This document shows positions 1 to 64,000 of a stretch of DNA of 64,000 bases, piece after piece. Numbering within the stretch: position 1 is the first letter of the stretch; each line of letters starts with the position of its first letter. Both the position numbers and the translations under genes were made by a program. A model generated the notes under the pieces. It ran no database searches. It was given only the letters and a program-made list of their open reading frames with translations, and had not been told where the DNA came from. This stretch comes from Hypanus sabinus (lineage: Eukaryota), in assembly GCF_030144855.1 (NCBI RefSeq), contig NC_082731.1, positions 26,908,001 to 26,972,000 on the forward strand. The letters run 5' to 3'.

Positions 1-1
1 A

Positions 2-800
2 ATGCAGTCTGAGGCCCCTCGCAACCCATGGGACTTTACACCTTTCCTCTTTACTCCGAGCCTCTGGGCCTTGATAAGCAGAAGTTATGACCTGTACAAA
101 AGGGACATGTTACACCTGACTCCATGGGGGACAAATAGATTTGCAGACCGGTTTGTTGGAGCTGTTCAGAAGGGTTTAAACAAATATGGCAGAGGGATGG
201 GAAATGAAGTGAAAGGGTTGAGGATCAAATTGTTGGTTTACAAACAGAGGTAGGGTGTAGTGAGACTGCTAGGTAAGAAGCTGATGTTCGGGTATAATTG
301 CAGTTGGATGAGTTGCAATGTAAAAGGGGGACAAAATTTTAAACTGTGATTAATACAGGACTGAAGGTGTTATATTTGAATGCACATAGTATACAGAATA
401 AGCTAGATGAACTTGTAGCACAGCTACAGATTGGCATGTATGACCTTGTGGGCATTACTGAATTGTGGCTGAAAGAAGATTATAGCTGGGAGCTTGATGT
501 CTAAGGATACCCATTGTATCACATGGACGAGAAGGTAGGCAGAAGGTGTGGTGTGGCTGTGTTGGTTAAAAATTAATTAAGATCATTAGAAAGAGATGAC
601 ATATTATCAAATGGTGTAGAATCATTCTAGGTAGAGCTAAGAATTTGCAAGTGTGAAAGACTCTGATTGGATTTATAAACAGACCTGCAAACAGTATAGC
701 AAATATGTGGTCTACAAAATACAACGGAAGGCAGAAAATGCTTGTCAAAAATGCAATGTTAAGATAATCATCGGGAATTTCAATGAGCAAGTCGATTGGG
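2..800 (+). mobile_element. CR1-type LINE fragment (family 1): end of SGNH-esterase ORF1, then decayed APE endonuclease of ORF2
   Basis: ORF 2-253 ends LHLTPWGTNRFA (SGNH block V-like). From ~358 the frame reads LKVLYLNAHSIQNKLDEL...LVGITELWL, the start of a CR1 APE domain, with stops. Confidence 0.8.
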
Positions 801-2345
801 ATGGATTGCACAGGAACTGCAGGGGAACTATTATCCTGGTTTCAAGATTTGCTGATGCTACATGGGAGAGTTTAAGGGATTCTGATAGGGCTGAATTTGT
901 TAAGTACATCCAGGCATGTTTCTCAAATCACTATGTTTACGGTCCAATGAAAGGAGGGGCAACACTGCTCCTGGCACTGCAGAATGAGCCTGGCCAGGTG
1001 ACTGACCTTTCAGTGGGTGAACGGTAACGGAAGAGTGCCAACTCGTTAACTTTTAGGATAACTATCGACAAAAATAGGTATTATCCTTGTGGAACAATTT
1101 TAAATTGGCATAGGGCAACTTACAAGGACATTCAGCAGGAACTAAGAAGTGTTAATTGGAAACACCTTTTCTCTGGCAAGTCCACATCAGACATGTGGAG
1201 GGTGTTTAAAGAGCAATTGCACACAGTAAAGGAAAAGTATGTTCCTGTCAGAAGGAAGGCTGGGGATGGAAAGATATGAGAACCCTGGGTGTTCAGAGAG
1301 GTGATGAATTTAGTCAAGAAGAAAAAGATAAATTATGTAAAGTTTCAGAAGGTCAAATCAAACAAAGCACGTGAGCAGTATAAAGAAACCAGAAAGGAAC
1401 TAAAGGGAATTAGAAAAGCCATGAGGGGCCATGAAAAGTCATGGTAAGTTGGAGTAAGGTGAATCCCAAGGCATTCTATACATATGTCAATGGTGAGAGG
1501 ATAACTCAGGAGAGGGTGGGAGCATTCAAAGATAAAGGGGGAAATATCTGCTTGGATGCAGAGAATGGGAGTGAGGTACTTAATGAGTACTTTGCTTCAT
1601 TATTTACAAAGGAAAAGGATGCGGAGGAACCAAGAGATCAGTGCTGAGTGTATAAATAAATTCGGGCATTTCGAGGTAAAGTTGGAGGAAGTATTGGGTA
1701 CCCGAAAAAGGATTAAGATGCATAAGTCCTCAGCACAAATGTTGTACCTCTATTTATGAAGGGAAAAAGGATACACCTTTAAGCAACAGTACTGCTGAGC
1801 AGAGAGATCTTGGAATCCAAGTTCAGACTCCTTGAAAGTGACTGCACAGGTCAATAAGAGGGTGAACAAGGTTTACGGAAGGCTTGCTTTTATTAGTTGC
1901 AGCATTGAGTTCAAAGGTCAGGAGGTTATGTTGCAACTTTATGGAACTCTGGTTCTATCAAATCTGGAGCATTGTGCAGAGTTCTGGTTGCCCCACTGTA
2001 AGAAATATGCTGAGGCTTTGGAGAGGCTGCAGAAGAAGTTAACAAAGATGTTGCCTGGTTTAAAGGGCATGTGCTATTATGAGAGGCTGGATAAACTAAG
2101 TTTGTTTTCTCTGGAGCATCAGAGCTAAAGGGGGATCTGATTGAGGTTTACAAGATTATGAGAGGCATAGATAAAGAAACTATCTCTTTCCCAATTGTTG
2201 TAAGGAAGTAGGAGGGCTGTGGACATGTTGTAAGTAGATGGGATTGATGTCTGGATGATTTTGATTTGCTTTATAGCTAGTTCAGCACAATACTGTGAAC
2301 TGAATGGCCTGTGCTGTCCAAAATCATTTTGGTGCCAGATCCCAA
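801..2345 (+). mobile_element. CR1-type LINE (family 2) nested in family 1, internally deleted, with 3' tail
   Basis: DGLHRNCRGTIILVSRFADATWESL (SGNH C-terminus), then APE end (EPGQVTDLSVGE), NEYFASLFT, LEHCAEFWLPH...LERLQKKLTKMLPGL (RT thumb), and a CR1 3' UTR motif near 2280-2320. Confidence 0.8.
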
Positions 2346-2669
2346 GCAAAGGAATTTTTGTTTTTTTAGAGCAGCTGGTGATTGAGCCCACTAGGCAATT
2401 AATGAACCGGAGTTAAAGTAAAGGAACCTTTAGGAGGCAGTGATCATAATATGACATAATTCACTCTGCAGTTATTTTGAGAAGGTGAGCGAAAGTCATA
2501 TTTATCAGTATTACTGTGGAGTAAAGGAAACTTCAGAGGCATTGAGAGCAGCTGGCCAAAATTGATTGGAAGGGGACACTAGCAGGGATGATGGCAGAAA
2601 AGCAATAGCTGGAGATTCTGGGAGCAAATTGAAATGCATAAAATAAATGCATGCTAAAGAAGAAATATT

Positions 2670-2826
2670 CTACAGGCCAGATGATGCCAGGCAGTATCTA
2701 TGGAAAAGAATAAATAAATGATGTTTCAGGCCAAGTTCCTTCATCAGTCTGAAATATGGACTTTTGACTCTTTTACACAGATGCTGCCAGGCCTGCTGAG
2801 CTCAACCAGCATTTTGTGGTGTTGCC
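2670..2826. mobile_element. Decayed Penelope-derived palindromic short element
   Basis: GGCAGTATCTATGGAAAAG...ATGTTTCAGGCCAAGTTCCTTCATCAG...CAGATGCTGCCAGGCCTGCTGAG...CAGCATTTTGTG; same family as 63840-64000. Confidence 0.7.
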
Positions 2827-2829
2827 TTA

Positions 2830-4300
2830 GAACCCATGGTACTACTTGAAAGATACAGGGGTGGTTAGAACCCTGGTTGATTGGCAGGAGGCAATGATTA
2901 GGAATACAGGGAGCCTTTTCTGGTTAGCTGCCAGTGACCGGTGACTATATTCGACCTAATCTTTTCATGTAAAATAACAATAATTTGGATAATGGAATTG
3001 ATTGCTTTTGTGACAGGTTTGCAAATGATACAAAGGTAGGTGGAGGGGCAGGCAGAGTTGAGGAAGCTTCTTATGGTGGAAGAGTCTATGACCAGAAAAC
3101 ACAGCATCAAAATTGAGGGGCCTTTTTTAGAAAGGAGATCAGAACAAATTTTTTTTTCAGCACAGAGTGATGAACCTGTGGAATTCGCTGTCACATGTGG
3201 CTGTGGAGGCAAATTCTTTAGGTATATTCAAGGCAGAGGTTGATAGATTCTTGATTAGTCAGGGCATGAAGTGGTACAGTGAGAAGCCAGGAGATTGGGG
3301 TTGGTGGGTCTCATCAGCAAAACGACAAGACAGCTTACAGAGAGGAGGTGCCACGGCTAATGGACTGGTGCAAAGCCAACAACCTTTCTATGAATGTCAA
3401 CTAAACAAAAGAGATGGTTGTTGACTTCATGAGGGCACGGAGTGACCACTCCCCACTGAATATCAATGGCTCCTCTGTAGAGATCATTAAGAATACCAAA
3501 TTTCTTGGTGTTGACCTGGCAGAGGATCTCACCTGGTCCCTCAACACCAGCTCCGTAGCAAAGAAAGCCCAGTAGCATCTCTACATTCTGTGACGGCTGA
3601 GGAAAGTTCATCTCCCACCCACCATCCTAATCACATTCTGCAGGGGTTGTATTGAGAGTATCCGGAGCAGCTGCATCACTGCCTGATTTGGAAATTGCAC
3701 CATCTCAGATCTTAAGACCCTACAGCAGATAGTGAGTTCAGCTGAGATCATCGGGGTCTCTCTTCCCACCATTACGGACATTTACACTACACGCTGCATC
3801 CGCAATGCAAACAGCATTACGAAGGACCCCATGCACCCCTCATACAAACTCTTCTCCCTCCTGCCGTCTGGGAAAAAGGCACCAAAACGTTCGGGCTCTC
3901 ACAACCAGACTATGTAACAGTTTCTTCCACCAAGCTATCAGACTCCTCAATACTCAGTGCCTGGAATGACACCTTACTGCCCTATTGTCTTGTTTATTAT
4001 TTAATGTAATGTCTGCACTGTTTTGTGCACTTTATGCAGTCCTGGGTAGGTCTCTAGTCTAGTGTAGTTTTTTTCTGTGTTGCTTTTTAAGTAGTTCAGT
4101 CTAGTTTTTGTACTGTGTCATGTAACACCATGGTCCTGAAAAACGTTGTCTCATTTTTACTATGAAGTACCAGCAATTATGGTCGAAATGATAATGAAAG
4201 TGACTTGACTTGAGAGGGAAAATGGATCAGCCATGATGAAATAGTGAATCAGACTTGATGCGCCAAATTGGCCTAATTCTACTGCTATATCTTATGGTCT
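2830..4300 (+). mobile_element. CR1 3' fragment split by a Rex1 insertion
   Basis: FANDTKVGGGA and MNLWNSL motifs. GATTGGGG at ~3293 rejoins TGAGAGGGAAAATGGATCAGCC at ~4210. Tail TCTTATGGTCTTA at ~4290. Confidence 0.7.
3301..4213 (+). mobile_element. Rex1/Babar LINE, 5'-truncated (RT C-terminus and 3' UTR)
   Basis: Translates to VGLISKND.TAYREEV..L.DWCKANNL...KFLGVDL.EDLTWSLNTS and ITKDPMHPSYKLFSLLPSGK; ends in a (TGACT)n tail at ~4200-4213. Confidence 0.85.
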
Positions 4301-4489
4301 TAACGGAGGAGTTCTGAGGGTTAAGAGTTATTTCAATAAACTGGAGTTGATTAGGATTAGTCAACAAGGCTCTGTTTCTGGTACATTATGTCTCATGAAT
4401 TTCCTCCATTTCATCCCTGCTCCACCTTCCATAAGACCATAAGGATTCTCTCTCTTTCTGTTCCCGTCTGTTCATTTCTCATCTATTAG

Positions 4490-5088
4490 GTCATGGTAAT
4501 TTAGTGAGAATGGCTCCGGGGCAGTGTTTTGCTATCTGTGTGGGATGTGGTAGACTCCAGTCTCCCAGGTGAACACATCTGCCAGGTGCATTGAGCTGCA
4601 GCAATTGAGAGAATTTATTAAGGAACTGGAGCTGCAGCTCGATGAGCTTTGACTCATATGGGAGAATGATGAGGTGATAGACACGAGCTACAGGGAGGTA
4701 GTTACCCCAAGGTTGCAGAAGATAGGTAACTGGGTGAATGTCAGGAAAAGGAGGGCAAATGCACAACCAGTGCAGAGAACACCTGTGGCTGTTCCGCTCA
4801 ATAATAAGTATTTAACTTTAGATACAATGGAGAGGAAACAACCTACCCGGGAGATCCAGAATGAGGGGCTTCTGGCACTGGGTCTGGTGATGTGGCTCAG
4901 AAGAGGAGAGAGGTTTTGGGGAATGAAGTGAGGATAGGAGATTCCTTCATCAGAAGAACAGAGACAAGGTTCTGTGGGCTCAATACAGAAACACAGATGG
5001 TATGTTGCATCCCTGCTGCCAGGAACAGGGATGTCACAGATCATGTCCATGGTATTCTCAACGGCAAGTGTGAACAGCCAGAAGTCTT
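4490..5088 (+). mobile_element. CR1 ORF1 fragment (Cys-rich N-terminus, coiled coil, SGNH esterase start)
   Basis: EVVTPRLQ..GNWV.VR, VAVPLNNKY, IGDSFIRRTETRFCG, MVCCIPAARNRDV; homologous to 30306-31230. Confidence 0.8.
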
Positions 5089-6690
5089 TGTGGCAAGACA
5101 CTCCCAACTGCACCAGCTTCCGAGAGTATGGATATCTGGCACGGCCCCTTTAAGCGTTCAGGATGGCCCTGCTAATTGATAATCGTGTATGGGCACCAAA
5201 AACTGAGTACTTAAGGAACAGTTGAACAGAGGTTTGGTGCTCAATCATGAGCCAACTGGTGATATCATTCAGCATTTGTTTTGTGCTCAGATCTAGTTTG
5301 ATACCACGTTTAGAACCTTGTTTTATTTACCCCGGCAATTGGCTCCAAACAATCCTCATCAAGGACTCCTGTCACATTATAATTGAGCCAACATGGACCC
5401 AGTGGGATATCAAAATCTTTCAGGCACTGTGGTGACGAGGATTTCCAGACAAGTCCTAGAGATTCACGAACTCCAGGTAGCCGTTCAACAACTTTTGCAA
5501 GGAGGAATCCAAAGTCGCTCAGGACAGCCAGTTCGTGCTTGTATGGAGCTAGCACATCATTCAACCCCAGAGAGATTCGTCAGTGACTTGGGTTCCTGCC
5601 GTGGCTCTTCACCCGATGCTCATTCATGTTTGAACTACAGCGGTCCCAGTTCCGTTCAGAGCGAGGAAAGATGGCCCTCATTATCTCTCTCCGGTCTGGA
5701 AGAGCCCTGGCTTGGGCCACTGCGCATTGGGAACGCCGGTCAGAGATCTGCTCGGATTCAGGGGAATTCCTGGCTGCCATGAGGAAGGTGTTTAATCACT
5801 TCACCGGAGCCAGCGAGCCTTGGACCACCTGATGAAGATTCAACAGGGTTATGGTCCACAGCCGACAATGCAATCGAATTTTGGACCTTGGCCCAGAAGA
5901 GTGGTTGGAATAGGAGCACCGTGGCCATATTCTACCACCACAGATGAACGGAAGGACGCCTCGACTTGGCAGAGCTAGCTAAGATCTTAGAGACTTTGAG
6001 TGATCAGTTCATCCATCTCAATAATCGTCTGGCAGAGCGAAAATGGGACCACTTCGGGAAATCAAACTGAGCAGGTTGAATGCCAGTCCCTATGCATCGC
6101 AGCTTCAGACCATAAACAGCCCGTTAGCTACTCAAGATCCAGTCGAACCCATGCAGGTTGGTTGTACTGGGCTCTCTGCTGATGATAGGTCCCGGTGTCG
6201 GAGTCAAGGTCACTGCTTTTACTGTGGGGAAGTATGTCACTGGTGGACTGAATGTCCCAGGCTGTTGACTGGAGGGAGGGGAGAAGTATTGCTTGCTGCA
6301 GTCATCATAAGAGGGTTTGTTTGTACCATGGTGTTCTGAGACTCAGACTCTCCCGTGACCAACAACCAATAAGGGGGCAGCCTTCAGTGTGAGTTGACCT
6401 GAGACCTTCTAGAGAACAATACCTGCCCTCAAGGTTGAACAAGCCGTTTCTAGTCGATACTCTGTGAGTCCCAACACTATCTGGTCGGGTCCTCTAGCTC
6501 AGGAGAGGACCAAGCAAATATCTGAACAGTCTGGGGAACTTGCAGCCATGCTTATGGAATCCAGCCACCAGGTCGAAAGGAAGGGAAAAGACTCCTTTCC
6601 ACTGAACCCTGAAGCCTATTTCCAAGATGGAAATAATCTCTGTAATGCCTCACTGCTGTTGCTTGAGGATTCAGACAGGGATTTAAGGAG
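5089..6690 (+). mobile_element. Chromovirus/sushi-like Ty3/Gypsy, 5' part (LTR ~5089-5376, frameshifted gag, CCHC knuckle)
   Basis: TG...TGTCACA LTR-like segment with ATG at 5393. Gag motifs PERF...GSCRG and FELQ...SERGKMALIISLRSGRALAWATAHW; zinc knuckle CFYCGEVCHWWTEC. Confidence 0.8.
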
Positions 6691-7546
6691 GAAGAAGTGT
6701 TCAAAAGGCAAGATGACACAACCATGGTGAACAAGGGAAGTCAAGACAACATAACAGCAAAAGAAAGGGCATATAATTGAGCTCGCATTGTTGAGAAGTT
6801 AGAGCATTAGTAAGCATTTAAAACCAACGGAAGGCAACTAAAAAAGTCAGTAAGAAGAGTAAGATGGAATACTAAAGTTAGGTACCCAACAATATTAAAG
6901 AGAACATCAAATGTTGCTTCAGATACATAAAGTGTAAAAGAGAGGTGAGAGTGGGTATCGGACCACACTGGAAAACAATGCTGGAAGGTTAATAATGGGG
7001 GACAAGAAAATGGTGGACACACTGAATAAATATCTTGCATCAGTGAGGAAGACACTAGCAGTCTGGTAGAAGTTCCAGGTGTTGGGGTCATGAAGTGTGT
7101 GAAGCTACCATGACTACAGAGTAGATTCTTGAGAAATTGAAAGGTCTGAACATAGATAAGTCACATGGACCAGACAGTGCACACCACAACATTCAGAAAG
7201 ATTATATCTTTTCACATTATATGTCAGTGATTTGGATGTTGGACTTAATGGCTTTGTTGGAAAGTTTGCAGACGATACGAAGATAGGTCGAGGGGCAGGT
7301 AGTTTTGAGGAAGTACAGGTGATACAGAAACAGTTAAATAGATTAGGAGAATGGGCAAAGATGAGGCAGATGGAATACAATGTTGGGAAGAGTATGGTCG
7401 TGCTCTTTGGGAGAAGAAATGAAACAGTTGACTCTTTTCTAAATGGACATAAAATACAAAATGCTGAGGGGCAAAGGGATTTGCGAATCCTTGTGCAGGA
7501 TTCCCTGATGGTTAACTTGCAGGATGAGTCTGTGGTGAGGAAATGA
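6690..7546 (+). mobile_element. CR1 ORF2 fragments
   Basis: LNKYLASV, KSHGPD, FVGKFADDTKIGRGA, MEYNVGK motifs. Confidence 0.8.
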
Positions 7547-7589
7547 ACCTTTCTGAAAAATTTTCATGCAATTCAACCCCCGCCACCAC

Positions 7590-7990
7590 TTTAAAAAATG
7601 TGACCACTGGTAGGTCAAGGGCAAGTTGCATGTCGGATCTGCGCACAGACCAACGGGGATAAAAGGGAGGCTGGGAACATGCAGACCTCCAAACAATAGA
7701 TGGTCCGCATGTTTCTCTAACCAGGTGTAAGACGGGCCTTTTTAACTAATGGTGGCAGGAATAGAAACAGGTCGGTGGGAGGTCTGGTGTACTGTGTCTG
7801 CCTGACTTTTTCTCTGGTGTTTCCCTTCTCTGTCTTCCCTTGGCAAACAGCCTATAGCGGGAAAGGCCTGTGTATACATACATCCTGACACTCTCGCAAA
7901 CATCCCCTCCACATCAACCCGAACTGAGCCTTTCAATAGTCGATAATGTTCTGAGGTTTTTATGGCAGTTGGCAAAAAACTTTAAGGTGC
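7590..7990 (+). promoter_or_regulatory. Degenerate paralog of the CCAAT-rich promoter-like region at 47580-47985
   Basis: Colinear similarity, e.g. GATAAAAGGGAGG, GCAAACATCC.CTCCACATCAAC, GAGCCTTTCAATAGTC, CTGAGG.TTTTATGGC. All five CCAAT boxes carry a substitution. Confidence 0.6.
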
Positions 7991-7999
7991 ATTATCGCC

Positions 8000-9600
8000 A
8001 CTACAGGGTCAACATATCATGACACACATTTTTAAATTTGATCCCATATTGATATTTGTGTCAAATTTATAAAAAGTCCTGTGTTCTTAAGGAACTGTAC
8101 TATATATTTAAAGCAATAATCCTGCAATCCTTTCTGCAAAATGCTATTGATTTTAAATTGAATTTCATTCTGTGGAAACTCTAAGATCAACTAACCCCTC
8201 TCCTGATTATATCTTGTTGATTGCAATATTCACAACTCCCATTATTATGTTTCTTCATGAAAACAATGTACTTTAACTCTGTGTGCCCAAATCTCAATCT
8301 TGATGTTATCACCTCCTGCCTCCTGGTCTTTCCTGTATTCCTCAACTATCCCATTTCTTTCAGGATATTATTATATAGTCTAAATAATGTCTGTATTATC
8401 TTACTTACAATGTCTCGTTTTACCTCTGAATTTAAATCTTTTCGACTCCTGATTGTTGTCCTTGAATCAGACAATATTACAAATCTCATCGGGCTTACTT
8501 CCTCCACCTACTGCAAAGCAAATAGTCCAGCTGTCATTTCCCCTGCATACACTGAGAAATCATCATTTATCCTCACTTGCTTTTTCATATTAAAATCAGG
8601 CACTACCAATCCTCCCCCAAATCTACTATTGCCATTCTTGAAGCATTTGTTTGCATTTGTAAACATACATAATGTTCATTATTTACATAAGATTCAACTA
8701 TATCTTGATTTAAAATCACTTCTCTGTTTTTCTGTCTCTTTGAATACTTTAAGATCCATCTCTGCTACTTCACACAGTCATGGAGGCAGCCTAGGAAAAG
8801 ACACTGTATCACTCACTGCCTTATTACTAAATCTTGTCCTTTATGCTTTTCTTTCAATAGTCCATGTAAAACTTCAGAATTTCTTTCTATACTTTTCCCA
8901 GCATCGATCTAATAGCTGTTTGCTTGGATGATGTTCTCCAGGTCCTTGTAGGTTTACCCAATATGTTAACTCAAGCTGTTCTTCTCAGTTCCAGAGGTGT
9001 CTCTCCCAACTCCACCTGCATTGCCACCACTGGTGTCCTTATTACCCCATTGATTAACCTTAAGGCTTGACTTTGAATTATATCCAGTTTATTGAGCACA
9101 CAGTGTGATGCTGATCCATATACCATACTTCCATAGTCCAGTATTGATCTTAATAATCCTATATATATTGTTTTCAAGGGTTTCCTATCAGCTCCCCATT
9201 CCTTTCCTGTTAAACACCTCATAACATTTAGCACTTTCTTATTTTTGGTTATTATTTATTTAATATGTGTTGACCATGTGAGTATTTTATCAAATCAAAT
9301 TCCTAAAAATTTAAAGGTATCCACAGTTTCTAATTCAATACCATAAAATTTTAGTTTCAAGTGTTATTCTGTATTCTTCCTAGTGAAAAGCATTATTTTG
9401 GATTTCTCTGCTGAAAATCTGAATTCCCATTTTCATACCCATTCTTCCACCTTAACCTATAAGTCTTGAAGTTTCCATGTTATAAATTCCACCTTCCCAC
9501 CCCCTTTTGCACATAGCTCCATCATCTAGAAATAATGATATTCCAATACTACTATTTCTATTGGAAAATATATCATTTATCATGATAGTAATAATATTCT
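8000..9600 (-). mobile_element. I/Nimb-type LINE 3' part (RT thumb plus RNase H), decayed
   Basis: WGADRKPLKTIYIGLLRSILDYGSMVYGSAS (8971-9234). Minus strand reads MFTNANK...SVYAGEMTAGLFAL...VILSDS, matching RNase H. Confidence 0.75.
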
Positions 9601-9604
9601 CTCA

Positions 9605-10995
9605 TTGGTTTAACAACAGAGGCAATGTGTAGTGAGTCTGCTAGCAAGCAAAGGCTGATGATAGGGCAAAACTGCAGTCAATGGGATAATTTGAAATGTA
9701 AAAGTGGGACAAAATCGAAAAGGGTGATGAACCTTGGGGTGACGCCCAAGGATACACATTGTACTGGAAGGACAGGGAGATAGGCAGAGGACATGGTGCA
9801 GCTGTGTTGGGAAAAAAATTAAATCAAATCATTAGAAAGAAGTGACAAAGGATTGGAAGGTGTAGAATTGTTCTGGGTAGAGCTAAGAAACAGTAAGGGT
9901 AAAGTCCTTGATGGGAGTTAATTACAGACCTCCGAGCAGTAGCAAAGATGTGGTCTACAAATTACAATGAGAGATAGAAAATGCATGTCAACAGTGTAGT
10001 GTTAAAAGAGTCATCGGGAATTTCAATATGCAGATAGATTGGGTTGGTTTGCACTTGAACTGGAGAGGAGCCAATATCCTGGCTGTGAGATTTACTGATG
10101 CTACCTGGGAGAGTTTAAACTAGTTTTGTAGGGGGCTGAGAACCAGAGTCCCAGGTCAGCAGGGAATGGATCTGACCAGAAGTTAGAAGTCAGAGAAGGT
10201 ATTGAAAGGCAAAATTGAAATGACAGGTAGGATGGGTCGGATAGTTTGAGGTGTGTATATTTTAACACAGGGAGTATTATGGGTAAGGGTGATGGATCAG
10301 AACATGAAACTACAGTGTTGTAGCCATTACTGAAACTTAGTTGACAGAGCGGCAGGCAGGAATGGGTGATTAATGTGCCAGGTTTTTGGAGTTTTAGAAA
10401 AGATAGAGGAGTAGGTAAGGGTGGGGGGAGTTGCACTCTTTATCAGGGACAATATCACAGCTACACTCAGAGGACACATAATGGAGGGGTCAGAAACTGA
10501 GTCCATTTGGATGAAACACAAATAGGCAGGGTGCAATCCCACTGATGGGATTGTACTACGGACCCCCTAATAGCCACTGGGACATTGAGGAGCAGATATG
10601 TAATCAGATCAAGGAGAAGTGTAATAATAATAGGGTTGGTGTCATGGGGGATTTCAGCTTCCCTAATATAAACTGGGAGCTTCTGAGTGTAAGGGGTCAG
10701 ATGGGTTTGAATCTGTTAAGCAGGTTTCTTAAATAAATGTGTGACAGTCCAGTGAAAGGAGGGACCATACTGTACCTGGTTTTGGGGAATGAGCCTGGCC
10801 AGGTGACTGGCCTTTCAATGGGTGAACAGTTCGGGAATCGTGACCACAACTGGTTAACTTTCAGGATAGCTATCGACAAGGATAGGAATGGTCCTTGTGG
10901 AAGAGATTTAAATTGACACAGGGCAACTTACAAGGGCATCAGACAGGAACAAAGAAGCATTAATTTGGGAACACCTTTTCTCTGGCAAGTCCACA
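9605..10995 (+). mobile_element. Nested CR1 family 1 / family 2 remnants (copy B of segmental repeat)
   Basis: Same family-1 APE to family-2 SGNH-tail junction as at ~800 and ~49860; GLYYGPPNS and VMGDFSFPNINW APE motifs. Confidence 0.75.
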
Positions 10996-11850
10996 TCAGA
11001 TGCAAGACCATGAGACAGGAACAGTATTAGGCCATTCAGCCCATCAATGCTGTCCTGCCATTCCATCATCTGGACTCCACTCAACCCCATACACCTGCCT
11101 TCTCGCCATATTTTTTGATGCCCTGACCGATTAGGATACTATTAACTTCCACCTTAAATATATCCACGATTTAGCCTCCACTGCAGTTTGTGGCAGAGCA
11201 TTCCACAGGTTCAGCATTCTCAGGCTTAAAAAATCATTCCTTACCTTTGTTCTAAAAGATTGCACCTCTATTTTGAGGCTGTGCTCTTCTGTTCCAGATA
11301 CCCCCACCAGAGGAAACATCGACTCCACATCCATCCTATCTATTCTTTTCAGCATTCAGTAGGTTTCAAAAAGATTGCCCCACATTCTTCTAAATTTCAG
11401 TGAGTGCAGGCCCAAAGCTGCCATATGCTTCTCATATGTTAACCCCTTCATTCCTGGACTCATCCTCATGAACCTCCTCTGGACTCTCTCCAATGAAAAC
11501 ACATCCTTTCTGAGATATTGGGCTCAAAACTGATGACAGTACTCCAAGTGTAGCCTGATTAGTGTCTTATGAAGCCTCAACATTATCTCCTTGCTTTTAT
11601 ACTCTATTTCCCTTGAAATAAATGCCAACATTCCATTTGATTTCTTCACCACAGACTCGACCTGTAAATTAACCTTCTGGGAGTCTCACACAAGGACTCC
11701 TAAGTCACTTTGCACCTCTGATGTTTGAACTTCTTCCCATTTCAATAATAGTTTGCACTATTGCTCCTTTTGTGAAAATGAATTATCATACATTTCCCAA
11801 GATTGTAATTCATCTGCCACTTTTTGCCCATTCTTCTAATTTGTCTAAGT
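10996..11850 (-). mobile_element. CR1 3' fragment
   Basis: RMDVESMFPLVG...MLNLWNALPQ (11131-11355); CR1 tail at ~11005-11060. Confidence 0.8.
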
Positions 11851-11924
11851 GGTACAGGAACTGCATTGCCCAAATAGCATAATTCTGCTCCTATACCTTA
11901 TCTTATGGTTTTACTCAGGAACTG

Positions 11925-12810
11925 AAACATTAGCCCAACGGTGGATCACCCTAAAGGTCTGTACTGGTATTCATATTTTTGTTTTGGAGTGACCTTGGAG
12001 AATAATGACAGACATCTCTTCATGGGATTCCATCTCGTGCAATGAGGACAGACTGTCTGTTATTTCGTTCACCTTCGACACAGGTTAAGGTCTGTACTGC
12101 ACCTTGTCACACACAATATCATACTCTCCTGTCTATATTTCAGGTTCAGCAGTGACCAGCAGATACACGCCCCACATTCAGACAAGAAATCCCCATGTGG
12201 CTGCGATGTTTGGAAATGGAATCTCCATCTCACTCACTCAACAATCCGAGGCTACTGCACTGCAGCTGCTCATTTCAGAATATAAACCTCTAGATGCACC
12301 AGGGATGCCAGATGGAAAATGGGGGCACGGAGCCGGTTAGGTGGCCAGAGGGACAGCAGTGGATGATACATTGGGAAAATGGCAGGATATGTGACACTGG
12401 AGGTGGTATACAAGAGAGGAGAGGAAGGCAGCATTAAGCCTTGTGAATGGGGAACAGGGGTTGGGAGTTTTGTTAGAGAAGGAGAAGAGGGAGGTGAGGA
12501 AATGGATTTTATTGTTAAGGAGCAAGAAATTGATGTGGGGGGTTGATTGTGGTGGAGGGTGGGCTCAGTGTCTTCTTCTGTCATATTTTGTAAATCAGAC
12601 GTTATGGAAATCATTGCCTGTACCATTTCTTTCATTATTCCACTGGAGTTTATTTCATGATTTGAAAATGTATATATTAAAAACAAAGAAAATGAGACAA
12701 TGAAGTGTCTGGAGTTGATAAAAATGAGGAAAGCCATTCATCCCATCTTAGTTCCCTCATCACTGCAGTGACTTCACCTGCCTACAAGTACAACAAGTGG
12801 GTTTTGCATC
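11925..12810. repeat. Non-TE-looking block paralogous to 56108-57120
   Basis: Shared strings AACATTAGCCCAAC, GACAGACATCTCTTCATGGG, GTGACCAGCAGATAC, TGTAAATCAGA.GTTATGGAAATCATTG, AAGCCATTCA.CCCATCTTAGTTCCCT. Confidence 0.8.
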
Positions 12811-12822
12811 CCGTAAGACCAT

Positions 12823-15410
12823 AAGACAAAGGAGCAGAAGTCGGCCATTTGGCCCATCGAGTCTGCTCCGCCATTTCATCATGAGCTGATCCAATCTCCC
12901 CTTTAGTCCCATTCCCCTGCCTTCTCACCATAACCTTTGATGTCCTGACTACTCAGATACCACCCGCGGCAACAAATTCCACAGATTCACCACCCTCTGG
13001 CTATTTTTTTCTTTTTTTTGCATCTCCATTCTGAATGGATGCTCTGCAATCCTCAAGTCACGTCCTCTCGTAATAGACTCCCCCACCATGGGGAACAACT
13101 TTGCCACATCCACTCTGTCCATGTCTTTCAACATTCGAAATGTTTCTATGAGGTCCCCCATCATTCTTCTAAACTCCAAGGAGTACAGTCCAAGAGCGGT
13201 CAAACGTTCCTCATTTGTTAACCCGCTCATTCCCGGAATCATTCTAGTGAATCTTCTCTGTAACCTCTCCAACGTCAGCACATCCTTTCTTAAATAAGGA
13301 GCCCAAAACTGCACACAGTATTCCAAGTGAGGTCTTACCAGTGCCTTATAGAGGCTCAACATCACATCCCTGCTCCTATACTCTATTCCTTGAGAAACGA
13401 ATGGCAACATTGCATTCGCCTTCTTCACCACCGACTCAACCTGGAGGTTAACCTTAAGGGTATCCTGCATGAGAACTCCCATGTCCCGTTGCATTTCAGA
13501 ACTTTGAATTCTCTCCCCATTTAAATCATAGTCTGCCCGTTTATTTTTTCTACCAAAGTGCATGACCGTACACATTCCGACATTGTAATTCATTAGCTAC
13601 CTCTTTGCCCATTCCCCCAATCTATCCAAGGCTCTCTGCAGACTCTCTATTTCCTCAGCACTACTGGCCCCTCCACCTATCTTTGTATCATCAGCAAGCT
13701 TAGCCACAAAGCCATCTATTCCATCATCCAAATGGTTGATATACAACGTAAAAAGAAGTGGCCCCAACACAGACCCCTGCGGAACACCACTGGTAACCGG
13801 CAGCCAACCAGAAAGTGATCCTTGCATTCCCACTCCCTGTTTCCTGCCAATCAACCACCAGTCTATCCACGTATGTAACTTTCCTGTAATTCCATGGGCT
13901 CTTGTTTGGCAGCCTCATGTGCGGCACCTTGTCAAAAGCCTTCTGAAAATCCAAACACACAACATCCAGTACATCTCCCTTGTCTAGCTTACTTGTACTT
14001 TCCTCAAAAAATTGCACTAGGTTTGTCAGGCAGGATTTTCCTTTAAGGAAACCATGCTGAGTTCTGCCAATCTTGACATATGGCTCCAGCTACTCCGTAA
14101 CCTCATCTTTGACAATCGACTCCAACAACGTCCCAACCACCGATGTCAAGCTAACAAGTCTATAATTTCCTTTTTGCTTCCTTGCCCCCTTCTTAAATTG
14201 TGGAGTTACATTTGCAATCTTCCAGTCCTCCGGAACCAGGCCAGAATCTATCAACTTTTGAAAGATCATTGCTAATGCCTCCGCAATCTCCACTGCTACT
14301 TCCTTCGGATCACGAGGGTGCATTCTATCTGGTACAGGAGATTTATTTACCCTTAGACTATTCAGCTTCCTGAGTACTTTCTTTGTCGTAATTGTGTCTG
14401 TGCTCATTTCTGTTCCCTAACATCTTGAATGTCTGGTATATTACTGGTCTTCCTCAGTGAAGACTGATGCAAAATACTCATTCAGTTCGTCCACCATCTC
14501 CTTATCTCCCATTACAATTTCTCCAGCACCATTTTCTATCGGTCCTATATCTACTCTCACCTGTCTTTTACTCTTTATATACTTGAAAAAGCTTTCAGTA
14601 TCCTCTTTGATATTATTTGCTAGCTTCCTTTCATAGTTCATCTTTTCTCTCTTAATGACCTTCTTAGTTTCCTTTTGTAAGCTGTTAAAATCTTCCTAAT
14701 CCTCTGTCTTCCCACTACGTTTTGCTTCCTTGTTTGCCCTCTACTTCGCTTTTACTTTGGCTTTGACTTCTCGTCAGCCACAGTTGCATCCTTTTTCCAT
14801 TCGAAAATTTATTTTTCTTTGGAATATATCCGTCTTACACCTTCCTCACTTCTCGCATAAGCTCCAGCCACTGATGCTCTGCCGTCCTTCCCAGTAGTGT
14901 CCATTTCCAGTCAACTTTGGCCAGTTCCTCTCTCATGCCACTGTAATTTCCTTTACTCCACTGAAATACCGACACATCGGATTTCGTCTTCTTTCTCAAA
15001 TTTCACAGTGAACTGAATTGTGTTGTGATCACTGCCTCCTAAGGGTTCTTTCACTTCCATCTCTTCCATTACCTCTGGTTCATTACACAATACCCAATCC
15101 AGTACAGCCAATCCCCCAGTGGGCTCAACAACAAGCTGTTCTAAAAAGCCATCTTGTAGACATTCTACAAATTCGGTCTCTTGAGATCCAGTGCTGACCT
15201 GATTTTCCCTAATCCACTTGCATGTTAAAATCCTCTACAATTATCATAACACTGCCCTTCTGGCAAGCCTTTTCTATTTTCTGTTGTAATTTGTAGTCCA
15301 CATCACTGCAGCTATTTGGAGGCCTGTAGATAACTGCCATCCGGGTCCTTTTACCCCTGCAATTTCTTAGCCCAACCCACAAAGATTCTGTACCTTTCGA
15401 TCTTATGTCA
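12823..15410 (-). mobile_element. CR1 LINE ORF2 (APE end, RT, 3' tail), relatively well preserved
   Basis: CLDFQKAFDKVPH, SGVPQGSVLGPLLF, ADDTKIGG, LVRPHLEYCVQFWAP, VIYRPPNS; tail CATAAGACCATAAGAC at ~12826. Confidence 0.9.
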
Positions 15411-18400
15411 ACTCTTTCTTTTTTTATATAATTTATTTTTTTATTGAAGTTCATCATCAAACATTTCCATAAGATGTGTTTCAGACATTGTACATATATA
15501 TCATATAATAAAGTATATCACAAATCTCCACAAAATATTTATCTGAGGGATATGCTTATAGAAAAGAGCAGAAAGAGAAAACAAGCAAAAGGAAAAAAAC
15601 TATGTACAAGTAGGGAGTGATCTTTTTTTTTGAACAGATTCATTGATTTGTGAGAATAAAATCAGGCCTATGAGTCATTATGTAGTTAAACCATTTTCCC
15701 AGTATGAATCAAATTGTTCCAGCTTATGATTAACAGATGCTGTTATCATCTCCATTTTGTAAATGTCCATTGTAATTTCCATCCATGTAGTTAAAGTTGA
15801 GTTCTCCTGTGATAACCACTTCCTAGTAAGTGTCTTTTTACCAGCCACTAATAGTATATTCATTAAATATTTTTCTATTTTCAACCATTCTTGAGGTATA
15901 TATCAAAAATATATCAGGGTCTATATATATATACACATACATATTTAGTGGTATTTCTTACTCTCTAAGGGTATTTCACATTTAAAGATGTCTTGTAGCG
16001 CATTGTCTATCCCCCTCCAATAGTTTTTGATAACAGGGTAGTCCCAAAAAATATGATAATGATTTGCATTTTGATTTCCACAATTTCTCCAGCAAACAGG
16101 GATAATGGGATCATAATGGGATTTCTGAGAGGTGTAATAAAATATCTTATCAAGTTTTTCCACACAAACTCCCTCCATTACTGTGAACTGGTACACTTCC
16201 ATTGATACCTCCATATTATTGTCCTTTCTACCTCAGATATAATTATCCCTCCGTCCTTCTCCCATTTAGTTTTAATGTATGAAGTCCAATGTGTTTTAAG
16301 ATTTGATAACCCCTTATACGTGCTTGGTATGATTCTACTACCATTATCTAAATTATATGCTTTTCTAAATAGCTCTATCAAGCATGTACTTGCCTTGGTT
16401 ACACTTTTAAGTGTCTTATTAACATATTGTCACATCTGTAAATATCAATAAAAATCTTGTTGTTCTAATGTGTTCCTCTTTAATCATTTCAAAACTGAAC
16501 AGTGTTCCTTCTTTCATTATGTTGCAAAGAACTGTTATTCCTTTAGCTGTCCAGTCCTTAAATCTAGCATCCAATTTATTTGATGAAAAATCTGAGTCAT
16601 ATGCACACCATTTAAGAATTGCAATATCTTCCTCTAGATTATATTCTTTTATAGTATTTTTCCATATTTTAAAAGTCAATTTCACCCATGGATTTTCAAT
16701 AGTATTTATGTACCTTTGCAGGTTGTTATCAGCCAAAATTGCTTGTATGGGGTGGGAAGTACGCGCTCCTCAATGTTTTTCCATTGAGCATCAAATGATG
16801 GGTTGCACCAACATATCACAGCTCTCAGCTGTGCTGCAAAATAATAATCTCTAAGAGAAGGTAGGCCCCATCCCCCCTTTTCCTTTGCTAATTGAAAAGC
16901 TTTGAGACAAACTCTAGGCCTTTTACCCTGCCAAATATACCTTGATAACATCTTGTTCCATTCGTTGAATTGATTTTGATTAATCTCTATTGATAGGGTC
17001 TGAAAGAGATGTAACAGTCTGGGCAGTATATTCATTTTAATAGACGCAATCCTTGAACTGAGACTGAAAAAAGGAATCAGGTTCTATCTTGCCATATCTT
17101 CCTTAATTTTTTATATAAAGGCTGATAACTACATTCTGATAATTTTGCCAAATCATTTGGCATTATGATGCCCAAATATTTGAAAGACTCTCTTTGCCAT
17201 GCCCAGGGATATCTACTTTCAGTTTCTCTTGGTGGGCTATAGTAATATGAAAGTAATTGGGTTTTATCTATGTTGATCTTGTATTCTGATAATAGACCAT
17301 ATTGTTCAAAGGATTGCATCAATTTAGGTATAGAGTATGTTGGTTGCCCTAGATAGATCAAAATGGCATCCGCATAACAAGGCAATTTATGCTCTGTCCC
17401 CTTAATAGTAATTCCGCTGATATCTTCATTTTGTCTAATGTATTGAGCTAATGGTTCCAGATATAATGCGAAGAGTAGGGGTGACCATACACAACACTGT
17501 CTCGTGCCCCTTTCTTGAGTAAGACTATTAGATAAATCCATTACTTTTAATCCTAGCAGCAGGGTTGTCATATAGTTTCTGTATAGTTTTAATAATTGTG
17601 TCTTGGAAACCAAATCTATGTAAAACTCTGTAAAGAAAATTCCAATTAAATGAATCAAATGCCTTTTCAGCGTCCATGCTTATCACTATTGCTTAGATTT
17701 TATTTTTTTGTATATGATCCATAATGTGAAGTGTCATTTGTATATTGTCTTGTGTTTGGCATTGTCGTATAAAACCTGTCTGATCGTTACGTATCTGCAT
17801 GGGTAGAAACTCCTCTAATCATTTGGCCATGATGGAGGTAAATAATCTGTAATCTAAATTAAGAATGGATATTGGTCTAAATAACCCGCATTCCATTTTA
17901 TCCTTGCCTTCTTTCAGTATAGCTGAGATTATCACTTCCTTCCAACTGGGTGGCATTTGTGCCTTTTTTCAAGCCCAGTTCAGTGTGGGGAGTAAAACAG
18001 GAATTAACTAATTTTTAAATTCTTTGTACCACTCTGCCATGTACCCATCTGATCCTGGTGACTTGCTTAATTTAAGCCTACTAATTGCAGCTTTTAATTC
18101 AACTTAAGTTATGTCAGCAATCATTGTTCTATTTTGTTCTTCGCTTAAAGTGGGTAACTCTAAAGAATTCAAGAAGGAGTCAACTTGGGTTATACTTCCC
18201 CCTGGAACTTTGGAATATAGAGTTTTGTAAAACACTTCAAAAGCTTCTTGAATTTCACTTAGCTTATTTTTTTTTATCATTTTCGTTCTTGGGTCCCTAA
18301 TTCTATGAATTGTATTTTCTGCTATCTTTTTTTTTCAGTTACCATGCCAGTATTTTCATAGATTTTGATCCACTTTCATAATGTCTGTTTCAGAAACATT

Positions 18401-19401
18401 AAATTTTTCCTGATTTCTTACATAGCCAAACTTCTAATTTCATTCCGAACATTTTTAATTTCCCCTAATGTATCCTGTGCCAAATTCCATTTTTTTCTTT
18501 ATTTCCTTCAGCCTATTTTGTAATTCCTCTAATGTTTTATTCCTTATTTTTCCTTATATGAAGATATCGCTTTAATTTTCCCTCTTAAGTCAGCCTTCAG
18601 AGTATCCCGTAGAATGGGAGGTGAAACCTCTCCATTATCATTAAATTCTAAGCAGAGACCAATTTCTTTTTTAATTTGTTCCTGAAAGTATGGATCTTTG
18701 AGTAGATTTGAATTTAGTTTCCAAATAGTATTCTTTGGTTGTAAGTCAAAATCAATAGATAAATATATAGGTGCATTGTCACTTACATCTATTGTCCCAA
18801 TTCCACAGGTGTTTATTTTGACTTGGTCTTTTCCAAATGTTATGATATAGTCTATTCTTGTATATACAGTATGAGGAGCAGAAAAAATGAGTGTAATCCC
18901 TTCTGTCGGGGAAAAGGTCCCTCCATATATCAATGAAACCAACATCCTCAAAAAGTGTATTAACTTTCTTATGTAAGGATTTTGTTTCATCGATTTTTCT
19001 ACTGGAAGAGTCTAAGTTTATTTGTAATTGTAAATTTAAGTCTCCCCCACATATCAGGAGACCTTCTGTTTCCGCTGCCATAATATCAGTAATTTTCTGA
19101 AAGAAAACAATATCACTTCCCGCGAGTGCGTATATATTCAGTAGAATAGCTGAATTTCTGTCTATATTCCCCCTTACCAGAATATATCTGCCTTCTTTAT
19201 CTCCCATTTTGAATACTTTTTCAAAATTTTGCTTACTTGAGATAAGAATAGCTACTCCTCTCCTATGACCTGATTTTTATGAGGAGAAAATCAAATTACT
19301 GAATCCCATTCTCTTCAGTTTTCTATGCTCATTATCACTTAAATGAGTTTCCGGTAAATATACTACATGGGCTTGTTCTTTTCTCATTTTGCATAAAATT
19401 G
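15411..19401 (-). mobile_element. Fish-type L1 ORF2 and 3' UTR (3' part of an element split by the Gypsy)
   Basis: [47 protein letters not shown]...HIFWD; poly-T (minus-strand poly-A) at ~15412-15445. Confidence 0.9.
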
Positions 19402-19484
19402 TGTTCGAGTTTCGGGAGACGCGATAGTGCGGGGTTTAAGTTCGGTGAAGGGTATTGGGCAGGTAGAATTGGTAGCGAGACGGT

Positions 19485-22400
19485 GTGGTAAAGAGGTGGG
19501 GTCTAGCTGGGTGTTGGTTCGTACGAGTGCTGAAGTCAGGACGGTGGAACTGCCGGCGACGGTCAGTGTACCGGGGGAGGCGGGGCTGTGGGGGCTCCAC
19601 TCCTACAAGGATGAGTCAGCTATTCAGTGGCTCTCTGGAGGAGGACAAGGTGGCGTGGACTATCCGGCAGGCTTATAGGAAAGGTCCCCCTCCATCCTTC
19701 GGGCAACTGATTAGAGAGGTGCGAGAGGAAGAGAGAGCATTGGGGCGGAAAAGGGGCACGGGCCTACGGGAGCGATCCTCAGCGATACAGGAAGTGGTGG
19801 CTGAGTGGAAGAATGACAAACCCCCGGGGAGTAGGGAACCCCCTTTGGAGGGGAGGGACAGGGGAGGTACCTACTCTCAGGGGCGATCAGTGCAGTGGAT
19901 TGGGAGCAGGAGCCGTCCTGGGAGAGGAGGGGCAGCCGGCAGTGTGTGCTTTAACTGTGGGAAGGAGGGTCACTTTAGGTGGGATTGTGAGAGACAAGGA
20001 GTCCCGCGGAGGACAAGCCCCCCTGCGACTAAGAAGGGAGAGGTGTCGGGGAAACTTAGGAGAGGCTCAGTGAGGGAATGGACTGGAGCCTCTGGAGGAA
20101 CACGTTCCCAGAGATCAGCCGGAAGACCACCGGGTGCCCACGCCTCTGTTCCGGATGGGCTGGTAGGACCCCGTGCCAGTGTGGGTCTACGGATAGAGGG
20201 AGTTTACGCAAAAGCCGTTCTTGATACTGGATCGCAGGTGACCTTATTGTACCGGTCTTTCTACAATCAACATCTAAAGCATTTGCCCGTAACGCCATTT
20301 GACGCCCTGCAGATTTGGGGTGTGAGCGAGGGTGACTACCCGTACGATGGGTACCTATCGGTGAGATTGGAGTTCTCGGAGGGCGATGTGGGAGTGTCGG
20401 AAGCTATTGAGACGTTGGTGTTGGTGTGTCCTGACCCGGTGGAAACCGGTGGTGCTGCCCTCCTGGTGGGGACTAACTCCCCAGTTGTGCGACGGCTCCT
20501 GGGAGCTTGTAAGGAGAAAGGGGGGGAAGACTTTCTGGAGACCCTCTCGGTGCATCCAGTGTTTCGAGCAGTGTTCGAAGAAGGGGTTGCCTCCCAAGGG
20601 CTGGACCCAGAGTGTAAACGAGGGACGGTGTGGTGTACGCAGGCGAGGCCCAAGGTGATCCAACCCGGGGAGGTAGCACTAGTGATGGGGACCCCCAGAT
20701 TCCCAGGAGTGCCGACAGGAGAAGCCCTGTTAGTAGATGCCCCAGACGATCTTGAAGGGGAGACACGATTTCCGGCGGGGGCGCTGGTGAGGCCCGAAGT
20801 GCAGAGACCAGGGGTGGTACATGCGAGGCGTATAGCTATAAGTGTCAGGAACACCACGGCAAGAGAAATCACCTTTAAGAGGGGAATGCCGCTGGCACAT
20901 CTGTTCCCGGTGACGGTAATGTCCAGCGCACCAGTGCGGACCCCTAACGGGGAGGGATCAGAGCATCGAAGGGAGCTGACCGCTGAAGCCTTTAACTTCG
21001 GGGATTCCCCAGTGTCGCCGGAGTGGAAACGCAGGCTAGTGGAGAAGATGCTGAAGATGGAAGCTGTTTTTTCTCGGGGCGAGTTTGATGTTGGCTGCTC
21101 CAAAAGCACTCGCCACACCATCCGGGTGACGGAGGACACCCCGTTCCGAGAGAGATCCCGGCGGCTGGCTCCGGCAGATGTTGAGGACGTGCGACAGCAC
21201 TTGTGCAAGTTGAAGGAGGCCGGAATCATAGCTGAGTCTCGAAGTCCTTATGCGTCCCCAATAGTGGTGGCACGGAAGAAGAATGGGCGAGTGCGCATGT
21301 GTGTTGACTACAGGACGTTGAATCGGCGAACTGTCCCTGATCAATATACTGTCCCAAGAGTCGAGGATGCGTTGGCCTGCCTGAGCGGTGCAAAGTGGTT
21401 CAGTGTGCTGGATTTAAGAAGTGGGTATTACCAGATCCCGATGAGTGCGGCCGATAAAGAGAAGACCGCTTTTATCTGCCCACTGGGGTTCTTTCAGTTC
21501 GAACGAATGCCCCAAGGCATATCCGGAGCCCCAGCCACCTTCCAGAGGCTCATGGAGAGAACTGTGGGGGATATGAATCTGTTGGAGGTGCTGGTGTACC
21601 TGGACGATTTGATAGTGTTTGGATCGACTTTGGAGGAACATGAGGAGAGACTGTTGAAGGTGTTGGGCCGTCTTAATGAAGAAGGGTTGAAGCTTTCCCT
21701 GGACAAATGCCAGTTCTGCAAGTCGTCGGTTAACTACATTGGCCATATCATTTCGCGAGAGGGAGTGGCTACTGATCCAACCAAGATAGAGGCTGTGACC
21801 ACCTGGCCGAGACCCCAGAAAGTGGGTGCTCTGCGCTCATTTTTGGGGTTCTGTGGGTATTACCGGCGATTTGTGAAAGGATACGCCAAAGTGTGTCACC
21901 CGTTAACTCAGCTGTTGTGTGGCTATCCCCCGGTGGGGAAGAAGAGGACGGGGAACCAGAGGCAGGAGGCTGGAGGATACTGGAACCCGGCGGAACCTTT
22001 TGGCTCGAGATGGGATGATCAATGTGAAGAGGCGTTCCGATCTTTGAAAAGGGCACTGACCCAGGCCCCGGTGTTGGCTTTTGCCGATCCCCAGAAGCCA
22101 TATGTGCTGCACACGGATGCCAGCCGAGAGGGTCTCGGGGCTGTTCTGTACCAGGAGCATGGCAAAGCATTGAGGCCGGTAGCCTTTGTCAGCCGAAGCT
22201 TGTCGCCATCGGAGAGAAACTATCCCACTCACAAGTTGGAGTTCCTGGCGCTGAAGTGGGCGGTGGTGGACAAGCTGGGCGATTACCTTTACGGAGCCAA
22301 GTTTGAGGTGAGAACGGATAACAATCCTCTCACTTATATTTTGACTTCGGCGAAGCTGGATGCCACAGGACATCGGTGGCTGGCGGCATTGTCGGTATAT

Positions 22401-24554
22401 GATTTCAGCCTGAGGTACCGCCCCGGAAGCAAGAATATCGATGCGGATGCATTGTCTCGTCGGGAGCCGGGGGAGGAGGAGAGGGACGAGGAGTGGGAGA
22501 ATGTCCCTGCCCCTGGAGTGAAGGCGATGTGTCAGTTTGTTATCACCGTGAAGGCCGAGGGAAGAGGGAGGCTGGAACGAGCCGTGGACCATTTGGGGGT
22601 TTTTGACGACGCCATACCCCTAGTTTACTGTGACCTGACCGCTCTGGGGACTAAACAGTTGCCGGAACTGAGTCCGGGGGAAGTGGCAACTGCTCAGCAA
22701 AATGACCCGGGCATTGGCACGGTGTGGAGAGCGGTCGAGAAGGGGGATGGGGCGTTGGCTGAGAAGGCGAAACACCCATACGTGCCTCTGTTGTTGAAGG
22801 AGTGGTCTCGGTTGAAGTTAAAGAACAAAATCTTGTACCGGGTAACAACGCCTCCGGACCAACCCCGCTGTTGGCAACTGGTCCTGCCAGAGGAGTATCA
22901 CCAGACTGTACTCCAGGCCTTACATGATGATTCTGGACATTTGGGGGTGGAAAAGACATATGGATTACTCAAAGACCGGTTCTACTGGCCCCGGATGAGG
23001 GGGGACGTCGAAGAATACTGTAGGGGATGCCGTCGTTGCATCCAGAGGAAGACCCTGCCAGCGTTGGCGGCTCCACTGTCGCACTTGCAGAGTGCGGGAC
23101 CTCTGGACCTGGTATGTATGGATTTCCTGTCGATTGAGCCTGACACCAGCAACACCGCGAATGTATTAGTCATCACCGATCATTACACTCGCTATGCTCA
23201 GGCATTTCCCACCAAGGATCAGAAGGCGACGACAGTGGCGAAGGTGCTATGGGAGAAGTACTTTGTGCATTACGGCCTTCCCAGGCGAATCCATAGTGAT
23301 CAGGGGCGGGACTTTGACAGCCGCCTTATCCAGGAATTACTGACTATGCTTGGGGTTGAGAAATCCAGGACTACCCCTTACCACCCACAGGGAGATCCTC
23401 AGCCAGAGAGATTCAACAGGACCCTGTTGGATATGCTTGGGACGCTGGAGATTGGGCAGAAAAGCAGGTGGAGTCGTCATATTGGACAATTGGTTCACTG
23501 TTACAATTGTACTCGCAATGAGGCTACAGGGTATTCACCCTATTATCTGATGTTTGGGCGGGAAGCGAGGTTGCCCATTGACGTGTGTTTTGGAGGTGGA
23601 GTGGGTGAATTTCCCGGGAAGTCCCATCTAAAGTACGTGTCCGACATGAAGAGGGAGTTACAGCGGGCGTACGAGTTGGCCGAGGCGGCGGCTACCAAAC
23701 AAAATCAGCGGAATAAGATGCGGTATGATCGAAAGGTGAAGTTTGTACAATTATTACCGGGCGACCGGGTCCTTTTACGGAATTTGGGACTCCCTGGTAA
23801 GCACAAGTTGGCAGATCGATGGGCGGCCAGCCCCTATGTAATAGAGAGCCAGATGCCGAACCTGCCAGTTTACCGGGTGAAACCCGAGGATGGAAAAGGG
23901 CCTATCAAGGTACTCCATAGGAATCACCTGCTGCCACTGGGTCAAGCGGTGCAGGTGGATAAGGAGCCCGAGTGGGAGGTTACGCCCAGTACAAGGACTC
24001 TGCGAGGGAGCGGAGAACGGGAAGAGCCCGCTGCTGAAGAGCGGGGACGGGTCCCTCACTCGGGAATGGCTACCGATTCAGAGGAGGACGACTCAGATGA
24101 GTGGGTCCTGTTCCCATTCGCTAGTGCTCCAGTACCAGGAGAGGAGGCTCCTGGCCCTTCCCATACTGAATTGAGTGAGAGGAGGGAAGGTTTTGAGGGT
24201 CAGATGGAGAGGCAGCCTACATTGGTGGGAGAGAGGGTGGAATCTGAGCGTGAGCCGGAGAGATCTCGGGTGAGGGAGGACCCCTGTGAGGAAGGGGGTG
24301 CGGGTCTGTCAGGTAGACCTGGGGTGTCCGAGACAGTGGGTTCGCAGGTGACGAGGGAGCCCAGTGGGGCAGAAGGGGTATGGAGATCTCAGAGGATTAG
24401 GCGCCCCCCGGAGCGGTTGACATATGTGGTACCGGGAGAACCGAGTGTGATTTCTACTGCTCTGGGTAGTTATGTCATTGCCTTCTGCACCTGGGTTGGG
24501 TTTTGTGTGTTGCAAGAAGCTTTGGGGACCTCTAGTAATGCCATGAGGGCATGA
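19485..24554 (+). CDS. pol: Gag(C-terminal)-Pol polyprotein: CCHC knuckle, aspartic protease, RT, RNase H, integrase
   Basis: 1689 open codons; first ATG at 19611. CFNCGKEGHFRWDC (19947), LDTGSQ (20223), YLDD (21597), DASREGLGAVL, integrase HDDSGH...CRGC, MDF, HSDQG, ERFNRTL. Confidence 0.95.
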   Translation: MVKRWGLAGCWFVRVLKSGRWNCRRRSVYRGRRGCGGSTPTRMSQLFSGSLEEDKVAWTIRQAYRKGPPPSFGQLIREVREEERALGRKRGTGLRERSSAIQEVVAEWKNDKPPGSREPPLEGRDRGGTYSQGRSVQWIGSRSRPGRGGAAGSVCFNCGKEGHFRWDCERQGVPRRTSPPATKKGEVSGKLRRGSVREWTGASGGTRSQRSAGRPPGAHASVPDGLVGPRASVGLRIEGVYAKAVLDTGSQVTLLYRSFYNQHLKHLPVTPFDALQIWGVSEGDYPYDGYLSVRLEFSEGDVGVSEAIETLVLVCPDPVETGGAALLVGTNSPVVRRLLGACKEKGGEDFLETLSVHPVFRAVFEEGVASQGLDPECKRGTVWCTQARPKVIQPGEVALVMGTPRFPGVPTGEALLVDAPDDLEGETRFPAGALVRPEVQRPGVVHARRIAISVRNTTAREITFKRGMPLAHLFPVTVMSSAPVRTPNGEGSEHRRELTAEAFNFGDSPVSPEWKRRLVEKMLKMEAVFSRGEFDVGCSKSTRHTIRVTEDTPFRERSRRLAPADVEDVRQHLCKLKEAGIIAESRSPYASPIVVARKKNGRVRMCVDYRTLNRRTVPDQYTVPRVEDALACLSGAKWFSVLDLRSGYYQIPMSAADKEKTAFICPLGFFQFERMPQGISGAPATFQRLMERTVGDMNLLEVLVYLDDLIVFGSTLEEHEERLLKVLGRLNEEGLKLSLDKCQFCKSSVNYIGHIISREGVATDPTKIEAVTTWPRPQKVGALRSFLGFCGYYRRFVKGYAKVCHPLTQLLCGYPPVGKKRTGNQRQEAGGYWNPAEPFGSRWDDQCEEAFRSLKRALTQAPVLAFADPQKPYVLHTDASREGLGAVLYQEHGKALRPVAFVSRSLSPSERNYPTHKLEFLALKWAVVDKLGDYLYGAKFEVRTDNNPLTYILTSAKLDATGHRWLAALSVYDFSLRYRPGSKNIDADALSRREPGEEERDEEWENVPAPGVKAMCQFVITVKAEGRGRLERAVDHLGVFDDAIPLVYCDLTALGTKQLPELSPGEVATAQQNDPGIGTVWRAVEKGDGALAEKAKHPYVPLLLKEWSRLKLKNKILYRVTTPPDQPRCWQLVLPEEYHQTVLQALHDDSGHLGVEKTYGLLKDRFYWPRMRGDVEEYCRGCRRCIQRKTLPALAAPLSHLQSAGPLDLVCMDFLSIEPDTSNTANVLVITDHYTRYAQAFPTKDQKATTVAKVLWEKYFVHYGLPRRIHSDQGRDFDSRLIQELLTMLGVEKSRTTPYHPQGDPQPERFNRTLLDMLGTLEIGQKSRWSRHIGQLVHCYNCTRNEATGYSPYYLMFGREARLPIDVCFGGGVGEFPGKSHLKYVSDMKRELQRAYELAEAAATKQNQRNKMRYDRKVKFVQLLPGDRVLLRNLGLPGKHKLADRWAASPYVIESQMPNLPVYRVKPEDGKGPIKVLHRNHLLPLGQAVQVDKEPEWEVTPSTRTLRGSGEREEPAAEERGRVPHSGMATDSEEDDSDEWVLFPFASAPVPGEEAPGPSHTELSERREGFEGQMERQPTLVGERVESEREPERSRVREDPCEEGGAGLSGRPGVSETVGSQVTREPSGAEGVWRSQRIRRPPERLTYVVPGEPSVISTALGSYVIAFCTWVGFCVLQEALGTSSNAMRA

Positions 24555-24575
24555 CATTTGCTGGTGGGGAGAGAA

Positions 24576-25174
24576 TGTACAATGTCCTGGGTATGTTACT
24601 CAAAATGGCCTCTTTGGTTTGTTACAAGTAGGAATGTTTCTTTGTCGGATAAGTGTTTCTCTAGCCGTTGTTTCACTTTAGAATGGCTGATATGGTAATT
24701 GTATTCATTTGTTAATCAATGGGGAATGTCATTGTGTCTTGTGATGCTGGGAACTTGGGGGAGGGGTTTTTTCGCGGGTTTTTTGAGAGAGGCCGAGGAA
24801 GACATGGAAGAAGGTGGACGTGTGCTGGACTGCTCGTAAGACCACCGGGGTGGTCCCAGGTGCGACGGCCGGATGGGTCGATTGGTTCGTTGATTGAGCT
24901 CCAACGAGTGCACTAAACAGACTGAACTTTGATAAGTGGCGCCTTTTGTTTTTTTTCCTTGTGTATATATATTGTATTGCTTACTACTCTTTTTAATTTT
25001 AGTAAACTCTTTAAAGTGTATTTCATAACGGTATTTGTTGTGGATTTGATACTGTTGGCGGGCTCGAGGCGTAAACTCGATTCTCACAGCACCTGCGTGT
25101 ACGGGAGGTGGGTTGGAGAGTGGCTGGATCCCTTTTTCCCCTAGACATATACCAGCCTGTGGGTAAGTGTTACA
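24576..25174 (+). repeat. 3' LTR (599 bp) of the young Gypsy
   Basis: Starts TGTACAATGTCCTGGG directly after the PPT, ends GTGTTACA, followed by the TSD. Start resembles the LTRs at 37610 and 44839. Confidence 0.9.
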
Positions 25175-26075
25175 ATTGTATTACGTTTGATTGGATTTAA
25201 TAGCCTATTGAAATTAAAAGCAATGAATTTTACTTTGTCCTTAGCCATCTGTATTTATCCATCAATGTATCCTTGAAATTAGCAGAATAAAACTTAATCG
25301 ATCTTGTCCCTGAACAAATAAGAAATAAGAAACGCAAATAATAACAAAAATGGCAACGAACGTGTGATTCCAAAGCTGAGGTCTCCAGTAGATGACCCTG
25401 CACTGAGCTAGAGGAAATGCCTAGCTGTCGGGGATAACACCTCCTACTTGTGAGTTGAGGGCCCCCATTGCAGCATTCATAAATGTCAGTGAACAAATCC
25501 ATTACACAAAAAATATTTCTCTGTATACTCCTCCTGCATATACACACACACACACACACATATATATATTCTCATTTTGGTGGGGAAAAAGAGTAAGTGA
25601 GTGAATAAAGAAGAACAACTAAGTAATATAAAATCCACATTATAATAAGTATTTTTCGAGATAGGCATATCACCGCCTACTTTTGCTTCCGTTTAGCTTC
25701 TCAACTTTTTTAAAGTTAGCCAGACCTTAAGGCTCTTCTGGAGGGGATGAGGGCTGTCTTTGGAAAATTCTCAGTCTCTTCCTGATATACTCTCGGTTCC
25801 TCCCGTCTCCTGTCTTCTCGATTCTCACACTATTTCCCAAGCGAAGTGGGATAATTCCTCTGCCAGGCTTTCCCTCGGTTTGATCACGCTGACGGACAAC
25901 CCTCTGGCCTTCATGTCTGTAGTCTCCTCTTCCACTATCTGGTACAACCGCGTTTCTTCTTCATAAAACACTCGAAGTTTAGCAGGGTACGGAGTTTGAA
26001 ATCTAGTTTTTCTTTGCTTTAATATTTAATGTTCAGTATCAGGAGGACTGTGACTGAAGCAGTCACTACTCCAAT
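25175..26075 (-). mobile_element. L1 continuation: ORF2 start, inter-ORF spacer, ORF1 C-terminus
   Basis: Minus strand MAKDKVKFIAFNFNRLLNPIKRNT joins ILCKMRKEQAHVVYLPETHL across the Gypsy. ORF1 motif RFQTPYPAKLRVF at ~25970-26010. Confidence 0.85.
25543..25570. repeat. (CA)n(TA)n microsatellite in the L1 spacer
   Basis: ACACACACACACACACACATATATATAT. Confidence 0.9.
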
Positions 26076-26770
26076 CCCATTGATTCATTGGTCTGTTAAA
26101 CACCCAGAATCAGAATCAAAATAAGGTTTATTATCACCAGCATGTGTCATGAAATTTGTTAACTTAGCAGCAGCATTTCAATGTAATATTTAATATGCAA
26201 AGAAACAGCGAACATTACAACACAGAGCTAGGCCATTTAGCCCTTCTTGGCTGCGCTGAACAATTTTTCTGCCTAGTCCCACTGACCTGCACCTGGACCA
26301 TACCCCTCCATGCATCTCTCATCCATGTACCTGTCCAAGGTTTTCTTAAATGTTAAAAGTGAGCATACATTTACCTCTTCATCTGGCAGCTAATTCCACA
26401 CACTCACCACTCTCTGTGTGAAGAAGCTCCCCATGTTCCCTTTAAACTTTTCTGCCTTTACTCTTAACCCATATCCTCTGGTGTTTTTCTCCCCTAACCT
26501 CTGTGGAGAAAGCCTGCTTGCATTCACTCTCTCTATACCCATCATAATTTTATATGCCTCTATCAAGTCTCCCCTCATTCTTCTACGCTCCTGGGAATAA
26601 AGACCTTACCTATTCAAACTTTCTCTGTAACTCAGTTTCTCAAGACAAGGAAATGTCCTTGTAAACCTTCTCTGCACTCTTTCAACCTTATTAGTATCCT
26701 TCCTGTCATTTGGTGAGAAAAACTGCACACAATGCTCCAAATTTGGCCTCACCAATGCTTTATACAACCT

Positions 26771-27008
26771 TGTAGCGGTGTGCTACATGCAGCGCTGAAA
26801 TAACGACACGTGTTCGATGAGCTGCAGTTGCAAAAAAGATTTATTTGAAATTCGCAGCCTCGCTTTAAAGCCTTCCTGATCCTGCCCTCCTCGGGCGGGA
26901 ATGCTGTAGGGGTTGCGTATTCAGAGTCCTGCCCCGCGCGGGGGCTTTGCTGGTGAAGCAGACTTGGGCCCTTTTTGGGACTGGCCTCAATAACCATAAG
27001 ATTATATA
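26771..27008 (-). mobile_element. CpG-rich LTR-like insert inside the CR1
   Basis: Interrupts CR1 TTATACAACCT/CACCATAAC. Minus strand has TTTAAA then AATAAA and ends GCTACA. No TSD seen. Confidence 0.45.
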
Positions 27009-28090
27009 CACCATAACATTCAAACTCTTATACTCAATACTTTGATTTATAAAGGATTTATAATGTACTAAAAGCTCTCTTTACTACCCTATCTACCAGT
27101 GATGCCTCTTTTCGGGAATTTTGTATCTGTATTCCCAGATCCCTCTGTTCTACTGCACTCCTCAGTGCCCTACCATTTACCTTGTTTGTTCTACATTGGT
27201 TTGTACTTCTAAAGTGCAATAACTCACACTTGTCTGTATTAAACTCCATCTGCCATTTTTTTCAGCCCATTTTTCCAGCTGGTCCAAATCCATCTGCAAG
27301 CTTTAAAAACCTTCCTCACTGTCCACTACGCCTCCAGTCTTTGTATCGTCTGCAAATTTGCTGATCCAATTTACCACATTATCATCCAGATCACTGATAT
27401 AGATGACAAATAACAATGGACCCAGCACTGATCCCTGTGGCACACCACTAGTCATTGGCCTCCACTCAGAGAAGCAATCCTCCACTAACACTCTCTGACT
27501 TCTCCCAATGAGCCAACGTCTAATCCAACTTACTACCTCACCATGTATACCTGGTGACTGAATCTTCCTAAAGAACATCCCATGCGGGACCCTGCCAAAT
27601 GCCTTACTGAAATCCACATAGACAACATCTACTGCCTTCCCTTCATCCACTTTCCTGGTAACCTCCTCGAAAAACTCTAATAAATTTGTTAAGCATAACC
27701 TACGATGCACAAAGCCATGTTGACTCTCCTTAATAAGTCCCTGTCTATCCAAATACTTGTCGATCCTATCTCTTAGTACTCCTTCCAATAATTTACCTGG
27801 AACCAACATCAAACTTAATGGCTTATAATTTCCCAGATTACTTTTAGAGCAGTTTTAAACAATGGAAGAATATGAGCTGTCCTCCAATCCTCCGGCACCT
27901 CACCCATAGATACCGACATTTTAAATATATCTGCATGGGCCCCTGCAATTTCAACACTTGTCTCCTTCAAGGTCCAAAGGAATACCCTGTCAGGTCCTTT
28001 GGATTTATCTACTCTGATTTGCCTCAAGATAGCAAGCACCTCCTCCTCTTCAATCAGTGTACGTTCCATGACCTCACTACCTGTTTGCCT

Positions 28091-28917
28091 TATAGAAACA
28101 TAGAAAATAGGTGCAGGAGTAGGCCATTCAGCCCGAGCCTGCACCACCATTCAGTATCGTCATGGCTGATCATCCAACTCAGAACCCTGTACCTGCTTTC
28201 TCTCCATACCCCCTAATCCCTTTAACCACAAGGGCCATATCCAACTTCCTCTTAAATATAGCCAATGAACCAGCCTCAACTGTTTCCTGTGGCAGAGAAT
28301 TCCTCAGATTCACCACCCTCTGTGTGAAGAAGTTTTCCCTCATCTCGGTCCTAAAAGGCTTCCCTTTATCCTTAAACTGTGACCCCTCGTTCTGGACTTC
28401 CCCAACATCAGAAACAATCTTCCTGCATCTAGCCTGTCCAATCCCTTTAGAATTTTATACATTTCAATAAGATCCCCCCTCAATCTTCTAAATTCCAGTG
28501 AGTATAAGCCTAGTTGATCCAGTCTTTCTTCATATGAAAGTCCGGCCATCCCAGGAATCAATCTGGTGAACCTTCTCTGTACTGCCTCTATGGCAAGAAT
28601 GTCTTTCCTCAGATTAGGGGACCAAAACTGCACACGATATTCTAGGTGCGGCCTTGTACAACTGCAGTAGAACCTCCCTGCTCCTGTACTCAAATCCTTT
28701 TGCTATGAATGCCAACTTACCATTTGCCTTTTTCACCGCCTGCTGTACCTACATGCCCACCTTCAATGACTGGTGTACAATGACACCCAGGTCTTGTTGG
28801 ATCTCTCCTTTTCCTAATCGGCTACCGTTCAGATAATAATCTGTTTTCCTGTTCTTGCAACCAAAGTGGATAACCTGACATTTATCCACATTAAATTGCA
28901 TCTACTATGAATTTGCC
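28091..28917 (-). mobile_element. Younger CR1 3' fragment nested in the older CR1
   Basis: Tail ATAGAAACATAGAAAATAGG; PHLEYRVQFWSPNLRKDILAIEAVQRRFTRLIPGM; host CR1 resumes at ~28918. Confidence 0.85.
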
Positions 28918-31477
28918 ATTTATTTCCAATGTCTCCATGCTTGTTTACTTAGTAAATACAGATGCAAAACCTATTTAAGATCTCCACCATTTCTTTAGGT
29001 TCCATACATAGCTGACCACTCTGATCTTCATGAGGACCAAATTTATCCCTTACTATCATTTTGTTCTTAATATATCTGTAGAAGCTCTTTGGTTTATCCT
29101 TCATCATGACTGCCAAAGTATTTTTTTGCACTTTTTATACTCCTCAAGCATTTTATTTTCTCACCATTCCATATACATGTCATCCATCTTTCTCTTCTTC
29201 TTTATCAGATTTCCAATATCCCTTGAGAACCAAGGTTCCTTATCCTTATTCACTTTGCCTTTAATCCTGTCAGGAACATACAAACGCTGCACTCTCAAAA
29301 TTTCTCCTTTGAAGGCCTCCCACTTACCAATCACATCTTTGCCAGAGAACAACCTGTCCCAATCAGCACTTTTTAGATCCTTTCTCAACCCGAGGTTTAG
29401 AACCTCAACCCGAGGACCAGATCTATCTTTTTCCATGATCAAGTAGAAACTAATGGTGTTTTGATCACTGGAACTAAAGTGTTCCCCTACACACACTTCC
29501 TTCACTTGTCCTAACTCATTTCCTAATAGGAGATCTAATATTGCATCCTCTCTAGTTGGTACCTTTATATAGTGATTTAGAAAACTTTCCTGAACACATT
29601 TTACAAACTGTAACTTGTCTAGACATTTAACAGTATGGGAGTCCCAATCAATACGTGGAAAATTAAAATCCACTGCTATCACAACTTTACGTTTCTTGCG
29701 GTCGTCTGCTATCTCTCAGCAGATTTGCTCCTCCAATTCTTGCTGACTATTGGGTGGTCTATAATACAACTCCATTAATGTGGTCATACCTTTCCTGTTT
29801 CTCAGCTCCACGCATATGGCCTCTGTAGACAACCCCTCTAATCTGTCCTGACTGAGCACTGCTGTAACATTTTCCCAGGCTAGCAATGCCATTCCCCACT
29901 CACCCTTCATTCCTCTGTCTCTATCATGTCTGAAACATCAGAACCCTGGAACTTTAAGCTGCCAGTCCTGCCCCTCCTGTAGCCAAGTTTCACTAATGCC
30001 TATAATATTGTAATTCCATCTGTGAATCCATGCCCTCAGCTCGTCAGCCTTCCCTACAATACTCCTTGCATTGAAATAGACACACCTCAGATTATTAATA
30101 CCACCTACAATCCTTCTATTTGTCACTTTGCATGAACTTTTAACATCATTTATTTTCACCCCCACTCCACTATCTACTCTGGCACTCTGGTTCCCATCCC
30201 CCTGCAAATCTAGTTTAAACCCTCCCCAATAGCATGAAGAAACCTCCCTGCAAGGATATTAGTCCCCTTGTAGTTCAGGTGTAACCCATCTCTCTTGTAC
30301 ATATCCTACCTGCCCCAGAATAGGTCCCAATGATCCTGAAATCTGAAACCCTGCACACTATACCAGTTCCTCAGCCACGTGTTCATCCACCAGAGCATCC
30401 TATACTTACCGTCACTGGCACATGGCACAGGTAGCAATCCTGAGATTACCACCCTCGAGGTCCTGCTTTTTAACTTCCTACCGAGCTCTCTATACTCACT
30501 CTTCAGGACCTCCTCACTCTTTCTTCTTATGTCATTTGTACAAATGTGTACCATGACATCTGGCTGCTCACCCACCCACTTCAGAATGCTGTGCACGCGA
30601 TCAGAGACATCCCTGACCCTGGCACCCGGGAGGCAACAAACCATCCGGCTGTCTGACCACAGAACCTCCTGTCTGTATCTCTAACTATTGAGTCCCCTAT
30701 CACTACCACTCCCCTCTTCTTCCACCCTCCTTTCTGCACTGCAGAACTAGGCTTAGTGCCAGAGATCCGGCTGCTGCAGCTTGTCCCAGGTAGGTCATCC
30801 CCCCAACAGTATCCAAATCAGTATACTTTTTGTTGAGTGGAATGGCCACAGGGGATCCCTGCTCTGCCTTCCCTTGCCTGATGGTAACCCAATTACCTGT
30901 GCATTGTTCCTTTTGTGTAACTACCTCCCTGAAACTACTATCTATTAACACCTCATTCTCCTGAATGATCCGGAGGTCATCCAGCTCCTGCTCTAGTTCC
31001 CTAATGCAGTTTGTTAGGAGCTGCAGCTGGATGCACTTCTTGCAGGTGTCGTTGTCAGGGACACCAGAGGTCTCCCTGACTACCCACATCCTGCAAGAGG
31101 AGCATTCCAACTTCCTGCCTGGCATTCTCTCTACTCTAAATAAACAAAACTTACCAGAACCTACCCTCGCCTCTGCCTGTTCACACCAAAGCCTGTTGAG
31201 CCAAAGCAATCCCAATCTGCTCCCTCTCACTGTGCTGTCCGCTGTATATGGTGGTCTTTTTTTAAACCTTTGGTGCTCTATGTCACATGGCTGTGCAGTC
31301 TAGCCTCTTTTTCCCGAGCAGTATAAAAAAAACTTCTCTCCGAGATTCCTTTACTCTTTTAGTCTCAACCTCTTGCTTCGATTTAAAAAGGACCATTGAA
31401 AATTCCTCTCCTTTTTAAACCTTTGGCGCTTTACATCATGCACCTACGCACTCTAGCCTCTTTCCCCCGAACAGTGT

Positions 31478-34012
31478 TATAATCTCTAAACAAATTAAAG
31501 AATTAGATAACATTAATGCAATCTCTCCAAATGTTGTTTCATTTAAGAGTAGAATTACAATTGCAGTATAATTTATCACTAACTTATCCTATTGAAGGAT
31601 ATTTGCTGAAATTGAAAAGTCAATTTTATTTCTTTGGGGATAAAAATAATAAGCTCTTAGCTTCTCAATTAAGAGCAGATAGAGCTAAAAGACAAATCTT
31701 AAAGTTTCGTAAAAATAATGGAGATATAGTAAGTAACCATGAAGACATTAATAATACCTTTCAAGATTTTTATTCTGATCTTTATAGATCTCAATATCCT
31801 GCAGATTCCTCTAAAATGAAGGCATTTTTACATAAGATTAAATTTCCACAAATTTCTTTTGAAGATCAACAGATGCTTGATGCTCTGATTACCAAACATG
31901 AAATTCAGAAAGCTATTTTATCAATGCAATCAGGTAAAGCGTCTGGACTTGATGGTTATTCAGTGGGATTTTACAAAAAATTTGAAAGATACTTTCTCCG
32001 TATCTTTTGGAAATATTTCCTGAATCCTTTGACAAGGGTAATTTAACTTCTTTTTTATGAAGCATATGTCTCCTTAATTCTTAAAAAAGATAAAGATCCG
32101 GTTGAATGTTCATCATATAGACCTATTTTGCTATTAAATGAGGATGCAAAAATTCTCTGTAAAATATTGGCTAATCGCTTGGAAAATATTTTAACTAAAA
32201 TTATTTCTATAGATCAAATGGGCTTTATTAAAGGCCATTATTCTTTCTCTAATGTTTGGAGATTGATGAACATTATATATTCATCGTTATCAAATCAACC
32301 TCAATGTTTTATCTCTCCTGATGCAGAAAAGGCATTTGCTAGAGTTGAGTGGCCATATTTGTTTAAAGTTTGACAAAAATTTGGTTTTGGTCATAATTTC
32401 AATAGATGGATTCAAATGATTTATAAGAATCGTTCATTACTAATAAATGTCGGTCTTCTTTATTCTCACTTTCTCATGGCACTAGACAGGGATGTCCATT
32501 ATGTCCTTTATTATTTAATCTTGAATTGGAGCCTTTAGCTGTTAGATTACGTGAAGCTAAAAATATTCATGGTATCTCTATCAATTGAAGATTTCTCCTT
32601 ATGCAGATAATCTTTTGGTTTTTATTTCAAACCTTGAGCAATCAATTCCTAATCTTTTGGAAACTCTGGTAAATTTTGGAAATTCTGGTAAATTTTCAGG
32701 ATATAAACTTAACTTGAATTGTTTCCATTAGATGTTCATGATAGTACATATAATGATATTCCTTTTAAAATTGTTAATACATTTAGATATTTAGGTATTA
32801 TAATTACTAAATATTATAAAGATCTCTATAAAGCAAATTTAGTTCCTTTAATGGACTCCATGAAAGAATTATTTTCTAGATGGAATCCACTTACTTTTTC
32901 TTTTATAGTCCATATTCATGCTGTGAACATGATGATTTTACCAAGATTTTTATATATTTTACAAAATATACCTATTCTTTAACTAAAATTTTTTTGATCA
33001 CATTGACTCTCTTATTTCTTCTTTTATTTGGAATAATAAAAGACCTAGAATTAATAAGTATCATTTACAAATATTTAAAAAAGATGGTGGAATTGCACTT
33101 CCAAATTTAAGACTGTATTATTGGGCTGTGAATATTAGACAATTATGTTTTTGGTTATACTGGCTTGATAAGAGCCAAAAACTATTATGGGTTGATTTGG
33201 AATTAAAAGCTGTTAAAAAATTTCATTTAACTTCAATTTTAGGAGCTCCATTACCTTTACAGCTCTTTAAAATTCCAAATTTAAATTTCTGTATGATTAT
33301 TAAACAATCCTTATGGATTTGGGTTCAGTTTCATTTTTCTTTTAATCTTGAACAATTTATCTAGTTTTTTATATTGAATTTTCTTATTTAAACCTTCAAC
33401 AACTGAACCCATTTTTCTTTTAAGGAAAAATAAAGGAATTTTTCAGATTTATTTTGTGATGGTAGATTGATGACTTTTGAGGAGTTAATTAATAAATTTT
33501 CTCTCACATACACATTTTTACACCAATATTTACCTAAGTTTCCATATTTACAAGAATCTGATTTGTTGGACACCATTTTGAAATTGAATCCCTTAGTGAA
33601 AGGTTCCATTAGCAGAATTTATAATTTATTTTTGTTACAAAAAGAGAACTTATCACGAAAGATTAACCAGGATTGGGAGAGAACTTAATATGACCTTTGT
33701 TAATGAAGATTGGCTTCGAGTTTTGAAAAACATAAATTTTTCTTCTGTATGTGCCAACCATTGTTTAATTCAGTTTAAAATTGTGCACCGTTATTACTTA
33801 ACAAAGAAGGCTATCTAAAATATTTCCTAGTATAGATAACCATTGTGATAGGTGTAAAACTGAAATAGCTACTTTGTCACATATGTTCTGGTGATGTTCG
33901 TCATTAAAAACGTTTTGGAAATCTTTATTTTCTACAATCTAAAGCTTTGAAAATTAATTTACAACCTAATAGATTGATTGTTCTATTTGGAATAGTTCTG
34001 CATCATATTCAG
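31478..34012 (+). mobile_element. L1 ORF2 fragment (RT and C-terminus), decayed
   Basis: GKASGLDGYSVGFYKKF, LLNEDAKILCKILANRL, DAEKAFARVEW, MILPRFLY; C-terminal CDRC. Confidence 0.85.
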
Positions 34013-34014
34013 GG

Positions 34015-35890
34015 TATCTCATCTCAATTGTGGTCTTCCTGACCGGAGCATCCAACAGCAGAGAGAGGTACAAAGGCCCAGGTACTGTAACTAATCTGTG
34101 AGTTACTACCTACAGCGAGAGTTGAGCCAACCCATGCTTGCCACTGTCTTGGATGGTCGCCCACTAGGTTCCGGGCAGATCCAGTGGATTTGCAGATGAG
34201 GATAGCGGATCATGTGGAAGACATTAGTTTCCACATTATTGATTCCCCACTTGTACCCCTGATACTTGAGTACCCTTGGCTATCCCAGCATAATTCTCCA
34301 TGGACTGGAGGGAGCGGAGAACATTGAAACAGAACATTGGTTTCACATTCTTCACACTAACATTATCTGTTCCATTTACTACCCTAATTCGAGTACCAAA
34401 TCCCCTCCTGGCATGGCCTCTCAATTGCTTGGTCCAGTCATTGTAAGAGGGTTTGTTTGGGGCATGGTGTTCCAAGACCCAGACTGTCCCATGAGAAATG
34501 ACCAAAAAGGGGGGCAGATGTCAGTGCGAAGTAACCCAAGACCTTCTGGTGACCCAGTCCTGCACTCCTGGATGGACAAACTGATTTCAGACAATGGGAC
34601 TGTATGATCCCTGTCACTGTCGATCCTGGATCCCACAAGAACTAGAGAGAGGGAATCTGTCATTCAAGAGAGGACTAAAGAAATGCCCGAACTTTCTGGG
34701 AAATTTGCAGCCAACCTTAAGGAACACAGCTACCATGTCTCGAGTAACTGAAAGACTCCATTATGCCCAGCCTTGAAGCCTATTTCCAGGAAGGAAAGAA
34801 CCCTCTGTAATGCCCTGCTGTCATCGCCTGAGGATTCAGATGGAGATTTGGACTCAGCTTTGGCTCGTTTCCATGAATGAGCTTTGTGAGCCTCGGGAGC
34901 AGACTCTGAGGTCGATTGAATCACCCCGGTGCTTAAAAATTCTCAAAGCTCATCTTCGAAAGAAAGTCCAAGGAGACAGCACACCCAAACCTGTTGAAAG
35001 CACTTCCAAGTGCAAGGACATGGAGGAGGTCTTCAGCAAGGGAAAGGCCTTTACTCTTCTGAAACACCGACCCCACAACAATGCAATAACTGCTGCTTGG
35101 TACTTGTCCCTTGCAGGGTTAATTAAACATACTCTTGAGCCCAGAGAAAAGTGTAGTGGAAGAATATACCAAAGAGACTCTTGCCACAGGCCTCATACGG
35201 CCCTCCACCTCACTCACTGGCACAGGCTTCTGCTTCTTACAAAATAAGGATGGGAGCCTGTGGCCTTGCATTGATTACAGAGGATTAAACTGCATATTGG
35301 CCAAAGATTGCTACCTGCTGCCTTTCATGGACTTCAAGATGCTCCAAGAGTGAGAGTATTCACAAATCTGGACCAATGGAGCGCGTACCATCTGGTACAT
35401 ATAAGAGAATGTGATGAGTGGAAGACTGCATTCAATACACCGATGGGGCACTAAGAGTACCTGGTTATGCCCTTCAGCCTCGTGAATGCTCCAATCATTA
35501 TCCATATTCTTGATAAGCATTCCTTCATCTACATTGATGATATCTTCATCTTTCCAAAGTCCATGGGGAAGAACGACGTTAACATCAGGGACATTTTAAA
35601 GAGGCTTCTGGAGTATGAAGTTGATGTTCTGTTGGAGAAGTCTGAGTTTCACGTGACGACTATTTCATTCTTGACGTTCATCATCTCCAATGGCCATCGC
35701 AAGGTGGAGCCTACCAAGACGTACCAAGACTCAGGCAGTCAGAGACTGGCTGCCACCATCCAGCATCAACCAAATCCAATGTTTCTTGGGGTTAGAAAAT
35801 TTCTACCAGAAGTTCATAAGCAACTCCAGTCGCTGCAGGTCTGCTAATGTTGCTCTAACCCTTCGCAGTGCGGATAGCTGGTGCAGCCCC
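34015..35890 (+). mobile_element. Chromovirus/sushi-like Gypsy internal fragment (protease linker and RT)
   Basis: YPWLSQHN, IRPSTS...[33 protein letters not shown]. Confidence 0.8.
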
Positions 35891-35899
35891 TTTAAGGAT

Positions 35900-36900
35900 T
35901 CGGGTCAGTCCCGCAAATTGGTAATCATATTGGATATTTCAATATTACAGTGGAGTAAAAGAAGTTACAGAGGCATGACAGTGGAGATGATTGCCAGAAT
36001 TGATTGGAAAAGAACACTGGCAGGGATGATGGCAGAGCAGCAATAGCTGGAAGCAATTCAGAAGGCACAGAATAAAAACATCCCTGAAAGAAAAAGGTAT
36101 TCTAAAGGCAATATGACACAGCCATGGCTAAGAAGGGAATTCAAGGCCAGTATAAAGCTAAAGGGAGGGCATATACCTGAGCAGAGATTGGGTCGAGGAT
36201 GAGGAAGATCTTAAGAAACAACAGAAGGCAACTAAAAAAGTCAGTGAGAAGGTAACGATGGAATATGAAAGTAAGCTCGCCAATAATATTAATGAGGATA
36301 CAAGTAGTTTCTTCAGATACATGAAGTGTAAAAGAGAGCTGAGGGGCCTTATCAGACCACTGGAGAAGGATGCTGGAAAGGCAGTAATGAGGGCCAATAA
36401 AATGGCAGATGAACTGAATGAATATATTTCATCAGTCTTCACTGTGGAAGACACGAGCAGTATGGTAGAAGTTCCAGGTGTCAAGGGCCATGAAGTTTGT
36501 GAAGCTACCATTACTAGAGAGAAGATTTTTGAGAAACTGAAAGGTCTGAAGGTAGGTAAGTCACCTGGACCAGATGGTGTACAACCCAGGGTTCTGAAAG
36601 AGGTGGTTGAATTGATTATAATCAATAATAATGATCATTATTAATAATAATAATGATCTTTCAAGTATCATTATATTCTGGAATGGTTCCAGAAAAGTGG
36701 TGAATTGCATATGTCACTTCACACTTCAAGAAGGGAGAGAAGCTAAAGAAAAGAAATTGTTACCCAGTTTGTCATTGGTGGAGGGGCAGATCGTTCTCAG
36801 GAAGTAGAGAGCCAAGAAAAAACTTGGACAGATTAGGAGAATGGGCAATTAAGTGGAAGATGGAGTACAATGTCAGGAAGTCATGCTCAATGGCAGAATT
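35900..36900 (+). mobile_element. CR1 ORF2 fragment
   Basis: EYESKLANNI, ELNEYISSVFT, KSPGPDGVQPRVLKE; AAT-rich insert at ~36618-36658. Confidence 0.8.
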
Positions 36901-36904
36901 AGTG

Positions 36905-37310
36905 ACTTAAAAAAATATTAAAAAAATTAATCAAAATAATATAATAAATAAATATATAAATAATATCGTGAGCTTCAGCTGTAAAGTCCTTGACAGTGAG
37001 TCCATAGGTTGTGAAGCAGACTTAATGGACTACATGGCCTAATTCTACTCCTACATCTTATGGTCTTATGGAACCAGTTCAGTGTTGGGGTGAGTGAAGT
37101 TATTGACCCTGCTTCCAGAGCATGATGGTTGTGTGGTAATAACTGTTCCTGAACCTCATGGTCTGACACAAGGCTTCTGTACCTTCTTCCTGATGGCCAC
37201 AGTGCGAAGCGAACATGTCCTGGATGGTGGATGTGCTCAATGATGGATGTTGCCTTCCTGCAACAAACTCCTTGTAGATGTGCTCAATTGTGTGGAGAGC
37301 TGTTAGGACA
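36905..37310 (-). mobile_element. Rex1/Babar 3' fragment
   Basis: Minus strand HIYKEF...SIIEH-like and TMRFRNSYY, typical of the Rex1 RT C-terminus. Confidence 0.6.
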
Positions 37311-38177
37311 TATTCTGGAGTTAGGTTATATAGCAAATACTAATTTCAACAACAGCCAATCTTCATACCTGAATGTGGATTGTAGATTCAGTTTAAAATG
37401 CACCCATAAAGATAGTGTTCTTGGAGCTGCAGAATGGAGTTGTTTGCAAACAAAGAAACTCACCATTCGACCCCTGCAGGACTGAGTGGACTTGGAATGG
37501 GCTGGGAGTCAACGACGCCTGGGGGGAAATCGATGGAGGGCTAATGGAAAGGAAACCGTGATACCTGCATTTGCATGATGTGACCCAGATTCAGTGGGGA
37601 TTAACATTCTGTAACATCCTGGGAAAGGTTTCACTGCTAATGTAATGGCCACTCTGTAGCAGCAGTGTTTGGGTTATGGCTAGAGATAAGGGGGACTTTG
37701 GAATTTGCGCAGTCCAATGAAGGGAGTGTTTTTTACTTCTTGTGTGCCTGACAGCGAGTGGTTCAAGGTCTTTTGTTCAGTGGAAGATGGAGAGAGAAGA
37801 TGCCAGAATGAAGAGGTTCTAGACTGCAAGACTGAGAGGACTTGGAATGGGCTGGGAGTCGACCACGCCTGGGGGGAATTCGATGGAGGATTAATGGACA
37901 GGAAGCCGTAAGCTCCAATGTGCACATTAGACTGTTTCATTAAAATGGGCCCTTTTCTTTTTGTTATTCTTACTAACCCTCTAGTCAAATTAAAAATTGT
38001 AAAGCTAAATCATTTAATTGTATATGGTGTACTGTCTGTTATTTTGTGATACTGAGTTGTAACAGGGGAACACATCACGCAGTATCCACACAAACAAGAG
38101 GTTTTGCACCTCAGATTTCACATATTTGGCAGGGCCAGAGACTGCCTTCCTGGACTAATGCCTCCGGCTGAACCTGA

Positions 38178-38195
38178 GGGGGTATCGTTCGGGAT
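38178..38195 (+). promoter_or_regulatory. Degenerate primer-binding site, tRNA-Pro-like
   Basis: GGGGGTATCGTTCGGGAT versus TGGGGGCTCGTCCGGGAT (complement of the vertebrate tRNA-Pro 3' end), immediately after the 5' LTR. Confidence 0.6.
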
Positions 38196-38268
38196 TGACT
38201 CCGTTGGACGCTGTGTGAGCATTGAACCTGAGCATTGAACCAGTGGACTGTGTGTTTAAGTGTGTGCT

Positions 38269-39400
38269 AGTATGGATGCTGCCGGTGTGGAGCGGTGGTG
38301 TTCATCCTCGGGGTTTCTGGTAACTAATGCATGCATGTTGAGTGGGGTAGATATTCGTAATCCTGATGAATTGTCGATTCCACTTTTAAGTACTGTTAAC
38401 GTGGTAGGTAAAGTTACAATTATGGGGCAGAGATTTGATAAAATGGCAGGCACAGACTTTGTCTTAGTTCAGATTAGCGCTGACATAATGACAGTAGAAC
38501 TGCCCGGTACTATTGGGGCCCCAGGAGAGGGGGGTGGGGTGTGCACTGTCCACACTTTCCGGGGGAGGAGAGTGGAGGTGAGCGGGCCGAAGCACATGTC
38601 GTGTCTCCTGTAGCTGGGGAGGAGACTTCTGAGACAGGGTTCTTTCGTTTCTGCTTTGGGAGGCGAAGGAGCGGTCTGATTTGGAATGTCCAATGTGTCC
38701 TTGTCCTCCAGGGAAGCGTGAGAATTCTGAGTTAGTATCCGCCCTTACCTCTCTGGTGAATAAATGGAAAAATGCCCAGGTCCAAAGCCCCAGCTATGGT
38801 AGGCTCCGCCTATTCTCAGGAACGAAGCCCACCCCTAAAGGGGAAGAGAAGTATGAGACTTGGGCAAGGCAGACCTCTCAGTTGTTCGATGAGTGGCAGT
38901 GCTCCGATGATGTAAAACAACAGCGATTGGTTGAAAGTTTGAGGGGGCGGGTGGCTGACATTGTGAGAGCTGTAAAGTCCCAGTACCCCCTTGCCACTAC
39001 TGCCGCTTACATGCGAGCACTGGAAAATGCACTTGGCATGACAGGAAACCCAATGGAGCTCATGACGGTGTTTCAGAACATGCGTCAGGAGAAGGGGGAG
39101 AAGCATTCTGCCTACCTCTTTCGGCTAGACAGGCAGCTGAATTGCTTGCAGTGCAGAGGGGCCATTCAAGCGGCTGAGGTGGATCAGTTAAGAGTGGACC
39201 AGATAGCAAAGGACGCCCTGTCCCAGGACCTGATCGCTTGATGTCTCCGACTATCTCGTAAGACGCAACCCCCCTTCCCTTGTTTGTTGAGCTGATCAGA
39301 GAAATACAAGAGGAGGAGAATGTGTCAGAGGCACAGGAGGCCTCCATCAGCAGGGTAGAGTCCTCGGTAGTGGTCCCTGTGGTGAAGTGACCATGGATAG
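38269..39400 (+). pseudogene. PNMA/MOAP1-like Gag capsid, frameshifted
   Basis: MDAAGVERWC...VELPGTIGAPGEGG; RLRLFSGTKPTPKGEEKYETW...RLVESLRG...QEKGEKHSAYLFRL; LIREIQEEE. Confidence 0.85.
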
Positions 39401-40844
39401 CCTGCCCCATGGCTGTGTGTAGACTATAGGACCCTGAACAGGTGTACCGACCCTGACCAGTATACGGTCCCAAGGATCGAAGAAGCACTGGCCTGTCTGA
39501 GTGGTGCTAAGTGGGTCAGTGTGCTGGACTTGAGGAGTGGATATTACCAGATCCCCATGAGCGAGGCTGACAAAGAGAAGACGGCATTTCTATGTCCACT
39601 GGGATTCTTCCAGTTCGAAAAGATGCCAGCAGAGAGGGCTCGGGGGGTGTCCTGTATCAAAGTCAGGGTACCGGGTTGAAACCTGTTGCGTTAGTCAGCC
39701 GGAGTCTGTCACCCCCAGGGAAAAACTATCCCATGCACAAGTTGGAATTTCTGGCATTGAAATGGGCTGTGGTGGATAATTTGAGTGACTACCTCTTTGG
39801 TGCCAAGTTTGAGGTGAAGACGGACAACAATTCCCTAACTTATTCCTGACCTTGGCAACATTGGATGCCACAGGCCGTCGTTGGTTGGTGGCGTTGTCTG
39901 CCTCTGATTTCAGTCTGAAGTACCGGCTGGGAAGTAGGAATATTGATGATGATGCTTTGTCCCGACGTGCACATGAAGGGCTGGACAGGGACTAGGAGTG
40001 GCAGAGCGTTCCTGCCCTGGGAGTGAAAGCCATGTGCCAGTTTGCCATTACCCTGAAGGCAGATGGAAGGCAAGGACAGAATCAAGCGGTAGATTAATTG
40101 GGAGATCTGATGATGCCATTCCACAAGTTTACTGCAACCTGACCGCTCTGAAGACAAACCGGTTACTGGAATTGAGTCCGGGGGAAATGGCAGGTGCTCA
40201 GCGAGATGACCTGGGCATCGGTACCATTTGGTCAGCTTTCAAAAAGGATGATTCGGCCCAGGCGGAGAAGACGAAAGACGTTGCACTGCCTCCATTTCTG
40301 AGAGAATGGCCTAGATTGGAGTTGAGGAACTAGATCATATACCAGGTCACGTCACCTCCGGAATGACCTTGGTGTACACAGTTGGTTCTGCCTGAGAAGT
40401 ATCGGAGGAAGGTGTTGAAGTCACTTCATAATGATTTTGGACATTTGTGGGTTGAAAAGACCTATGGATTGCTCAGAGATCAGTTTTACAGGCCCCAAAT
40501 GAAGCCGGAGGTTGAAGAAAATTCCAATTCATGCATTCAATGCATACAGAGGAAGACACTGCCTACAAGGGCAGCTACCTTGTCCCAATTGCAGATTGCG
40601 GGGCCCCTTGACCTGGTGTGTATGGATTTCCTGTCAATAGAGCAAGATGCCAGCAACATGGTGAATGTCTTAGTCATCATGGATCACTACATCAGATATG
40701 CGCAGGCTTTCCCTACCAAGGATCAGAGGGTGTCCACAGTGGCCAAAGTGTTTTGGAAAGGTTTTTCATTTATTACGGCCTCCCCCGGCGGATACATAGT
40801 GATCAGGGATGGGATTTCGACAGGAGGCTCATCCATGGACCAGC

Positions 40845-41633
40845 TGGAAAAATGGGCCGAAAGGGGCAGATGGAGTTTAATACAGACAAGTGTGAGGTAT
40901 TGCACTTTGGAAGGAAAAATCAAGGTAGAACATACAAGGTAAATGGTAGGGCACTGAAGAGTGCAGTAGAACAGAGGGATCTAGGAATACAGATACAAAA
41001 TTCCCCAAAAGTGGCATCACAGGTAGATAGGGTAGCAAAGAGAGCTTTTGGTACATTAGCCTTTATAAATCAAAGTATTGAGTACAAGAGTTGGAATGTT
41101 ATGGTGATGTTGTATAACACAATGCAGGAAGGATATTAATAAGGTTGAAAGAGTGCAGAGAAGGATTACAAGGATGTTTCCAGGACTTCAGAAACTGAGT
41201 TACAGAGAAAGGTTGAATCGGTTAGGACTTTGTTCCCTGGAGCGCAGAAGAATGAGGGGAGACTTGATAGAGGTATATAAAATTATGACAGGTATAGATA
41301 GAATGAATTCAAGCAGGCTTTTTACACTGAGGCTAGAGGAGAAAAAAAAACAAATGACATGGGTTAAGGGTGAAGTGGGAGAAGTTTAAAGGGAACATGG
41401 GGAGCTTCCTCCACTCCGAGAGTGGTGGGAGTGTGGAATGAGCTGCCAGATCAAGTTGTAAATGCGGGCTCACTTTTAACATTTAAGAAAGACTTGGACA
41501 GGTACATGGCCGAGAGGTGTATGGAGTGGTATGGTCCAGGTGCAGGTCATTGGGACGAGGCAGAAAAATTGTTCAGCACAGCCAAGAAGGGCTAAAAAGG
41601 TCTGCTTCTGTGCTGTAATGTTCTATGGTTCAA
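40845..41633 (+). mobile_element. CR1 3' fragment inserted in the Gypsy integrase
   Basis: MEFNTDKCEVLHFG, RRRMRGDLIEVYKIM; integrase RRLIH/ELLSMLGV rejoins across it. Confidence 0.85.
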
Positions 41634-41949
41634 TGAGTTACTGAGCATGCTAGGAGTCACAAAGTCCTACTCCTTATCACCCGCAGGGTGATCTCCAGCC
41701 TCAGAGGTTTAATTGGACCTTGCTAGACATGCTCAGAACTTTGGAGGTCAGAAGAAGAACAGGTAGAATCAACATATTGGACATCTGGCCCACTACTACA
41801 ACAGTATCTGAAATGAAGCTACTGGGCACTCGCTATAGTATCTGATGTTTGCGCACGAGGCAAGGTTGCTCATTGACCTTTGTTTTGGGATGGAGAGGGA
41901 CAACTGATCTCCGAAGTCTTATCTGAAGTATGTGTCTGACATGAGAAGG

Positions 41950-44004
41950 TGTTACACGAGCAAGGTGGTGGACGAACCCAAGTGCAGAACACGGGCACAG
42001 AGGCAGAGTTGGGAGGCATTCTTGATGTAACAAGCATGGAACAATGAAACAAGGTAACTTATGCCAGAGTGAACAGTGAACTGGCAGCTCCTTGTTGTGA
42101 GTATTAGGCAGACCGCTGCAGGATTGATAACACTTTCAACCTTGAATGGTCCCAGGAAGCGAGGGGCGAGTTTCCTATGCTCGTTCTTGAGCGGGATGTC
42201 CTTGGAGGAAAGCCACACCATCTGCCCCGGTTAGTACTCAGGCACCGGAGTCTGGTGTTGGTCGGCCGTCTTCTTATTGCGTTTTGCTGATCTGAGAAGG
42301 GCCGTGCGTGTCTGCTCCAAAATGTTCTGGCACCAATCGATATGGTCCTGAACCGACGGTACTGCAATCTCCTCTTCTTGTGCAGGAACAGCGGGGGTTA
42401 ACACCCCAGGGAACACTCGAATGGAGATCTTCCAATGGCAGAGCTCACCACAGAGTTGAGGGCGTACTCAACCCACAGGAGGTGGTCGCTCCAGGTCGAC
42501 GGGTTGTTTGCCGTTACAAAACATAGCGTCGCCTGTCCGTTCATCTGGGGGTGGAAGCAGGATGACAGGCTGACTGATGCACCTAAGGCTTGACAGAAGG
42601 CCTTCCGTACCTGTGAGATGAACTGGGGACCACGATCGGAGACGATATCTGTGGGGATTCCATGGGGGCGGAAGACGTGGCAGACGAGAAGATCAGCAGT
42701 TAGTTGAGAAGAAGAGAGTTTAGGGAGGGCTACGAAGCGCACCGCCCTGGAGAACCGGTCTACCACAGTGAGTACGGTGGTGTTCCCATGTGAAGGGGGT
42801 AGACCGGTGACGGAGTCCAGGGTGATGTGTGACCAGGGACAACCAGGGACAGATAGACGACAAAGTCACCCTGCAGGTGGCCGATGAGAGGCTTTTTCCC
42901 TGGGCACAGATGGAAATGCCGAGACATGGGAACGGGTATCCGCCTCCGTGGACGGTCAACAGAAGTGTCTTTTCAGGAGCGCTAGGGTCCAATCATTTCC
43001 GGGATGGCAGGCGAACCGAGATGTGTGCCCCCATTGGAGAGCCTGAGGCCTGACGGAAACGGGCACCTACAGGCGATCGCCGGGGTCGGGGTCATCCCGT
43101 TGGGCTTCTTTTACTTTGGACTCGATCTCTCAAGTGACGGTGGCGACCACGTAGAATGGTGGGAGGATAGTCCCTGGACTGAAAGTGTCCTCCTTGGAGT
43201 TGTATTGGCGGGACAGCGCGTCCATCTTCCCGTTCTTGGACCCCAGACTGTCTGGGACGGAAAACTTGAACCATCCAAAAAATAACGCCAACAGGCCTGG
43301 GTCTGGATTTCAAATGTTTGGCGGTCTGAATATACCCCAGGTTTTTATGATCAGTCCATACTACAAACTGTTGTTCTGCCCCCTCCAGCCAGTGCCTCTA
43401 TTCTTCCAATGCTAGTTTGACCAACAGGAGTTCCCGATTTCCCACGTCGTAATTCCGCTCGGTGGGGGACAGTCAACGAGAGTAGAAGGTACAGGGGTGA
43501 AGCTTTTCATCCAAACTTGATCGTTGGGACAGGAATGCTCCTATCCCAGAGTCAGAGGCATCCACCTCAACAATGAATTGACCGGCTGGGGGGATGGACC
43601 AGGATGGGAGCAGTGGTGAAACACCTCTTCAGGTCAGTGAAAACTGAGTCAGCTTCGGAGTCTCAACAGAATGGGATAGTGGGTGAGGTAAGCCGGAACT
43701 CGGGCACGGAGGCAGAGTCAGGAGGCATTCTTGATGTAACGAGAGTGGAATCGGTATCTAGGAGCAATGCGAGACTTAGAACTGGCAGTCCTTTGAGACA
43801 TGAAACAGGGTTACTCACACCAGAATCAACCACAAACCAGCAGCTCCTTGTTGTGATCACACTGTTTTTATCTGCAATTGCTGATGGAAAGCAAGTGTTT
43901 GTAGTTAGTGGAACCTGGCAAGGATTGGAAACTAAACAAGGTGATTGAGGCCCAATTCCTGAGGTAACTAGCCAAGTGGGCGATTGTCAGAAGGGACCAT
44001 GACA
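41950..44004 (-). mobile_element. Internally deleted chromovirus-like LTR element (partial LTRs, RH-IN), nested
   Basis: TG...CA termini; TSD GAAGG at 41945-41949 and 44005-44009. [26 protein letters not shown]. Repeated LTR segment at ~41993-42105 and ~43702-43856. Confidence 0.88.
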
Positions 44005-45326
44005 GAAGGGAGCTGAAAAGGGCTTATGAATTATTAGCTGGGGTTCTGGATGCCAAGCAGAATCAAGGAAATAAGAGGAGGTATCATCAAAAGGTTAGGA
44101 TCTCCCAACTCATGCCGGGAGATCGAGCCCTTACAAAGAATTTGGGGCTACTGTAGTGGAGAGACAGATGCCAAATGTCCCAGTTTTCCAGGTGAAACCA
44201 GAGGATGGGAATGGTCAAGATTCTCCATTGGAACCACCCTGAGTCCCTGGGATAAGAGGTGCGGGTTGACCCAGAGCCCAACCCGGAGCCTACACATAGT
44301 AAGAGGACTCTGTGGTATCGCCGGGCGACTCAAAGGCCAACAACAGGAGAGATTAGACTGGCCCCCACCCCTAATTGGGGTACAGACTTGGAGGATGAGG
44401 AAATAGGGGTGTGGTATATGCCGCATTTTCTAACTCCCCACTGATTGAAGAAGTGATTCCCAACCCTTCTCCCATTAAGTCAGGTGAAATCTGGGGGGAG
44501 GGTCTATCCGTGGACAGCTGGAGGTTGAGTGGGACCCCACAAGGAATGAAGTGGGGCTCGGCCAAGGGACAGAGGAGTCCGAGTTGCAGGAGGGCACGAG
44601 TAATAGACCGCGGAAGGCCTCTCCAGGTAGACCAGAAGTACCCCCAGTACTGAAGAGGTAGGTGAGGGGGTTCAGAGGTCTTAAAGAATCAGGAGACCTC
44701 TGGATAGGCTGGCCTATGTAGCACCAGGGAGCAGAGCGGTGTCCCTACCGCTTTGGGGAGCTGTGTCACTGCCTTTTGCAGCCCGGTTGGACTTTGTGTT
44801 TTGCAGGAAGGAAATGAATAAATTTGGTGGGGGGAGTCTGTAACATCCTGGGAAAGGTTTCACTGCTAAAGTTATGGTTGTTCTGTAGCAGCAGTGTTTG
44901 GGCTATGACTAGAGTTAACGGCTTTGGAATGTGCGGTGTCCATTGAAGGGAGTGTTTTCTCTCGTGCCTGAGAGCGACTGGTTTGAGGTCTTTTGTTCAG
45001 GGAAAGATGGAGAGAGAAGATGCCAAAATGAAGAGGTTGTAGACTGCAGGATGAAGTGGACTTGGAATGGGGCCGGGAGTCGATGATGCCCGGGGGAAAT
45101 CAGTGGAGGACTGATGGACAGGAACCGTGAGCTCCAATGTGCTCATTAGACTGTTACATTAAAATGGGCCCTTTTCCTTTTCTTTTCCTTTACTAACCCT
45201 CTAGTCAATTTAAAAATTGTAAAGCTAAATTGTTTAATTATATACGGTGTACTGTCTTTTATTTCTTGATATTGATTGGTAACAGAGGAACACATCACGC
45301 AGCATCCACAAAAACAAGAGGTTTTG

Positions 45327-57290: not shown

Positions 57291-60200
57291 AGTCTCTTCT
57301 CGGCAGCCCATGGAGTAAGACGCAAGTTGGCGCTACTCTTTCCTTTTACAACTTACTTTCCACTGCTAGTTTTGTTTAAACTTTGAAGATTTATTACTTT
57401 TGTGAAGGATTTACTATTTAATTACGATGGCTGGAACCCAAAGTGGTTTCAAATTAAGAGGTGGCAAAATGGTTTTGAAAGCTGAACAAACTAAGGAGGC
57501 AGAGGAAGTCTCTACTTCAGAAAGAATGTTTTCTTTGATGCAAGATATTAAAACCAGGATCGGAATGGTGGACACTAAGATTGATAAACTGACGAATGGT
57601 AATGAAAAGCTTGAAATAACCGTCTATGCTGTCCAGGAATCTTTGCGGAATCTGGAATTTCAATATCAGACACTTAAAAAGGATACTCGTAGAATCGAAA
57701 GAGAACAGGAGACAGTGAATCAAGTGATTAAAGAACAAGAATTAAAGATATCATATGGAAAAGAAAATTGTTGAGGTTTCTTCAGAATTATTGAAAGTTA
57801 AGAAGAAAACAATTGATCTGGAAAGCAAAAGTCATAGGATGAATTTACGCATACTGGGTTTGTCTGAAAACTTGGAAACTGGTGACCCATTAAAGTTTTT
57901 ATGAATATGCTCTACTCACTTTTTAGTGAGATACTTGAAGCTCCTCTGATGATAGAGCTCACCAAATCATCTGCCTGAAGCCTTCGGTGGAGATGAAATG
58001 TTGCCCAGTGATTTTATGTTTGCATTACTTTGCTACTAAAGAAGGAATTCTTCAAGCTACTAGGAAGCAGGGAAAGCTAATTTATAGTGGAGTAGAGATT
58101 CATATAGTTGAAGATTTTGCCAGAGAGGTTTATACGGAAAGATTTAAATATCGGGAAGCCATGGCTGAACTTTATAAGATGAACTGTCGTCCCAAAACGG
58201 TTTGACTCCCCAGAAGAGGCTTGGAAATTTATAAAGGAGTTTAAGCCTGTCTTGCACGCAACTTAAACACTTAATCCTTAGCTGGGAGTCGTTTTTAGCC
58301 GGATCGTTGAAAGCTCAATCTACGTTTTATGTCTGCCCAGACATAGTTCTGGCTGTTTTATTTTTTCCTTTAGGATTTGTAAGAGTTTAACACTAGTGAT
58401 AACATATTATTTGGTATGTTCTATCTTTTTTGAATATATGATCAAATTTTATTAAATGAATTTCAGATGTCCGCTGTTAACTATGTTCTAACCTCTGTTA
58501 AGACATAATATCAAAATATTTGGATTTTTAAAATTTCTTTATGTGTCTGTTGTGTCTATAGTCAGCGGTGTTAGTGTATAACTTTTTAAAAAGGAGTTGA
58601 CCTATTGGAGACAGGGGTTTAGGGATTTAGGGATTTAAGTTGAGCATGCTGTCCACCTACTGGATGGTTTTCGTGCTTTGGCGGGAGAGTGGTGGTGCTA
58701 ATAGTTTAGGCTTTTTCAACTGGGCAGTCCTGAGTGGTTTTCCTGCTAATCATTTTGTGTTTTGTTCTCTCTGATCGAATCCATAATTTGTACTTCCCTG
58801 CGGGTTTGGTCTGTGCTGGCGCACTAACTTATTTTATAAAATCTTAAATAAAACCCTTATTATGGATTTAATAAAATTAATATAATCTTTTGGAACCTGA
58901 ATGGCTTGAACCAACCTATTAAGCGTAGCAAGATCTTCAAGAAATTAAAAACACTCCAAGCTGATATTATTTTTGTGCAAGAGACACATCTCTGTAGGGA
59001 GGATGAAAACCATTTCTTTTTAATTTTGGAGGGGCTCTCAATTTCATTCTTCATCAGTAACTAAAATTAGAGTGGTATCTATTTTTATTAATTTTAAAAT
59101 CCCTTGGATGGATTTAGAGTAGAATGTTTTGACGTTTACCAAATTTTCACTGATTATATATTCTCTGGGGCCCTCCCAAAAACTTTTTATGAGTCATCAA
59201 TTTCATTAATTCCTAAAAAAGGAAAAAAATTATCTGAATGTGCCTCTTACTGAGCAATTTCCTTATTAAATGCAGATTCCACAATTCTTTCTAAGATCTT
59301 GGTTAACAGGCTCGAGAATTTTTAACTTATGTTATTTCTAAGGATCAAACTGGATTTATTAAGAATAGATATTCATATTTTAATATTTGGAGATTATTGA
59401 ACAATATTAATTCCTCTCCATCTAAAGAATCTGAATGTGTTGTTTCCCTTGATGCAGAGAAAGCCTTTGATAGGGTAGAATGGTCTTATTCATTCGAAGT
59501 TTTAGAAAGAGTTAATTTTGGTCCAGGTTTTATTTCCTGGATTAAGCTGATCTATCAAGCTGCTATGGTAGCAGTTATAACTAGCAATCAAAAATCTCCT
59601 TATTTTAGGCTTCTCCAGAGATACCTGGCAGGGTTGTCCTGTTAGTCCGCTGTTATTCAACCTGGCTTTAGAACCTCTTGCTATTGCTCTTCGGGGCTCC
59701 AATAAAGTTCAAGGTATTAGGAAAGGAGATAAAGTGCATAAGGTTTTGTCATATGCAGATGACTTGTTAGTTTATATTTCAGATCCTAAGAAATCTATTC
59801 CTTCTGTTATCTATATTTTCTGAACTTAGTAGTTTCTCTGGATATAAATTACATTTGCACAAATGTGAGTTATTTCCTATTAATAACTACATCGATCAAT
59901 ATGATCAAATTCTTTTTATCATTGCTAAAAATAACTTCACTTATCTTGGTATTGAAATTACCAAAAATTTTAAGGACCAGTATACATATAACTTTCTGCC
60001 ATTAATTGAATACACAAAACGAACACTTTTAAATGGTCTCCTATGACATTATCATTAATTGGTCGAATTAATGCTATTAAAATGATAGTGTTACCGAACT
60101 TCTTATATGTATTCCAAGCAATCCCTTCCTTTGTTCCTAAACTGTTTTTTCACAGAATAGACTCTAACATTTTATCTTATATTTAGAATAATAAAAATCC

Positions 60201-61793
60201 TAGATTGAGTAAACCTCTATTGCAGAAATTTAAAAAGCATGTTGGTATAGCTTTGTCAAATTTTAGTATGTATTACTGGGCAATTAATATTTGATATATT
60301 TCATTTTGGGTTCATTATTCAGATATTCATGACTATCCTTTATGGGTGGATTTGGAGAAAGACTCGTTGATGGGGTATTCTTTGGCCTCTTTACTGGGAG
60401 CTCCTCTTCCATTTTTGCTTTCTAAGATTGGTAGTTGAGACCTCAATCCCATTATCAAACATACATTAAGAATTTATTTCACATTCGTACCTTTCTTGAG
60501 TTTAGGGTAGTTGTTTAATAACTTTGTTCCATCTAGGAGAATCCATCTTAATTATTTTTTAAGCCATCAATTTCTGATCAGACATTTTTAATTTGGAAAA
60601 CTAAAGGAATAATAACTTTTTTAGACTTGTTTATGGGGGATTGTTTAATGTCTTTCACTCAGGTAGTGGACAAATATGACTTAACTAATGCACACTTTTT
60701 TAGATCTTCACAGATTAGGAATTCTTTTTACGTAGCTTACTTCCAAATTCTCCCTCTGCTTATTCACCCAATATGATAGTTACTCTTTTTTAGGTTAAAC
60801 CATTTCAAAAAGGAATGATAGCTATAATTTATAAATGTTTATTGAATTTGCGAAAGGGATCGAATGATAAAATTAAAGGAGCATGGGAATTGGAATTTTG
60901 ATAATCAATGGGATAAACTTTTTCATTTGGTAAATACTTCATCTATTTATGCCCGTCATTCCCTGATAGAATTCAAGGTAGTACATCGGGCACATAAGTC
61001 AAAGGATAAATTAGCCCGTATCTTTCCCAATATTAATCCTATTTGCGACAGATGTAATATTGAGCTGGCTACTTTAACTCGTATGTTTTGGTATTGTATC
61101 AAGATAGATAATTTTTGGAAAGATGTCTTTAAAACTTTATCAAAAGTCTTGAATTTGGACCTACAATAGAATTTATTTATTTAATTTTTGGGATCACTCT
61201 ACCAGAAGCAGGATATATTCCTGTTTTCACTCAACGGATGATAGCTTTTAGAAATTTATTAGCGAGGAGAGCCATTTTGCTTAAATGGAAGGACTCCAAT
61301 CCACCTACTTTTCTTTATTGGCTTACCTCCATTATCTCCTGTCTAAATTTAGAGAAGATAAGAAGTTGGACATTTGATACATCCTTTAAATTTGAAGAAA
61401 CCTGGTGACATTTGTTCAATATTTTCATATGGTTTGATTTATTGCTCTTACAGTTAGCTCCTCAAAACTTTCTATTTGATCAGAAAGTTTCTCTTTTTTC
61501 TTGCTTTTAATCTCAGTATGGGCTGCCCAGTCCCTTCTTTTTGTTTAGTGGTTTTTTTCATTGTGTATATAAAAATTATAAAAGTTCTTTATCTTTTTAT
61601 TTCTTTTCATGGAATGATAAGAGGAGAATTGATTATCTTATTTTTATTATATACTAGTAGATTAATATTAAGTATGATCTTGATAATATTTATTTTTCCT
61701 TTTATATGAATTGGCATCGATATAGATATTTGAGATTGTGTGTGTGTGTGTGTGTGTACTTTTAATTAATAAAAAAAAGATTGATAAAGAGAA
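57291..61793 (+). mobile_element. L1 with both ends, ORF1 and ORF2 decayed, internal deletion in ORF2
   Basis: 15-bp TSD GGAAGAATTTCTCAG at 57276-57290 and 61794-61808. Coiled-coil ORF1 from 57427; ORF2 start at ~58861 (WNLNGLNQPIKR...QETHL); APE jumps to RT near 59100; AATAAA tail. Confidence 0.92.
61737..61757. repeat. (TG)n microsatellite in the L1 3' UTR
   Basis: Direct observation. Confidence 0.9.
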
Positions 61794-62639
61794 GGAAGAA
61801 TTTCTCAGCATCCTGTGAATCACACCAGAGCCAGATATTGATGGAATGTTTCATAATCAATGTCTCAATCCCATGTTTCAACATATTAACCCAATTCTCC
61901 ACACTCCATCCTATAAAACTCTGGGTACAGTAGCTTCTCCATTGCACACACAATCTCCCTTCAATGTCCCAGATGAAAGTCAGCACCTCTGTCCCTTGGT
62001 GCCCTGGAAAAGGACAGAACTCACTGTCGAGTCCAAAGCCTTTGGTCTTCCCAGTGTTTAGCTGAAGGAAACTTTGTGCGTCCTGCAGTAATGCCCATCA
62101 GAGAGTGTGGAGGTATTGGTACAACTACAGGTGACACAGAACTTGATATCAACAATGTGAATGTTTTAATGTGATGTGAGCAAGAGAGCATTTTGAGAAA
62201 ATATGCTATTGCAGGAAAATACAACAGATACTGGGGTAAAACACTCCAGGAGTAGAAAACATAAACAGGTACTAGATTAATGCAAACCAAGAGACAACAG
62301 AATGGATTCCCCATGTCCATAACCTGGAGTGCATGCGTCAGCACGACTGATCAATACAACTATTGACAGAGTCATTCCCAATGCCTTATCTGAAGGAATT
62401 CTATCACAGCAGCAACTTATCGATGAAATTCCATGGAGACAATTGAATACAATATCATGACGTAACTACATAAACTAATAAACAGTAAAACAAGTGCGAA
62501 ATATTATTAACACTAAATTAATTTCATTGCAATTTAATTAAAAATCAATCCCAATCCCGTGGGATCGATCTTAAAAACAATACAGTGATGTATTTGTCAT
62601 GATACAACATAACTATGGATGACTTTTAGTTATTCATTC

Positions 62640-62915
62640 GTGAGATGTGAGTATAAACAACATTTCTTTCCCATCCCAGCTGCTCTCAAACCGGGTGGAT
62701 TACTGAGCCATTTCACAGTGCAGTTACAGATCATTTACATTACTGTGGGCCTGGAGACATATACAGGCCAGACCAGGTAAAGTCAGCAGATTCCCTTCCC
62801 TGAAACACATCAGTCATGCGTTTATACACCAATCCATTTCTCAAAGCCACAGTTACATGTTTAATGAACTGACTTTAAACCTCCCAGCTCCCATGTTGTG
62901 ATCTGAACTCGCGTA
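62640..62915 (-). mobile_element. Old SINE-like repeat
   Basis: Resembles, from memory, an abundant elasmobranch SINE core (AGGCCAGACCAGGTAA...AGATT.CCTTCCCT); B-box-like GTTCAGATC on the minus strand near 62900. Not verified. Confidence 0.45.
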
Positions 62916-63063
62916 TGAACATCACACACTCAGCTTCATGATTCCATTCTCAGTAACTGTCACTCACTCAATGCCATATCTGTTGTTCAGCAACCAGACT
63001 CACGCCCACTCTCAGATTTTAGCCAACTACAAAGGCAGGATGTGCAACAACTGAGGATCCTAC

Positions 63064-63138
63064 CTTGCCTCTGGCCTCTGCTCCTCTCTGGGAATGTCGG
63101 TTCACATCCCTGGCCTGCCTCTCCTTCTTTCCCGCCAT
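63064..63138 (-). CDS. Candidate first coding exon, MAGKKERQARDVNRHSQRGAEARGK
   Basis: ATGG start, upstream in-frame TAA, phase-0 donor AAG/GTAGGA, located in non-repeat sequence. No homology recognised. Confidence 0.35.
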
Positions 63139-63839
63139 GAGAACGTGCTGCCAGTCCTCCAGTATATTTTACACTCTTCACTGCTCACAGCAACAGCTTT
63201 GTCTTCTGCTTCCTGTTTATGTCTCTGCCTCTCTCTCTCTGTGTCAGCTAAGGGCTTTGACAGCTTGTTTGTGCACAGTGCAGGCAGCTTGTCACAGCCA
63301 GCTTCTGACCTTGTGTACTGTGCGGTGGGAGGGAGAAATGAGGCAGCAAATTGAAGGTCTGAAAAGTCTGAAATGAGCTTAGAGAAGGAGGAAAGAGAGA
63401 GAGAGAAAGTTCAGGTTGAGATAGAGAAGCAAGGAAGGGAATGGAGGGAGAGAGCACAGAGTAAAAGGGACAGACCCTTCAAGACCAGTGTACTAGGCTG
63501 ATGCACAAATACAAGCCATATTCCTCATTGTGTTTTGGCACTGGGAATCTCCCCCATTATGTGAATGTGTGTGTCTCCAAAACCATATCTGATTATATTT
63601 TCACACAACACTGAATAAGGGGGCATTTCCCTGGAGACGGACTGAGAATTGTTCCTTTGAATTTTATCCTGGGGCTTTCTCTAATGATTGTTGATACCTG
63701 GAAGAAGCAGTCCTCTCATTGATGTGAATCAATCCCATATTCCCGAGTATTAGATGGCAGGTGACACCAAAATAGATGGTATTGTAGGAAGTGGACATAT
63801 TGTACATTGCTGTGACCTTGCACATGGAGCAGGGACACA

Positions 63840-64000
63840 TATAAAATGCTGGTGGAACGCAGCAGGCCAGACAGCATCTATAGGAAGAAGTACAGTCAAC
63901 GTTTCTGGCTGAAACTCTTCGTGAGTCCTGACGAAGGGTCTCGGCCCAAAACGTCGACTGTACTTCTAACTACAGATGCTGCCTGGCCTGCTGCATTCCA
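63840..64000. mobile_element. Penelope-derived palindromic element with minimal hammerhead motifs on both arms
   Basis: Arms ~63851-63924 and 63928-64000 are imperfect inverted repeats; AGTC-CTGACGA-AGGGTCTCGGCCC-AAAAC-GTC-GACT. Confidence 0.8.

Follow-up and report, generated by a model that had tools for sequence, protein, structure and literature searches.

The closest described relatives of the element studied here are the PNMA-Gag Ty3/Gypsy elements of fish and amphibians, which the available text of PMC3670739 places in the Barthez lineage, and which have the same domain order, a PNMA match, LTRs, an acidic spacer, and a basic motif in the tail. Their C-termini finish with a hairpin, a Cys/His module, or a helix that bears charges; the ray group described below is alone in having an uncharged, extended helix.

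Other known systems resemble parts of this layout. Tail-anchored proteins and the C-terminal tails triaged by BAG6 (10.1101/2022.07.20.500724, available text) share with it a single hydrophobic helix at the extreme C-terminus, partly derived from non-coding DNA; according to that source, the BAG6 complex takes hydrophobic tails of non-coding origin for degradation or membrane targeting. The ray helix differs in being carried by a protease-processed retroelement polyprotein, and its membrane insertion is putative. The sORF2/FAST-like proteins of the MDG1 group (10.1101/2025.03.14.642691, available text) likewise belong to env-less retrotransposons of Gypsy type and have a short predicted TM segment. 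However, sORF2 is described there as a small separate protein with a central TM segment, an N-terminal ectodomain, and a basic patch after the TM segment, whereas the ray helix is terminal, fused to the integrase, and preceded by its basic patch. We therefore reject an identity with these fusogens, as no small separate ORF, central TM segment, ectodomain, or basic patch after the TM segment is present.

LANA, IE1, and the CBS of foamy virus Gag place a short arginine anchor on the same H2A triad that is predicted for the ray motif (PMC9040877, available text). The ray motif differs from these peptides in sitting on a retrotransposon integrase, with binding that is modelled; the word "retrotransposon" is absent from the available text of that review. 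Finally, the flexible integrase tail of MLV ends, as does the ray tail, in a short module (PMC5053271), and the available text of that source presents neither its BET-binding motif nor the chromodomain as a membrane helix. Our literature search, in which subscription papers were thinly covered, returned no retrotransposon integrase with a membrane anchor and none with an acidic-patch motif; we did not find the layout reported here, i.e. a putative membrane-anchor helix beside a predicted nucleosome-gripping motif, described.

Element structure and copies

The window (the whole stretch of 64,000 nucleotides analysed) contains a young Gypsy copy, assigned to group A, and a decayed copy assigned to group B (Table 1). 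The ORF of the young copy matches a zinc knuckle, RT, RNase H, and integrase in Gypsy order (Pfam; protease by motif), and the element has the domain order gag, PR, RT, RNase H, integrase of Ty3/Gypsy. A PNMA Pfam match is present in protein P0002 and its close relatives. Because the Pol stop lies only 21 nt upstream of the LTR, there is no room for env, and by membership the element is an ordinary env-less Ty3/Gypsy LTR retrotransposon, as the initial reading made from the letters of the window (hereafter the sequence-only reading) had stated. Its primer site resembles tRNA-Pro.

Table 1. Positions of the features discussed, in window coordinates.
Feature	Position	Strand	Remark
Gag-Pol ORF, young Gypsy copy (group A)	19476..24554	+	1692 aa; 5' LTR and part of gag absent here
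gag-pol junction, single-frame type	20038..20065	+	
Integrase, folded (bounds approximate)	22668..23972	+	structurally nearest to the integrases of foamy virus and Ty3
Acidic spacer, ~130 aa, predicted disordered	23973..24362	+	net charge -16, weakly constrained (dN/dS 0.48)
Conserved basic motif	24384..24413	+	Arg1640 predicted to anchor in the acidic patch of H2A-H2B
Conserved Leu-Thr-Tyr...Gly stretch	24414..24446	+	one model gives a beta-hairpin, the other a coil
Hydrophobic segment, old part, residues 1658-1675	24447..24500	+	ancestral amphipathic helix minus Arg, Lys, Pro
Residues 1676-1692	24501..24551	+	former 3' UTR; last four segment residues and 13-residue end
16-nt inverted repeat holding the stop codon	24540..24555	+	maintained in coding and non-coding context
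Polypurine tract	24563..24575	+	
3' LTR (TG...CA)	24576..25174	+	
Decayed group B copy, homologous tail	44703..44821	+	followed by PPT (44826) and LTR (44839)

Near-identical copies of the window element are 99-100% identical to it (40 copies scored). The named protein most similar to its product (98%) comes from the stingray Hypanus sabinus. Among six longer stretches fetched, five hold a 7.1-kb env-less element with two near-identical LTRs and the sixth is rearranged; four have a single uninterrupted ORF, and a target duplication of 4 bp, read by eye, accompanies 4/6 copies. In one young copy (L061:3772-8952), an internal stretch is inverted and a third LTR, also inverted, is present. The sequence-only reading, which proposed a tail-anchored polyprotein, had named stops or frameshifts ahead of the hydrophobic segment in intact copies as evidence against this; in all 30 nearest copies fetched, the frame runs without interruption from the C-terminal domain of integrase through an uncharged segment to the same stop.

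The homologous tail that the same reading had placed in the older element is also present, in a decayed copy whose tail matches residues 1392-1683 of the window protein (tblastn E 6e-21). This group B copy (window 44600-44860; L031-L038) occurs 8 times on one contig at 91-100% identity, which points to segmental duplication. It has upstream stops and a frameshift between basic motif and segment, and it stops earlier because ~28 nt are missing after the segment.

In contigs from four sequencing runs from other organisms, the segment is covered, no indel is listed, and two major differences are seen, one synonymous and one Ile/Thr. No RNA run is among those listed in the sequencing-run search for the segment.

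Hydropathy and predicted structure of the C-terminus

Residues 1658-1679 (24447-24512) contain no Asp, Glu, Lys, or Arg, have a 22-residue mean Kyte-Doolittle (KD) value of 1.89, and are followed by 13 residues and the stop, which bears out the first description of this segment (KD ~1.9). The best 19-residue stretch (KD19) within the segment scores 1.77 and the next best elsewhere in the 1692-aa ORF 1.37. Likewise, outside its tail a natural 1937-aa Gag-Pol has a KD19 of at most 1.37 and a Hessa sum of at least 9.3, and by hydropathy alone (body KD19 at most 1.37) there is no earlier TM segment or signal peptide. As a soluble background we used the bodies of 119 related Gag-Pol proteins (189,250 residues, last 100 residues removed). 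A KD19 of at least 1.77 occurs in one of these bodies and of at least 1.6 in seven, so that KD alone is only borderline. By Hessa score, computed as a plain unweighted sum over 19 residues, the segment has 1.0 against a minimum of 5.3 across the background. The hydrophobicity of the ray tails is moderate across groups; e.g. a KD19 of at least 1.6 is reached by 7/14 group A and 9/29 group B copies, with a group B median of 1.42.

AlphaFold places a helix at residues 1661-1684 in one model (pLDDT blocks 55-68) and over 1658-1691 when the tail is modelled alone (pLDDT blocks 74-95), and the segment is predicted to form one continuous helix. Hydropathy and AlphaFold thus give the single C-terminal hydrophobic helix that defines tail-anchored proteins, and the ray integrase tail looks like one of these by sequence, with putative insertion.

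Basic motif and predicted nucleosome contact

Within the tail, conservation is highest at the basic motif, which the sequence-only reading had passed over. This motif is common to 108 of 124 related proteins (the other 16 lack it or are unscored), and its near-invariant residues are Arg (107/108), Tyr (107/108), and Gly (106/108).

When the 36 residues before the segment are modelled with H2A and H2B from the same genome, ipSAE is 0.78, and the highest value among three controls is 0.00. Of solved pairs, 51/78 reach the mark used for ipSAE, as do 2/108 mismatched pairs (eukaryotes: 39/65 and 2/126), a calibration that peptides fall outside of. Contacts agree from run to run by at least 78%, partner pLDDT is at least 56, and the model contacts H2A Glu63, Glu66, Asp92, and Glu94, with Arg1640 touching Glu63 and Glu94. 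By our own numbering, these residues correspond to E61, E64, D90, and E92, the acidic-patch pocket used by LANA, IE1, and foamy Gag in the available text of PMC9040877. Since complexes of acidic-patch peptides have already been solved, the model may pass on likeness only. The basic motif is the most deeply conserved stretch in the tail and is predicted to grip the H2A-H2B acidic patch. It may alternatively serve nuclear localisation, a role that the integrase tails of Ty1 and Ty3 have according to the available text of PMC7175516.

C-terminal modules of related elements

Among the 108 relatives, the basic motif is followed by a His-Arg-Gly hairpin (48), a helix homologous to that of rays (22), or a Cys/His module (18). 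The hairpin is reminiscent of ET-domain-binding motifs, and the Cys/His cluster could be a zinc binder. The homologous helix carries one or two basic residues and ends at an early stop, and none of these 22 proteins reaches KD19 1.6 or an uncharged run of 19 residues. By contrast, such a run is found in all four ray proteins (names include Hemitrygon and Mobula). Two Cys/His-type proteins do reach KD19 1.6, yet their Hessa sums are 6.7 and 8.5. Across the proteins compared, the uncharged, extended helix is not general in this Gypsy clade and is specific to the ray lineage, while the Tyr-Val...Trp-x-Gly pattern of the helix is kept between fish and rays. In three Xenopus proteins (P0091, P0098, and P0103), 39 uncharged residues follow the basic motif (KD19 1.22, Hessa sum 7.9), a possible separate drift to an uncharged tail.

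A profile of the ray tail yields 2 matches among 1.84 billion representatives, an unrelated repeat protein and a fish-type fragment, and 4 matches among longer proteins, all from rays, in a sample without sharks and skates. In the ESM Atlas, the ray tail gives no usable match and the fish-type tail finds one unnamed cluster at 0.77. A fold search with the tail model among viral structures returns nothing at E 0.001.

Origin of the tail within rays

Old ray copies found with the fish-type tail as query (group C) have a charged helix and an early stop. In the DNA alignment, the stretch that contains this stop is missing from groups A and B, so that what is 3' UTR in group C is read in frame in the other two. 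The distance from the Trp to the hairpin is 48 nt in 13/13 A and 12/15 B copies and ranges from 38 to 154 nt in 16 C copies. We rejected the idea that the old UTR encoded a second, conserved C-terminus reached by frameshifting, as the length of the UTR varies regardless of frame.

A search with an intermediate copy as query adds 29 loci. In some of these the stop is retained but the Lys is gone, four of them showing a distance of 77; another 14 carry a 29-nt deletion, and in 13 of that set Ser replaces Arg. Ordered from the fish-like form to group A, the median Hessa sums of 77 hand-labelled copies are 10.0 (n = 3), 9.2 (23), 8.3 (8), 5.1 (11), 3.3 (18), and 1.9 (14), those of the older groups being somewhat inflated by decay, with diagnostic positions nonetheless group-wide. 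For the last five groups, nearest-copy distances toward A (54 rows, CpG-masked upstream DNA) are 0.197, 0.163, 0.150, 0.136, and 0.031. The copies compared show an order of change in which the Lys was lost, the 29-nt deletion removed the stop, and Arg and Pro were lost, with hydrophobicity rising as age falls; one change, Val to Gly, lowers it. In the ancestral helix, Tyr and Trp border a wide apolar face and Arg and Lys occupy the opposite, polar one; the hydrophobic moment of 0.51-0.65 falls to 0.37-0.47 after loss of both basic residues.

In a DNA tree built without the trait, from 58 usable rows out of 91 (97 loci), A is nested in late B. In an integrase protein tree (80 rows), all ray rows form one clade (99) within the fish-type helix elements, which makes the charged form ancestral. 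Contrary to the ladder, this tree has A as sister to B+C (support 91), with A+B not rejected (p-AU 0.287). Locus L078 joins a group C tail to group B upstream DNA and is probably a recombinant. All ray forms stem from one event, and the trend is thus that of one lineage, not a set of repeats. The two Gypsy elements of the window share the helix by recent common descent and are not independent cases. By this reconstruction the hydrophobic segment is not ancient, but has a single origin within rays, from a charged helix and a former 3' UTR.

Selection on the tail

Between the window copy and 22 group B copies, dN is 0.19 in integrase, 0.52 in the spacer, 0.18 in the basic motif, 0.20 in the segment, and 0.41 in the last 13 codons; the corresponding dN/dS values are 0.10, 0.48, 0.10, 0.28, and 0.31. 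These values inflate the conservation of the tail, because the B copies were picked by likeness to it. First plus second position differences between segment and spacer reach only p 0.097. Among variants in 36 A and B copies, charged residues account for 8/34 of those seen once and 0/14 of those shared (one-sided p 0.048). The sequence-only reading had suggested this synonymous versus non-synonymous comparison and had named conservation at the nucleotide level only as evidence against its proposal. The outcome is that constraint on the segment is on the protein, judging from a dN equal to that of integrase.

The gag-pol junction

Group A has two types of junction: 259 exact-pattern copies keep gag and pol in two frames and have both a gag stop and a heptamer that resembles a slippery site, and 103 have one frame. 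The single-frame subfamily includes the window copy and copies with identical LTRs, and its free Gag may come with help in trans. B and C copies show a similar slippery-like site, the junction being readable in only 17/40 older loci. No zinc knuckle is found in the Pol ORF of the 25 nearest relatives, and 61/78 more distant relatives have the single-ORF arrangement. We reject gag-pol fusion as the driver of the tail by timing, as the hydrophobic tail long predates the fusion.

Function of the tail

The tail is real, selected, and lineage-specific, and its origin is unusually well recorded; its function is what we infer. We tentatively favor a protein-constrained, ray-derived helix that likely serves as a tail anchor on the ER or nuclear envelope, beside a predicted nucleosome-binding motif, although we stop somewhat short of calling this probable. 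From the proposal of the sequence-only reading, the hydrophobic C-terminal helix and the protein-level constraint hold, but not a helix general to the clade. None of the three outcomes that this reading had named against itself came up in the analyses made here. Being the sole hydrophobic stretch of Gag-Pol, 13 residues from its end, the segment would suit an anchor. Against this, hydrophobicity is moderate in group B, the aromatic pattern would suit binding to a particular protein no less than to lipid, and most relatives transpose with no helix of this kind. Since Pol is normally enclosed in the capsid and integrase has to get to chromatin, a bilayer-spanning end is hard to square with the element, unless it is cleaved or threads out, and the tethering of particles to membranes, raised earlier, is topologically awkward for the same placement of Pol.

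The helix could instead be a module through which the integrase tail binds proteins or associates with itself, its aromatic face binding a partner and its second face packing on protein, with no entry into the membrane. We hold this to be possible but doubtful: end modules are exchanged behind the same basic motif, the aromatic positions are maintained from fish to rays, and the flexible MLV integrase tail offers a precedent in a short Trp motif that binds BET proteins (PMC5053271, available text), but a helix that is apolar all round and exposed, with the lowered moment given above, is unusual for a soluble tail. It is unlikely that the tail acts as a hydrophobic signal of the SGTA/BAG6 type, marking Pol or integrase for degradation or sequestration and so reducing their level compared with that of Gag. 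Stop loss into a 3' UTR does create the class of tail captured by BAG6 (10.1101/2022.07.20.500724), single-ORF Tf1 and Ty5 obtain their Gag excess through Pol instability (PMC7175516), both as far as the available text of these sources goes, and the window subfamily, with gag and pol in one frame, has still spread. However, the timing is against it, given the two-frame A copies, the similar site in B and C, and the Pol ORFs of the nearest relatives, and the single-ORF distant relatives include no comparable tail outside the ray group.

Tolerated drift, in which a founder deletion put a T-rich UTR in frame and hydrophobicity is a functionless by-product, would fit a single event that involves few codons and in which not every change raises hydrophobicity; we find it quite improbable, given a segment dN at the level of integrase, no shared charged variant, and a Trp-to-hairpin length that is fixed in A and nearly so in B compared with its spread in C. 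We give hardly any credence to the idea that conservation stems from an RNA or DNA signal acting in cis beside the polypurine tract. Such a signal had been offered as the alternative to an anchor, and a 16-nt inverted repeat is indeed kept just 5' of the tract in all ray groups, coding or not, with 5-6 of 6 pairs in 13/13 A, 18/20 B, and 20/23 C copies holding it; moreover, pS is 0.46 in the segment vs 0.68 in integrase. Yet the repeat lies 28 nt beyond the segment, the dip in synonymous change falls short of significance (6/22 vs 105/251 third positions, p 0.26), and RNA folding there is unremarkable (z-scores -1.35, 0.29, and 0.31). The repeat would account only for the stop and the last five codons, and the cis reading is largely refuted for the segment. 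A literature search on a 16-nt inverted repeat beside the PPT returned no paper.

If the tail is an anchor, as we tentatively favor, the ancestral charged helix would have lain on the membrane surface, and loss of charge together with four added apolar residues would have let it span the bilayer. Insertion would be post-translational, through the tail-anchor route, leaving the whole polyprotein cytosolic and 13 residues luminal. The anchor would gather Gag-Pol on the ER or nuclear-envelope membrane for assembly, the 130-residue spacer would leave integrase free to reach nucleosomes at the nuclear envelope, and the nucleosome-binding motif would end up about ten residues from the bilayer. A bolder version, in which the integrase sits as an integral protein in the ER or nuclear envelope, holds nucleosomes through the adjacent Arg anchor, and ties integration to the nuclear periphery, and in which this anchor is an undescribed, clade-wide chromatin tether of vertebrate Gypsy integrases, strikes us as possible but doubtful.

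If the integrase is membrane-inserted, this would give an env-less retrotransposon a novel means both of exploiting host membranes and of getting to chromatin. Whatever its function, the ray copies provide dated natural intermediates of a hydrophobic C-terminal helix born from a charged helix and a 3' UTR, and this natural series of short peptides makes it testable how tails derived from non-coding DNA escape degradation and become membrane anchors. The basic motif, in turn, points to possible acidic-patch tethering by many Gypsy integrases of fish, amphibians, and rays.
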